This document shows positions 1-64,000 of a stretch of 64,000 nt of DNA, one piece after another (position 1 is the first letter of the stretch; each line of letters begins with the position of its first letter). Source of the DNA: the human T2T-CHM13v2.0 reference genome, Homo sapiens; assembly GCF_009914755.1 (NCBI RefSeq), contig NC_060944.1. The stretch is one strand, 5' to 3'. Both the position numbers and the translations under genes were made by a program. The notes below the pieces were generated by a model. That model had not been told where the DNA came from, searched no databases, and saw only the letters and a program-made list of their open reading frames with translations.

Positions 1-35
1 GGCAAGACTCTGTCTCCAAAAAAAAAAAAAAAAAA
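1..35 (+). mobile_element. Alu 3' end and poly(A) tail, cut by the window edge
   Basis: GCAAGACTCTGTCTC followed by an A run. Confidence 0.85.
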
Positions 36-469
36 GACATTTCAGTTTGCCCTTTCTAGATGAACCATGTGGCAAACTACACCTCTGGAAACATTTTTCT
101 TTTGCTCACCATAGGCCCATCTTCTTTGAATGTACATCTTCATCTATATATTCCCTACTCTTAATCTATTTCTTTATAAGGTGCTAATAGGCCAGGTGAA
201 AATTTCCACTAATCTATTAATAAAAGCAGACCAGTGATAGGCTTTAAGAATAAAGTCATGATAAAGTTAGCAAATACAGAGGGGAAAGAAACAGCAAAAT
301 GTTTGGGGTTTTTTGTTTGTTTGTTTTCGAGAACATTGCTACTTGGTTCCATTAGACTCCTTTGATTGTACATGACAGAAACCAACTCTGGTTATTTTCA
401 GCAAAAAAAAAAAAAAAAAAAAAAAATAGGAGGTAATGCAAGGCTATCTGATGGAGTGGTATTTGACTT

Positions 470-700
470 GAGAGCTCATTATTGAGGAAAAACCCAGCCA
501 AATGAATGTCTGCGGAATGAGTGTTCTAGGCAGTGCAAAGATCCTGAGGTGAGAGCAAAAGAGGTGTGCCACAGGGTTGGAGGAAAGACCCATGGGTGGG
601 AGGAGGGTGAACATGACGGGGAGCACTCAGACTGATGAGACAGGGCTTTGTAGCTCATGGTAAGGAGTTTTAATTTCATTCTCTGTGATAGAAAGCCTTA
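470..700 (-). mobile_element. L2 LINE fragment
   Basis: Degenerate L2 motifs (TGCAAAGATCCTGAGG, GGTAAGGAGTTTTAATTTCATTCT). Confidence 0.55.
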
Positions 701-704
701 CATG

Positions 705-1079
705 TGTAGTAGTCCGTTTTCACAGTTCTATAAAAATACTACCTGAGACTGGGTAATTTATAAAGGAAAGAGATGTAATTGACTCACAGTTCTGCATGGC
801 TGGGTAGGCCTCAGGAAACTTACAGTCATGGCAGAAGGCAAAGGAGAATCAAGTAACTTCTTCATAAGGCAGCAGGAAAAGAGAGTACAAGCGAAAGAGG
901 AACTGCCAAACACTTATAAACCCATCAGATGTTGTGAGAACTCAACTCACTATCATGAGAACAGCATGAAGGAATCCGCCCGCATGATACCATCACCTCC
1001 CACCAGGTACCTGCCTCAACACGTGGAGATTATAATTCCAGGTGATATTTGGGTGGGGCCACAGAACCAAACCATATCA
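705..1079 (-). mobile_element. THE1 (THE1D-like) MaLR solo LTR
   Basis: TGTAGTAGTCCGTTTTCAC...CCTGAGACTGGGTAATTTATAAAG...AACCATATCA matches the reverse complement of the THE1/MST consensus. Confidence 0.9.
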
Positions 1080-1139
1080 TAGGGTTTTAAGTAAATGAGT
1101 GATATTATTTGAGTTAGAGTAGAGAAATATCACACTTCT

Positions 1140-1340
1140 ATAAACAATTACTATATCTCAGGCACTGTATATCCACCTTAGGTCCTTTTCCTTTAATCTT
1201 CACCAATGAATGGGTACAATTATTATCACTTCTCAGATTAGTAAAGTGAGGCTTAGGGAGGAAAAGCAACTTGTTTGGAGTCACATAGTGACTATATGGC
1301 AAATCTGAACCTCAACCCTTGTCATCTGCCTCCAGTTCCT
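1140..1340 (-). mobile_element. MIR SINE
   Basis: Reverse MIR core (AAAGTGAGGCTTAGGGAGG...GTCACATAG). Confidence 0.7.
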
Positions 1341-2428
1341 GGCTCAAAATACTCATTAAAGGCTCATTTTTATTGCCATTGTTTATGATGTTTATTTTTC
1401 TAACCCTTCCAAGAGTGTTTTGTGGATTGCATTATTCTTTTCTTCTCAATTTTATAAATAAAAGAGACTCGCCTCAAAATCACAACTGAAGGAAAAAAAT
1501 AACAAACTTGTAGTTTCCTCTAAAGAACTTCACGGACACCCAGCTCAGAAGAATTTGGCCCGGCCAGGGATGGGGCGGGGAGGGAAGGACTGGCTGCCGC
1601 AATGTTTTGGGTTCGGCCATCCCATTTGTGAGAATTAGGAATGTTCTTTGGACAAAAGATCAAACACAAGCTTACTCCTTTCTATGCTGAGACGTTGCCC
1701 ACTCGCTTCCTCTTTTGTATCTTTCCTGGTAACTCGACTTCAGTTTCTCTGATGGTAAAGAGATGAGATCAGCCACTAGGGGATCGGTCGATGGGATCAG
1801 GTTTCAGTCATCAAAAAATTACGTCAAGTGCTAAGCATGAGTTACCTTCCACTGCCAGTGTCAGCCCAGGACGTGACTGCAGGGCCATCAATCCTGCCTT
1901 CCTTGTCCTTGTAGATGTTAAAATACAGGGTACTCTGGGAATTCATTAGTGGGGGTGTTGCATGGGAAAGGAGGGGCTATGCTCCAGGAAAAGTGGGTAT
2001 AGAGGCAGAGATGTAGCTTTCTAATGCTGTTACCTTGCACATTCTAACTATTAACTGCAGAGACATCTGCTGATTGTTTTCTTTACAAAGCGGGGGAGGG
2101 GGAGAAAATAAGAAAGTTAATTTCAGAGTTGGAAGCAGGTTTAAAATGACCTTCGTCAGTTATAAATATAACATCTACTTACTTTTAACCAGTTTATTTC
2201 CAATTCAATAACTTTTATTGAGTGTTTCCATCATAATAATTGTTTTTAAAAAGTTTACTATTAGAAAGTACTGAAAAGAATGTAGGAAAACAATTTCCTC
2301 CATAGTCCTACTATACAGAGGAAGATCCATTCTGTTTCCTGTCTATCGGCCTCTCTGCTCCTCTTTTAAATACTGAACCCAACTTTTTTATTGTTTCAAA
2401 TGATGTGACTATATTGTACCTATGATTT

Positions 2429-3188
2429 GTGTGATAGGCGTCACACCCAGGAGGTGTGATGGTCCCCACCTGCTGAGATCCCTGTCCTTGTGTGATTTTA
2501 TCCTCTTGAAAGTGGATGGACTTACCCTCCTCTAGTAAACAGAATATGGCAAACATATTGGGATGTCACTTCCAAGATTAGGTTATAAAAAGATGGTGGC
2601 TTCCATCTTAAGTGCACGCACGCTCTCTGTCTCTTTTTTTTTTTTTTTTTTTTTTTTTGAGGTTTCAGGGCATCTTTGGTGCCACAGTAGCTCAAGAAGA
2701 GCCTTTTATTTTATTTTATTTTATTTTATTTTTTTTTATTATACTCTAAGTTTTAGGGTACATGTGCACATTGTGCAGGTTAGTTACATATGTATACATG
2801 TGCCATGCTGGTGCGCTGCACCCACTAATGTGTCATCTAGCATTAGGTATATCTCCCAATGCTGTCTCTTGAATCACTCACGCTGGGGGACAGCCAGTAG
2901 CTGTGGTGTGGGCTATCCTGTGGTTTGGTGAGATACTGAAGGCGTCACTAGGCAGTCCACAAGCCTGCCAGAAATCACTTGCCAAAAACTACATGAGTTA
3001 ACTTAGGAGTGGACTCTTCATTCCCAGTGGCTTGACTGCAACCTGGTGAGAGATTCTGAATCAGATTCACTGAGCTAAGCCCCTTCTAGTTTCCTAAACC
3101 ACAGAAACTGTGAGATAATAAATGTTTGTTGTTGTTAGTTGCTGGATTTTTGAATAATATGTTACACAGCAATTGATAACTAATATAA
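2429..3188 (+). mobile_element. MLT1F-type MaLR solo LTR, interrupted by the L1HS insertion
   Basis: GGGATGTCACTTCCAAGATTAGGTTATAAAA and the 3' end ACAGAAACTGTGAGATAATAAATGTTTG...GATAACTAATA; the LTR sequence resumes after 2870. Confidence 0.8.
2636..2863 (-). mobile_element. L1HS-Ta, 5'-truncated (about 125 bp of 3'UTR), with patterned tail, 45-bp 3' transduction and second poly(A)
   Basis: L1 body 2738-2863 reads GATGACACATTAGTGGG (Ta ACA diagnostic, + strand 2829-2831) and CTTAGAGTAT (G diagnostic, + strand 2746); TSD CTGTCTCTT at 2627-2635 and 2862-2870. Confidence 0.95.
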
Positions 3189-3249
3189 TTTTTTATTCTG
3201 GTTTTCTCCATTAATTATGTCATAAGCATCTTATCAAGTGGTTATATTA

Positions 3250-3650
3250 TATTGTAATAACCATGTTTATGTAACATCATCAAGTAGGAGTATTTATACT
3301 TATTTATTGCTTATTTAATCTCTCCTTTATTACAGGACATTTACTTTGTTCTGTTTTTTGTACTATAAACACCACTGTGGTGAACATCTTTTTATGTAGA
3401 GCTTCTATTTTTTTTTTAGCTATTATCCTAAAATAGATTGGAATTAGTTTTAGGATTAGGAATCAGCTTGGATTACTGGATCAAAGGGTAAGAATATTTG
3501 TATTTCTCTGGATTTTTATTACACAACTTCTCCCCAGTAGGAGAGATTAATCAATACACTACTACCAGAAATGCAGGTCAATGTCTACTTCATCTCACCT
3601 TTGCCTTTTATTTTGATTATTGACAATTTGATAGGCAAAATATTTCATAG
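3250..3650 (-). mobile_element. Old L1 (L1ME-type) 3' fragment
   Basis: ATAAACACCACTGTGGTGAACATCTTT...GGATTACTGGATCAAAGGGTA, typical of L1M 3'UTR. Confidence 0.6.
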
Positions 3651-3768
3651 TTTACAACTATTAAAAGAAAGAGATCATTTTCCTGGTCACCTTTCTTAAA
3701 AAAAAAAAAGGAATATACATAGGGGTTGAAATACTGAGATAAGGAACTAAATATTAATTAACTAGAAG

Positions 3769-3959
3769 AAGTGCTGTCCAATAGAACTTTCTGTGATGAT
3801 GGAAATACCCTCTATCTGTATGTCTACACTAGTAGCACTAGGCATCTGTGGCTGCTGGGCCCTGTTAGCTAGTGCAACTAAGAAACTAGTTATTTTTTGA
3901 ATTTTATTTTATTTTAAATGCCCACATGGAGTTAGTGACTACTATATTGAACTGCACTG
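3769..3959 (+). mobile_element. MER3 (hAT-Charlie)
   Basis: GTGCTGTCCAATAGAACTTTCTGTGATGATGGAAAT terminal sequence. Confidence 0.85.
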
Positions 3960-4340
3960 TTCTGAAGGATTAAATGAAATACTAGCCTTCTATAGAAGAA
4001 AGCAGTTGAAGTTTGAGACACTGAAGCTTTCGCCTTCCTAACAATATCCCCTTTTCCCTACGCATTGGCTTTAAATAGGATGTCCCATGGGTCTGACATT
4101 TAAATCATAGTAACATTATTTCCATAAGGAATTCTATAAAATAAACATATGTTGCCTACCATAAAAGGACACGCTTAGAGGGACCTAATATCATTGATGT
4201 TTGTTTGAGATGCAAGGATCCTTGATTGATGGTTATATGATCACCACTTTCATTTAATCTCTGCTTCTACTTTCCAATATCCCTGCCTAGTGGTCTTGCA
4301 AACCATTACACTTGTCACAGAGGCTGGCATGAATGAGTCG

Positions 4341-4420
4341 ATGGATAGATGAGTGGATGGAAGGGTGGATGGATGGATGGATGGATGGATGGATGGGTGG
4401 ATGGATGGATGAGGATGGAT
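4341..4420. repeat. (GGAT)n microsatellite
   Basis: Visible imperfect GGAT tandem run. Confidence 0.95.
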
Positions 4421-4424
4421 AAAA

Positions 4425-4620
4425 GTAATAATAACAGCTAACACTCATAGTGTGCCTATTAAGTGTCAAAATTTGGACGCAAGGTTTTACCTGCAACATT
4501 TCATTCCCATTCAATCTTTGTAACAGCCCAAAGAGGCAAGTGTCACTAATTTTTCCTGTCTGACAGATGAGGAAACTGAGGAAATAACTAGTAAGTTACA
4601 CAGGCCATGTTTGAACCAGA
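4425..4620 (-). mobile_element. MIR SINE
   Basis: ACAGATGAGGAAACTGAGG core. Confidence 0.8.
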
Positions 4621-5570
4621 TTTGTCTGCCTTCAAGCCTTTTCCTAATCAATTATCCAACATCACACCATGAAGCTGTGAAATACAGCACCATGCATTAT
4701 TTACACCTTGTCACATTGTCGTGGTGGCGATTGAAAATTTTCTCCTGCAGGTAGCTACAGATGCTAGGGAGAAAATGCTCAAAACTGACAGGTACCTCAC
4801 TTGTCTCTAAAAGTGGCTCTTTCACTTTTTATTGCTGACCAACTTCTAATGTGTCAGTGCTATACTAATGTGGTTAACTGTTTGCCTGGGGCAGAAAAAT
4901 AAAGCTTCTGACATGCAATTAAAACCTGTCTTGCCCAATTGGGCGACTAATGAGATCAGCAAGAGTGGAAGCTGCCTAGTTAAGGCGTAGTTTGTGTCTC
5001 AGATCCATTTCATGGGGCAAGTGAAAGAGTGGCCAAGTGGAGTCGCCTGATGGTGAATTTGAAACATAATTAGGTAGTCCTCCCAGCCACCCTTGACTGC
5101 CCATTTGGGTCCACATGCAGACTCACTCACAACGGTGACTGCAAACCCTTGCACAGCCACTTAACACTGAGCTCCTTTCTGATGGGCTCACACAGCATTC
5201 CCATCATTCTGTCCTCTGGCCTGGACACTGAAGTTCATCACAAACTTTCTAGTTTCAGATGGTGGCATATGTTTAGTTGTCCCGTTCCCAAATCTGTGAA
5301 CTCTTTGTTCCTGCAATGACTTATCAGAAACTAATACAAGTTGAAGATTTGTCTAGAATGGGCTGTGACGACAACTGGACATCTCCACCCTTTGAGGATA
5401 TTGCTGGGAGCTTAGAGTCCTTGTTAGATTTCCCCATCCTTGGTTTTGTTATTAAAAGATTTCTCAGGAGGTATTGGGGCAGTTTCAACATATTCTATTA
5501 ATCAAGTTAGTTTTGATTTACTTTATTCAACAAATGTTCATTGAAAACCAACTGGGTAAGAAAAATTCTA

Positions 5571-6078
<508 letters not shown>

Positions 6079-6084
6079 AATAAG

Positions 6085-6530
6085 GCAAACTCTCTGCCTG
6101 CATGCAGCTTACAATCAATGGTTTGAAAAAGACAATAAACAGGTACATAAATATCTGAATAGGATAATCTCAGATGCTGCTAAGTATTATATTAAAAAAA
6201 CCTGATAATGTAATAGTGAATGACTAAAAATAAAGGTGGGAACAACTATGGAGACAACGGTCAGAGGAAGGTGACATATAGGCTGTGACCAGAAGGCTGA
6301 GTAGTCCCAGTCATGACAAAAATCTGGAGGAAGACCTTTCTACACAGAGGAAGCAGCAGGTACAAAGGTCCTGGGGTGAGAATGAGTTGGGTTTGTTCTT
6401 TCTGGAAAAGAAAGATGGTGGCTGGAGCTCAATGAATCCAGAATAAAGTGGGAAGATGAATGTAGAGGCCAGCAGAGGCCAAGTCACATATGACTATGCT
6501 GTCTGTGGAGGTGAGCTTTTATTCTACATC
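6085..6530 (-). mobile_element. L2 LINE fragment (continues from about 5525, split by the Alus)
   Basis: CAGCTTACAATC...GGTCAGAGGAAGGTGACAT...GTACAAAGGTCCTGGGG. Confidence 0.7.
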
Positions 6531-6549
6531 AAGAAGGATATAGTTTACA

Positions 6550-6740
6550 TCTACTGTAACCAGACACTAAATTGAGCACTTTATATACATTTTCTCTTCT
6601 GATCTTCACACCAACCATATAAGGTAGACATTATTTTCACTATATAGGTGAGAAAACTGGTGCTTAGGCATGTTTAATAACTTTCCTAAAATCACAGGTA
6701 GGAAGCAGGGAAGTCAGGCTTCAAACCTATGTTTGACCCC
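6550..6740 (-). mobile_element. MIR SINE
   Basis: ATAGGTGAGAAAACTGGTGCTTAGG core. Confidence 0.7.
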
Positions 6741-6839
6741 ATCACTCATTCTCACAGTCACCAAGCTGTGCTGAGATCAGACTTTGTGTCAGGGTGGAGA
6801 ATGGTAGGGAGTAATGTTTTGTTTGTTTGCTTGCTTGTT

Positions 6840-6878
6840 TGTGTGTGTGTGTGTGTTTGTGTGTGTGTATGTGTGTGT
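6840..6878. repeat. (TG)n microsatellite
   Basis: Visible. Confidence 0.95.
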
Positions 6879-7431
6879 TTAATAAGGGACTCTAGGTATT
6901 CCTCATATCATATCAATTGGATGGCAGTTTAATTCATAATGTCTTAAACATTGCAATCTCAAATTGTTCTTCCTGGAGGCCTGTGTGTTTGAATGAGAGG
7001 TGCAAGTGGTGAAGGTGGCAGAGAGGTGAACTTTGCAGCACCTGTCAATGCACGCTCCCACTGGGTGGGGTATTACGTCCCCCGTAGAGTCATGTGAAGT
7101 TATGACAAATGTGACATTAGCACCAAATTGGAATAAAGAAGACAAAGTTGAACATGTGAATAACTGTCTTTCAAGGTGTTTCTTTATGCCCAGGTGACAA
7201 AAAGTCCCTGGTACATTTCTGTCTGATTTTCTGACAAACTGACTGCCACAATCTGGCAGGGAGTGGCAATAGTCGCCTTGCCAGTCATGGGCAACCTGAT
7301 TTGTTGGACTGCAGGGTCTGTCTGGCATCAGTTGGTCATTGTTCTTTTTGGCATCATGGGTGTGTGATTATGTCCAGAAGGCAAGCAAACCTCAGTCCCC
7401 GAGATCAAGTGCACTCTCAATTTGATTTGTT

Positions 7432-7637
7432 CAGGGTTTGTCCAATGGCACTGTTGACATTTTTGTCTGGATAGTTGTTTGCTGATGGAGGCTGTCCTGT
7501 ATATCGTCGGACGTGTAGCCCCTACCCTCAGATACCACTAGCACCTCACCCCAGGCTGTGACAGACAAAAATGACTCCAGACATTGTTCTATGTCCCCTA
7601 GGAGCCAACCTCCCCACCTGAGAAATGAAAACCACTG
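7432..7637 (+). mobile_element. MER20 (hAT-Charlie)
   Basis: GGCACTGTTGACATTTT...GGCTGTCCTGT...CTCCAGACATTG...AACCACTG. Confidence 0.85.
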
Positions 7638-7865
7638 GCTTATTCACATAGTCTAGTTTATGAGAATGGAATGTGTTCTTAGTTAAACTCCAAAAGAGTT
7701 AAAATCCACTCAAATATACCAATCCTGAAGCTAGAAATAACATCTATGGCTGGCTATTCAGAGACTTTGCCTTAGAAAACTTATGATGAATACTGGAAAA
7801 ATTGATTGAATATATATGGATTCCATGACATACTCTGAAAGATGTTTTTGCTTGTCTGTCTCCTT

Positions 7866-8180
7866 GTATTAGGATAATTAAGGCTAGCTGGTGAAACAAA
7901 CAGCTAAACATCTCAGTGGCCCAACACAGTAAACATTTATGTTTCACATGTACAAAGTTGATCTCCACGTGGTGACTCAGATGCAACCTTCTTTCCAGGG
8001 TAGCTCTGCCATCTGGAGCATGTGGCTTCCAAAACCATTGAAGGTGTGAATGAGTTCTGTAACTGATGCCCATCACTTCTTCCCTCATCCCATTGGCCAG
8101 AAACTGGGAAGAGTGGTCTTCCTGTAGCAAGAGAAAGAAGAAATAGGATTTGGCAAACAGGTGGCATCACTTCTGCTATC
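7866..8180 (-). mobile_element. Old MLT1 (J/K-type) LTR fragment
   Basis: TTAGGATA...AACAAACAGCTAAACATCTCAGTGGC motif. Confidence 0.6.
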
Positions 8181-8269
8181 ATCCTAGATATCGGCTTTTC
8201 AGTTTATTGAATAATGTTCAAAATCTTCTTGATTTGTAACCTGAATTACAAATAAACAATAGTTATGAC

Positions 8270-8430
8270 AGTACAGTCTTCCCTAAACATGCCAAGCATC
8301 AGAATTACAGACTCCTCACGTCCTGCCCATCCATTCCAATTTGAGAGGTCTGAATGAGGTTCAGGAATCTGTAATTTTTACTTGCTCCAGGTAAGTGGGA
8401 TGGATAGGTATCTAGGACTCACTGGTCTCA
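8270..8430. mobile_element. MER5-like hAT relic
   Basis: GCATCAGAATTAC...CAGGAATCTGTAATTTTTAC. Confidence 0.5.
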
Positions 8431-8569
8431 GATCCAAGTAGTCTTACATCTTCATTTTTACTGCCCTTCATTAGGTTAAGAAATTGAGAGTTGGTTCTCA
8501 CCTTTCTGGGCTTTATTTGAAACAAAAACTGTATTGTCAGCTGGGTTCAGCTCTTCCTCCAATCTGGTA

Positions 8570-8890
8570 AACTCTCCAAGCCATAATTGTACCAGCTTCT
8601 GGCCTCTCAACGTCATTGCTCCAGCCGTGTTGAGCTCTAGTCTCCCATGCTTCCTTGACCAATGCTCCACACTGCTCAGTAATCTCTTAGGAAATGCAAA
8701 TCTGTTGGTTTTAATTCTTTGCCCAAAGTCATCAATGATTTCCCATTGTCCTAGGATCAAGTCCAGATGTTTTATTATCTACCTAAAACCCTTTTCTTCC
8801 AGCTCTCTTTTTTAACTACATCGCCAAGGCTAGCATGGTTCCTGGCATATAGTAAGCCCCTCAAAAAAATCTGTTGCATGAATGAGTTTG
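8570..8890 (+). mobile_element. L2 LINE fragments including 3' end
   Basis: AAATGCAAATCTG...CCTGGCATATAGTAAGCCCCTCAA...TGAATGA. Confidence 0.6.
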
Positions 8891-9319
8891 TAGAATGCAC
8901 TGAACTGTGCATATATGTAAATTTAAACTTGTCAGAAGAATTAGATGTCATTCCCCCTCCCCTTTTTAAACAGAATCCAGTTTATATCAGTTCTTCACAG
9001 TGTCAAGAACTCAAGTCTTGAGAATAGTTGTCTATTTTTATAGAAATTTGCATATCAATTAATAAATTTTGCACATGTGCATGCCCAGGTATGTGCCTAT
9101 ATATACATTGTATATTATACTTATGTAAAGGTATTTATACACAGTTATGTAACCAATGTATGGTATGTATACTTATACATTCATAAGTAAATATATTCAA
9201 TAAATGTATGTGTGTATAAGTGTGTATATTTACATATATATGCCCATTTTTTCTGATCTGCATACCACCATTGAAGACAAGAATGCTACTTGTCTTCAAG
9301 AATGCTACAAGAATAACTA

Positions 9320-9460
9320 CTGTTTGGAAAACAGATGTGAAAACTGAGGCTTGCAGAGGAAAATCAACTCTAGCAGAGCCACATAGCTAGTAATTACAGA
9401 GCCAGGTTTTGAATGGAGATCTATTCAGCCCCAAAGTCTAGACTTTGTCTTTCGATTACA
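9320..9460 (-). mobile_element. MIR SINE
   Basis: ACAGATGTGAAAACTGAGGC core. Confidence 0.75.
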
Positions 9461-9730
9461 CTGCTTTTCTAGGGCTATGCTGCTTCTAATTCCATGTTAA
9501 CATTTATACTGTAAACAGAATCGCTGTTCCTCATAAATAAGCAAATGAAATTGACATCTAGGCTAAGAAGCCGTAGACTGCAGCCTGTATCTACTGTAAT
9601 GTGATTCTGAAAGAGTTTTGTTCATTTTCTCTTAGGATAGATACAGTTTTGTATTTCCTAGCAAGCGTATGCCAAAATCTGAGTCTGCTTCCTTAGAAGT
9701 TTGGCATCTCTTCTCTCTCCTAAGATGAAC

Positions 9731-9951
9731 CAGGGTTTCTGAATCTTGACAACCTTGACGCTATTGAACCAGATACTTTCCTGCTATGATGGTGGTGGCG
9801 GGGGCCGGGGAGGCTGTCCTGGGCACTGTACACTGTTGAGCAGCATCCCCGGCCTCCACCCACTGGATGATTGTAGCACCTCTCCCCCAGGTTGTGACAA
9901 TCAGAGAATGTCTCCAGACGCTGGCAAATGTAACCCCAGTTGTGAACGCTG
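9731..9951 (+). mobile_element. MER20 (hAT-Charlie)
   Basis: GCAGCATCCCCGGCCTCCACCCACTGGATG...GTTGTGACAATCAGAGAATGTCTCCAGAC. Confidence 0.9.
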
Positions 9952-11879
9952 AAATGTGTGGTATGAAAAAAGGTTTCTAATCATAATGCTGAGCTTAGCG
10001 GTACTAAAATAGACCTTTATATAATGAAAGGGCATTGGTTTGTCTTCCTTAAGGTGAGGGATATTGGATGTTAGGACGTCAGAGTGGTGTTTGGGCCCAG
10101 CTCTAGCCTTGCCCAAGACACACGTCTCTGGCTCTCCCTCCTCCAGTCCCAAATCCCCACACCTTTGATGGTGCTCCTCTCAAAAGGAAGGAAAGACAAT
10201 AAAAAATGAAAAGAAAAAAAGTAATTAAAAAAAAAAAACACAAAAAGATATAGTTTCAAAATTACATGTCCTTACAGTCTGTCCAGCTAATAGAATTATG
10301 CACCGCAGCTTTAATTTAGACATCGAGTTTCATCTCTTACTTAAATGTATCTGTGTGTTTTAATAGGAACATTCAGCTTTGCTTTTATTAATGCAAAAAC
10401 ATTAAGGCACCAGCCCTCGATCCGAAAGCCTTAAAGGGCTGTTTCCAACAGAACCTGTCATAAAATGTGCTCTCAAGCGTGTCCCCTTTAAGAGACTCCA
10501 GAATTAAATGTTCCCGTATGTGAATTTTATTTTGTACAGCACATTTGCTTTATGGCTACAATTAAGTTAGATGTGCCGATAACAATGTCTGTTTTCCATT
10601 TTAAATCGCACATTTCAGACAGTGTGCATTGTTTTATTATCTAATCCACATGCTTTTAATTGCAATTATGGTCCCTTATGAGTCCCCTGGGAGGGCATGA
10701 TTGCAATTAAAAATGTAATTTAAATGTTAATTAATTACATTCATTTTCTAAACTGGGAAAATTTCATTTATTATTTTCATGTGTTGTGCACTTATCCTAA
10801 ATGCATTACCTTCTAAATGTTTTTTTTTTCCTAAATTAAGTGTTATGTTTATAAAACAGGGTGTTTAATACCCTTTAAAATTTTTGTGAGGGTGTTTGTA
10901 CAAATTATTACTTTAAATTAATTGATTCTGAGCTATATGCAGGAGCTATATGTTTAATATATAATAAAAATAATTTTGTTGACTTTTCTGAGGCTAAAAC
11001 ATGGTATCAAAATATATGTTTTTCTCATTTATTTTCTGGTTGACTTTGATATGGAAAGTCTACTTCTTATGACTATCATTATTATTGTTTTTTCTTAAAC
11101 AAAGGAAGAAAGGTATTGTTACTACAAATGATACAGATCATTAATAAGAAAAGGGCTTTCCCCCTAGATGAAAATTGCAACCTCTAAAGAAGAAATTTAT
11201 AGGTAGAGTAATAAGTCATCCTGCCTCATATGAATAAAGGGGAACAAAAAAAGAACCACAAGGACATGAAGCTTTAAAAATCATTGTAACTTACGAGGAA
11301 AAAAAATGATTGTTGTATGCATATCTCAGTTTATCCAGTCAGCCCTGTCATTTTTCTGTCTATCTCACTTTGCCTAGAACAAGAGGGTCATTTTAGATAT
11401 GAATTATAAAGCAATGTCTATCTACTTTAAACTCTGAACCATATCAATTTTGGTTGGTTTTAGTGAATTAAAGTGTAAGTCCCAAGAGGACAAGGGCAGA
11501 ATTTGTGTTTTTCCCAATTCAATTCCAAGTATATGCTACATGTGATCAATTAATAAAAAGGCTTTTGAGGATTTTCTTTTTTCCATTTGTTTCCTCTTCA
11601 ATTGGCCAAATCTTCTTCTAGCTCTTTTATTTTAAAAATGCCTGCTATGTCTGAACTCTAGCTATTGTTTGGGTTTTATTTTTATTTTTATTTTTTAGAT
11701 TTAAAATATTTAAAAGATGTCTTAGGAAAATTCTAGTCAGTTAACAGTTTAAGCTGCTCTGTGGGTAGAGGAGGAAGAAATAAGAGAGAAAAGAAAAAGT
11801 TCCCAGACTTACAACGTTCAACAAATACTTATGGCATCTTTACTCTGGAGTCTAAGCTTGAATCGTTTGTAAAATCGAC

Positions 11880-12070
11880 TCTGTGCCTCCTCTGGGCCAG
11901 ATTATGTTGCTAAATCCTCACAACCATCCTGTGAGGTGAGTACTATCATTATTTCTGTTTAACAGAGAGGAAACTGAGGCACAGAGCATTCTGGTAACTT
12001 GCTAAAGCTTCACGGCTAGAAAGAGGGAAAGCCAGGATCTGTGCCTTGGAAGACTGACTCTGGACTTGAT
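11880..12070 (-). mobile_element. MIR SINE
   Basis: AATCCTCACAACCATCCTGTGAGGT...GAGGAAACTGAGGCACAGAG. Confidence 0.85.
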
Positions 12071-12159
12071 ATTCCATTCGGTCCTCTTCACCAGAGCATG
12101 GCTAAGAAACACTAGCAAACTTGAGGGAATCACGAGAGTGGACTCCACACAGCAGGTAG

Positions 12160-12390
12160 AGAGGAATGATAGGAGGTAGGCTCTGAAGACAAGCTCTGTG
12201 GGTTTGAATCTACTTTGCATTTGTATAACCTTGGACAAATTACCCTCCCTGCTGTAAGCCTCAATTTCCTGTTCTGTACAGTGGAGGAATGGCAGTACCT
12301 GTCTCATAATGGTCTTGAGCTGGTGCATGACACATAATGAACACAGTGCTCCCAGCACAAGGAAATATCAACTGTAGCTGCTACTATTAA
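12160..12390 (+). mobile_element. MIR SINE
   Basis: GGGTTTGAATC...ACCTTGGACAAATTAC...GCCTCAATTTCCT. Confidence 0.8.
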
Positions 12391-12598
12391 ATAGAGCTCT
12401 GCCTTCAAGAAGCTTACAGTCTAGCTGAGAACAGGAGTAAATGATAGAAGGCCAGGGGGAATAACTTTAACAAAATAAAATAAAGTAGATTAAAATAAAA
12501 ATCACCAAATTGTCCATCCATAAAGGATTGGCCAAATAAACTATATCCTATCCACCTGCTAAAATGCTAGGTAAGTATTTAAATAATAATAAAGCGGA

Positions 12599-12923
<325 letters not shown>

Positions 12924-14369
12924 TCAAGCTTTTAGGTATATTGTTAAATGAAACAGTCAACAGTCTGAACAGTTGTGTAACTGAAAAGGGGATGGATGGG
13001 TGGGTGGGTAGGCAGGTAGGTAGGTAGAAAGTATTTTTGTAAATGCACGATCATGTTCTGGAAAGATATGAGACCATACACAGTGATGATTTGGGGGTTG
13101 GGGCTGCCAGGAAGGTGTGTGGAAGGCACCCAGGATCTTGTTTTGTTTTGTTTGTTTAGATTTTATACCTCTGTGTGTAGTGTGTGTGTTTTACAAAGTC
13201 CATGTGATACTTTTAATTTTAGATAGAACTTCAAAGTATACACAAACACATACAGACAGACATACACACACATACACATACCCATGAAGGCATGGCCCTG
13301 ACCACAGGGAAATTCAGGAGGGAGAGGAAGGGGAAATGGAGAGGAAGAGACATCTCAGGATGCTGGAGTGACCAGCATGGCTTTATCTGTGTGTTGTCCT
13401 AGCTCTAACGGTTTTAGCATGGGAGAGATGTCAAATGGGCTAGAGTAAGAACAAAGCGTTAGAGCTAGGATAGGGTTGTGCGCCCAGCCAGAAGCTGATA
13501 GAGAATTAAGGGGAAAGTTGGCCCCTTGGGTAATATTTAAATCTATGAAGAATAAAATCAAGTAGAAAAAGAAAAAGGAAAACAAGAGATTCCTTGCCTT
13601 GAGCTTCAGATCTAAGGAGAAACTTTCACAAACCCCACTAGCAGTTGAGACCTGGGGACTCAACCATAAGTCTTGCTGTTTGTCAAAAGCAACCCTTCAT
13701 AGGCCATGTCGAATAAGTTCCAGCATTTTTAATTAAATTGGGGCCAGTGGAATGGGTCACAGATGGACTGGGCTCATTTTCAAATCTGCTTCTGCTAACT
13801 GTGTGCCTTGTAGGACTCAGCACCCACCTTCTTTATCTGCAGAGCAAGAATGATAATACTGGTGGGTGGATGCCTATCAAGCTCTGAGTTGTCAAGCCTG
13901 GCACTCAAGGCTTAGCTATCATGACGCCTGTGTCTCTGGGACATGCTCAGGGTTATTCTCCTTTAGGCTCTGCCTTGGTCACGTGGGTTCCAACAAAGGA
14001 AAACGTAAAATGGAATTTGGGGTGATTCAAGTCCACGGAGGGGCAGTCCCAGTGTAATATTTAGACAAATCCAGAGAAATGCAGCACTTTTTAAATTGGG
14101 TCCCAAACAAAAATGGCATAGTGGTAGGAAGGAGGCAGCGTGAAGGAGGAAATGGATCAAGAGCAGGAGAAAAATAAAAGAAAAAATGAATAGGAAATTG
14201 CAGGACCCCATTTCTGAGGGTCTGAATAAATAATCTTTCTTGGCTCTTCGTTTTTTCATTATTTTACAAATGTCTTTCTCTCGATGAGTTTCTGTTTGCT
14301 GGCTTTTAGAATGAGACGTAACGGGGGCAGCAAGTGGATGATTCCTGACTATGTTATAGCTCCCTGGGC

Positions 14370-14706
14370 TTTTTCTTCTCCTTCTCCTCCTTCTTCTTCT
14401 TTCTTTTTTTTTTTTTTTTTTTTTCCAACGGAGTTTCGCTCTTGTTGCCCAGGCTGAAGTGCAATAGCACGATCTCGGCTTGCTGCAACCTCCTCTTCCC
14501 AGGTTAAAGCAATTGCCTGCCTCAGCCTCCCGAGTAGCTGGAATTACAGTCGCCCACCACCACGCCTGGCTAATTTTTTGTATTTTTAGTAGAGACTGGG
14601 TTTCACCATGTTGGCCAGGCTGGTCTCTAACTCCTGACCTCAGGTGATCCACCTGCCTCGGCCTCCCAAAGTGCTGGATTACAGGTGTGAGCCATTGCAC
14701 CTGGCC
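14370..14706 (-). mobile_element. AluS (Sq/Sp-like) with CTT/CTC-expanded tail
   Basis: GGAGTTTCGCTCTTGTTGCCCAGG; full dimer on the minus strand. Confidence 0.95.
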
Positions 14707-15089
14707 CCCTGGGCGTTTTTTTCTTCTGCCTTGGCCCTTGGTGGTTTTGTCTGATGCTCAATGGCCAGAAGGAAACACACCCTTGTGCTTATATCAACGG
14801 CTTTCTTCCAGGAAGCATGGCACTGCTTTCAGAGCATGCACACATTGTTATCTTGTCTGTTCGAGGGAAGTCAGGTCAGTCTTCTCATCTGTCTCCCACA
14901 GATAAGCAGCTGAGGCAGAGGGTGGATTGGGGTAGGGCAGATAGTGGCTGCTCCAGGCCATACAGTGAATCAGGAATTAGTGCCAGAATGAGAAGTTCCA
15001 TCGGCTCCTCTAGATTGCTTGGATTCAGATTGGTGGTACCCCGACCTATAGACTTGGTTAGCATGTCACAAAGACTGACTTCCCCCAAC

Positions 15090-15290
15090 CTTTGTTGCAT
15101 TCATTCAGCTAAACTTTACTGGGCACATGCCAGCTGCCTGTCCAGGTGTGGGGAATCCTTCAGTGAACAGAACAGAGCCTTATTCTCATGGAGATTATTT
15201 GCTAGCAAAGGAGACCCAGAGTAAAAACGTAAATAAATAAACAACGTAATTTCAGATCATTACAAGTGCTGTGAAGAAGATGAGTGTGCA
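15090..15290 (-). mobile_element. L2 3' fragment
   Basis: CATTCATTCAGC...CAGTGAACAGAACAGA...TCTCATGGAG. Confidence 0.65.
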
Positions 15291-15947
15291 CACACCCCTT
15301 TAATCCAGATATTTGACACTGACTGGACAGAGTTAAATTCCCTCCTTGCTCTTTCATTCACAAGGTGTTTGACAACAGGTGCTGAACTGCTGGAGTTACT
15401 GCTCCTTAGTTCTAAGGTCATCTTCAGGCTTTTCCCTCTCAAATGCCTTTTCCACATTTTCCTCCTATTTTCTCTCCCTCTTTCTTTTACCCGTTTTCCC
15501 CTCCTGTCTGTATCTTCTCCCTGATAAGCCTCAAAGAATGCCTCATAGACTGAAATAGTTCTTTGCCCTCATCCTTAAAAGTTGCTGAACACCTGTAGCC
15601 AGCAGGTGTCAGAGGGACAGTGCTAGAATCCTTTTGGGAGGAGGTGTCTGCTAGGCTTAGCTCACCTCATTCCCCAGTGCAGGGAGCCAGCGGGTAGGTT
15701 TCTCAAAGCCCTCTTAATTGAGGGTTGCTAGGGAGCATTGTTAGAATGAAAAACCAAGGGGACATGACTGAGGACTCCCAACCTGTGCATGTTTCCTACA
15801 GCATTGATTACTGGAGTTGGTGACCGGTACTGGTGCAAAACTCCCTAATTATTTCACAGGGCTTAAGTCAAGAGTAACAGGATATTAGTGATTTAATCAA
15901 CATTGTTATCTCTAAATTATATTTTTATTTAGAAGTTGTATTTCTTT

Positions 15948-16250
<303 letters not shown>

Positions 16251-16269
16251 AGAAGTTGTATTTCTTTAT

Positions 16270-16449
16270 GTATTTATTTTTGTTATTATTGTAGAAATTA
16301 TATTGTAGAAATTTTTTGTTATTATCATTGTAGAAATGGGAGTCTTAGTATGTTGTCCAGGCTGGCCTCGAACTCCTGGCCTCAAGTGATCCTCCTGCCT
16401 CAGCCTCCCAAAGTGCTGAGATTACAGGTGTGAACCACTGCATCCAACC
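16270..16449 (-). mobile_element. FLAM-like Alu left monomer with degenerate tail
   Basis: CTCGAACTCCTGGCCTCAAGTGATCCTCCTGCCTCAGCCTCCCAAAGTGCTG. Confidence 0.85.
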
Positions 16450-16624
16450 ACTGTATGCATCTTTGTAACCTACCTGCCTTACCAGGGGTAAAAGGACACC
16501 TAAACCAGCTCCCAGGAAAACCTCTGTCCTTACCCAGCATGGTTTTAGATTCCAATACAGGTTAAAATTGCCGTGGCTCATGTGAAGATGAAGAGTTAGT
16601 ATAAATTGTTAGTTCAGGATTTAG

Positions 16625-16785
16625 TGGAGTGCATCTCAAATTTTAATGTGCGTATGAATCTACTGGGGATCTCATTAAAATGTAGATTCTGATTCAGCAG
16701 ATCTGTGCCGAGATTCTACATTTCCAAGGAGCCTTCACTGGTGCACATACGGCTGGTCCTCAAACCACACTTGAAGAAGCAAGGC
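16625..16785. mobile_element. MER5A/B (hAT-Charlie)
   Basis: GGGGATCTCATTAAAATGTAGATTCTGATTCAG...GCTGGTCCTCAAACCACACTTGA. Confidence 0.8.
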
Positions 16786-17099
16786 TTTAGACTTGCCCTT
16801 TAATTCCAGTTCTTTCTTCAGGGCTGCATTAGGTCTTCCATGAATCCTTGGCACCTTTACCTTTGGGGCCCCTCCCATTTAAAAAGATATTAAAAATTAT
16901 ATCCTATGATTACATTAGTATACAGACAAATATGTTAATCTACATTTAAGCAGTTTCTTCTATCTAAAAGTTCATTATTTTTCTTCTGATTTTAAAATAA
17001 ATAAAAATCTGGTCATGGACCCACACATAATGTTTCTAGGGACAGTTCCTAGGTGCTGTCCCTACAGTGCCCAAGGTAGGACTTGATCCCAATGTTGAG

Positions 17100-17245
17100 A
17101 GGAGTTGCCCCTTACTGACTTCATGCTGAAACTCTCAGAGCCTCTATTTCCTCATCTGTAAAATGGGGATCACAGTATCTCTCGCACTGCTTTGGCTCTT
17201 TGCACAGTGCCTGGTGCATTGTAAGCACTCTGGAAATGTTAGCTT
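17100..17245 (+). mobile_element. MIR SINE
   Basis: TTTCCTCATCTGTAAAATGGGGAT core. Confidence 0.85.
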
Positions 17246-19929
17246 TTGTCTCCAAAAGTTACCTGGCTCCCCGTTAGCTGTCACTGTCTCATGACCTATT
17301 AAAAGTCAGATCCTACACACATCACTGCTGCTCTCTTAAAGCTGTTTGATATGTCCTACTGGTTGCATGACCTGGATAATTTCCATAAATTAACCTCTTT
17401 TACCTTCCATTTCTGCGCTACCCTGCTGTTCCTCTTCTGGAAGGACCCTATCATCTCTTGGACGCAGCAGACAGCGATGCCACACGAACTTCTGCCATGA
17501 CACTCGGCACCTCCTGCGAGTGCTCAGACACTCATCTGCAGCTTGCTCTCTAAACTCATCATTTCTGTAGAAAGGCAGCACAGCCCCTGATGGATCTGGA
17601 ATTAACTGTCGATTTTTCTGCCTGTCACTCTGAGAAGAGGAAGGGACCATAGAGCTAATCACATGAGGCATCACCATCACTGTTTTCATGTTCTTTTGTT
17701 TATCTTAGCCCCTGACTCCTCTTGATTGTACTTGCCTCAATCCTAAGACTCTGTCCATTGTAAAACATGCTGTAGATTTGGCCAAAGCTTTTTTGGGGAG
17801 GAGTGAGTGAGAGGTGGAGAAGGAACCCTCGCATATTAAATGTACACACAAATTGCATCCCAATTTCATGTGGAAATTAAAATAAGGTGATTTCAGAGTG
17901 AAGGAAATGCAATCATGTTTTATGGAGTTTGATAAAATCCCATAGTCTCATTAAGGAAATAGTCATCACCAGGATGTGGGCCTCACTTTATAAGAAGATA
18001 GAGTAAAATGAAGCTTAATTTTCCTTTGTAATATTTTTGATACTTCCAAATAGTGATAGCATCCAGTCATAGCATCGCCAAATGATAGATGCAGAATTTG
18101 CTATAAATTTGGATTTTCAAGCTATATCCTTTTTCATTTTCTTCTATAGGAATTCCTATCACATGTACTCTTTGAAGTAGTAATGTAAGATCTTAAGTTT
18201 TCATAAGCACTTTGCATTGCAATTCAGAGCATCCACTCATGCGAAACATAAGCTGTAGTTTTAGTGTGATTTTTTTAAAGGGGAAAGGGGTCAAACCCTT
18301 GCCAGTTGGTCAAACTCTTTTCTTTTTAGTTTATCTTCATCACAGTCCAAATCTTTCTCATTGAACGGGAAACATTTTCTGATCTCAACCTTTATTGATA
18401 CAAATGTTGATTTTTTTTTTTTAAGGAAAAGAGTATCTCCTTCCTCAAAAGGGATTTCATTTGAGTGTTTCTTTCTCATTTTCTTCGAAGTAATTCTTCC
18501 AAATTGACCCACACCACATCGAGTCTTGGTCTCCACTGCCAACCTCAATTATAAAATGGAAACTAGGTGAACAAATTATCAAACCTCTGTATGGGAAATG
18601 TGGAAAACATTTAGAAATATTCACCAAGATTTACTTCCAGCCATCATGACTTAATCACAGGTGCTGCATCCGTAATTTTCACCTTACAGAAAGTACATAA
18701 GCAGCTTTGCAGATTTCAGTGCTAGGATGCCAAAGGATCCAGAGAAGTCATAGGTGAGACTTCAGGTGGACAAACTACCTGGACAGTTGACAAGGTTTCC
18801 GGCTGTTCCAGAAGCTCACGTGCCACCTGAGTAGGCTTACTGAGTGATAGCCCATAATTGACAGGTATTACCTCTTGACTCTGAACATCTGGTCTCCCAT
18901 TTACTCCCTCCCCTGGTTCTTCTGTGACCCATCGTCATTGTCCAGGCGGCCTTGCCTGTTGAACATATCGCTTGACCAGCACTGCTTCCTGGATATCTGT
19001 AGAGCCTTTGGCATACCCACACGTGTATTTTATAAAATTTAAGTTCAAACTAAAGCGTGCTGGGGGCCAGAGAAGATAAATGCCAGCTTTTTTATCGTCA
19101 AGGTAACGATAAGAGATTCACTAGAATTTACATAGCACCAAAGTCGATTTACGTGCTTATTTACTCTGTTGTTCTCCTTTAAAAAAGATGGAGTTACCCT
19201 AGCAACTGTAAGATCACGTGATGTTCAGAATAACCGTAATGGAAACACCTTCTGAAAGGAAAATACGCATTTCACCAGATGCATATTATAGGCACATAAA
19301 CTGTCATTTATAGAATGTCGAACCATTTTGGAAATGATTGGAGGAGGTTCATGTGGCATTGAGTACTTTCCCCATTAATTACTTCAGTAGCTTCAGAGAT
19401 TCTGTGACAAAAGAAAGAGATTGGGAGAAAGGGAGGGCTTTGGATCTTCTCCTGGGCATGTTGATAGAATTGTACACTGTATCTCGATAAGCACATCAGC
19501 AGAAAGAGCACATTACCAAAATCCATCTTTCATTACATTTTTGCATTTGGGTAGAATCTATTACTCTATTCAAACTTTGTTCCAATTCCCAGGATGATGG
19601 CATTTTCCCTAGAGGGATGGTTTGCTTTGTCTAAAGCAGAATACTCAAAGGGAACAATCCGAAGTAGAAGAAACCCCCAAGAAATGGCTTGGTCACTCAG
19701 CCAATTGGGTTTCATTTCAGTTTTACAAATTAATTTGCTGAAGTCCAGGGTGAGATACAGGTTTATGCAGAGATCACACCAGGGCAGCCCTTCCTGATTT
19801 TGGTTCAGTCTTGCATGCTCAGGATAAATAAAGCAACCCTGGAGAACTCTGTAGTTCTAAAACTCATGTAGGAGGGGCCACAACTGCCAACATCCTTCTC
19901 CTAACACTGCTGAAATGTATTTGATTAGG

Positions 19930-20060
19930 AGCACACCATTCGGGTGATAGGTACACTAAAAGCCCAGATGTCACCAAAGCAGAATGTATGTATGTAAGAA
20001 ATCTGCACTTTTACCCCTAAATATATTTTTTAAATTAAAAAAATTATAAAATAAAATGAA
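19930..20060 (+). mobile_element. Old L1 (L1PB/L1MA-type) extreme 3' end
   Basis: GGGTGATAGGTACACTAAAAGCCCAGA...CTGCACTTTTACCCCTAAAT followed by an A-rich tail. Confidence 0.75.
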
Positions 20061-20299
20061 AAGATCACTTGTTAACACAAAGCAAAAAGGGACAAGGAGC
20101 TGCCTTACTGAGTCAGACATGTGGCTCCTAGGAATTGGAGCTTTTGTTTTGCAGAATAATATAAATTAGATCCCATGATCTCCTATCCACGATCTCATAT
20201 CCAGACCGTCTGGATAGGAGGGTCTGCCCTTTAGACTTAGCTAAAACCCCAGCCAATTGCCTTATTTCCTGGTCCCTCCCCTTCATTGAGTGTACCCCA

Positions 20300-20650
20300 C
20301 CATTTCTCACCTTTCTTTTTCACATGTTCCTCCTTTCCCCAGCTCTTCGCTGTCTCAGTGTTTTTGCAGTTAAGTTTCTCCTAACTTCACTGTCATCTCC
20401 TGGAAGAACTTACCCTGGCCCCGCTAGATAAAGAATCTCTTCTCTACATCCCTTTTTCTCTTTTCCATAGCTCCAGTCACTCTCTGAAATGATATTGTTC
20501 ATGGGTGTGTTTGTTCCTTATCTGTTTCCCCAACAAGACAATAGACTCCGCAGGGAAAGGACCATGTTGTTCTTTTTTCACAAAGGTACCCCAGCTCCAA
20601 GAAGAGTGTCTGGGGTGTAATTGCTGCTGTGTACATATTTACTCCACAAA
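20300..20650 (+). mobile_element. L2 3' fragment
   Basis: Pyrimidine-rich L2 body ending CAGGGAAAGGACCATGT. Confidence 0.55.
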
Positions 20651-20871
20651 CAACAGACTGGAAGACAGTCTAAATAGATTCTGTTTCTGACAGATCAAAG
20701 GAAACAAACAGAAGTTCAGCATCTCTCTTGAAAACAAATACACTGGACAGAAAAAAGAGGTCTGGAAAGATGGACTGAGCCCACAGACACAGAAAAGCAT
20801 CTAACAAATCAGGGGCTCTGAGGAGTGAGGAGTAGGGGGTCGTTGTTTTTATTTAGAAATTAACAACTGTG

Positions 20872-21120
20872 GGCCGGACACGGTGGCTCACACCTCTGAT
20901 CCCAGCACTTTGGGAGGCCGAGGCGGGCAGATCACGAGGTCAGGAGATTGAGACCATCCTGGCTAACACAGTGAAACCCTGTCTCTACCAAAAATACAAA
21001 AAATTAGCCGGGCGTGGTGGTGGGCGCCTGTAGTCCCAGCTGCTGGGGAGGCTGAGGCAGGAGAATGGCGTGAACCCGGGAAGCGGAGCTTGCAGTGAGC
21101 CAAGATCAAACAGGAGAAAG
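20872..21120 (+). mobile_element. AluY lacking its last ~45 nt
   Basis: AluY diagnostics (GAGATTGAGACCATCCTGGCTAACAC, GAGAATGGCGTGAACC, GGAGCTTGCAG); TSD AGAAATTAACA(A/G)CTGTG at 20855-20871 and 21121-21137. Confidence 0.92.
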
Positions 21121-21353
21121 AGAAATTAACAGCTGTGCCCAGACAGCCAGTGTGGCTGACCAGAAAGACTGAATTTAGCAAAACATGGTTTTAAAAAAAT
21201 TAAATGAATGAAATAGGTGAAGAAGTGATGGTAGCAACATGTGGGCCTCAATTCTCTGACTTTTTATTTGATGATCTTAGGATATTATGCATCAGTCCAT
21301 GTTGCCCCATCAAACACCTACTACGTGCCACATATAGTGCCTAGGCCGGCCTG

Positions 21354-21576
21354 CCTTCCTTTCCTTCCTTCCTTCCTTCCTCCCTTCTTTCTCTCCCTCC
21401 CTTCTCTCCCTCCCTCCCTCTCTTCCTTTTCTTTCTTTCTTCCTTCCTTTTCTTTCTTTCTTCTTCTCTTCCTCACTCCCTCCTTCCCTCTTGACTCCCT
21501 CCTTCCTTCCTTCTATCATTTTTTCTCTCCTTCTTCCCTCCCTCCTCCGTCCCTGCCTCCCTCCCTCTCTCCCTTC
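21354..21576. repeat. (CCTT/CTTT/CCCT)n polypyrimidine tract
   Basis: About 220 bp of nearly pure pyrimidines. Confidence 0.95.
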
Positions 21577-21619
21577 AATATTTAGTAAATCTTCATTATG
21601 GCTCCAGCATGGTTTTAGA

Positions 21620-21830
21620 GCTTCAGTCATTCATTCATTTGTTCATTCATTTAACAAATATGGGCAAAGTACTCTGATCCATGCAAAAGTGGATTATCCA
21701 GTCATGAGCCACCTCTGCATAGAGGTAACGAGGTGGGCGGGGTTTGCCCTCATGGCATTTCCAGTCTAAACAGACATTAAACAGTTACAAATGATTGACT
21801 AAATGATTATTTAATGGTATTAAGTCAAGT
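21620..21830 (-). mobile_element. L2 3' fragment
   Basis: CATTCATTCATTTGTTCATTCATTTAACAAATA...GCCCTCATGG. Confidence 0.7.
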
Positions 21831-23974
21831 AAAGGGATCAAATTATTTAACACCTGCTAATGATTAATTAAAATGGTATACATTTTGCCAAAGAATCTCT
21901 CTAACTTTTGGTAATCTGAACTTCTCTCTTTCCCTTTGATAAACGTGCTCAGAGTAAAAAACAACCAACTACCAGGAGGGTTTTCTGCCAAATTTGTTCC
22001 CAGAATGTTTAAAGATGAGTGTCTCTCATCTTTTCCTCTGTAATTCATTCTCTCTCTGTGTGTCTCTCCTCTCTTTGAACAGGGATACAGCCTATGTGTG
22101 TTCAATGTTCTAATAACCCCAAATTTAGACACAAACCATTATTTACTGATATTTAATGAAGTCACCTCATGGCGTTTTAATGATTGCTAGATGGAACAAA
22201 TCTAATGATTGTTAAGATGGAACTTTACAAACCCTTTCAGTCAGGACAAGTGGCCTGTTCTCCCCACTTCTCCTTGAACTTGGTGTACTGAGCAAAAGAC
22301 ATGCAAGCAATGAGGTTGAGACTCATTTTTCAACATTACCCAAAGAACAGTGTGTACTGGATCCCTGGCAGCTGAGAAAGGACCCTTCCCCTGGCTGGGA
22401 GACAAAACTTCAATGAAATTAGGGCATTCTCCCAACCCAACCATTCCCACCCTGTGCTGATGTGAAAAAGTTCAAAGGATATTACGGGCAAAGCTCTCAA
22501 GATGTGTTTCCCTCGAGAATATTTCAGGTCACCCAATGTGTAAGGGCCCCTTTGAAGTCAAGATTGATTGAAAAAGCACAAGGGTGTGGAGTCTAAGAAT
22601 TTGGATGTGGCCATCCTCTGCGTCCCTGAGTGAAGATGCTGCTCGGGTCAGTATTCATATTAGCCTGGCCCATTCCCTTTGCCTGCGGTATTTACAGTAA
22701 CCCACATGCAGAGCAGGTGGAAGCCAAAGCGGGGCATAGCCAGGGATTGTGGCAGGGGCTTGAAAAAGTGTTTTCTTTTAATTGTAGGGGGATGATTCTG
22801 TTTGGCAGGATTCAAGGCTCAGCTGTGTGTGAGCAGATCCTTCATACACAACCACACACACACATATACTCAGCTTCCTCTCACATTTCTCATGGAAAAC
22901 TGATCACACACAGCTCTCAGGAGTTTCCTGGAATGCAGGATAAGACATTCAGCTGATCAGTGACTGACATACTAGGGACCTGATTTCCTGAAATTAAAGC
23001 CACTGCCACTGCCTTGTATCTTGAGGCAACACAAAGTATTGTCTTTTTAAGTTTTTATTTTCACAAGGCAGCATCGTTAGAGTAGCCAGGATGGGTCAAC
23101 CATTCGAAGGAAACAAAGGTGTGAGAGCAAGGCTGCTCTGCAGATTGCATCCACTTCTCTGGATGCTTTTGGGATGTGGGTGGCTCCAGTCTCCCCGTTG
23201 GCCTCAGGAGTGTTATCCTGAGAGAAATGAAGGGAGTCCTGCCTGGCAGCACCATTGCCCACAACGCTATCCAGAAGACGTGCAATGCCAAGGCCAACAG
23301 TCAGTTCCCTCTCAGTCGCTTCACCTCCTGAATGCATCTCAACTTGTATTTTGCCTTCATCCTGCCATTTTTCTCTCTTTGTGGCCTCTTGTGGGACTGT
23401 GGCTTTGCAACACAGCATCATCAAATAAATCATCTTTCCATGCATTCTCTCCTTCCTTCACCCCTTCCCAATCACCAAGGTCAGTTGTCCTTTATGGAAT
23501 TTGAAATGATTTTTGGATTTGATTCAATCAACAAATATTTGCTAAGCAGCTACCATATGGCATATTCTGTACCATGTTTCTGGGAATGCAGTGGTGAACA
23601 AAACCACTGAGATAAATGCATTTGACTGACTTTTTCTGAATTTTAACGCATCTTGGAGTTACTGTGTTTTGGAGGTCAATATTGTTTTTCTGAGCATTTT
23701 ACTCCTTTTTAAAAATAATCTTTTTTAAAATGACAGAAGCAAAATGTGAATTTTAAGGCATTATAAAATAGGAACAAACATAAATAAGAAAATAAAAACA
23801 TCCATCACCCAAAGATCACACTACTAACATCAGTGCCTACTTCCAGAACATTCTCTGTGCATATATGTATATTTAAACACAAGACTGTAATAGACATGCT
23901 GTTATATAACCTGCTATTTTCAGTCAACAATCTCTATTTTTCATTTTAATAATTTTTATTGTTTTTAATTTTTC

Positions 23975-24253
23975 TAATTTTATAATTTTTTGAGACAGAA
24001 TCTCACTCTGTTGCCCAGGCTGGAGTGCAGTGGCACAGTCTTGGCTCACTGCATCCTCTGCCTCCCGAGTTCAAACAATACTCATGCCTCAGCTCCTGAG
24101 TTGCTGGGATTACAACCGTGCACCACCATGCCTTGTTAATTTTTATATTTTTAGTATAGATGGGATTTCACCATGTTGGCCATGGCTGCTCTCAAACTCC
24201 TGGCCTCAAGTGATCTGCCCGCATTGGCCTCCTAAAGTGCTGGGATTACAGGC
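23975..24253 (-). mobile_element. Alu (old S/J type), missing about 20 nt at the 5' end
   Basis: Dimer on the minus strand ending at GGATTACAGGC. Confidence 0.92.
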
Positions 24254-24657
24254 TTAAATATTCAGACCATAATCATATTCTTCCAGTTATGCCATAAATA
24301 TCCTTTTCAGCTGGATTGGTCGGACTGTTCCTAAATTCAGGAACACGTGTTTTATCCAGTTGTTTTGTTTATACATTTTTTAAAATCTTTCATCTTTTTA
24401 TGACCCAGAATTATAGAAGAGATTGAGCCAATTGTTTTGAAGAATGTCTTTCCTCTGAATTTGTCTGGGAGCTTTTTACTGTCATTTAGCCTGTTTCTCC
24501 AACCCCTGTAGAAGTGATGCATAAAACCTCGTGGGTTCAAATTGGACATTTATTTTTCTAGAACACACCCGACATGTAGGCTCTATTGCAATACATCTGA
24601 AAACACAAAATCTGTTTGCTCCAAAATTGGTGATAGCCTCTGACTTAAGATGATGGT

Positions 24658-24907
24658 GGCCAGGCGAGGTGGTTCAAGCCTGTGATTCCAGCACTTTGGG
24701 AGGCCGAGGCAGGCAGATCAGATCATGAGGTCAGGAGTTCAAGACCAGCCTGGCCAACATGGTGAAACCTCAGGAGGCTGAGGCAGGAGAATTCCTTGAA
24801 CTGGGACCCAGGAGGCAGAGGTTGCAGTGAGCTGAGATCACGCCACTGCACTCCAGCTGGGGATACAGAGCAAGACTCCATCTCAAAAAAAGAAAAAAAA
24901 GAAAGAA
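24658..24907 (+). mobile_element. AluS with an internal ~60-nt deletion
   Basis: GGTGAAACC joins directly to TCAGGAGGCTGAGG; TSD AAGATGATGG. Confidence 0.92.
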
Positions 24908-25589
24908 AAGATGATGGCTGCTGCGTTGCTCCATTATACAGGTACAACAGTTTACCCACTTGCTGCTAGAAAGTCATCCCTATGGCTCTATTCTCTTGCT
25001 AAATGGATGTTCAGTTGCCCTTCAACCATTTTCTTAATGGTTTGAACACTAATTAATAATCCCTTGCTTGTATCAGTAATTTAATTGAGTTTTTAAATGA
25101 TACTTTTTCCATATCTATCAGCAGACTACAATCATTTTGTTGGCTCTTAACTTTGATTCTTTCATCATGGCTTTTAGAACTCAGGTGAACATTAGTCCAA
25201 GTCGAGGGTTACTGTGAATGGTGCCATCTTGGGACTGGCACTTGGGTGGATTTCTTACTGACATAAAGAGGGCTTTAATCAGCCCTGCTGCAAACGCTTC
25301 CAATGTCTCTCCTTTCTCACTATGACTAACATTGATTTGGCTTCTCCCTATCACACGCTCTTATTAACTTGATTCATATTTCCCTTTGATGTAAGCTGGT
25401 GGAAGGCTGGGGCCAGCTTGTGTTGTCCAGCTGTTGCTATTTGTGTGCATCTCTCTTTCCATCTCCTTCAGTGGCTCCTTGCAATTGTCCATAGCAGGAA
25501 TAATTATACCATTACAATCATCAAATGTTTCAATTTAGGACATTCTTTTAGAGCTGGGTATTAAAGATTTACCAGCTCACCAGTGGTTT

Positions 25590-25760
25590 AAGCCATCGGT
25601 GTTCAAACCTGGCTGAAACTCAGAATTGCCTGAAGACTTTTCTACAATACAACTTTCAAAAACCCACTGCAAACGTACTGAATCAGAAACCCTAGGCTTG
25701 AAGCTCTGCAAGTCTGTGTCTTTGATAAAATACTGCAAGTAATAGTTTGAGGGTTTGGGG
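25590..25760. mobile_element. MER5-like hAT relic
   Basis: CAAACCTGGCTG...CAGAATTGCCTG...TACTGAATCAGAAAC. Confidence 0.55.
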
Positions 25761-28129
25761 TCAAGCAGTCAGCTCTAGGAAGAAAACTCTATATGTGCTC
25801 ACATCCATCTCACTTTTTCTGAGTGGTCTCAGGTTGCCATCCTCACCACCTGTATTGTTTTCAGGGCAGCATGTCAAACCGAGGTACCCCCATTATTGAA
25901 GAAGGTTTCTTTTCACCTGCCTGCAGGCATTCATCACACCACCTCTCCTCTCTGCCACCCGCCTTTGCTTTGAGTCTTTTATCCCATTTCCAAGTCATTC
26001 TCTGTCTGGCATCCACCTAAATACAACCACACGGGGGAGGGAGGCAGCAGCCGTATTAACAATCTCCCCTCATCAATCACTTGGGGGAGAGTTACTTCTT
26101 TGCAATCTAAACATGAAAGCTTGTCTCCTCTTGGGGGCAGTGTGTGCGCAGGGACACTAGGGTTTAATATATATATATATATATTTTGGGGCCAGGTCGA
26201 AAGAAACCCCTAGGGCATAATCTCCTTAATTACACTTCTGCCATTTTTCATGGAGCCTGGTAGTTCGAGGAGCCCCTTTCTTTGTGTGTATATAGCCAAA
26301 ATGAGTTTTAAGCTGTGGAGGGAGCAACCTAATCAATTTCCTTGGCCTGGGCCTTTTAGAATCCAATATAGCATAGATACAGGACAGTGATAATGATTTG
26401 ACACTCGCCGCACGTCTGGGGGCTACACATCGCTGGTGAAAAAATGTCATGCCCAGATGAATACTGTTGGCCTCTGGTTCCAACACAACACCAAGAAAAC
26501 ATTGCAGTATTATGAGAATTCCTGTTCCTTCTGTCGATACGTTCAAGATGGTTCTTACTTCTGAGCAGGTATCGATTGTGTATAGGTTAGGCCCCACCTG
26601 TGCCATTTGTCATTTCTGATATAATATCGTGTTATCGTTTAAAGCTGTAATGGGAGAGGTGTCTGTGTTTAAAGCAAACCGGTGTCTCGAGCTTTGATAA
26701 ATGGCTAGATGGTCTTTGTTTCTGCAGCAGTGAGCAGTTGGCTTGCTATTTGCTTTACCTTTTATCCAAGAATAACTGTGTGAGGAGTTCTGGAAGCGAG
26801 CAGTATCATTTTGTCAGATGTGGTCCGTGGCTAGCCGGGTGGTCCCAGCAGAACAGCTGCGGGATTTTAGCACCCGACAGGATGTTAGCAGAGGGCCTGT
26901 GTAAATCTGAAACAACTCAAGCTCCACATGGCTGCATTTGGTTGAAAAGTTCTCAGTGCTGTTTTTTTTTAAGGTGAGAGGACAGGAAATGCTGATGGGA
27001 AAGAAAAAAAAAAATATGTGCTTGGGATAATAATTTTATTCAGATGGAGCATTTCTGAGAAAAAGTGATCTGAGGGAAAAGGGTGGTGCTATCATGAGGG
27101 AAAATGGGAAATCAGTAAAGTGTGGCTGTCTCTAACATATGCATACCTCCCATCTCCAAAAGCGTGGCTCAGGCAGCTCCTGCTACCCTTAAACCACCCG
27201 CCTCCTGGTAACATGGCTCACCCTCTCCATATATCATTAGAACCCTCAGAAATGTGGCACGAAGCAAGTCTGGAAGACTTTCTGTTCCTGGAACTGAAGG
27301 TATTCGTGGGTTACAATCATGACACTTAATTCATCAGAACAGGCAGTTTGTCAGGACAAATAGCAGTAGTTTTGTGCCCACAGTTCCCTTCTCAAAATTC
27401 ATGAAAACCAAAATGCTCCCACAATTCCAATGCGACTTTGCATGGCGGCAATGACTATCATTTCTCTCTGCCTTCTTTAAGGGGGAGGGGAGGGCCAGCC
27501 ATGTATCATTACATAAATGGTACAACATGCCTGTTCCCCCAGCTCTACAGCCGAGGGGACTTTTGGAGAAGCGCCTGACATGAATCTGCTCCTAACTGGG
27601 AGTCGATCAAGTTATTTTCAGAAAAGTTCACCAGGTTTTCAATGTTCAGTGTAAAATCTACATTGGACTAGAGATACAAGGCAATGCTAAGCAACCTTGT
27701 TTCCTGGAGCCTGCTCTTCACTTTGATTTCTCTAGGACAGAGAAGCTTTTTGGTGATGAGTCCATACTTTCTCAACAGCATCTTTCTAAATTAATGAAAT
27801 GCACTTGCTAGACAATGGAGAGGGTCTGTAGAATACACAAGGGCTATGAGACAGAATAAATGTCCACAAGCCTTGTTAGGATTTGGTGCTAGTCCATAGA
27901 AGAAATAGGTCCAAATAGGTATATAATTAAATATATATGTCTAGCTCCATCTTACACACACATATACATATGAATACATATTAATAAACATTCATACTCT
28001 CATAAATTCAGTATACCTATGAACCAGCTGCCTAAGTTATAAGAACGTAAATTGCCTATATATATACGGTTCTTACGTATATAAGAACCTGATTAGCAAG
28101 TACTTATATGTATCAATATTTTAAATTAT

Positions 28130-28290
28130 ATACCTACTGTATACCAGGCATATATGTACATTAGTGCATTTAATCCTTATAACATGTCTATGAGGAAATA
28201 TGATTATCCCCATTTTTCAGATGACAGAGATGAGGTTGGAGAGAGCTAACATTCTTTGCTCAAAAGCACACAGCTTAGAAGTAGCAGATT
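28130..28290 (-). mobile_element. MIR SINE
   Basis: ATTATCCCCATTTTTCAGATGA core. Confidence 0.75.
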
Positions 28291-29066
28291 CTTTCCTCAT
28301 GCCATTTCTAATAGGTCACACAAGGATTTGCATATCATTTATTTATTGTACATGTTTGAAATTATGACAAGGTGTACAAATGTAACGAGAAAAACTTTCC
28401 CCTGAAATTCTAAATTCAGAATCTAGCAGAGTTCTAGGGAAAAAGATTTCCATCCTTTTCCATGAGCTTTCCAGAGCAAAGAAACCTACACCTTGGAAGG
28501 CCCGTTCTATTAAACCAGAATATGCAAATAGCTGCAAGAAGCAGGTAGATGACATAAGTCAAATGGAAGTCAGACCATAAAGTGGTGCAGACAATGGTGA
28601 ACTCCAGGGCACACATTTAAACTGAAAGGGAATCTCTGTTCAGCTCTGTGCAAGAAATATGGACTCAGTGGTATCAGATCACCTGATTTTTCTGTTTGCT
28701 TGTTTTCAGAGAAAATACTCTGTAGAAACATTAATAATGGTACCTCACATGGTTGTTACAAGAATTAACTACATGATTATTGGTAGAATGCTTGGAACAA
28801 ATTCATAAAGTGTTTGGAACAATGCCTGGCACATTATAAGCACCATATTCAGACCACATATTAGTATCCTCATCCTCATCATCCTTTTCCACATCAAGAG
28901 TGTAAGAGCCACGTGAGCAGAGATGCTGTCTCTCTTCTTCAGCTCTGTATCCCTGGTATGCAATGTAAAGCAACTGCTCAGGAAATATTTATAGAATAAA
29001 TGAGTGATAGAAAGGAAAGTACAATAAAATGCACTTATCCCTGCTTGATTAATTCTTAAATGTCTG

Positions 29067-29348
29067 GGCCAGACACAATGGCTCACGCCTACAATCCCAG
29101 CACTTTGGGAGGCCAAGGTGGGCAGATTGCTTAAGCTTGGGAGTTCGAGACCAGCCTGAGCAACATGGTGAAACCTCATGTCTACGAAAAATACAAAAAT
29201 TAGCTGAGCGTGATGGCACATGCTTGTAGTGCCAGCTACTCAGGAGGCTGAGGTGGGAGGATCACCCGAGCCAGGGCAGGTTGAGGTTGCTATGAGCCAT
29301 GATCATGCCACTGTACTCCAGCCTGGGTGACCAAACAAGACCCTGTCT

Positions 29349-29351
<3 letters not shown>
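29067..29351 (+). mobile_element. AluJ-type whose tail is an (AT)n run
   Basis: Full dimer; TSD TTCTTAAATG(T/C)CT at 29053-29065 and 29419-29431. Confidence 0.92.

Positions 29352-29417
<66 letters not shown>
29352..29417. repeat. Perfect (AT)33 microsatellite
   Basis: 66 bp of uninterrupted AT. Confidence 0.97.
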
Positions 29418-29420
<3 letters not shown>

Positions 29421-30652
29421 CTTAAATGCCTCTGTTTCTTTTTGTATATCGCTATCTGTGTTTCTGTGTGTTTAGGTCTCTCTTTCTCTTTCTTTCTCTC
29501 ATTAAATTAAAATAAGGATGAGAATAGATTACCAGGCAAGCTGGCAAAATGGCTAAGTAGGTTGTCCAACCAGTTGTTTCCTTGCGAGCTGGTATCTGAA
29601 TAATAATGTCCCACTTGAACCACACAGCCCCCATTAATGACTTACACCAAGGGGGTTCAAAGACAGGAAGTGGCAGCAGCAGCAGCAACACCCCTCTAGT
29701 GGTTCTAATGATGCAGGGCGAGGGTGCCTCTTGCTCCTGGGCAGAATGGAAAATGGAGTAGAGAGCCCCAATCCGTGTGCAGAGGTGCCGTTTTCAACAA
29801 AGAAATCCTGCCATTCCAAACTGTCGAGACCTTTAAAAATAAAAGATGTGCTGTATTTCCAGCACTATTCAGTATTCATGAGGCTTCGCAGCTTGTTGTA
29901 AGGCAAGATGAAAACAATACTCAGTAGATTTTCATAAGTGACATGTAACTGCAAGATTGATAGATGATGCAGTTTTAATGTATGTGAAGTTCAAAACCAA
30001 CATAAAAGCTTCCAGGTAGCTGAACACCGGATTTCAAACCCACATTTCTTCCAGTGATAAGCCCTAGACTTTCCCCAAGTCTCCTGCATCTATAAAACAA
30101 AAAGTGGGCATCACCCTACCGAGGGCAGAATTTCTACTGAGCCTCCAAGGACAAAGGCTGGGATGTTTCCATGGGTGTAGCAGGGGGTCCCAGGGTACAT
30201 TTTTTTTGTGAAATGAATGTGATGAATCATGAATGGTTAAATATCACTATTTGCTTCTGCTAATGAATGCTAAAGAAAAAGAAGGTTGACCTTCCTGATG
30301 GTTCAGGGAGCACAGAAAATTAGTTACATTTCTAGTCATTTCCCAAAACGTCCTTGCTGTATATCTCATAGCTTCTTGGCCACTCTGGGTTTGTTATGTA
30401 TTATCAAAATATACACACGTATACATACACATGTGCATATATATATATGTACAAATCAAACATTATTACGTATTGTATTGTATATGTAATGTATATGACC
30501 TATGCAGTTAAATATATTATTCATAACTATGCATTATACAGTGAATATAGGGTTTTATGAGTTTTCATGGTCAGCCTCAATTAAGCAATATTTCTCTACT
30601 CCATTCCATGAATATCCATTACATAACATTCATGAAATGTTATAAAAAGTTA

Positions 30653-31039
<387 letters not shown>

Positions 31040-31304
31040 TCAAGTACCGAACAGAAAGTACTGTAAGGAAGTCTGACATAGACACAAAGAGATGACATAT
31101 GTTAAAGAGAAATATACATACATGTCAGCAGGCATACATACACATGTGATTGTTTCTATATTGATGAGTCTTCCTTTCTTTTCACTTATTCTTTGTCTTT
31201 TTTGGAGGAGAGTGCTGAGATTGTCTCTTTTTATTTTGCTTTGGTTCCAGTCTAGTTAACTCAAAATGCATGGGGTTAGAAAAATTAAATTAAATTTTAA
31301 AAAT

Positions 31305-31480
31305 CACAATAGCAGTGAACATTTTATAACATTCAGTGCTTAAAGTATGTGCAAAACAATCTTACAAGGAGATAATATTATTAACTTGGTTTTATGAACA
31401 GGGAAATGGAGGCTCAGAGTGGTTGATCAACTTGCAGAAAGTCACACAGCTAATAAGCACAAGAGGTTGATTTTTCATTG
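31305..31480 (-). mobile_element. MIR SINE
   Basis: GGAAATGGAGGCTCAGAG...GGTCACACAGCTAATAAG. Confidence 0.75.
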
Positions 31481-33087
31481 TACCTGTTAAATAGACATCA
31501 GCGAGATGCAAGTGCCAGAGCAACATAATGGACAATTTTGAGATCCACGCTGTTCTAACCCTTCTCTGGCTAAAAAAAAAAAAAAAACAAAAAAACAACT
31601 TTGCTTGTGCATGTCAGACAAGAAGGCTTCCAAAGGACAAGGACAACCTCCTTTGTGTATTACATTGTCACTTTCTAACACAGGGCCTGGCACAGAGCAA
31701 AAGCTTAGTAAATGTAGAGTAAAAAAGAAAGGGAGAAAGTGGTAAGGTGGTGACTCCCTTGTGGGCATTTGGGAGCTGGAAAACCAATGAGATCTTTCCA
31801 ATTTTAAGGTGAGCACAAAAGGAAGGACAATTTAGTGTCTGGAAAAAAAAAAAAAAAACCCACAACAACTGGTCTATGAATTGGCTGCCCAGAGAAGGGG
31901 ACAGGGCAGAATGTAAAGACCAGGACAGAAGGGCTCTCCTGGGTGTCTCCTGACAGAAGATGAGAGAAGGAAAATACACAAGGTGAGGTATTTATCTCGA
32001 GGTCTCTGGCTTCTCATTGGCAATGCTGGAATCTGAAGAAAACCTGGGTCTTTCTCCTACAACTTGAGCTCACATCTCCTGATTTTCATCATTGGGCAAT
32101 TTTTCCAAACTTTTCATTGTTTTGGCTGGATCCTGTTGAGAAAGATGATTTTTCTCAGGGCTGGAATACAAGATTCCTCAGGTTGAGATAGGATCTAAGC
32201 CAGGGATGCTAAGGTGTCACTGAGTTCAAAGTGGGAATCTTCTATGATCTTTGCCCATGGGCAGAGCGGCTGTGCCAGCAGGTAAACACCACAGTGGGGA
32301 CATGCGGAACGCTCTTATCCACTCTACTTGTCCATAGGATGGTGTGGAAGACCCCAAAACAGAGTATGGTAACCACCTACCTGTGTCGTCTGTATAGAAC
32401 CATGAAGAATGTTCCTCCTTTGGGCAAAGGGTTTTAAAAATACTTTCAAAAAAAAAAAAAAGAAAAAAGAAAAAAAAACACCACCTCTGGTTTCCTGTAT
32501 TCAGAAAAGGATCTCATATCAACTCCTAGAGATTCAGAGAAAAAATAAGAAAATGTTTCCAGTCTTCTGTTTCCTACCCTCTTTGTCTTGTTCCCTTCTC
32601 CTGGGCTGACAACTGCTCCAGACACATTGCCGTTCGCAATCCTGTTAAGTCAAGAGCAGGTATCCTTAGGGGCTCTGCACCCAGGCAGTGGCTGCTGTCA
32701 TCAACTCGTTATGCACTGCCTTTGCCCCCCAACACACCCCCTTTTGTAACATTCATCCTATTTGTTCTCTCTTTTGTATGTTGTCTCCCTGTGACACTAT
32801 AATGTAATTGATGACTGGAACCAGATCTGTCTCGTTCATCACTGTTCCCCAGATCTAACCAAGAAGGTGCCTAGAACACAGCTGATGTTAAATAACTTTT
32901 TTCAATGGGTTGAATTCATACAGGCACCCACCCTTTCTTTTCAGTGCTCGTACCACAGGAATGGTCTACAGCCTGGCAGGGGCTCAGTGTATATCTGTTG
33001 AATAATAGAAGCAGCACATCAGAGATTGCCACTGCCATCCGCTGTAGGAAAGCAGGTCTCTTCTTGAGCTAAGAGGAAACCCATGTT

Positions 33088-33161
33088 GAGTTGACAATAA
33101 GAGGGAGGAACCTTGAACCTGAGGGAGTTGACAGTAAGAGGGAGGAACCTTGAACCTGAGG
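33088..33161. repeat. 37-bp tandem duplication (2 copies, 1 mismatch)
   Basis: GAGTTGACA(A/G)TAAGAGGGAGGAACCTTGAACCTGAGG x2. Confidence 0.95.
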
Positions 33162-36100
33162 AAGAGGAGTCAGTTTCTCTAGCATTCCGCATAAAAGACA
33201 AAGTGGACAACGGGGAGGTTCTCATTTCCCTCCTCCTCAGTGCTCAGACTTTGGAACACAAGTTGTATTGCTTGACCTATGTGTGTCTTTTGACCACCTC
33301 TGATGATTCATTTATCTGATTTGAGTGCTTTCCTGATGGAAAACACAGTCTGTTGGATGGTAGTTCACTGATTCCCTCTTGATGTCCATCATCTCTAGTG
33401 ATGGCCTTCCATGAGCACAATGGCAGGATTCTTGACCAGTTCCCCGAACTCTTCTGTTTTGTTTTGTTGATATGTGTCTTCTGTTTTGTTGGGAGCCTGC
33501 TGTTGCTTACATAGAATGTCCTCTGCCACTGGTAATGACCTTCATGAAAGAGGCTCAAACCCTGATTTGTAATCTCTAAGAGCAGCCTCCCACGAGGTAG
33601 GATCTCCCAGCTGAGGTGAATACCTCTAGTTGGCTTTTTTAAATTAAGGCTCCACATTGTAACTAGTCAACGTACATTATTGGGAGAGTGAATGTCAATG
33701 CCACTGCGTTTTCTTTCTCTCCTTTATCTTTGTCAGTGATTCAAAGACATGATTTATGGTTAGTCTCCGACTTTCAGCATCATCCATCAAGTCCTGGTTT
33801 CACTACAGGGCTCCACATTGTAAATCATACCGAAGGGTTGTCACTCATTCCCCTTAACCCTTTAGGGGTATGTTTCAGGGTCGCTGTCCAAGAAGGAAAC
33901 TTTGTAAGATGGCAGTTGAGGGGGCTTGGGCAATTGATAGGGACTCATTAAGTCAGTGGCATTAATTACTTCACCTAATGTGATCATTATTAAGGCCTGG
34001 GTAAGGCCTGGGCCAGCTCCACCCAGCCCAGGCAGGAAGAGAAACTCGCTCCCGGTGACTTGAGAAACACACAGATTCCTGAACCAGCTCTATTCTGTTT
34101 TGAAATGTCCATTATGGATGTGAAGTACTGAGTTTCACTTTGGAATCAATCACAGGCTAGTTCTGATTGTGACCTTGCAAAGATTACAGAATGAGTGCAA
34201 AGACCCATTAGCAGCTGCTATTTCAGGCTTTGTAAATTAACAGTCCTCTCCTCCTCCCACACTTTTTTTCATGTCTCTATCACTCTGTGACTCTCTGTCC
34301 CTTTGTCACCTTCGGGAAGGTGGGGATTGGTGGCAAGGGGTGAGACTGAAACTTGCAGGCAGAGGAGCAGGACTTTTGCAGGGCCAGATCTCCCCTTCTG
34401 GCTGATTCCAGTCATGCAGGATTAAGGCTTTGAGACATGGCACACCTGGTAGAAGCAAAATCCAGGCAACTGGCATTGAATGAATGGGGGTGCTCACCTA
34501 CCAGAAGTCTGCAACTAGTAATTGCGGGTCATTAATGAAAAAATAAATAAATATATATATATACACACACACACATATATATTCTTGGGATCTATTTGTT
34601 CAGAGTCTGCATTTGGTTGAAAGCGATTTTGTTCCTGAATTGTGCATAGCTCTGTTTTCCCATGGTAAGCTGATGAAAACAACTATATTGGTGAAAGATA
34701 TACAGGTAAATAAAGTGAAGGTTTGTAAAATATGAACGTTCATCATCTAAACTGTGTTTTCATAAGAACTCCTCCTCAGATGGTGCTTGAGGGGCTCAGG
34801 ACTTGGATGTTTTCAAATACAGGTCACAAATGTGCCTGCGGTCTTCATTTTTCCAAAAATTAGCACTTATTTAGTCTTCAAGGATTAAGGCACCTCAGTT
34901 TACCAGGACAGTGACCCTCACGGGTCCCCTCTTTACCCAGCATTCTCACTTTCCAGCATACAAAGTGGCTAGTCTTAGGATTTTATCTTTCTTGGAAAGA
35001 GCACAAGGATCTTTTCAAACTTTAAATGACCCAGAGCCATGAATCCTCCTAACAGCCTTGGAAGGCAGGTAAACTGTTGCCGAACTAGTATTTCACGGAG
35101 CAGCCCTTCTCTCTTCTGCCCTCCCTCCTGCTCAGAAATCAGATTTATATGGTATACACAGTGTCTGCAGACCTAACTGCAGGTGACTTAGAAAGGGAGA
35201 GCCTGCAGATTAATGTGCCCATTCAGAATGATGTATTCTATTTTTTTGTGCTAAGAGCAGCGTGGATGGCTCGTTGGGAAGGCATAACAAGGGGGCCAGT
35301 CTCGGCTTCTGCGTCGCAGCCTATCACAGAAAGGGCTTCTGTCGGGTCTCTGTTGTGAAGTCAGCTACTGACTGCCATTTGAATTCCATCGATACGACGT
35401 CTTCTGTTTATGCCACATGGATTTCATTATGCCTCTGATCAAAAGAATTTTCTAGGCGCTGACAATAAGGAAGCAAGTTGTTCAGCTCATGGAACTAATA
35501 GACAACTTTGAGAGTCCCTTTCCCTCTCAATGAGCAAGAGGAATTCTCCCTTCTCAATATTGTCTGTCCCTAGAATAATTGTACATTTCTGCAAATCTTG
35601 TTCAGGCCAAGAGACAACATCCCGGAGGCATCAAGAATCTGCTGCTAAAAAAAAAAAAAAAAAATGTGCTTTCAACAAATTAGAATACGCCACCTAGTGA
35701 AGTTCTTAATTAGCATGGCACCTCAGATATAAAGTTAGGAGGCCTGATTGCGGTCAACTCACCCCGACCTCTTACTTGAAGGAACCCGGAATTATAGGAA
35801 GGACTCTGGAAAGAAAAAGAAAATGTAATTAAATTAAAATAGTCCTGCTCTTTCTGTCTGAACCTAGCCCATTACTATGATACCTTGTTTCATGATGTCT
35901 TGTCGGAAGCATTTAGAATGGTGAATTACCCCCCTTTTAAAAACAGGCAGACAAAAAATATATATACGATCTTATTCACACAACATGTGGGTCAGTGTTT
36001 TCTGGTTAGCATCCTGCCTAGAATTCCAGGTATTTCTAAGGTATTCAACTCTGAGTGGTGCAAGTCTTCACAGATCTGTATTTGGTGAGGCATATTTGCC

Positions 36101-37379
36101 AGATTTGCCATGGTGGCAAATTTAAATAAATTGTCCAGATGCATACACATTAATCCACTGGCTGGAAGCCAGGAATATGCAGTACAGCCTCAGCTTCCCT
36201 ATGTCCAATTTCCCCTGGGACTTTTCTTTTTACACAGAAAATTTCAAGCTGTGTGTGTCTAAACACAGAAGTTGCCTTCCTCCTTCCTACCTTCTCTCTC
36301 CATAATCGGTAATTTTTCCTCCCATCAGCCCCATCCTCGTTTTCATTTTGTCAAATAACAGTGTGACTTTGTCTTTGACATTAAACAGTTGTATATACTT
36401 TTAGCAGTTTGTTTACTCCATCTGTATTTCCAATCAGCGAGGAAGGTTTACCAAAGTGGTTCATTACTGATTTATTTATGATGTATTTAGATAGCAAATA
36501 TGAAACTGTCAGCAGTTGCTGGCTAAACAGTGTTGACAGACATTAATAACATATGGTATAGCAATGGAATTATGATCTTTTAATTTTTAAAAAAATTTTG
36601 ATTCTCAACGTGCAGTTTTGGGTTTTGCATTTCTTAGGTAGGTGCGTGCAAAGGAGAAGACTTTTAACAAAACTATGTTTTCTTTTTATTTGTAACCTTT
36701 GGGGTTTCCTGTTGGTGACATTAACATCTTCTGTGTCTATTTAGCTGTTCAATTTAATGGAAGACAAATCCTCCCAAAGGTTTAATTTACTCTTGCAAAC
36801 TGAAATCACCGTATTCACACTGTGGGAAATGGCCCTAATTTTCCCAACCTTCAGTTGCCATCAAGCATATAATTTATTTCTCCCCCTTCGATACATTCCC
36901 CATTAGAAAACAAAGTTTTTGATATTTAAATGTTACCAAGTTCAAACGGAGGAACCGAGTCTCCCGTTTCTGCAAAATGCTGTTGCAGGCATGGCTGCTT
37001 CTACCTGACAGCCACCCATTTATACTGGGCCAGAACAGACAAACATTTGAATTTCTGACCTTTAATTGGCTGTTCCTTTGAGCTTATATGGTTTTTTCCA
37101 GCACCAAGGGAGGACATTTTTCAGCTCAACTCAAAGGAAAAACAACAAGCAAACCCAGGTAGCAGTAAAATTCAGCCCATTTGCTTTGAAGTAAGCATGG
37201 GCATTTTAGCCAGAAGGTGACCCGACAGGCAATAAAGTTTCTCTTTGGCCAAGAATTCTTCCATGGTTCCGTAAAGATGATCTCGTTTTCCAGACTCCAA
37301 TTCGTTCCCTTGAATATGTCCAAAGGACATGAAAGTTAACATTAGAAAAAAAAATAGGAGTCTTCTAGGGCAGGAAATA

Positions 37380-37520
37380 TCTGTGATGGGGATCCATTGA
37401 GAATTTGGTAAAAGCTAACACCTTCTCACTCAGCATACACATAAGCATTACCTGTAATTTCAGGGTTCTGGCATCCTGGGAAGCCCATCCAGTGTCTCTG
37501 GAGCCCAGTTAAGAATCAGC
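37380..37520. mobile_element. hAT-Charlie relic (Charlie4z-like)
   Basis: TTGAGAATTTGGTAAAAGCTA...AATTTCAGGG...GAAGCCCATCCA...GTTAAGAA. Confidence 0.55.
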
Positions 37521-37609
37521 CATCATTCAGGTCATTACGGGATTTTTGTGTGTGAAGTACAAGAACTTGCCTTCATTTTCTAAGGTTAGAGTGGGGAAGA
37601 GATGGCTCA

Positions 37610-37810
37610 TGTGCCACATGAACTGAGTACCTCTGGAAGCTCTTTTAGTGTTTTATACACGTTATCACACTGGATCCTCAAAACACCCTAGGAAGTAGGT
37701 ATAAGTCTTAATCCCATTTTGCAGATAGGGAAATTGAGGAGTAATGAAATTGAAATTGAGGTCACATAGCTGATAAGTAAAGGAACCACACGTCAAATCT
37801 CAACACTGAT
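37610..37810 (-). mobile_element. MIR SINE
   Basis: CCCATTTTGCAGATAGGGAAATTGAGG core. Confidence 0.8.
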
Positions 37811-38487
37811 TCCTGAGCCAAGTCAAATGGGAAATTTTGCTTAAAATGAAAAATGTAAGTTAATTTATAAGCTTTTACCTTCTTGATTTTTTTTTCACTA
37901 TTTCAAAACTGCAAAGCATATTGGAAATTATCCCTTTCAAATATCTTACTTTACCTTTGAAATAACTAAACCCAGAGGAACTCCAAGACTTGTCCTGAGT
38001 TAAACAATTAGAGGCTGAGCCAGAGCTGGCTTATTCCGACTTGGGATTCAGCTTTGATAATCAATGCCATACCATGTCCTTGGGCATGTTAAGGCTTGAA
38101 CTTAAACATAATGGTGGCTAGTTTTGAAATATATCTAATATTTTGAGAATATTAATGACACTAGAAAATAAGGATCAGAGAGCCATCTCTGTCCTAATCC
38201 TAATCCCTTCACTGCTGAAACTCACAAGAAATAATAAGGTGCCCCGACTAGAGCACACACTTCCTCAGATCACTATTGGAATCCCACCTCTGATGCCCAC
38301 TGTGTGATGTTAGGCAGGCCCCAGCACCCATCTGAGTGTTGCTGTTTTTCCCATGTAAATGGCTTAAATAAAGCGTTCTATACAAAGCCATCGTTACAGA
38401 GCCTGACGTAGAGCCAACATTCATTAAATGTTAGTTTGTAGAATTATATTTATTACAAGTGTGTTTAGAACTAAAATCAAGACATGT

Positions 38488-38766
38488 GGCTGGGAGCAGT
38501 GGCTTGTTCCTGTAATCCCAGCACTTTGGGAGGCCGAGGCGGGTGGATTGCTTGAGGTCAGGAGTGAAACCCTGTCTCTACTGAAAACACAGAAAATCAG
38601 CCAGGCGTGGTGGCACACGCCTGTAATCCCAGCTACTCAGGAAGCAGAGGCATGAGAATTGCTTGAGCCTGGGAGGTGGAAGTTGCAGTGAGCCAAGATT
38701 GTGCCACTATACTCCAGCCTGGGAGACAGGGTGAGACCCCATCTCAAAAAAAGTAAAATAAAATAA
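38488..38766 (+). mobile_element. AluS with a ~25-nt deletion in the left arm
   Basis: GTCAGGAGT joins directly to GAAACCCTG; TSD AAAATCAAGACA. Confidence 0.92.
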
Positions 38767-38879
38767 AAAATCAAGACACATGAATATTGTCTATTCAATG
38801 TAGACATCTTCTACAGTCCCCAGTCTTCAAAGCCAGAGACAGCGAAACTCCAGTATCACATCCCAACACATCAAGTCTC

Positions 38880-39111
38880 TGACTTTCCTTATCTCTGACA
38901 TCTAGGGGCTCATGTGACTAGGTTAGGCCCCCACTGGATAATCTCCCCATTTTACAGTGATCTGATTTGGGAGCTCAGTTACATCTGAAAAACTCCGTCC
39001 CAGCAATGCCTAGACTAGTGTTTGTAGAACAACTGGGCAAAGGTGTGTGTAGTGTATATCGGGGGCAGGAAGCGTGTGAGCCAGGAATCATTTTAGAATT
39101 CTGCCCACCAC
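38880..39111 (-). mobile_element. MLT1 (E-type) LTR fragment
   Basis: GGCTCATGTGACTAGGTTAGGCCC...GGATAATCTCCC...TTAGAATTCTGCCCACCACA. Confidence 0.7.
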
Positions 39112-40084
39112 AGCCTCAGTCTTCTAATCTGTCAAGTGGGGATGTGCAGTGGTTTCTATGGCACAGGTGCCTGTGAGGAGTAAATGTGTATACATCACGT
39201 AGTATAGCATGGGACATAACACACATCCACGCGGTACCTTGCAGCTATGGTTCTTGGAAGGGAAAATAAAACTCAGATGTGGAATAGTTTATCAGATGAG
39301 GGTAGTTTAGAGCTCAATCCTGGGAGGAACAACCAATCAATCAATCAGCAAGAACATATTATGGAACACCAAGACGCTTTGCCAGGGATTGGGTGCGATT
39401 GCCAGAAGCTGCAATGGATGGCGAGGAAGAGCTGCTTCTTGTGGGCGGGTGGAGGGGGACTTCCTCAGGGTATACACAGTCTCTTTGGGAACTTGCCATC
39501 TTGCCTCTCCTCCCTGCCACAGTGGCAATGTTCATGCAGTGTCACATGACCAACCAAGGGGTGGGTTTCCAGGTTGTGTGACAGCGAGTGCAAGGGCCCT
39601 GAGGTGAGCCTTCACCTAAAAACCAGGAAACACCAAGGATGCCAGTAAGGCTGAGCACAGTGAACGAAGGAGAGAGGGGAGGAAACTGAGTCAAATCTGG
39701 GAGTGATTGGAAACTTGAACTTTGAGTATTTTATGACGTTACGGATAACTGTAATTGTTACTATTTTTTTGGATGTGAGAATGCTTATGTTTCAAATAAG
39801 GAGGAGATTGGATATGCATTAAAGACAAGAGTGCTGCCTTCACCACTCCCATGTGGATGAGGATGTTCTGTAAGACTTCTTACAGTCCTTCTTGCTGCGT
39901 TTTTGGGGATTTGGGGGATTTTTGTTTGTTTGTTTGTTTGTTTGTTTGTATCCTGTTCTGGTTTTGGCTTCACAGAGCAGAAACTATAGTTGGTACCGAC
40001 CATGGCCCAGACATCCAAATAAATAGTACTGGTTGTTTCTCAACACAAATGAACAAACAAACAAGGAGAATAGTTCTTTTCTTT

Positions 40085-40290
40085 TGGAAGTACATACTAA
40101 AATATTTATGAATAAGAGGATATGAAGTCAGAGATTTGCTTTAAAATAATTATGGTGGGAACAATGGTTGGAGGTTTAGATGAAGCAAGATTGTCCTGGG
40201 TTGACAAATATTAGAATGGGTTGATAGTAAATGAAGATGTATTATTCAATTGGATCTATTTTGGGATATGTTTGAAATTTTCCATTAATT
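40085..40290 (+). mobile_element. Old L1 (L1MC-type) 3' end
   Basis: ATACTAAAATATTTATG...GATTTGCTTTAAAATAAT...TATGTTTGAAATTTTCCAT. Confidence 0.65.
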
Positions 40291-40451
40291 TTTTTTTTTA
40301 AGAAAAAAAGAAATTGAGTCAAAAGAAATGGCAAGGATCAGATCATTGCAGGTCTTATAGCTGGGGTAGGGACTTTTTACTTCTAAGAACAATGGGAAAT
40401 TATCAAAGAGTTCTGAGCAGAGTAAACTCATCTGACTTACATTTGTAAGGG

Positions 40452-40940
40452 TTATTCATTTTGGATTGCTGATATAACACATTATCACAAACGTAGTGGC
40501 ATAAGGCAACATAAATTCATTGTCTTTCTTTCTGGAAGCCAGAAGTTGGAAACCAGTTTCACTGGGCTAAAATGGATGTGTCAGTAGGCCCACATTCCTT
40601 CGGGAGGCTCCAGAGGAGATTCTTTTTCCAGCTTCTAAAGCTGCCTGCATTCTTCGGCTCAGGGCTCCCTTCCATTTTCAAGCAGGGAATTGCATCACGG
40701 TGACCTCTGGTTCTGCTGTCGTATCACCTTCCCTGACTCCGATTCTCCCACCTCCCTCTCATAAAGCCCCTTTGGGTCCTTCTCATTTTGGCTACCTGGA
40801 AAATCCAGGATAATCTCTTTATCTCAAGATCCTTAATTTTCTAACATCAGCAAAGTCCCTTTCGTCACATAAACTGACATTCACAGGTTCTGGACATTCG
40901 GACGTAGACATCTTTGGATGCCATGATCTCGCCTGTCACA
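40452..40940 (-). mobile_element. MLT1C/D solo LTR
   Basis: TTCTGGAAGCCAGAAGT...AATCCAGGATAATCTC...CATTCACAGGTTCTGG...CACA. Confidence 0.85.
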
Positions 40941-40964
40941 AGGGACAAGGGTGAAGCTGAGGGC

Positions 40965-41182
40965 TGTGAGGTTTCAAGCCTCAGCACTATGGACATTTTG
41001 ATCCACACCCTTTTTTGCTGGTGGGGTGGTGGGATGGGGAGCTGCTCTATGCATTGTTAAATGTTTGGCAGCATCCCTGGCCTTGACCCACTAGATGTCA
41101 GTAGCACCTCTCCCCCATGCAAGTTGTGACAATCAAAAATATCTCCAGACATTGCCAAATGTGCCCTGGCTGACAACCGCTG
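40965..41182 (+). mobile_element. MER20 (hAT-Charlie)
   Basis: GCAGCATCCCTGGCCTTGACCCACTAGATGTCAGTAGCACC...TCTCCAGACATTGCCAAATGT. Confidence 0.9.
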
Positions 41183-41749
41183 GGGTAGCGAAGTAATGGC
41201 AGAGAAGGCCAGAAGTGATTGGATCCCAGTTGTATTCCAAAGGCAGTACTGACAGGTGTAAGCCTCTCTCTCTGCCCATCGCTAACCACCACAAGTAACA
41301 AGAGAGACTACCTTTGCATATGTGTCGCTCACATGGACAGTATGGAAACAAATGGCAACACACCTTTGTTGTCAGCTTCTATTTAATGTTCTCTCCAAGC
41401 ATTTCTTTTGCTGCTGGAGGACAAAGGCAGTAGCTGTTACTCCTTTTACCCATGACCTTCCTCGGTGATTGGAGCATTGTAGAGGGTCGATGAGTACCTG
41501 CTGGCTTTGGTTTTATAATTATAGTCTCACTACACCTTTGCTTGGCCATTGTGGAAAAAGAACCTAATATCCTGTGTATCACTTTCTCTTCTAAGTGAAA
41601 TGTGAGACATCGTGTTGGCTAAGTGGTTTGGAATCGTCGCACAGAAAGAATTAACCTTAATATAAAGACTTTGCAACTTGGTACATGATTCTCTGCAGTG
41701 TAGCTGTGTTGATACTTACTAGTAATAATTTTATATGCCCCCTTAATCA

Positions 41750-41960
41750 TTGCTAGAATTTAGCGAACACTTACTGCTTGTTGACCACTGAGCTCGGTGC
41801 TTTATATTAATATATATTATCTCCATCTTCCCAGCAACTTTAAGAAATAGAAGCTATTATTAAACCCATTCTACAGATGAAGAACATAAGATTGAGACTT
41901 ATGCAAATCACCGTAGCATAGGCAGAGGATACATTTCAGAAATGTCTAAATTCTAAATCT
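41750..41960 (-). mobile_element. MIR SINE
   Basis: CCCATTCTACAGATGAAG core. Confidence 0.7.
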
Positions 41961-42360
41961 TTGCTCTTGAATTCTTTACTGTATTGCCTTCATTCTAGGC
42001 TGCCTGGGGTGCCTTGATCCAACGAAGGGAAGTCAGGTTTAGCATTGGAAGCTAGCAAGACTTAACTGTTTTGTTGATGGCTTTAGGCTTTGGGTTTTGA
42101 TGTATGCTATAACTTGTAATACTTCCAGCCTTGGGGAGGGAGAGGCAGGGGTGCTTTTCTGTTTCAGGAGAGGGATCAGCCACTCCCTCTATTCACTCTG
42201 CCTTTCTCTCTTGGCTACCATGGCTATGTACAAAGCCATTAGCGATGAATCATACGTAGGCAGATCAAGGGACACAATATGAGCTGTTTAGTCTTTTCCA
42301 TCCTTCTCGATATGAATCATTGTCAGATTCAGAGCTGTAGCTCTCCTTATATAACTTTAG

Positions 42361-42717
<357 letters not shown>

Positions 42718-42759
42718 CACCCAAATTTTAAGTTCTGTTTTGAGGGTTCATTGATTTGT

Positions 42760-43090
42760 CATGGGGGTCTCAAACTCATAGGTCTACAGGGGCCAGGCTG
42801 GTGTGGGAAATGAGAAAGATGGTGATAAATGAGACATGAGAGGCTAAGAAGTGGGTGGGATGGCAGGCAGATTCTCCAGCATCCACACTGCCTCCCCTAG
42901 GAGGGCAGACTCATCTCCAGCCAAGGGTGCCAGGTGGAGTGTGGTCTCATCGCCAGACATAGGCTTTACCAAGAGAAACCAGGAAAATAAATTTTTATGC
43001 GAAATCTCCTGATTTTTTAGGTCTTGGTAATTCGTTTGTTTTAAAACTGCATGTCCCAAACCAAACCCACCTAAAAACTGAAACTGGGTT
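42760..43090 (-). mobile_element. MER102-like (hAT-Charlie)
   Basis: ATTTTTATGCGAAATCTCCTGATTTTT...TTGGTAATT motif. Confidence 0.65.
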
Positions 43091-43131
43091 ATAAACTCTG
43101 CCTTGGGAACTTGATCCCAAGCTCTCTAGAC

Positions 43132-44802
43132 CTGCAATGTTCAAGCGGTATGTCCCACATACCACATGGGGCTACTAAGCCCTTCAAATGTGACTGGTCC
43201 AAATTAAAATATACTGTAAGTATAAAACACACTGAACTTGAAAGGCTTAGTCCAAAAACCGTAGTGCACAATATCTCCTTCATTTTTATAATATGATACT
43301 ATTATATCATAATTTTATAATATACTATTATATCATATTATATGATACTATTTATATCATCATATGATACTATATCATCATATGATGATATGATACTATA
43401 TCATCATATGATGATATGATACTATATCATCATATGATGATATGATACTATATCATCATATGATGATATACTATATCATCATATGATGATATGATACTAT
43501 ATCATCATATGATGATATGATACTATATCATCATATGATGATATGATACTATATCATCATATGATGATATGATACTATATCATCATATGATGATATGATA
43601 TACTATATCATCATATGATGATATGATATACTATATCATCATATGATGATATGATATACTATATCATCATATGATGATATGATATACTATATCATCATAT
43701 GATGATATGATATACTATATCATCATATGATGATATGATATACTATATCATCATATGATGATATGATATACTATATCATCATATGATGATATGATATACT
43801 ATATCATCATATGATGATATGATATACTATATCATCATATGATGATATGATATACTATATCATCATATGATGATATGATATACTATATCATCATATGATG
43901 ATATGATATACTATATCATCATATGATGATATGATATACTATATCATCATATGATGATATGATATACTATATCATCATATGATGATATGATATACTATAT
44001 CATCATATGATGATATGATATACTATATCATCATATGATGATATGATATACTATATCATCATATGATGATATGATATACTATATCATCATATGATGATAT
44101 GATATACTATATCATCATATGATGATATGATATACTATATCATCATATGATGATATGATATACTATATCATCATATGATGATATGATATACTATATCATC
44201 ATATGATGATATGATATACTATATCATCATATGATGATATGATATACTATATCATCATATGATGATATGATACTATATCATCATATGATGATATGATACT
44301 ATATCATCATATAACATGATGATATGATACTATATCATCATATAACATGATGATATGATACTATATCATCATATAACATGATGATATGATACTATATCAT
44401 CATATAACATGATGATATGATACTATATCATCATATAACATGATGATATGATACTATATCATCATATAACATGATGATATGATACTATATCATCATATAA
44501 CATGATGATATGATACTATATCATCATATAACATGATGATATGATACTATATCATCATATAACATGATGATATGATACTATATCATCATATAACATGATG
44601 ATATGATACTATATCATCATATAACATGATGATATGATACTATTATATCATAATATGATATAATATTTTGGACATACTAGGTTAAATAAGATATAGTTAT
44701 ATAAATCAATTTCACTTATTTCTTTCTCATTCTTTAATGTGACTACTGAAGCATATGAAATTCCATGCATAGCTGACATTCTACTTCTATTGGGCAGCGC
44801 TG
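43132..44802 (-). mobile_element. MER33 (hAT-Charlie) split by the minisatellite
   Basis: Left part CCACATGGGGCTACTAAGC...TGTAAGTATAAAACACAC; right part TAATATTTTGGACATACTAGGTTAAATAA...TCTATTGGGCAGCGCTG; together collinear with the MER33 reverse complement. Confidence 0.85.
43372..44641. repeat. AT-rich palindromic minisatellite, 45 units of 23-31 bp
   Basis: Core ATATCATCATATGATGATAT; blocks of 7x26 plus 1x23, 24x28, 2x26 and 11x31 bp. Confidence 0.97.
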
Positions 44803-44844
44803 CTTGAAGCCTTCAGTATCTGATCACTTGCAACAAAAACAGAG

Positions 44845-45420
<576 letters not shown>

Positions 45421-46019
45421 CCACTGTGCTAAGCAAGAAAAACACAGAGAATTTGGACAAATCTGAGGAGAGTTGGTGGCTGGCTTCCAACATGCGCCTA
45501 AGCTTAAAATAGCATGCATTTCAGCCCAGAAATTATGGTATCTCTCCAACTTTGAACTTGTGGGCAATGCTTCATTTAAATTCAGAAGACAGAAAATATT
45601 TCCAAACAGGTGTACTTTACTCTGTGCAAAATGTACATATTCTTTCTGCATTGAGCTGAAACCAACTATTTGTGACTTGAAACACATTTGATATGCACAA
45701 AGGAAGTTCCAAATGTTAAGAAAACTATCCTGGGTCTTTTTAAAACTCGTATAAAAAGATCTACATCTTCCTTCTTTTGTGAATATGCAGCCGCACTGTC
45801 CATTTTGCAGGGTTAGGCCTTTACCTACAGGTTTTTCCTAGACATGAGATCCGAGCATATTTACCTGAACCTGATACTTGTCCACAATTTTTATGGAATA
45901 GACTCATGGGTGTGTTTGGGAATTGGAGGGTCCCTGGGAATGAATACTCCTCCTGCTCCCTCTCAATGCCTTCATCTGCTTCTAAAAAATATTCAGTAAC
46001 ACTTGTAGAAGGCATGGTG

Positions 46020-46590
46020 ATCAGTGCAGTGTGAGCTTTAGGTTCAGATAATCCTGAGCACTGATCGTGATGCTATAACTTATGAGCTGTGAGCCTGGTG
46101 AAGCCATTTACATTCTTTAAGGCTTAGTTCCCTTATCTGAAAAATAAAGACATATGGGCCGGGCACGGTGGCTCACACCTGTAATCCTAGCACTTTGAGA
46201 GGCCAAGGCGGGTGGATCACGAGGTCAGGAGTTCGAGACCAGCCTTACCAAAGTGGTGAAACCCCGTCTCTACTAAAAATACAAAAATTAGCCAGGTGTG
46301 GTGGCACGAGCCTGTAATCCCAGCTACTCAGGAGGCTGAGGCAGGAGAATCGTTTGAACCTGGGAGTCAGAGGTTGCAGTGAGCCAACATTGCACCGCTG
46401 CACTCCAGCCTGACGGCAGAGCCAGACGCCGTCTCAAAAAAATTAAATAAAAAATAATAATAAATAAAGACACACATAGCAGTCACCACATATGATTGCT
46501 GTGAGGATTAAAAGAGGTTAGGGTCTAAATGTGCCAGCACAGTCCCTGGCACAAAACAGGCCCCCGAGTACAGTAGCCATTATTACTAAA
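46020..46590 (+). mobile_element. MIR SINE split by an Alu
   Basis: GGCTTAGTTCCCTTATCTGAAAAAT before and GTGAGGATTAAA...CACAGTCCCTGGCACA after the Alu. Confidence 0.75.
46157..46465 (+). mobile_element. AluS (Sg-like)
   Basis: Full dimer; TSD AAATAAAGACA. Confidence 0.95.
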
Positions 46591-47877
46591 TAATAAACAC
46601 GATGATGAGGATAATGATTTTTGTTCCTCAGCCCTTGCTTTTACTTTTCTGACTCTAACACTCAGGACTAAACTTGGTCAAAGGGTTAAAACAAATAGAG
46701 AAGGGAAAAGATTTCATCTATGAGCCACCAAGGTCATGGGTATTTGGCCGAAACACTTACCTCTTCAAGGCTTTGCATCTGGGTCTTTCATCCCCTTGCT
46801 TTTTTGAACACTGTATACCCTCTGTGAATGTAAAAACATTTGAAGAGTATCAAGCACTCCACGGGTAGTGGCAGTTGCAAGAAGTCTGGTCCATTTTTCT
46901 ACCTTTCACACTGTCAGAGCACGAGACCTTGGGATTTTTATAATCCAAATTGATACTCTCTAGGAAATCTCTTCCACTCCAGCTCCCTGCCCTGGAAAGA
47001 TTCATTTTCTTGTGGGCATTTCTCCAGCCCTGGTGGGTAACGGTGACTGAGGGTGAATTCCTAACCTTCCCTTGATAAGGTTCAAGTCTTGCTAATTTGA
47101 ATCTCTCCTATTTTGCTCCCATCCACCTGGTGCTGTTTGATTTATCTGTGCTTGTTTGTGGATTCACTGATCACTTTCTTATTACTCTTCCACCTCCATC
47201 CATTTCAGTTTGCGGTGCCTTTCAGGTGATTTCTTATGCCACCCCTTACCACCTGCTCAACCTGACAAATTATCGACTCAAACTGTTGCTCCTGACCTGG
47301 CGTGGTCTCTTCCCAGGGATATAAATGATGCAGTTCAGAGGGATAATGATGCCCTAATAAACATACAGTTGTTCCTGTTTCAGCCTGCCCTGTTTGAAAT
47401 TCAAGCATGCCACAACCACTGGCTGCTGCCCTAGTAAAGGCAGTGAGAAGGAAGAGAGGGAAATTGGAGGGCTGAGGGCTGAGAAATCCACGAGCACCAA
47501 TAATGAGATCAGAGAAATCACAGAGGGGAGTTGTTGTTTTTTTCAGGGGTGGGGGGCACTTAACATCTTATTTTGCTGTAGTTAAAAATCAGGCAGGAGT
47601 GACAGGTTCCCTCTCCAATCAGGTGTGTTCTGAAGCCCTGAAGTTTGGTGGCAAGAAGCAGCAATAAGGCCCCAGAAGCAGGAGGTCAGTAGAGAGGAGA
47701 TGCCCTCAGCTGCCCATCTTGCCCCTACCCTGGCTCTCACTTGTAGGGACATGGCTGCAGAGGCCTATCTGACCCCAGTTTTGTCCACAGCCACATCTTT
47801 AGAGATGAGCACCCTAAATCCCACTTTTATAACTTAGACTCTGAAAACCTTTCCAGATCACAGATTTGGGGCTGCAG

Positions 47878-48276
<399 letters not shown>

Positions 48277-48579
48277 TAAAACAACATAGATGCAAATATC
48301 TTTGACCTTGTTGGCATGACAGTTCTACCACCATTTCCCCTTTAGCTGATGGTAAATCGCATTCGCCCTAAGACCAATTTCTTTGGAGAATGTAAGCCTC
48401 TAGCATAAGTAATAAATAAATAAATGCAACCTTAAATCAAGATGAAGACCACCCTAATGTCTTTTCTCTTCACAAACCCACTGGTGGCGCTAGTGAGCAG
48501 GGATCACACAGGCTGGCTGTTCCTCACCCTGGACTGTTCCTCCCTTTGGTAGATACAGAAATGGAGAAGACAGGGAGCT

Positions 48580-48990
48580 CACAGCTACTGTTGCCTGCCC
48601 TGTGCCAGGCATCAGCTCTTGTTTCTCATTTAATCCTGGATCAGTTCTTTGTAGTAAGAGGTGTAACCCTGATTTGTGAATGAGGAAGCTGGAAATCAAG
48701 CACTCCCCAAGTATTGTAACTTGCATCAAACCCTCCGAGAGCACATTTCCCACCCACATCCTGCTTGACTTGATAATGACTCCCAACACGTACGGATCGC
48801 TTACCAGGTGTGAGGCGGTCTGTGTGTCAAAGCAGTGCACTTGGACTTTCTCATTTAAGGTCGCCAACAATCCTGTAGGTTGGAATTGCTGTTCTCCTCA
48901 TTTTACAGTCGAGAAAATGAGCTCAGAGCAGTTAACTAACTCTTTGAAGGTCATACAGCTAGAAAGTGGTAAATTCTAGAACCTCACCCC
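48580..48990 (-). mobile_element. Two adjacent MIR relics
   Basis: TGTGCCAGGCA...TCATTTAATCCT and CTCATTTTACAG...AAGGTCATACAGCTAG. Confidence 0.7.
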
Positions 48991-49315
48991 CACGCCCTGT
49001 AACCACTGTGCAGTGCTACCACAAAGGTGTGTTTGTTTTATTTCCTTATGCCAGAAACACAGTAGGTGGTGCTGCTCAGCAGACAGCTCTGGGCGTCTCT
49101 GGGCCCCCTTACTGCTCTGCAGCTGATCCCAGAGAGCCTCTAGGTTTCCAAGTATGCATTGTTTACTCTTTCCTAAGAGCTTTGCCTCTACCAGGACACA
49201 CCTTTCACTTGTTCCACCTACCCATTTTGACTTGGCATAAAATCAGCTTCTTTGCATGTGAAAAAGACATTTCCAAAACAACCATGACGGCTGTATTTAA
49301 AATGCAAATATGCAC

Positions 49316-49602
49316 ATTTTTTTTTTCGGAGATGGAGTCTCACTCTGTCACCCAGGCTAGAATGCAGTGGTGCCATCACTGCAATCTCCGTCTCCAAGGT
49401 TCAAGTGATTCTCCTGACTCAGCCTCCTGAGTAGCTGGGATTACAGGCATGCGCAACCATGCCTGGCTAATTTTTGTATTTTTAGTAGAGATGGGGTTTC
49501 ACCATGTTGGTCAGGCTGTCTCGAACTCCTGACCTCAGGTAATCCACCTGCCTCAGCCTCCCAAAGTGCTGGGATTACAGGCATGAGCCACTGTGCGCTG
49601 CC
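49316..49602 (-). mobile_element. AluS
   Basis: Dimer on the minus strand. Confidence 0.93.
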
Positions 49603-50264
49603 AAAATGCACATATAATTTAACACCCAGTTCTCCTCCCAGTACTCTACTGTGCAGTGCAGAGGGACTCATGGGCTGGCCCATTTTATCAGAGCTGTTTG
49701 GGGCAATGAAATCATGAAAGGCATTTAAACGCCCATCATTAGAGGTCTAGTTAAATGAATTAGGATATATCAATACTATCTAGCCGTAAAAAAGATACTG
49801 ACAGGTGGCCCTACCCTGCTGAGGTTTTAAGAGTGCTAATCAGAGAGCCCTCCCATTCTACTTCCAAATCAATCAAAAAGTGAATGCCTGAGTCAGAATG
49901 GAATCAGCTGCTTTGCTTGGGGAGAAGCTGGTTTGGAGCCGAGCTGAACTGAAATGGGCCTCCTAACACTTCCCCTTGTGCTTCTGGGAAAGCTTGAAGA
50001 ACAGTGCATACGTGGAACCTGCAGATGTGAAAACTGAACAATGGCTTTGAACGCATGGACCCTGTTGCACAGCAGGCTCTCACCGGGATGGCACAGAGAA
50101 GACGACAGATTCTTCCCTGTTCTTCCAGGAGAGCAGAAGTACCTACTTCCTAGGCAGTGGCAACCACTTGGGGAAAGGAAGAAGATGGCCCCCTCTACAA
50201 ATGCGTTTCAATTTGGAAACATTGCCTTGATGTAGCGTTAAGTCGGAAAGAAGCAAATTAATAA

Positions 50265-51002
50265 TGAAACGGGAGAGTTCCCAGATCCCCGTCGCAGGAC
50301 GTGAGACAGGGGTGTGGCTTGCCTGTTGGGTCGTTGCCACTGCTCAAACCCCTGAGGGGTGGGGGAGCACGCAGACAGACAGGTGCAGGAGCCCGAGTGG
50401 GTGTGTGTTGCAGTGTGCCGTTTTAGCCCTGCCATCCACGGATGGCTAGAGCGTTAACCAGCTCAATGGACCCTCTGCCTTTTTGCAAGAGCAGAGAGCC
50501 AATGTGACAGCTTTCTGTATCCCAAGCTTTTGCCCAGCATCCAAGGGAAAATCGGGCCACATGTGGGCTTGAAGGATGAATGAGGGATTTTATCGAGCGG
50601 TGGAGGTGGCTCTCAGTGGGCTGGATGAGGAGTTGGGAGGGGGATGGAGTGGGGAAATGATCTTCCCCTGGAGTTTGGCTGTCCAGTGGCTGAACTCAAC
50701 TCCAACCGTTTCCACATGAATTCCTGTCAGCATTCAGACGTTCCTTCTCTCTTTCTCTGCCGTGCCATTCCATCGTCCATCTGCTTGTCTCCTTGTCTCC
50801 TCATCTGCTTTTGGAGCCTGGGGTTTGGGGTTTATACGACTACAGGATGGGGGATATGGAGGACCAAAAAGCAACACTTTGGGTGTAAGAACAGAAATGC
50901 CTGTTCCCACTTAAAGCTTCAGGTCTTCAGGCTTGATGGGGGGGCTCTTTGCTCAGGACCACCCTCTTCTATCCAGTATTTCCCTGTCTCCTGTCCATAT
51001 CA
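50265..51002 (-). mobile_element. MER50-family ERV1 solo LTR
   Basis: TG...CA termini (TGAAACGGGAGAGTTCCC / CCCTGTCTCCTGTCCATATCA); 4-bp TSD ATAA at 50261-50264 and 51003-51006; 738 bp. Confidence 0.85.
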
Positions 51003-51284
51003 ATAAGACGTATATAATCTCAATTAAAAAGTGTGTGCATATCCGTGTGTGTGTCCACACAAAATCTCTTAACAGAGATTACTTCCAGGCAGCAGGATGA
51101 CAAAGGGGTTTATGAGATTGGGTTCCTACTTTAAATATTTCTGCAGTGTTTGGAGTTTCTAAAGAAATATTCCTTTAGTAATTAAAGAGAGAGAAAGGAA
51201 GAAAAAAAGAGAAAAAACAAATGGATAATTATGTTCTCAGAGAATCCATCTGGACATAATAAAAACAGCAGCAGCAGTTGTATT

Positions 51285-51470
51285 AGTAGGTAGTATTTAT
51301 TGAGTGATTTGCTATGTATGCCAGACTCTTCTAAGCACATTACTTGAATTGAGTCATTTAATCCTTGCTGTAACCCTGTGAGGTAGGGATTATTATTATG
51401 CTCAATTTACATATGAGGAAACAGGCCCAGAGACTTTAAGTAACTTTCCCAGGTCACTAAACAGTTTCCC
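51285..51470 (-). mobile_element. MIR SINE
   Basis: TCATTTAATCCT...AACCCTGTGAGGTAGG...TGAGGAAACAGGCCCAGAGA. Confidence 0.85.
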
Positions 51471-51780
51471 AAGATCGGCGTTTAAAATTAAACCTCCGAT
51501 GAAAGATAAAAGCTCTTTTTGTGTGAAACAAAGCAAAGCAAAACAAGAGGTCCATAGATGCCTCCACTCAGGGTCCCTGGCTCCATTAAGCACTGTAGGC
51601 TCAGGAAACTTTCAGAAATGTTTTACTTTATTTTAGAATCAGAGGGATAAAAGGAACATTCACAGTCAAAGAAAATGCTTTACTTTTGTAGGGCCCATCA
51701 AAGTGTAATAAATTTTGCCTGAAATAAAAAAAAAAAAGTAAACATTGATGCATTTAAAGTAATATCAAGAATAATTTTTA

Positions 51781-51942
51781 GGTATGAGCCACACAGTCGC
51801 TCCTACCTGCAATCCCAATACTCAGCAGGCTCAGATGGGAGGATCGCTTGAGCCAGGAGATGGAGGCTGCAGTGAGTTACAATTATGCCGCTGCATTCCG
51901 GCCTGGGTGACAGAGTGAGACCCTGTGTCTAAAACAATAATA
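51781..51942 (+). mobile_element. FRAM/FAM-like Alu monomer
   Basis: GGGAGGATCGCTTGAGCC...GGCTGCAGTGAG; TSD-like AAGAA(T/G)AA(T/C)TTTTA. Confidence 0.8.
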
Positions 51943-51984
51943 AAGAAGAACTTTTAATATTGAAAATATTTTATCATCGTAGAC

Positions 51985-52150
51985 TCAGAGGGTACCTGTG
52001 CAGGTTTGTTGCATAATGATCAGGTTTGGGCTGCCAGTGTACCCGTCACCCCAGAAGTGAACATTGTACCCAATAGGTAACTTTTCAACACTCATCTCCC
52101 TCCCACCCTCTCCCTCTTTGGAGTCCCTGGTGTCTGTTATTGTCATAATA
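51985..52150 (-). mobile_element. L1PB/L1MA-type 3'UTR fragment
   Basis: GGGTACCTGTGCAGGTTTGTT...GTGAACATTGTACCCAATAGGTAA. Confidence 0.8.
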
Positions 52151-52784
52151 TTGATAATGTTTAGTATTATAGGAGGGGTCCATGAAGACAAAACTGCTGA
52201 TGGCCACCCTGTCCTTACCTGCGTTACCCAGCCCACTTAAGTTTCAATCATATCGAAGTGGCATAAATGAGCTCAAAATTGTTCCTAACTCTCAATCGTG
52301 TTCAGAAGGGCCTGTTTGCATAAGGACTGGGGGCCCAGACAGCACTGCTTCTCTAATGAAGTTGTCATCTTGGAATCCCTCACATGGAGTCCCTGAGTGA
52401 CCCAGCACTTGGAGCATAGGAAATGAAAGAACAATGACTTTGCAATAATTTAAAGTGTTACATGAGCAATGACAACATACTTGCGGATATTTGAGCTATT
52501 TCTTTAGAGGAAAAAAGAACAGTTTGGAGAAACCTAACTCTTGTCATATGGTTTATTTAATGATGATACTAATTTAGAGTAGGTTCCCGCTAATGAAAAG
52601 CTGTAGCAAATTATACTAACGAATCCTTGCTGTAAAATTCTTTCTTGTAATTCTTTACGGGAACACAGGGCAGTTTTCAAATGAAGATGTGATGGACATT
52701 CGTTCTTGAGTTTTTAACTGCCCCCAAAAGGGAACTCTGAATTACTGGGACACATCGAGGGGGAGGGATATCGTTTATATAATA

Positions 52785-53295
52785 ATCAGGACTGCTTTCA
52801 TTCAGAGTACAGAAAGCCCAACTCAAATTAGCATCAAGAGGGACTTCATTGGGTCTTCTAACTGAATAGTGTGAGGATAGATCTCAAGTATGGCTGGATT
52901 CAGAAGTCAACCCACTTTCCTCTGTGCCGGCTTCATTTACAAAAGATTCTCTCCGCATGGAGGTGTGGTCCCCCAGATTGAGAACCAGCAGGAAAGGAAG
53001 TACTGCTTTCTCCTGGTGGTTCCCAGGAAATTCTGCAAGTCTTATTTTTCAGAATTGGCTCAGGAACCCATCCCTGGACCACTCCTTGGGGCCAGGGGGA
53101 TGACGTGCTCCAAAAAAGCTTTGGGGCTTGCGTGGCATGCTCATTAGGTGGTTGGTGTGGGTTGACTTCTCCTGAATCCTGTGGATCAAAAGTAAGGAGG
53201 GGGATCCGCTTCATAAGACAATTGAAACCAAGGTGTTGTCAATCAAGGGAAACAGCAATGGACACAGGGGAAAGAAAGGAAAATGTCTACTGCAA
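52785..53295 (-). mobile_element. MLT1K/L-type LTR
   Basis: ACAGAAAGCCCAACTCAAATTAGC...ATGGCTGGATTCAG. Confidence 0.6.
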
Positions 53296-53769
53296 TATGT
53301 AATTAATAGTATGGAGGGTTAAGTTTCAGTTTTTGTTGATTTATGGAGTTTTTCAATGTCTTACAAACAATCAAAACACCGAAAAACTTTTAAATAAAAT
53401 TTCAAATAGCTACAAATCTAGCTACCTTAGGTTTAAGTCACTGGAGATTACTGCTTGAAAGTTTGTTAACAGTTTCTTGTTCATGCCTTGAAAATTTCAT
53501 GCAAAATTGTACCTTTTGGCTCTCTCTGAAGAAACATGACAATTTGGAGTCTGGATTAGTCCTTGAAAAAAGCTGGTCCCTGAATTCCTTCTGCTGCTGC
53601 ACCTGGATGCTTCGTTACAACTAGAGCTAATAGGAACCACCCAGCACTCGTCAATGCCTGAACTGGGCTGACTGCATGGCTGATTAAACCCACAGCAAAA
53701 AGTGTTTAAAGCTTAATTAATCAGTCAACAAGAAAAATTGAACTCTATACCATGGGTAAAGCGAGGCTG

Positions 53770-53817
53770 CACACACACACACGAGAGACAGAGAGAGAGA
53801 AAGAGAGAGAGAGAGAA
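53770..53817. repeat. (CA)n(GA)n compound microsatellite
   Basis: Visible. Confidence 0.9.
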
Positions 53818-54344
53818 ATTTGATGGTGAAGTATTTCCTATAGAAACAACCTCTCTTTCTTTGGTGACAACATTATTTGGGACACCATTAAGAATTTAAT
53901 AAACTAATTGGACTTTTTTTTTTTTTTTGCAATTTCATGCCAATGAACACTGATAAACCAACTTCATGGTTGCTCTTCACACTTGAGATTTGAATAGTAC
54001 CTTTATAAAACAAAGCCATTATGAAATGGCCCTGTCACCGTGACTTCTAAAGGGTAAGACTGTGCCTCCTGACAATAAGTCCAGCCTGACTTTGTAACAT
54101 CTCTTGGCTCCCTTGTCTGGAAGGATGATTAAAATCAACAACTATTTCCTGAGTGCCTCTTCAATATAGGACATTGTGCTAAGTACAATATAGTAGTAGG
54201 TGCTGGCGGGGAGGTCACATACACAGATAAACCATAGGTGTCGGCCTTACATTGCTTCAAATTCAGTGTGAAAACACAAAACTCACACGATAAAGTACAG
54301 TGTAAAGTGACATATGGTAAGTAGCCCAAATCAAATGAAATTAT

Positions 54345-54640
54345 TTAAATTGATGTAATTAAATATTTATTGAAATACTTACACCTACATAACAGGCTTA
54401 GTTCAAGGTCTTGAGGAAATAACAATGAGCAAAACATACAAGATCCCTGATCTCTTAGAGTTTATGTTACGGGGGTGGCAGGGGGAGAGGGAGCGGATGA
54501 TGGACGATTGAACAAATAAGTATAAAATATGTCAGATTATTAAATGCTGTGCAAGAAAAATGAAGCCGAGCAAGGGCTTAGTTGGAGGTGGAGGAAAGTG
54601 CACTTTCCTAAGACTGGTATGGGAAGGGGCTTTTAAGAAG
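54345..54640 (-). mobile_element. L2 3' fragment
   Basis: AAATATTTATTGA...ACAATGAGCAAAACA...CCCTGATCTCTTAGAGTTTA. Confidence 0.7.
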
Positions 54641-54647
54641 ACAGTGT

Positions 54648-54946
54648 TGCGAGGGCTCACGCCTGTAACCTCAACACTTTGGGAGGCTGAGGCCGGCAGA
54701 TCACTTGAACTGGCCAATATCGTGGCCAAGACAAACCTGGCCAATATTGTGAAACCATGTCTCTACTAATAATATAAAAAATAGCCAGGCATGGTGGCAC
54801 GTGCCTTTAATCTCAGCTACCTGGGAGGATTAGGCAAGAGAATTGCTTGAACCCGGGAGGTGGAGGCCGAGGTGACCAGAGATCATGCCACTGCATTGCA
54901 CTCCAACCTGGGTGACAGAGCAAGACTGTCTCAAAATGAAAAGAAG
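54648..54946 (+). mobile_element. AluS with a rearranged B-box region
   Basis: Dimer; TSD AAGAAGACA(G/A)TGT at 54635-54647 and 54947-54959. Confidence 0.9.
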
Positions 54947-55788
54947 AAGAAGACAATGTGAGCAGAGAAAGGAATGAAGCAGAAGGAAGGGAGGGTGTGT
55001 AGAGTGTCCAGTGCCTGCCTGTGCTTAGTAAGCACTCAATCAATAAACACTATTATTATTATAATTAATCTAAGAAGGAGCCCGTAAACCTGAGAGGAGA
55101 GTGTCATTGCAATGAGCTTGATTGAAGCAAGATTTGTGAAGGATGTGGCATTTAAAAGGTTGAGATAAGAGTTCATGGGGAGATGAGGGAAGGGCCATCT
55201 GAGGGAAAAGGAAGGATAAAAAATCCAATGGACACTGAGATCGGGCACACCAGTGGGCGGGACCCATAGGCTAATGTCCTCCTGCAGAAATGCAGTTTGG
55301 GTTTGTTTTTGCAGGGAGGTTGTTTGTTTGAGTTTTTTTTAAAGATTATCTCATCAAAACCTGAATTTCAGGCTACTGTGAGAAAAAGTAGAAAATCTAA
55401 CAGCACTGAGCCCACTTTTCCACGTGGCAAACACTGGTCTAAGTCCTTACAGCCCTGCCACATCATCCCAAGATCACAACACCACTTCCCGGGATTCCAG
55501 TATATTGCGGTGGTTTTTAAGAGCAAAATAGCAGCATTTTGAGAGCTGCCTGTCATATGAAAAGCGTTCTCACCACACCCTTCCACTGTCTAACCATGCC
55601 ACAGTATCTTGTTTCTCTTTTGGTTCTCATTTCCTGGTATATGGGAGAGGTTGAGTGGCTTTTGCCAGACATTTGCTTTCTTTCCAGAGCTCCTTCAGCT
55701 ATGGTCTACAGTCAGAGTTCCATCATGGAGGCATCCTAGATTTTTTTTTTGCCTTTGGGAGGGGAGAAGTGAGGAAGAGACTATATTA

Positions 55789-56103
<315 letters not shown>

Positions 56104-57477
56104 TTTAAAAAATGGTTTCATAGGGATGGGAAAAGAGGGGTCCCAGGCCTAATTCCCAGTCTTTCTCCTAGGGTTGAGCTCCTGCCCTTTTTCCCCTAAG
56201 GCCAAACACCTGTCTCTGATGTCTGATTCCTCTTCTCCCAGAATTCTTCATTTTGGCCAAGACCTTCTTCCCCAGTCAAATTCCCAGAGACTCATATCTG
56301 GAGGACAGAAAGGCACGACCTTAGCTCTTCCTCAGAATGAGGAATAGAAAACAGTGGGGGGCCAGCTCACTTTTTAATAAGACACTAGTATTTCAGCATT
56401 CTATGAAGTCAACACCCAAGGAATGTCCCTGTCATCTGTTCTCACCTTGCAATGGCTGGTCCTGTTGTCTTCCCCAGCCCTCTCCACACCTCACTTCACC
56501 AGCCAAGCCATTGTTGGCTCCTAAGCATTTCAGTTCCTGATGGAGGAGTAAGACAGGTAGTCAGGTAAAGCTGGAGTGAGGACAAATGGGACTGGGGTGG
56601 CGGAATCCCTGGCAGAAAGTCAAGGACGTGAACATACAAGGAAAAATAGGCCACAGCCAGAGCACTGAAGGCCACAAATGTGAACCCCTAGCTAGGATAT
56701 GTCATTTTATGCCAGGCAAAATCAGGACAACAAAGGGTTCTCAAGCATAGGTGCGACCCAACCAACCCTTCACCAGCCAGGAACATTTTCTGGTGTTAAT
56801 GCCATCTTAGAAAATGCTGTGAAAAGCTCCTTGCACTGAGCTAGTTTCTCATCCCCTGATGTTTACACCTCTCAAAGGTGCATGGAGCCCCACAATGTGT
56901 CACTCTCTGATTTGTCACCTGGAGAACACAGCGCAGACATGTTTGGCTGCTTTAATATTTCTCTATAAATCAATCCTCTTTCCCCTTAATCATGTGGGTT
57001 GTTCTTCTCTGAACTTGCTCCAATTTGTCTACATCTTGCTGGGACTGAGTTGTCTAAAAGTGAACACACCCTTCAAATGCGGGAACTCTCCCTGCAGCCC
57101 CTGGCAGCTCCTGGCGACTCACTTCACCGCCCGGAGAATTCCGTGCAGGGCTCCAGCGGTGAGCAGAGTTGGAAACGGCCCATCCCCAGTTTCCAAAGAG
57201 GCCGTGTCTTTCTGTTCCTGAGCGGGCCCGTTTGTTATTTTTAGTGTCTGATTGTCAGGCTGCGGCATTAGAAAGTCTGTGGTCGCATTACATATTCCAG
57301 AAAGTCACATTGCTGGTGATGTGCGGCTGTATCGATGGATGAGTAATTGCTCGCTGTCAGGCCCACCCGGTGAAGCTGTGTCCTCCCAAGTTGTGAAAGG
57401 GGGATAGTGCGAGAGCCGCACCTGCCGCGGCCCCACCTGTCTGCGCTTGGCCGATGCCAGCACCTGCAGCCTTTCGT

Positions 57478-57497
57478 ACCAGCGCCCTCTGCTGGTC
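57478..57497 (-). promoter_or_regulatory. Consensus CTCF binding motif in CpG-rich DNA
   Basis: Minus strand reads GACCAGCAGAGGGCGCTGGT, a full match to the CCASYAGRKGGCRSY core. Confidence 0.75.
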
Positions 57498-57689
57498 GGA
57501 CGCCCCACTTCTGGGCGCTCAGGGAGCAGAAGGGGCCTGGCCTCACCCGACAGCCCCCTGGCTCTAGGCAAGTGAGATATTATTATTCCCATTTTAAAGA
57601 CCAGATAACTGAGCCCCAAAGAAGCGAATATGTGGCTCACAAGCAGAAAGGGATAACAGATGGAAGAACAACAATAATCAGAACAGCAA

Positions 57690-58005
57690 CGCCAGTGAAC
57701 CATTGCACATCACTTAATTTGCCAGGGGCTGCAAACCCACAGACAAATAATGGCAGAAAGTGCAGAGAGCCAGGCGCAATATAAGGAGTGGATGGGGACC
57801 ATGGCAGATCCCTGGTGCTCAGTCTAGAGGAGGCAAAAGCGGTAAAGCTCTGCCACGCAACCACACAGGGCCAGTAACGTCAGAACTTCTCAGAAGGCAT
57901 CTATCCTTAAGTGTGAAATTTCTCTGATTTTGAAACAATTCATGGGCCAAACAAAATATGGCTAAGGGCTACATTTGATCCACTGCCCCTGCTTGTAACC
58001 CCTGG
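57690..58005 (-). mobile_element. MER102-like (hAT-Charlie)
   Basis: GTGTGAAATTTCTCTGATTTT...TGGGCCAAACAAAA...TTGTAACCCCTG. Confidence 0.55.
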
Positions 58006-58564
58006 TTTACACAGAGTTATCTGACTTACTATCTCATTTAAGTTTCACATAATCCTGTGATATCATTACTGGTTTTATCCTCACCTTTGCAAACAAAAAA
58101 ACTAAGGTTGAAGGAAGTTATGCAAATCTAATTTATGTTAGAAAGGAGAGTCAGACCTAGGCTTTCACATCCCAAAGCATAGATTCTCCTCCCTGAACAA
58201 TACAGACAAGTATTTTACTTTGGGAGAAAGGAGACTGGCTAGCCCAACACCCTCCTTTTTAAGAGTGAGAAAGCCGAGGCTCCTTTGAAGGAGCCGCAAA
58301 TGGCAGGCTGCACTTTACAAACAGTCTCAAGTCTGGTTCTTTCAAGTCATGATGTTGTCCTTTATTCTGCACTAAATTTGTTTTCTAAAGACTACGCCTA
58401 TAGGCTGAGGGCCTCTGACCTGTGATTAGAACATTTGCTTTGAGTAGCTTTCAAGGAACAGAGCTGTGTGTGTGCTGCACCAACCACATGGTCTCAGCTG
58501 GCACCTATTATAATTCAAATTGAGAGATGGGAAACATTGAGATGCATTAAGCAAGATCAAACTT

Positions 58565-59108
58565 TACAACAGTTGGCACAGGGGCAAATGAATTCGGCTT
58601 GCCGACTTATTTGTTCGGCCCACACAAACCACTAAATAAATAGATAATCGTAATAATAATGTACACAGCATTGCCAAAATTTGTCAATCAGGTGATTTCG
58701 CATAAAAATTCAATTTCTCATATTCTTTTGCAAAATCCAAACATCTACCGCATTGGTTCTATATTCGCGGATGACGAGATTAGCTGGAGCTATGTTGTTG
58801 CCACCTCTTTCCAGCAGGGCATTCACTCAGCAACTCTCCCCAATACCTACCTCTTTCTATTGTCTCCCTGAGGCCAAACATCACTAGCCATTTATCATTG
58901 TGTTTGGGTCTTTCTTTTCATAAAGAAAATGAGTTGTCTCCTATAGTAATGTCTCTCAAAAGTGAGAAAACAGACTGAGAATTCGAGAAAAATAAGAGAG
59001 AGCATCTTTCTTTACAGTGATGAAGATATTCTAAAATATTCATATTTATTGAACAATTTAGTGTTACTTTCCTTGTCTCTGGTCAGCACCTGAGTTTTCT
59101 ACACCATT
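58565..59108 (+). mobile_element. MER102/MER113-like (hAT-Charlie)
   Basis: TTTGTTCGGCCCACACA...GATTTCGCATAAAAAT...GCTGGAGCT...GCCATTTATCAT. Confidence 0.65.
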
Positions 59109-60708
59109 TTGGAGACTTTCTAATACAGTCTAGTATCTGTTAGTCTAGTAATATGAACTACCTAATACAGACTTAATCAGTGCAGTTTAATGAATCAGCT
59201 GATTCAAAACAAGATTGGGCAAAATGAGAACCACAGCTTGCTAAGCCCCCAGCTGCACTGTGGGTAGCCATTTCCAACAAGAAAACAGTTAGGTAAAAGA
59301 AGCTTTTACTGTGTCTCCCCCTTGGAGGCCTTTTCTCAGTATTTCCATAGAAAGCCAATTTCTCATTTCTCCATTGGCCCAAGACTTTCAGGTAAACACA
59401 GAGTCTATTGAAATGCTGTGAATTCCCCCATAAAAGCTGATGTCCTCATCCATCCATTTCTATGGCCCACCCCTGGCTTTTTAAACACGAGAACAATCTT
59501 AAGCAGTTTAGCCAACAACAAGAAATAAAATTTGTGAGGCTTAACATCTCCAAACAAAAAGCAAGTGGCAGTGTTGCTTTTTTCTTCTGCAGTTATAAAA
59601 GACTGAAAATGGAATATTCATCCCTGTTTCTGCATCATTTTGTATTAAATTTGTAACTACTGCATAGTTAGCACTATAACTTTCTATTGGTATGATTGAG
59701 ATAATTATTGTTATTCATCTTTTAATTGATAAAGCTTTGGAGATGTTATGGGCTAGCAATTTGTGACTGTTACCTTTATTTGAAGAGACTAAAATCCCAG
59801 AAGTTGAAATTATCTGTTCCTTGGGTCACAAACTCCCTCAAGGACTTCTCCAGACAGGTAATTTGTGTGGGCAAAGTAACCTTATAAAGAGCTCCAGCGA
59901 TCAAAGAAGTTACCTATACTCAGCCACAGCCAATTATATACATGGAAGAATGCATTCCAGTATTACTAGATCCTCAAATTTTTCAAGAAAAGCCAATAAT
60001 CTGATTGGTGACACCTTTTGATTTCCCAATGTCAATAACTAATTCCTATTTTGTTTTTAAATATTCTGAGTCAAACTAAATATGTATGTGGATCCACATT
60101 TGGTTCAAATTTACCAGTTAGACACCTCTAATATAGTGTTGACTCCTCGATTTTGCAAAAGGAAACTGGAGATCTGTCAAGGGATACTCGAAAAACAGAG
60201 ACAGAGAGCTAGCATTCACATCCACACCATTGAACAAGCTAAGGTGAAGCCTGACTGTGAGATAAGACAAGAAAACCACTTTCCTCTGAAATGAAGAACA
60301 ATGAGGGCTCTCAGATTTTTCCTTACCATGACCCTTCATTCTCAGTGGAAACCCCTTCTTAACCTCATTATCAAAATAACGCATTTAGCTAACTTGCCAT
60401 GAAGGAACAGATTTTAAACTTTCATTTTTCTTGGAGGAAAGTCTTTGGGGTAATTGGAGCAAAAAGCTACTAAGAGTCAGTGAATATTTCAGAATGAAAA
60501 AATGAAGAAGGAGCTAAGTCACATACATACACACGTTCATACACACACACTTGTCTAAAGGTGGGGCTTTAAGAGTTTGAGCACTGACTTGGGAAGAATT
60601 AGCCTCACATCTATTGAAAGCTCCCTGTTGATGAGAAAATTCCTCTACAGGGTTACTGATTAAGGGCCAGTTTTTTTGTTTGTTTGTGTTTTTTGTTTTT
60701 CTCCCATG

Positions 60709-60908
60709 TCAGGGTTAGCTCATGGGCCAACCTATTTTTATGAACACAATTTTATTGGGACACAGCTGTGCCCCTTTATTGATGCATTGTCTATGGCTGG
60801 TATCACGCTAAGACAGCACAGCTGAGTCGTTGTACCAGATGCCGTATGTACCACAAAGCCTCAAATGTCTACTATGTGGTCCTTCACAGAAAAAGCTTGC
60901 TGACTGCT
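60709..60908 (+). mobile_element. MER58A-like (hAT-Charlie)
   Basis: TTTTATTGGGACACAGC...TTGTCTATGGCTG...CACAAAGCCT...CCTTCACAGAAAAAG. Confidence 0.8.
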
Positions 60909-61175
60909 CCCGGATGTGAGGGGCCGGTCATGCATCCTGTGGCACCTTGTAGGGTATTTTGTGAATGAAGGACTAAGAAAATGATAATGGGTACCAGGAA
61001 TCAAAAACTCAAATGATTATAGAAAGAAGAAAAATTAAACACAGCAGGCCATGAGAAAACTGTTGTGAACTGGAGTGCTTGTTCTGCATCTCAAGGTGAC
61101 AGCATCTGCTAAGCTCAGAGATTGCCATCTGGCAGGAATGTAGACCCAGTATTCCCAAACCTTCTGATTCATGAA

Positions 61176-61541
61176 TGATATGGTTTGGCTGTGTCCCCAC
61201 CCAATCTCATCTTGAATTTCCCATAATTCCCACGTGTTGTGGGAGGGACCCAGTAGGAGATAACTGAATCATAGGGGTGGTTTCCCCCATTCTGTTCTCG
61301 TGGTAGTGAATAAGTCTCATGAGATCTGACGGTTTTATATGGGGAAACCCCTTTTGCTTGGCTCTTATTCTCACCTTGCCAGCCTCCATGTAAGACATCC
61401 CTTTGCTCTTCCTTTGTCTTCTGCCATGATTGTGAGGCCCCCCCAGCCATGTAGAACTGTGAGTCCATTAAACCTCCTTCCTTTATAAATTACCCAGTCT
61501 CAGGTATGTCTTTATCAGCAGCATGAGAATGAGCTAATACA
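61176..61541 (+). mobile_element. THE1B/C solo LTR inserted in a MER102-like relic
   Basis: TGATATGGTTTGGCTGTGTCCCCACCC...TAAATTACCCAGTCTCAGGTATGTCTTTATCAGCAGC...CTAATACA; TSD ATGA(A/G). Confidence 0.92.
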
Positions 61542-63137
61542 ATGAGCACTCATCAATCTGGATTTTCATGTGAAATCTCAATTTTTTAAGTGTTGGTAAC
61601 TACATTTAAAAATAAATACTGTGGGTATCTATAGGGGCCACCTATTTTTGTTATCTTCTGGGTCAGCAGGGAATGTCCTTATCTTTCTTGTTTCTGATCA
61701 GGCTACAGGAAAATGGATTGCTAGAGAACAGAGGTTTTGTGACGGAGTGGTATAAGAAGAAATCTGATGGCCAAGGGCTTGTTACTGGGTCTGTTTCAAA
61801 TGCCAGCACCTTCTGTGTCTGCCTTCAGACAACACCAAACACCTAAATCATCTTGGTAAACACAGATAGAAAGAGACAGAAAGGTTAAAAGTATACTCAT
61901 AATCACTTGCTTTTTTTCCCCTCCTAAACGTGTTTGAGAGCAATATTGTTTCGTAAAAACAAAATGACCCCATTTCTAAAGCAATATTCATGCTAAGCTA
62001 CTCAGCTGTTAAGTATAACCAGCAGTTTGCATTATGATGAAGCTAAGCCAGAATTTCAATTATTTTCTGGACACATTTAAAATTATAATACTTTACTGGG
62101 TTAGTGTTATAGTTCATTCAAATTACTCACAAACTATCATATCAATCTCTTGCAACTGCTAATGCCTTACAGATGCGTGAAGTTAGGCGAAATAAGAAAC
62201 TGACCAGGGTAATGACTTTCATACTGGCATTGTATTTTAAGGGATACATGTCCCTAAGTATTTGGATGGCTAATGGTCAAAAGCTAGCTCTTACTTCTTA
62301 TAATATTTAGGCTAAAAGATATAAAAAGAGGATAGAGACCATTCTTTTTCCTATTTCCAGGAAAACATCTGGGTCTGTACAAAAATTCCCAGCAGTCCAC
62401 TCTACCCCTCCTCCCCACAAATTTTACCTCTTCTGACAAATGACTTTAGAATTCTGTCTCCAAGTACCCAAGGGTGGCATTGCTTTATTTTCTCCCTCTG
62501 GGACACTGTTGCCACCAACCCTTGAAATCTTCAACATTCTTGCCTCTCTACAGACACTCAGCTTTCAGTGGTGTACCTCAATGCAGACCAGCAGTGAGAG
62601 CAAAATTCATCAAGTGCAGGTCCAGTTAATCGACAAAGATTTATGAATGTCACCACCAGCAGGTGCTTAAAATGTGGATCTTCCTGAAGAAGGCGTGCCA
62701 CTCTAAGCCTCTCCTAATCAATGGGAGCCTTTCATGCCCTTCGCAAAGTCTGGAATACCATGTGCAAAAATGCGTTCAGGTTAATTTATGACTGCCTCTC
62801 CAAAGGTTCTGTCACTTGGCCCTGTGTTCTGAGGGACACGGTGTCACTTAAAAAGCAGGAACCATGGGAACAAGCTGTTTTGGACTTGCTCTGAATGCTA
62901 ACTGCTAATGCAGTGAAGTTAGCCAAATGCCCAGAATCAGCAAGGGGGCTTGGACAGCTAATATGAGGCTTAGCCACATGCAAGCTTACAGACCCAGGTG
63001 GGATCCAATCAAATAAATACATTAGAAGCCTATTTAAAACACTTTTTACTATTCAGATTGTCTTTGCATTGACAAAGAAACTACAGCAAAACAAGAAATG
63101 TATCCTTTTTTTAGTGTCTTACCCTTCATATCTAGAG

Positions 63138-63345
63138 TTGCATTGTCCAGAAAAAAAGCTACTTGGCACCTGTGGCCATTTATATGTCGATTTGAATCAA
63201 TTAAAATGAAAGAAAATGAAAAATTCCTTTCTTCATTCGAACAAGCCACCTTTTAAGTGTTCAGTATCTACAGGAGGCTGGTGGCTATGGACAGCTTGGG
63301 TGTCTAATATGTCTATCATCTAGAAAGTTCTGTTGAGAAGTGCTG
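63138..63345 (-). mobile_element. MER3 (hAT-Charlie)
   Basis: TTGTCCA...CACCTGTGGCCATT...ATCATCTAGAAAGTTCTGTTG. Confidence 0.7.
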
Positions 63346-63525
63346 ACCTAGAGATTTTTTTTTTTGGTCAAAAGCATCTTTGTGGCTATATTATCTGTCT
63401 GCTTGTCTATCAGGTTTTATTACCACCTATGGCAGGATTTCCCAAGTATGATATAGGCACCACTCAAGTTAATTTTAACATGAATTTTTTTAACTTCTAA
63501 AACGTATATAGTTATTTCAGGGTGA

Positions 63526-63937
<412 letters not shown>

Positions 63938-64000
63938 TAATGACCAAATTATGGAGATGGGAAAAGGATTGTTACCTAAGGGAAAGAAAGGGGGGGGTAG

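What the first reader, a model, noticed from the sequence alone, without database searches (positions are those of the whole stretch)
2636..2737. L1 3' transduction: a 45-bp foreign tag between two poly(A) tails that barcodes the source element
Seen, in L1 sense: L1 end, then a patterned tail A9(TAAAA)5 (2737-2704), then the unique sequence GGCTCTTCTTGAGCTACTGTGGCACCAAAGATGCCCTGAAACCTC (2703-2659), then a second pure poly(A), then the TSD. The tag is neither L1 nor MLT1 and lies inside the TSDs. Established: this double-tail structure is the signature of read-through of the L1 poly(A) signal, which copies the donor's 3' flank. Inference: the first tail was inherited from the donor. The tag has no AATAAA, so the AATAAA hexamers in that patterned tail probably directed cleavage about 45 nt downstream. 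The tag should identify an active full-length source L1 and its sibling insertions, possibly an uncatalogued lineage.
Basis: partly seen in the sequence, partly recalled or inferred. Interest (0 to 1): 0.85.

Follow-up and report, generated by a model that had tools for sequence, protein, structure and literature searches.

The report
Short L1 copy carrying chr3 tag
This is an ordinary, very short copy of the human jumping gene L1 that dragged along 45 bases from chromosome 3, and a sister copy on the Y chromosome carries the same tag, although the parent element itself is missing from this genome assembly.

Summary
On the minus strand the window holds the last ~124 nt of an L1Hs, a tail A9(TAAAA)5, a 45-nt non-L1 tag and a pure poly(A). 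All of this lies between two exact copies of a 9-nt target-site duplication, AAGAGACAG.

The tag occurs exactly three times in the assembly (T2T-CHM13+Y):
- here on chr20;
- on contig C24 (taken to be chrY), again directly behind an L1 end and an A/T-patterned tail, and again followed by poly(A);
- on chr3 at 180,941,525-180,941,569, embedded in unique DNA with no L1, no poly(A) and no young L1 within 10 kb.

The chrY copy is a 5'-inverted, ~2.4-kb truncated L1. Neither tagged copy could be a source. The best reading is a textbook L1 3' transduction from a source L1 that sat just upstream of the tag on chr3 and is absent from this chr3 haplotype (polymorphic or lost).

The nearest AATAAA ends 46 nt before the cleavage point, and the native chr3 sequence starts another AATAAA exactly there.

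This is a known mechanism. The only new item is the donor-site assignment. The published catalogues that could list it are supplements, which I could not open.

The parts
2627..2635 (-). 3' copy of the target-site duplication, AAGAGACAG. Its two leading A's cannot be told from the poly(A).
2636..2658 (-). Second, pure poly(A): 23 A, or 25 counting the two A's shared with the duplication. This is the tail added to the read-through transcript.
2659..2703 (-). 45-nt transduced tag, identical (45 of 45) to G000:C3:180941525-180941569 (+) and to G000:C24:18281513-18281557 (-).
2704..2737 (-). First tail, A9(TAAAA)5. The last TAAAA unit matches native chr3 sequence next to the tag; the rest is donor L1 tail and/or later microsatellite growth. 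It holds six overlapping AATAAA hexamers.
2738..2861 (-). 5'-truncated L1 3' end, 124 nt (up to 2863 if the 2-nt overlap with the duplication is counted). It carries an exact match to the published AC-specific L1Hs primer at 2857..2830.
2862..2870 (-). 5' copy of the target-site duplication, AAGAGACAG.
2400..2626 (.). Left part of the old interspersed repeat that was split by the insertion.
   Evidence: 10 of 19 paralogous loci also match this flank
2871..3160 (.). Right part of the same old repeat.

Best explanation
**What happened.** A human-specific L1 (L1Hs) once sat on chr3 in + orientation, immediately upstream of the sequence that is now the tag. In CHM13 coordinates its poly(A) abutted the A-rich stretch that ends at chr3:180,941,524.

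- Some of its transcripts ran past the element's own weak poly(A) signal and through its A/T-patterned tail.
- They were cleaved and polyadenylated 45 nt into the chr3 flank, at the CA just before a native AATAAA and 8 nt upstream of a T-rich stretch.
- The L1 machinery reverse-transcribed such RNAs at nicked target sites.
- On chr20, in a TSHZ2 intron inside an old repeat, copying stopped after ~124 nt of L1. This gave L1 end - tail - tag - poly(A) between 9-nt duplications.
- On chrY an independent event gave a ~2.4-kb, 5'-inverted copy.
- The source element is absent from the chr3 haplotype in this assembly, so it is a non-reference (polymorphic) or extinct allele.

**Shown:** the anatomy, the duplications, the three tag copies, the empty chr3 site and the dead-on-arrival state of both offspring.

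**Inferred:** the existence and position of the source L1, and which signals set the cleavage site.
For: **One insertion, not several.**
- The layout is exact and is flanked by two exact 9-nt copies of AAGAGACAG.
- The two flanks belong to one old repeat. In 19 paralogous loci, 10 loci gave 11 collinear left/right hit pairs. The window spacing exceeds the paralog spacing by 191-262 nt in 9 of those 11 pairs (the others: 110 and -92; median of all 11 is 215). The expected excess is 235 (226-nt insert + 9-nt duplication). I computed these figures by hand from the coordinates.

**The L1 is young.**
- The published 'AC dinucleotide-specific primer of L1Hs' (passage of PMC3514663) matches 2857..2830 exactly.

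**Where the tag comes from.**
- The tag has exactly 3 copies at up to 3 mismatches, all with 0 mismatches (same three places).
- On chr3 it is continuous with unique sequence on both sides, with no poly(A) after it.
- 745 nt of chr3 sequence downstream of the tag occur nowhere else.

**The chrY sibling is independent.**
- It has the same L1-end/tail/tag junction and the same tag end followed by poly(A), but different flanks and a different L1 length.

**Neither offspring can be a source.**
- The chrY copy has an RVT_1-bearing frame on the strand opposite its tagged 3' end (E 5e-36).
- A 28-nt perfectly complementary overlap sits at the inversion junction.
- It has no 5' part. The chr20 copy is only ~124 nt of L1.

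**Background from the literature.**
- Non-reference donor L1s are common in population and tumour surveys (a non-reference chr6 donor with 21 offspring; methods allow for non-reference polymorphic donors).
Against: - No L1 is seen at the donor site. Within 10 kb either side of the chr3 tag there is only one 474-nt piece that is 75% identical to L1, about 3 kb upstream.
- Only one chr3 haplotype could be examined.
- No canonical or variant poly(A) hexamer lies within 10-40 nt upstream of the cleavage point. The nearest AATAAA ends 46 nt upstream.
- The A/T pattern next to the tag in both offspring (TAAAATAAAA) differs from the CHM13 chr3 allele (A7TAAAA). So the donor haplotype or its tail was not identical to what is seen on chr3 here.
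Confidence: 0.88

Rival explanations
1. **Relay.** The immediate parent of the chr20 copy (and/or the chrY copy) was not the chr3 element. It was a full-length offspring of that element which already carried tail + tag + poly(A) at some third locus absent from this assembly. This is still a 3' transduction lineage, one step longer.
For: - No source is visible anywhere in the assembly, so its location is open.
- Full-length offspring of transducing L1s that could act as new sources are described. LRE3 has at least 20 full-length offspring (passage of PMC5668948).
Against: - Both offspring end at exactly the same base of the tag and carry no second transduced segment.
- A relay element in a new flank would lack the chr3 downstream T-rich sequence. 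It would be expected either to stop at its own signal, or to read into and carry new flank.
Confidence: 0.07
2. **Template-switch chimera.** L1 reverse transcriptase started on a polyadenylated chr3 transcript that ends at the tag. At the A-rich stretch upstream of the tag it jumped to the poly(A) of an L1 RNA. No L1 ever sat on chr3.
For: - The chr3 site is empty.
- The junction lies in an A-rich stretch that could mediate a switch.
- Chimeric L1 insertions with other RNAs are described (listing and abstract of 10.1101/2025.02.02.635956; text not read).
Against: - The same junction occurs in two independent insertions, neither of which could have copied itself. The switch would have to happen twice at the same place, or pass through an unseen competent element.
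- Both share TAAAATAAAA before the tag, which is not the chr3 sequence seen here. That fits an inherited donor tail.
Confidence: 0.03
3. **Two unrelated events, or a DNA-level duplication.** Either a tag+poly(A) retro-fragment inserted first and an L1 fragment landed in it later, or the block was copied between chr20 and chrY as DNA.
For: None specific. It was considered only because there are two poly(A) tracts.
Against: - One pair of exact 9-nt duplications encloses the whole block, and no inner pair is present.
- The composite recurs on chrY with a different L1 length, a 5' inversion and unrelated flanks. This excludes both segmental copying and two-step nesting at each site.
Confidence: 0.01

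Closest known systems
Partnered L1 3' transduction (Moran 1999; Goodier 2000; Pickeral 2000, all recalled; described in the texts read)
   Same: L1 3' end, first A-rich tail, unique non-L1 DNA, second poly(A), duplications around the whole block, and a tag that maps to one other locus and is shared by a sibling.
   Different: The donor locus carries no L1 in this assembly. The transduced piece is short (45 nt). No poly(A) hexamer lies in the usual window upstream of the cleavage point.
Known transduction lineages used as barcodes (LRE3, Chr6:13191033, Chr1:119394974, Xp22.2)
   Same: Same logic: a tag identifies source and offspring.
   Different: Those sources are seen, are full length, and have many offspring. 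This lineage has two offspring in the assembly and an unseen source. None of the main texts I read names a chr3 donor.
The six potential 3' L1 transductions reported on T2T-Y, with no donor found (bioRxiv 10.1101/2022.12.01.518724, passages)
   Same: The chrY sibling found here is a 3' L1 transduction on that same Y assembly. No donor element exists in T2T-CHM13+Y, matching their statement.
   Different: Here the donor site, though not the donor element, can be placed on chr3, because the tag was searched against the whole genome rather than against flanks of full-length L1s.
Twin-priming 5' inversion of L1 (Ostertag and Kazazian 2001, recalled; 5' inversions mentioned)
   Same: The chrY sibling has an inverted 5' segment that abuts the direct 3' segment in L1 coordinates, with a 28-nt overlap.
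   Different: This applies to the sibling only. The chr20 copy is a plain 5' truncation.

Membership tests
L1 3' transduction (partnered) | L1 3' end in sense orientation followed by an A-rich first tail | tested here: met
L1 3' transduction (partnered) | Non-L1 unique sequence after the first tail, ending in a second poly(A) | tested here: met
   (45-nt tag, then 23-25 A)
L1 3' transduction (partnered) | Target-site duplications enclose L1 + tag + both tails | tested here: met
   exact 9-mers at 2627-2635 and 2862-2870; the flanks are collinear in paralogs of the interrupted repeat.
L1 3' transduction (partnered) | The tag maps to a single other genomic locus where it is ordinary flanking DNA | tested here: met
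   (chr3:180,941,525-180,941,569)
L1 3' transduction (partnered) | A full-length L1 lies immediately 5' of the tag at that locus | tested here: inconclusive
   Absent in the one chr3 haplotype available. Other haplotypes cannot be reached with these tools. Non-reference donors are common.
L1 3' transduction (partnered) | A poly(A) signal 10-40 nt upstream of the end of the transduced piece | tested here: not met
   no hexamer in the tag; the nearest AATAAA ends 46 nt upstream. This feature is usual, not obligatory: one search reports it for six of the seven donors analysed there.
L1 3' transduction (partnered) | Independent offspring share the same tag | tested here: met
   (chrY sibling)
L1Hs (human-specific L1) | AC dinucleotide in the 3' UTR targeted by the L1Hs-specific primer | tested here: met
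   primer and its description; exact match at 2830-2857, minus strand. The next base is A, giving ACA. I recall ACA as the Ta-subfamily mark; I did not check this in a paper.
L1 endonuclease-dependent insertion | Nick site resembling TTTT/AA on the strand that primes (consensus recalled) | tested here: inconclusive
   From the chr20 site reads TCTT/GA on the primed strand. That is pyrimidine-rich then purine, but only a partial match.
Twin-priming 5' inversion (chrY sibling only) | Inverted 5' segment adjoining the direct 3' segment in L1 coordinates, with a short overlap or deletion | tested here: met
   both frames read ...LEENLGIT...; RVT_1 on the opposite strand; 28-nt perfect inverted overlap.

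The most novel reading that the evidence does not exclude
The donor is a still-segregating full-length L1Hs at CHM13 chr3:~180.9415 Mb, absent from both the CHM13 and GRCh38 references and not yet in source-element catalogues.

It would be the first donor site assigned to a T2T-Y L1 transduction. That would contradict the published statement that no DNA transduction links the Y with the rest of the genome.

Its read-through transcripts would end at an unusual site, 46 nt past the last AAUAAA and on top of an unused one.
Probability: 0.25. Interest if true: 0.4.

Novelty: new member of a known kind. Interest (0 to 1): 0.22.

Why it matters
As biology this is routine. L1 3' transductions have been catalogued by the hundred, including in this very assembly: 183 highest-confidence L1 3' events (Hoyt et al. 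preprint).

The small gain is practical. A whole-genome search with the tag places the donor site on chr3 even though the donor element is missing. It also links a chr20 and a chrY insertion as siblings. The T2T-Y analysis looked only among full-length L1s and reported no donors.

If a filled chr3 allele still segregates, it is a candidate active L1 worth genotyping. If not, this records an extinct source.

Tried and rejected
**Closed, missing or malformed calls**
The tables that would list this locus could not be read: Hoyt et al. Table S13, T2T-Y Supplementary Table 16, the 1,019-genome Supplementary Tables 19-20, MELT Table S9 and PCAWG Table 5.
- Szak et al. 2003 (PMC156586) and the PMC copy of Hoyt et al. 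are not held.
- Searches were malformed search terms and were corrected.

**Paper searches that found nothing**
- A 25-nt piece of the tag: 0 papers.
- TSHZ2 + LINE-1 + transduction + retrotransposition: 0 papers.
- 3q26 + source element + LINE-1 + transduction: 0 papers.
- 3q26.32 + transductions + retrotransposition: 0 papers.
- The cytoband used in the last two is my own rough estimate of where the chr3 site lies. It was not computed.

**Other dead ends**
- Main texts with no mention of a chr3 donor: PMC9311842 section 18; passages of PMC12350158, 10.1101/179705 and PMC5668948. PMC13192797 passages had only general remarks.
- A search with the whole 761-nt region was swamped by L1 hits, so I repeated it with the right flank alone.
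- I rejected the chrY copy as the source (inverted and truncated).
- I rejected the old L1 piece 3 kb upstream on chr3 as the source (75% identity, not adjacent).
- Internal priming on the native AATAAAA cannot explain 23-25 untemplated A's.
- The chrY target-site duplication could be fixed only approximately: GAAA[G/A]TAACTCA, one mismatch, exact core TAACTCA (read).

Full report
**1. What is in the sequence.** On the minus strand the window reads, 5' to 3':
- flank;
- AAGAGACAG (2870..2862);
- about 124 nt of L1 3' end (2861..2738);
- A9(TAAAA)5 (2737..2704);
- a 45-nt stretch unlike L1 (2703..2659);
- a run of A (2658..2634);
- AAGAGACAG again (2635..2627, its first two A's merging with the run);
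- flank.

One search places the two 9-mers exactly there. It found 3 matches in the 64-kb window, with 0.86 expected by chance. One search finds the 45-mer once in the window and in 0 of 100 shuffles.

**2. It is one insertion.** The sequence on both sides belongs to one old interspersed repeat.
- I took the 19 best paralogous loci for the right flank (L020-L038) and compared both flanks with them.
- Ten of the 19 loci also matched the left flank, giving 11 collinear pairs of hits.
- From the coordinates I computed by hand how much further apart the two hits lie in the window than in the paralog: 191, 110, 210, -92, 215, 256, 262, 211, 244, 239 and 249 nt.
- Nine of the 11 values fall between 191 and 262, and the median of all 11 is 215. 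The expected value is 235 (226-nt insert plus one 9-nt duplication).
- The paralogs are only 70-84% identical and the hits do not reach the junction, so this is supportive, not exact.

Together with the exact duplications, it shows that L1 end, first tail, tag and poly(A) entered in one event.

**3. The L1 piece is young.** A published primer, described as the 'AC dinucleotide-specific primer of L1Hs' (PMC3514663, passage read; the string occurs in 8 papers), matches 2857..2830 exactly. The next base is A, giving ACA. I recall ACA as the Ta-subfamily mark and did not verify this in a paper. The second tail is a pure A-run, which also suggests a recent event; this is an inference.

**4. Where the tag comes from.** The window's genome is held (3.117 Gb, 24 contigs; the window is C20).
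- An 81-nt query around the tag found three places.
- The 45-mer, with up to 3 mismatches allowed, found the same three, all with 0 mismatches. The control pattern read backwards found 0.
- The places are C20 (here), C24:18,281,513-18,281,557 (-) and C3:180,941,525-180,941,569 (+).
- I take C24 to be chrY. It is the 24th of 24 contigs, and I recall its length of 62,460,029 as that of T2T-Y.
- On chr3 the tag runs on into unique sequence on both sides. Upstream is ...TTTTATTTTAAAAAAATAAAA and downstream is AATAAAAGTCTATTTTTACAC... There is no L1 and no poly(A).
- A 901-nt chr3 query reaching 745 nt past the tag matched nothing else except the two tag copies. So no offspring with a longer transduction exists in this assembly.
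- Within 10 kb either side of the chr3 tag the only L1-like DNA is a 474-nt piece of 75% identity about 3 kb upstream.

chr3 is therefore the native locus, and in this haplotype it is unoccupied.

**5. The sibling on chrY.** In L1 sense it reads: L1 3' end, tail A7TA5TA9TA4TA4, the same 45 nt, then A17GA6GA4, then unrelated flank.
- Its L1 end differs from the chr20 copy at one base in the aligned part.
- Further upstream the element is inverted. A 442-codon open frame with a reverse-transcriptase domain (RVT_1, E 5e-36) lies on the opposite strand (L010 1698..3026 +) and ends ...KTIKTLEENLGIT.
- The direct part (minus strand) begins ...LETLEENLGITIQDIG.
- The two parts overlap by 28 perfectly complementary nt (L010 1675-1702 and 2974-3001).
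- This is the pattern known as twin priming (name recalled). The copy is about 1.1 kb direct plus 1.3 kb inverted, with no 5' UTR or ORF1, and beyond it is non-L1 flank.
- Its target-site duplication is roughly GAAA[G/A]TAACTCA. The boundary is uncertain.

Neither this copy nor the 124-nt chr20 copy could have produced the other.

**6. What follows.** Two independent, dead-on-arrival insertions share the same junction of L1 end, patterned tail and chr3 DNA, and the same end point of that DNA. This requires a competent parent in which the L1 was physically followed by the tag. The simplest parent is an L1 inserted on chr3 just upstream of the tag, absent from this haplotype.
- The chr3 site fits. 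The strand opposite ...ATAAAAGGC... reads GCCTTTT/AT, a good endonuclease site (consensus TTTT/AA, recalled). This is an inference.
- Both offspring have TAAAATAAAA next to the tag, where the CHM13 chr3 allele has A7TAAAA. So at least part of the pattern was inherited from the donor's tail or from a different donor haplotype.
- The rest differs between the siblings: five perfect TAAAA units versus an irregular pattern. It therefore changed in the source over time or after insertion.

**7. How the transcript ended.** This remains unexplained.
- The tag holds none of 22 poly(A) hexamers (list recalled).
- Six AATAAA lie in the tail. The last ends 46 nt before the cleavage point.
- For comparison, a survey of donors found signals 10-40 bp upstream for six of the seven donors analysed (PMC9311842 section 18).
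- On chr3 the base after the tag starts a native AATAAA, followed 8 nt later by a T-rich stretch. That hexamer cannot have directed a cut upstream of itself. The T-rich stretch could serve as the downstream element.
- Both offspring end at the same base, so the site is defined, but which signals define it is not shown.
- Priming inside the native AATAAAA is rejected, because 23-25 untemplated A's follow the tag.

**8. What is in print.**
- 3' transduction and its use as a barcode are standard (texts read).
- Hoyt et al. (preprint, passages) catalogued transductions in this assembly: 183 highest-confidence L1 3' events.
- The T2T-Y paper (preprint, passages) reports six potential 3' L1 transductions on this Y. 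[quoted passage not shown]
- The chrY sibling here may be one of the six.
- My result agrees that no donor element exists in the assembly, and adds that a donor site can be named.
- Searches for the tag, for TSHZ2 with L1 transduction, and for a 3q26 source found no paper. The cytoband is my own estimate.
- Whether the lineage is uncatalogued therefore stays open.

**9. Rivals.**
- A relay through an unseen full-length tagged offspring is possible. It is disfavoured because both copies stop at the same base and carry no second transduced piece.
- A template-switch chimera would have to arise twice with the same junction.
- Nested independent insertions or DNA-level copying are contradicted by the single pair of duplications and by the different flanks and L1 lengths.

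**10. Verdict.** This is a correctly read, textbook L1 3' transduction in a TSHZ2 intron. The new elements are modest: the donor site on chr3 is empty in this assembly, there is a twin-primed sibling on chrY, and the distance from poly(A) signal to cleavage point is odd. The decisive test is a look at the chr3 site in other human haplotypes, which these tools cannot do.

Noticed in passing
L010 (G000:C24:18281000-18290500), 484-3001, minus strand: The chrY sibling is a 5'-inverted L1: about 1.1 kb direct plus 1.3 kb inverted, with a 28-nt perfect overlap at the inversion junction (L010 1675-1702 / 2974-3001). It has an interrupted poly(A), A17GA6GA4. Its target-site duplication has one mismatch.
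   Followed up: yes
L003 1557-1590 (G000:C3:180,941,570 onward): The native chr3 sequence begins an AATAAA exactly at the base where both offspring switch to poly(A), followed by a T-rich stretch. The read-through transcripts were cut before this hexamer, not after it.
   Followed up: partly
L017 6441-6907 (G000:C3:~180,938,040-180,938,506): An old L1 fragment, 474 nt and 75% identical to the chrY L1 3' part, lies about 3 kb upstream of the tag. It is not adjacent and is too diverged to be the donor.
   Followed up: partly
L010 5900-6500 (minus-strand reading): Sequence that looks like Alu elements (my recognition; no tool named them), with a long T-run, lies upstream of the chrY L1. It is unrelated to the finding.
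   Followed up: no
L024 (G000:C5:96196816-96199928): This paralog locus holds two copies of the old repeat that was interrupted on chr20, in opposite orientations (two collinear hit pairs).
   Followed up: no

What the first reader, a model, noticed from the sequence alone, without database searches (positions are those of the whole stretch)
43291..44654. 1.27-kb minisatellite of tandem perfect palindromes born inside a MER33 transposon
Seen: 45 units built on the perfect 20-bp palindrome ATATCATCAT|ATGATGATAT, in homogeneous blocks: 43372-43576 (7x26 plus 1x23 bp), 43577-44248 (24x28), 44249-44300 (2x26) and 44301-44641 (11x31). An identical 23-mer ATATGATACTATTATATCATAAT, itself a hairpin, sits at both ends (43291-43313 and 44632-44654) and looks like the seed. 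The flanks are the two halves of one MER33. Inference: a very recent, hypervariable, hairpin-driven VNTR expansion. Any unit can pair with any other, so it is a candidate cruciform/fragile element resembling AT-rich palindromic repeats, and is likely collapsed in short-read assemblies.
Basis: partly seen in the sequence, partly recalled or inferred. Interest (0 to 1): 0.7.

Follow-up and report, generated by a model that had tools for sequence, protein, structure and literature searches.

The report
Hairpin-unit minisatellite inside MER33 fossil
A real 1.3-kb run of 45 short self-complementary DNA repeats sits in the middle of a dead transposon inside the human TSHZ2 gene; it likely grew from a small copying error and is probably a neutral variable repeat, of a kind that also occurs elsewhere in the genome.

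Summary
The array is real and is counted correctly: 45 units in 43372-44641. Of these, 34 hold the perfect 20-bp palindrome and 11 hold it with a 5-nt insert; copies within each class are identical. The palindrome occurs nowhere else in CHM13. The flanks are two halves of one ~320-bp hAT-type element: 51 of 58 other copies align straight through the site, and a published MER33 matches the family. New here: the seed and the 18-to-26-bp step carry template-switch signatures. The 28-bp unit is a slippage variant. The PATRR comparison fails: 78% AT and perfect arms of 10-21 bp, against >90% AT and several-hundred-bp palindromes. Copy number does not follow hairpin strength. The architecture recurs: a catalogued human-specific VNTR on chrX has 79 identical hairpin units, and the FRA16B unit is also a hairpin. 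Polymorphism, ape alleles, cruciforms and fragility could not be tested. Verdict: a clean new member of a known kind, most likely neutral.

The parts
43132..43290 (.). Left half of a MER33 (hAT-Charlie non-autonomous DNA transposon) fossil
   Evidence: 83% identity (128 of 155) to family profile positions 8-169; 39 other genomic matches listed
43124..43131 (.). Left 8-bp target-site candidate; matches the right candidate (44803-44810) at only 4 of 8
   Evidence: other copies keep up to 8 of 8 (best of 25 registers)
43291..43313 (.). Left copy of the 23-bp seed (hairpin with 7-bp arms)
43314..43371 (.). Degenerate precursor units ending in one 18-bp unit (43354-43371); holds a 12-bp perfect inverted copy (43331-43342) of the left junction (43287-43298)
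43372..43576 (.). 3x26, 1x23, 4x26 bp units, each with the perfect 20-bp palindrome
43577..44248 (.). 24 identical 28-bp units (26-mer plus an AT duplication); block is 85% identical to its own reverse complement
44249..44300 (.). 2x26 bp units
44301..44641 (.). 11 identical 31-bp units; palindrome interrupted by a 5-nt insert (10+5+10 hairpin)
44632..44654 (.). Right copy of the 23-bp seed
44641..44665 (.). Perfect 12+1+12 inverted repeat whose right arm is the MER33-derived flank; the likely founding template switch
   Evidence: no other exact copy of this centre in CHM13
44655..44802 (.). Right half of the MER33 fossil with its terminal inverted repeat
   Evidence: 82% identity (118 of 144) to family profile positions 186-331

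Best explanation
This is an AT-rich minisatellite of 45 hairpin units lying in the centre of one MER33 transposon fossil inside TSHZ2; it likely began with a short template switch during replication, likely grew by slippage and unequal exchange, and is probably neutral. Step 1 (shown): the two flanks are one element whose other copies have about 10 bp where this one has 1,362. Step 2 (inferred from sequence): a template switch overwrote about 12 bp of the centre with the reverse complement of the neighbouring MER33 bases, giving a miniature forward-inverted-forward triplet with a 21-bp direct period. Step 3 (inferred): slippage copied this seed, which decayed to the 18-bp unit; a second fold-back copy of 8 nt completed the 20-bp palindrome (26-bp unit). 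Step 4 (inferred): an AT slip gave the 28-mer and a 5-nt insert gave the 31-mer, each then amplified in a block. Each unit carries both arms, so single strands are predicted to fold into many interchangeable hairpins, which would aid misalignment; perfect arms stay short, so a long stable cruciform is unlikely.
For: One element: 28 of 58 other copies show both halves -8 to 36 bp apart with the window halves as query, and 51 of 58 align through the site with the family profile. 0 of 58 carry a comparable array. Seed: a cluster of mismatches to the family profile is exactly the reverse complement of the adjacent 12 flank bases. The 8-nt insert of the 26-mer is a reverse complement of the 18-mer tandem in 5 of 8 placements and a direct copy in 0 of 8. 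The 28-mer is an adjacent AT duplication. Degenerate edges with homogeneous blocks inside. Template switches create perfect inverted repeats and are enriched near AT-rich DNA (PMC7954356, passages). 23% of the GC-filtered human minisatellites studied derive from transposons (PMC3389668). The architecture recurs in CHM13. The supplied annotation lists no exon or functional element over the array; no Rfam match.
Against: The ancestral state is inferred from paralogues, not from ape orthologues. The 18-to-26 step can also be made by two successive slips (3 nt, then 5 nt), although no 21-bp intermediate of that kind is present. The 5-nt insert of the 31-mer is neither an exact direct nor an exact inverted copy. 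Neutrality rests on absence of annotation, not on a test. Only one haplotype was seen, so variability is assumed. The 58 comparison copies are top BLAST hits, not a random sample.
Confidence: 0.7

Rival explanations
1. A structure-prone fragile element: the array stalls forks through hairpins or short cruciforms, and rare long alleles would behave like the AT-rich minisatellite rare fragile sites FRA16B and FRA10B.
For: Folds far better than shuffles and, per base, more strongly than the FRA16B motif (-0.31 vs -0.17 kcal/mol/nt). The FRA16B unit has the same design, with 9-bp arms. A review argues that various AT-rich motifs may become fragile when expanded (PMC9714581, passages).
Against: 1.27 kb is far below the >5 kb of FRA10B and the up to 2,000 copies of FRA16B. 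78% AT with no A/T run over 6 and no A-tract 4-mer, so a poor distamycin target by inference. Perfect arms break every 20 bp. '20q13' occurs 0 times in the fragile-site review. Inverted-repeat and cruciform motifs were depleted of ssDNA signal genome-wide, though the authors say the assay may miss them (PMC12637528, passages).
Confidence: 0.15
2. A regulatory VNTR: the 34 CATATG E-boxes at the palindrome centres, or the long double-stranded RNA that the intron can form, tune TSHZ2 expression or processing with copy number.
For: 34 CATATG sites; the sense RNA of ten 28-mers folds into one long hairpin, -157 kcal/mol, z = -15; it lies 18 kb downstream of an exon of other TSHZ2 transcripts (annotation).
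Against: No RefSeq functional element over it; no WGATAR site; no Rfam hit; 0 papers hold TSHZ2 and VNTR. That CATATG binds neural bHLH factors, and that these flanks are unfavourable, is recalled and untested.
Confidence: 0.1
3. The length or the perfect homogeneity is an artefact of the assembly or of this cell line.
For: Palindromic AT-rich DNA is hard to sequence (PMC4940405, passages). The locus was not found in the four supplements searched.
Against: The block order, a single 23-bp variant and five distinct unit classes are not what consensus smoothing would make; 1.3 kb is short for long reads (recalled). An equally homogeneous chrX hairpin array has independent long-read support at 689-2,917 bp. 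The supplements searched are partial lists and the GRCh38 position was estimated from recall.
Confidence: 0.05

Closest known systems
Human-specific VNTR in the CLCN5 row of Course et al. 2021 (PMC8327921, Table S1)
   Same: 26-bp unit holding a hairpin with 10-bp arms; perfectly homogeneous kb-scale array (79 units in CHM13); 321 bp in the reference and 689-2,917 bp in long-read genomes.
   Different: 54% AT, one unit class, 3-nt loop rather than a spacer-free palindrome; no degenerate precursor units at its edges.
AT-rich minisatellites of rare fragile sites FRA16B (33 bp) and FRA10B (~42 bp)
   Same: AT-rich 30-40-bp units with an internal inverted repeat (FRA16B motif: 9-bp arms); several unit variants.
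   Different: 91-94% AT versus 78%; fragile only when expanded to many kb; fragility shown there, untested here.
PATRRs (PATRR11, PATRR22 and others)
   Same: AT-biased and self-complementary; can form fold-back structures.
   Different: PATRRs are single near-perfect palindromes of several hundred bp and >90% AT. This is a tandem array with 10-21-bp perfect arms and 85% self-complementarity.
Short-range template switches (PMC7954356) and small inverted triplications (PMC13334657)
   Same: A mutation cluster equal to the reverse complement of a neighbour; forward-inverted-forward layout that is open to slippage.
   Different: SITs average about 150 bp per segment and were seen to be eliminated; here the segments are 7-12 bp and seeded a kb-long array.
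Transposon-derived minisatellites (PMC3389668)
   Same: Single-locus tandem repeat arising inside a transposon and growing locally.
   Different: The unit is not a copy of transposon sequence but a rearranged derivative; that survey excluded arrays under 40% GC.

Membership tests
MER33 (hAT-Charlie) | ~320-bp dispersed element, both flanks collinear in other copies | tested here: met
   51 of 58 copies align through the site; profile positions 11-331
MER33 (hAT-Charlie) | Terminal inverted repeats | tested here: met
   About 15-bp TIR in the family profile; the right end is clear in the window, the left end is decayed
MER33 (hAT-Charlie) | 8-bp target-site duplication | tested here: inconclusive
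   7-8 of 8 in 4 of 19 near-full-length copies (best of 25 registers); 4 of 8 in the window copy
MER33 (hAT-Charlie) | Identity with a named MER33 | tested here: met
   Indirect. The chr19q13 5.4-kb megasatellite unit is published as holding a Mer33 (PMC2588610). The fetched stretch has a 5,354-bp period and matches the profile (68% over 259 bp, E 3e-26) and the right flank (E 5e-6). No Dfam or Repbase search was available.
Minisatellite / VNTR | Head-to-tail units of 7 bp or more | tested here: met
   TRF period 28, 45.7 copies, 96% matches
Minisatellite / VNTR | Copy number varies between people | not testable with these tools
   Only one human genome is held; not found in the supplements searched
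PATRR | >90% AT | tested here: not met
   78% against the definition
PATRR | Near-perfect palindrome of several hundred bp without spacer | tested here: not met
   Longest perfect arms 10-11 bp without spacer and 21 bp with spacer; 85% self-complementarity
PATRR | Recurrent translocation breakpoints at the centre | not testable with these tools
   No breakpoint data; one search listed 2 papers, neither read
AT-rich minisatellite rare fragile site (FRA16B/FRA10B type) | AT-rich unit with internal inverted repeat | tested here: met
   (less AT-rich than either)
AT-rich minisatellite rare fragile site (FRA16B/FRA10B type) | Expansion beyond ~5 kb | tested here: not met
   1.27 kb in this haplotype; threshold; other alleles unknown
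AT-rich minisatellite rare fragile site (FRA16B/FRA10B type) | Distamycin- or BrdU-inducible gap | not testable with these tools
   Needs cytogenetics

The most novel reading that the evidence does not exclude
The locus preserves, step by step, how serial template switches turn dead transposon DNA into a palindrome-unit minisatellite. Such arrays (this one, chrX, chr3, chr8, chr11) form an unrecognised class of human-lineage hypermutable VNTRs whose rare giant alleles are uncatalogued fragile sites, here one at 20q13.2 inside TSHZ2.
Probability: 0.1. Interest if true: 0.65.

Novelty: new member of a known kind. Interest (0 to 1): 0.3.

Why it matters
As an ordinary VNTR it matters little. Its value is as a natural record: the seed, the precursor units and four derived unit classes all survive in order between two transposon halves that fix the ancestral state. 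That makes the birth of a minisatellite by template switching directly testable with ape and pangenome assemblies; a published survey could explain the origin of only 6% of transposon-derived tandem repeats (PMC3389668, abstract). If long alleles exist and break, it would extend the FRA16B/FRA10B class to a 78%-AT palindromic unit.

Tried and rejected
PATRR membership: rejected on AT content and arm length. The seed as a MER33 family trait: rejected. With up to 2 mismatches the hairpinned centre has 4 matches in CHM13, of which 1 is this locus and 3 are an identical 2-mismatch sequence on chr13, chr14 and chr21; 0 of 58 copies hold a similar array. Simple hairpin drive: not supported by stability versus copy number. 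Uniqueness of palindromic-unit arrays: rejected. Structured RNA family: 0 Rfam matches. GATA-site cluster: 0 WGATAR. Population and ape data: no hit in Course 2021 Tables S1-S2 (1 of 3 files not searchable), the 945-Han supplements (1 scanned file unreadable), the Huddleston 2017 tables or the VNTRseek supplement. The coordinate terms used a recalled GRCh38 offset (about chr20:53.20 Mb) and these files are not complete catalogues, so absence means little. Four papers asked for by recalled id were not held. Supplements of bioRxiv preprints (e.g. PMC13308034) are closed and may list this locus.

Full report
Observation. The array is as described. The 20-bp palindrome occurs 34 times, in the order 3x26, 1x23, 4x26, 24x28, 2x26. 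Eleven 31-bp units follow, in which a 5-nt insert splits the palindrome into a 10+5+10 hairpin. All copies within a class are identical. The array spans 1,270 bp and is 78% AT. TRF reports period 28, 45.7 copies, 96% matches. All 34 exact matches of the palindrome in CHM13 lie here; the reversed control has none. The 23-mer is exact at both ends and nowhere else; 11 further places match with 2 mismatches, against 16 for the control.

Host element. Each flank retrieves dispersed copies at 72-89% identity (40 scored each). Of 58 other loci, 32 showed both halves on one strand with the window halves as query; 28 had them -8 to 36 bp apart and 4 had gaps of 315-1,043 bp. By eye those four gaps are Alu-like and other insertions. 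A profile from the 28 copies gives an element of about 320 bp with terminal inverted repeats. With it, 51 of 58 loci align in one piece through the site of the array. The window halves match it at 83% and 82%. No repeat library was available, so the name was tested indirectly. A paper says the 5.4-kb chr19q13 megasatellite unit holds a Mer33 (PMC2588610, passages). A stretch fetched at a recalled position there has a 5,354-bp period and matches the profile at E 3e-26. MER33 is described as a probable deletion product of Charlie5 (PMC3525145, passages) and as a frequent target of later insertions (PMC2836564, passages). None of the 58 copies has a comparable array in the central 1 kb of its locus.

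How it arose. At the right edge a perfect 12+1+12 inverted repeat (44641-44665) has the transposon flank as its right arm. Its left arm replaces family sequence with a cluster of mismatches. This is the signature of a short template switch (PMC7954356, passages). With the bases upstream it makes a forward-inverted-forward triplet, a miniature of the small inverted triplications of PMC13334657 (abstract and passages). A second 12-bp inverted copy lies at the left edge. The left edge steps through degenerate precursor units to one 18-mer. The 26-mer is the 18-mer plus 8 nt, which are a reverse complement of the 18-mer tandem in 5 of 8 placements and never a direct copy. Two successive slips could do the same, so this is parsimony, not proof. 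The 28-mer adds an adjacent AT duplication. The 5-nt insert of the 31-mer has no exact source. With no substitution in 1,270 bp, a star model bounds the age at about 2.4-4.7 Myr (the rates are recalled, and homogenisation could reset the clock).

Structure. Ten 28-mers fold at z = -10 (DNA) and z = -15 (RNA), and 0 of 200 shuffles do as well. The DNA ensemble has no dominant structure, as expected when every unit carries both arms. Perfect arms are short, however: 10-11 bp without spacer and 20-21 bp across a 1-8 nt spacer. The 28-mer block is 85% self-complementary. Stability does not track copy number: 23-mer -0.40 kcal/mol/nt, 1 copy; 26-mer -0.31, 9 copies; 28-mer -0.31, 24 copies; 31-mer -0.23, 11 copies; 18-mer -0.21, 1 copy. 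The two units that stayed single are the strongest and the weakest folders, so hairpins may permit expansion but do not rank it.

Comparison. PATRRs are several hundred bp, >90% AT and nearly perfect (PMC4940405, passages); two defining features fail here. FRA16B and FRA10B are closer: AT-rich 33- and ~42-bp units, fragile only at many kb (PMC9714581 and PMC2875025, passages). The FRA16B motif has 9-bp arms. Palindromic cores in tandem recur in CHM13. One 10-bp core gave 77 paired matches, with 14 other loci among the 50 places listed; another gave 137. The chrX VNTR of Course 2021 (PMC8327921; passages and table rows seen) has 79 matches of its hairpin at exact 26-bp spacing in CHM13 and 689-2,917-bp alleles. 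Transposon-derived minisatellites are common (PMC3389668, abstract and the first part of Results).

In print. No paper in the library holds TSHZ2 with VNTR. 19 hold TSHZ2 with 'tandem repeat' and 18 were listed; no title or abstract start concerns this locus (listing only). Searches listed 2, 1 and 2 papers, none read. PMC13308034 (abstract and passages) has no mention of TSHZ2 or chr20. PMC12637528 was seen as passages; PMC11811171, PMC5411763 and PMC8096271 as supplement searches only. Four supplement sets gave no hit, but they are incomplete and the GRCh38 position was recalled. The locus is probably present without comment in genome-wide repeat tracks (inference from the TRF score of 1,857).

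Verdict. A real, young, unusually legible minisatellite; most likely neutral (0.7), with fragility (0.15), regulation (0.1) and artefact (0.05) as rivals. It is a new member of a known kind; interest 0.3.

Noticed in passing
window 29352-29417: A perfect (AT)33 at the tail of an Alu-like element. It is fully self-complementary and so a better cruciform candidate than the array; it recalls the polymorphic AT element of FRA16D mentioned.
   Followed up: partly
G000:C23:49373296-49375346 (L076, L077): 79 matches at exact 26-bp spacing, each unit holding a 10+3+10 hairpin, with sharp edges; this is the CLCN5-row human-specific VNTR of PMC8327921.
   Followed up: partly
G000:C3:185458154, C11:123157888, C8:123722522, C2:117474913, C1:94894265, C7:40654508: Other tandem arrays with palindromic AT-rich cores, of periods roughly 15-40 bp; not fetched.
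   Followed up: no
L049, L052, L053, L068: MER33 copies interrupted by 0.3-1 kb insertions (Alu-like by eye), three of them close to the same AT-rich centre; fits the report that MER33 is a frequent insertion target.
   Followed up: partly
window 33088-33161: A 37-bp tandem duplication, 97% identical.
   Followed up: no
G000:C13:12010875, C14:7279989, C21:9085231: An identical 26-bp AT-rich stretch on three acrocentric chromosomes resembles the right edge of the array with 2 mismatches; probably a shared duplicated segment.
   Followed up: no
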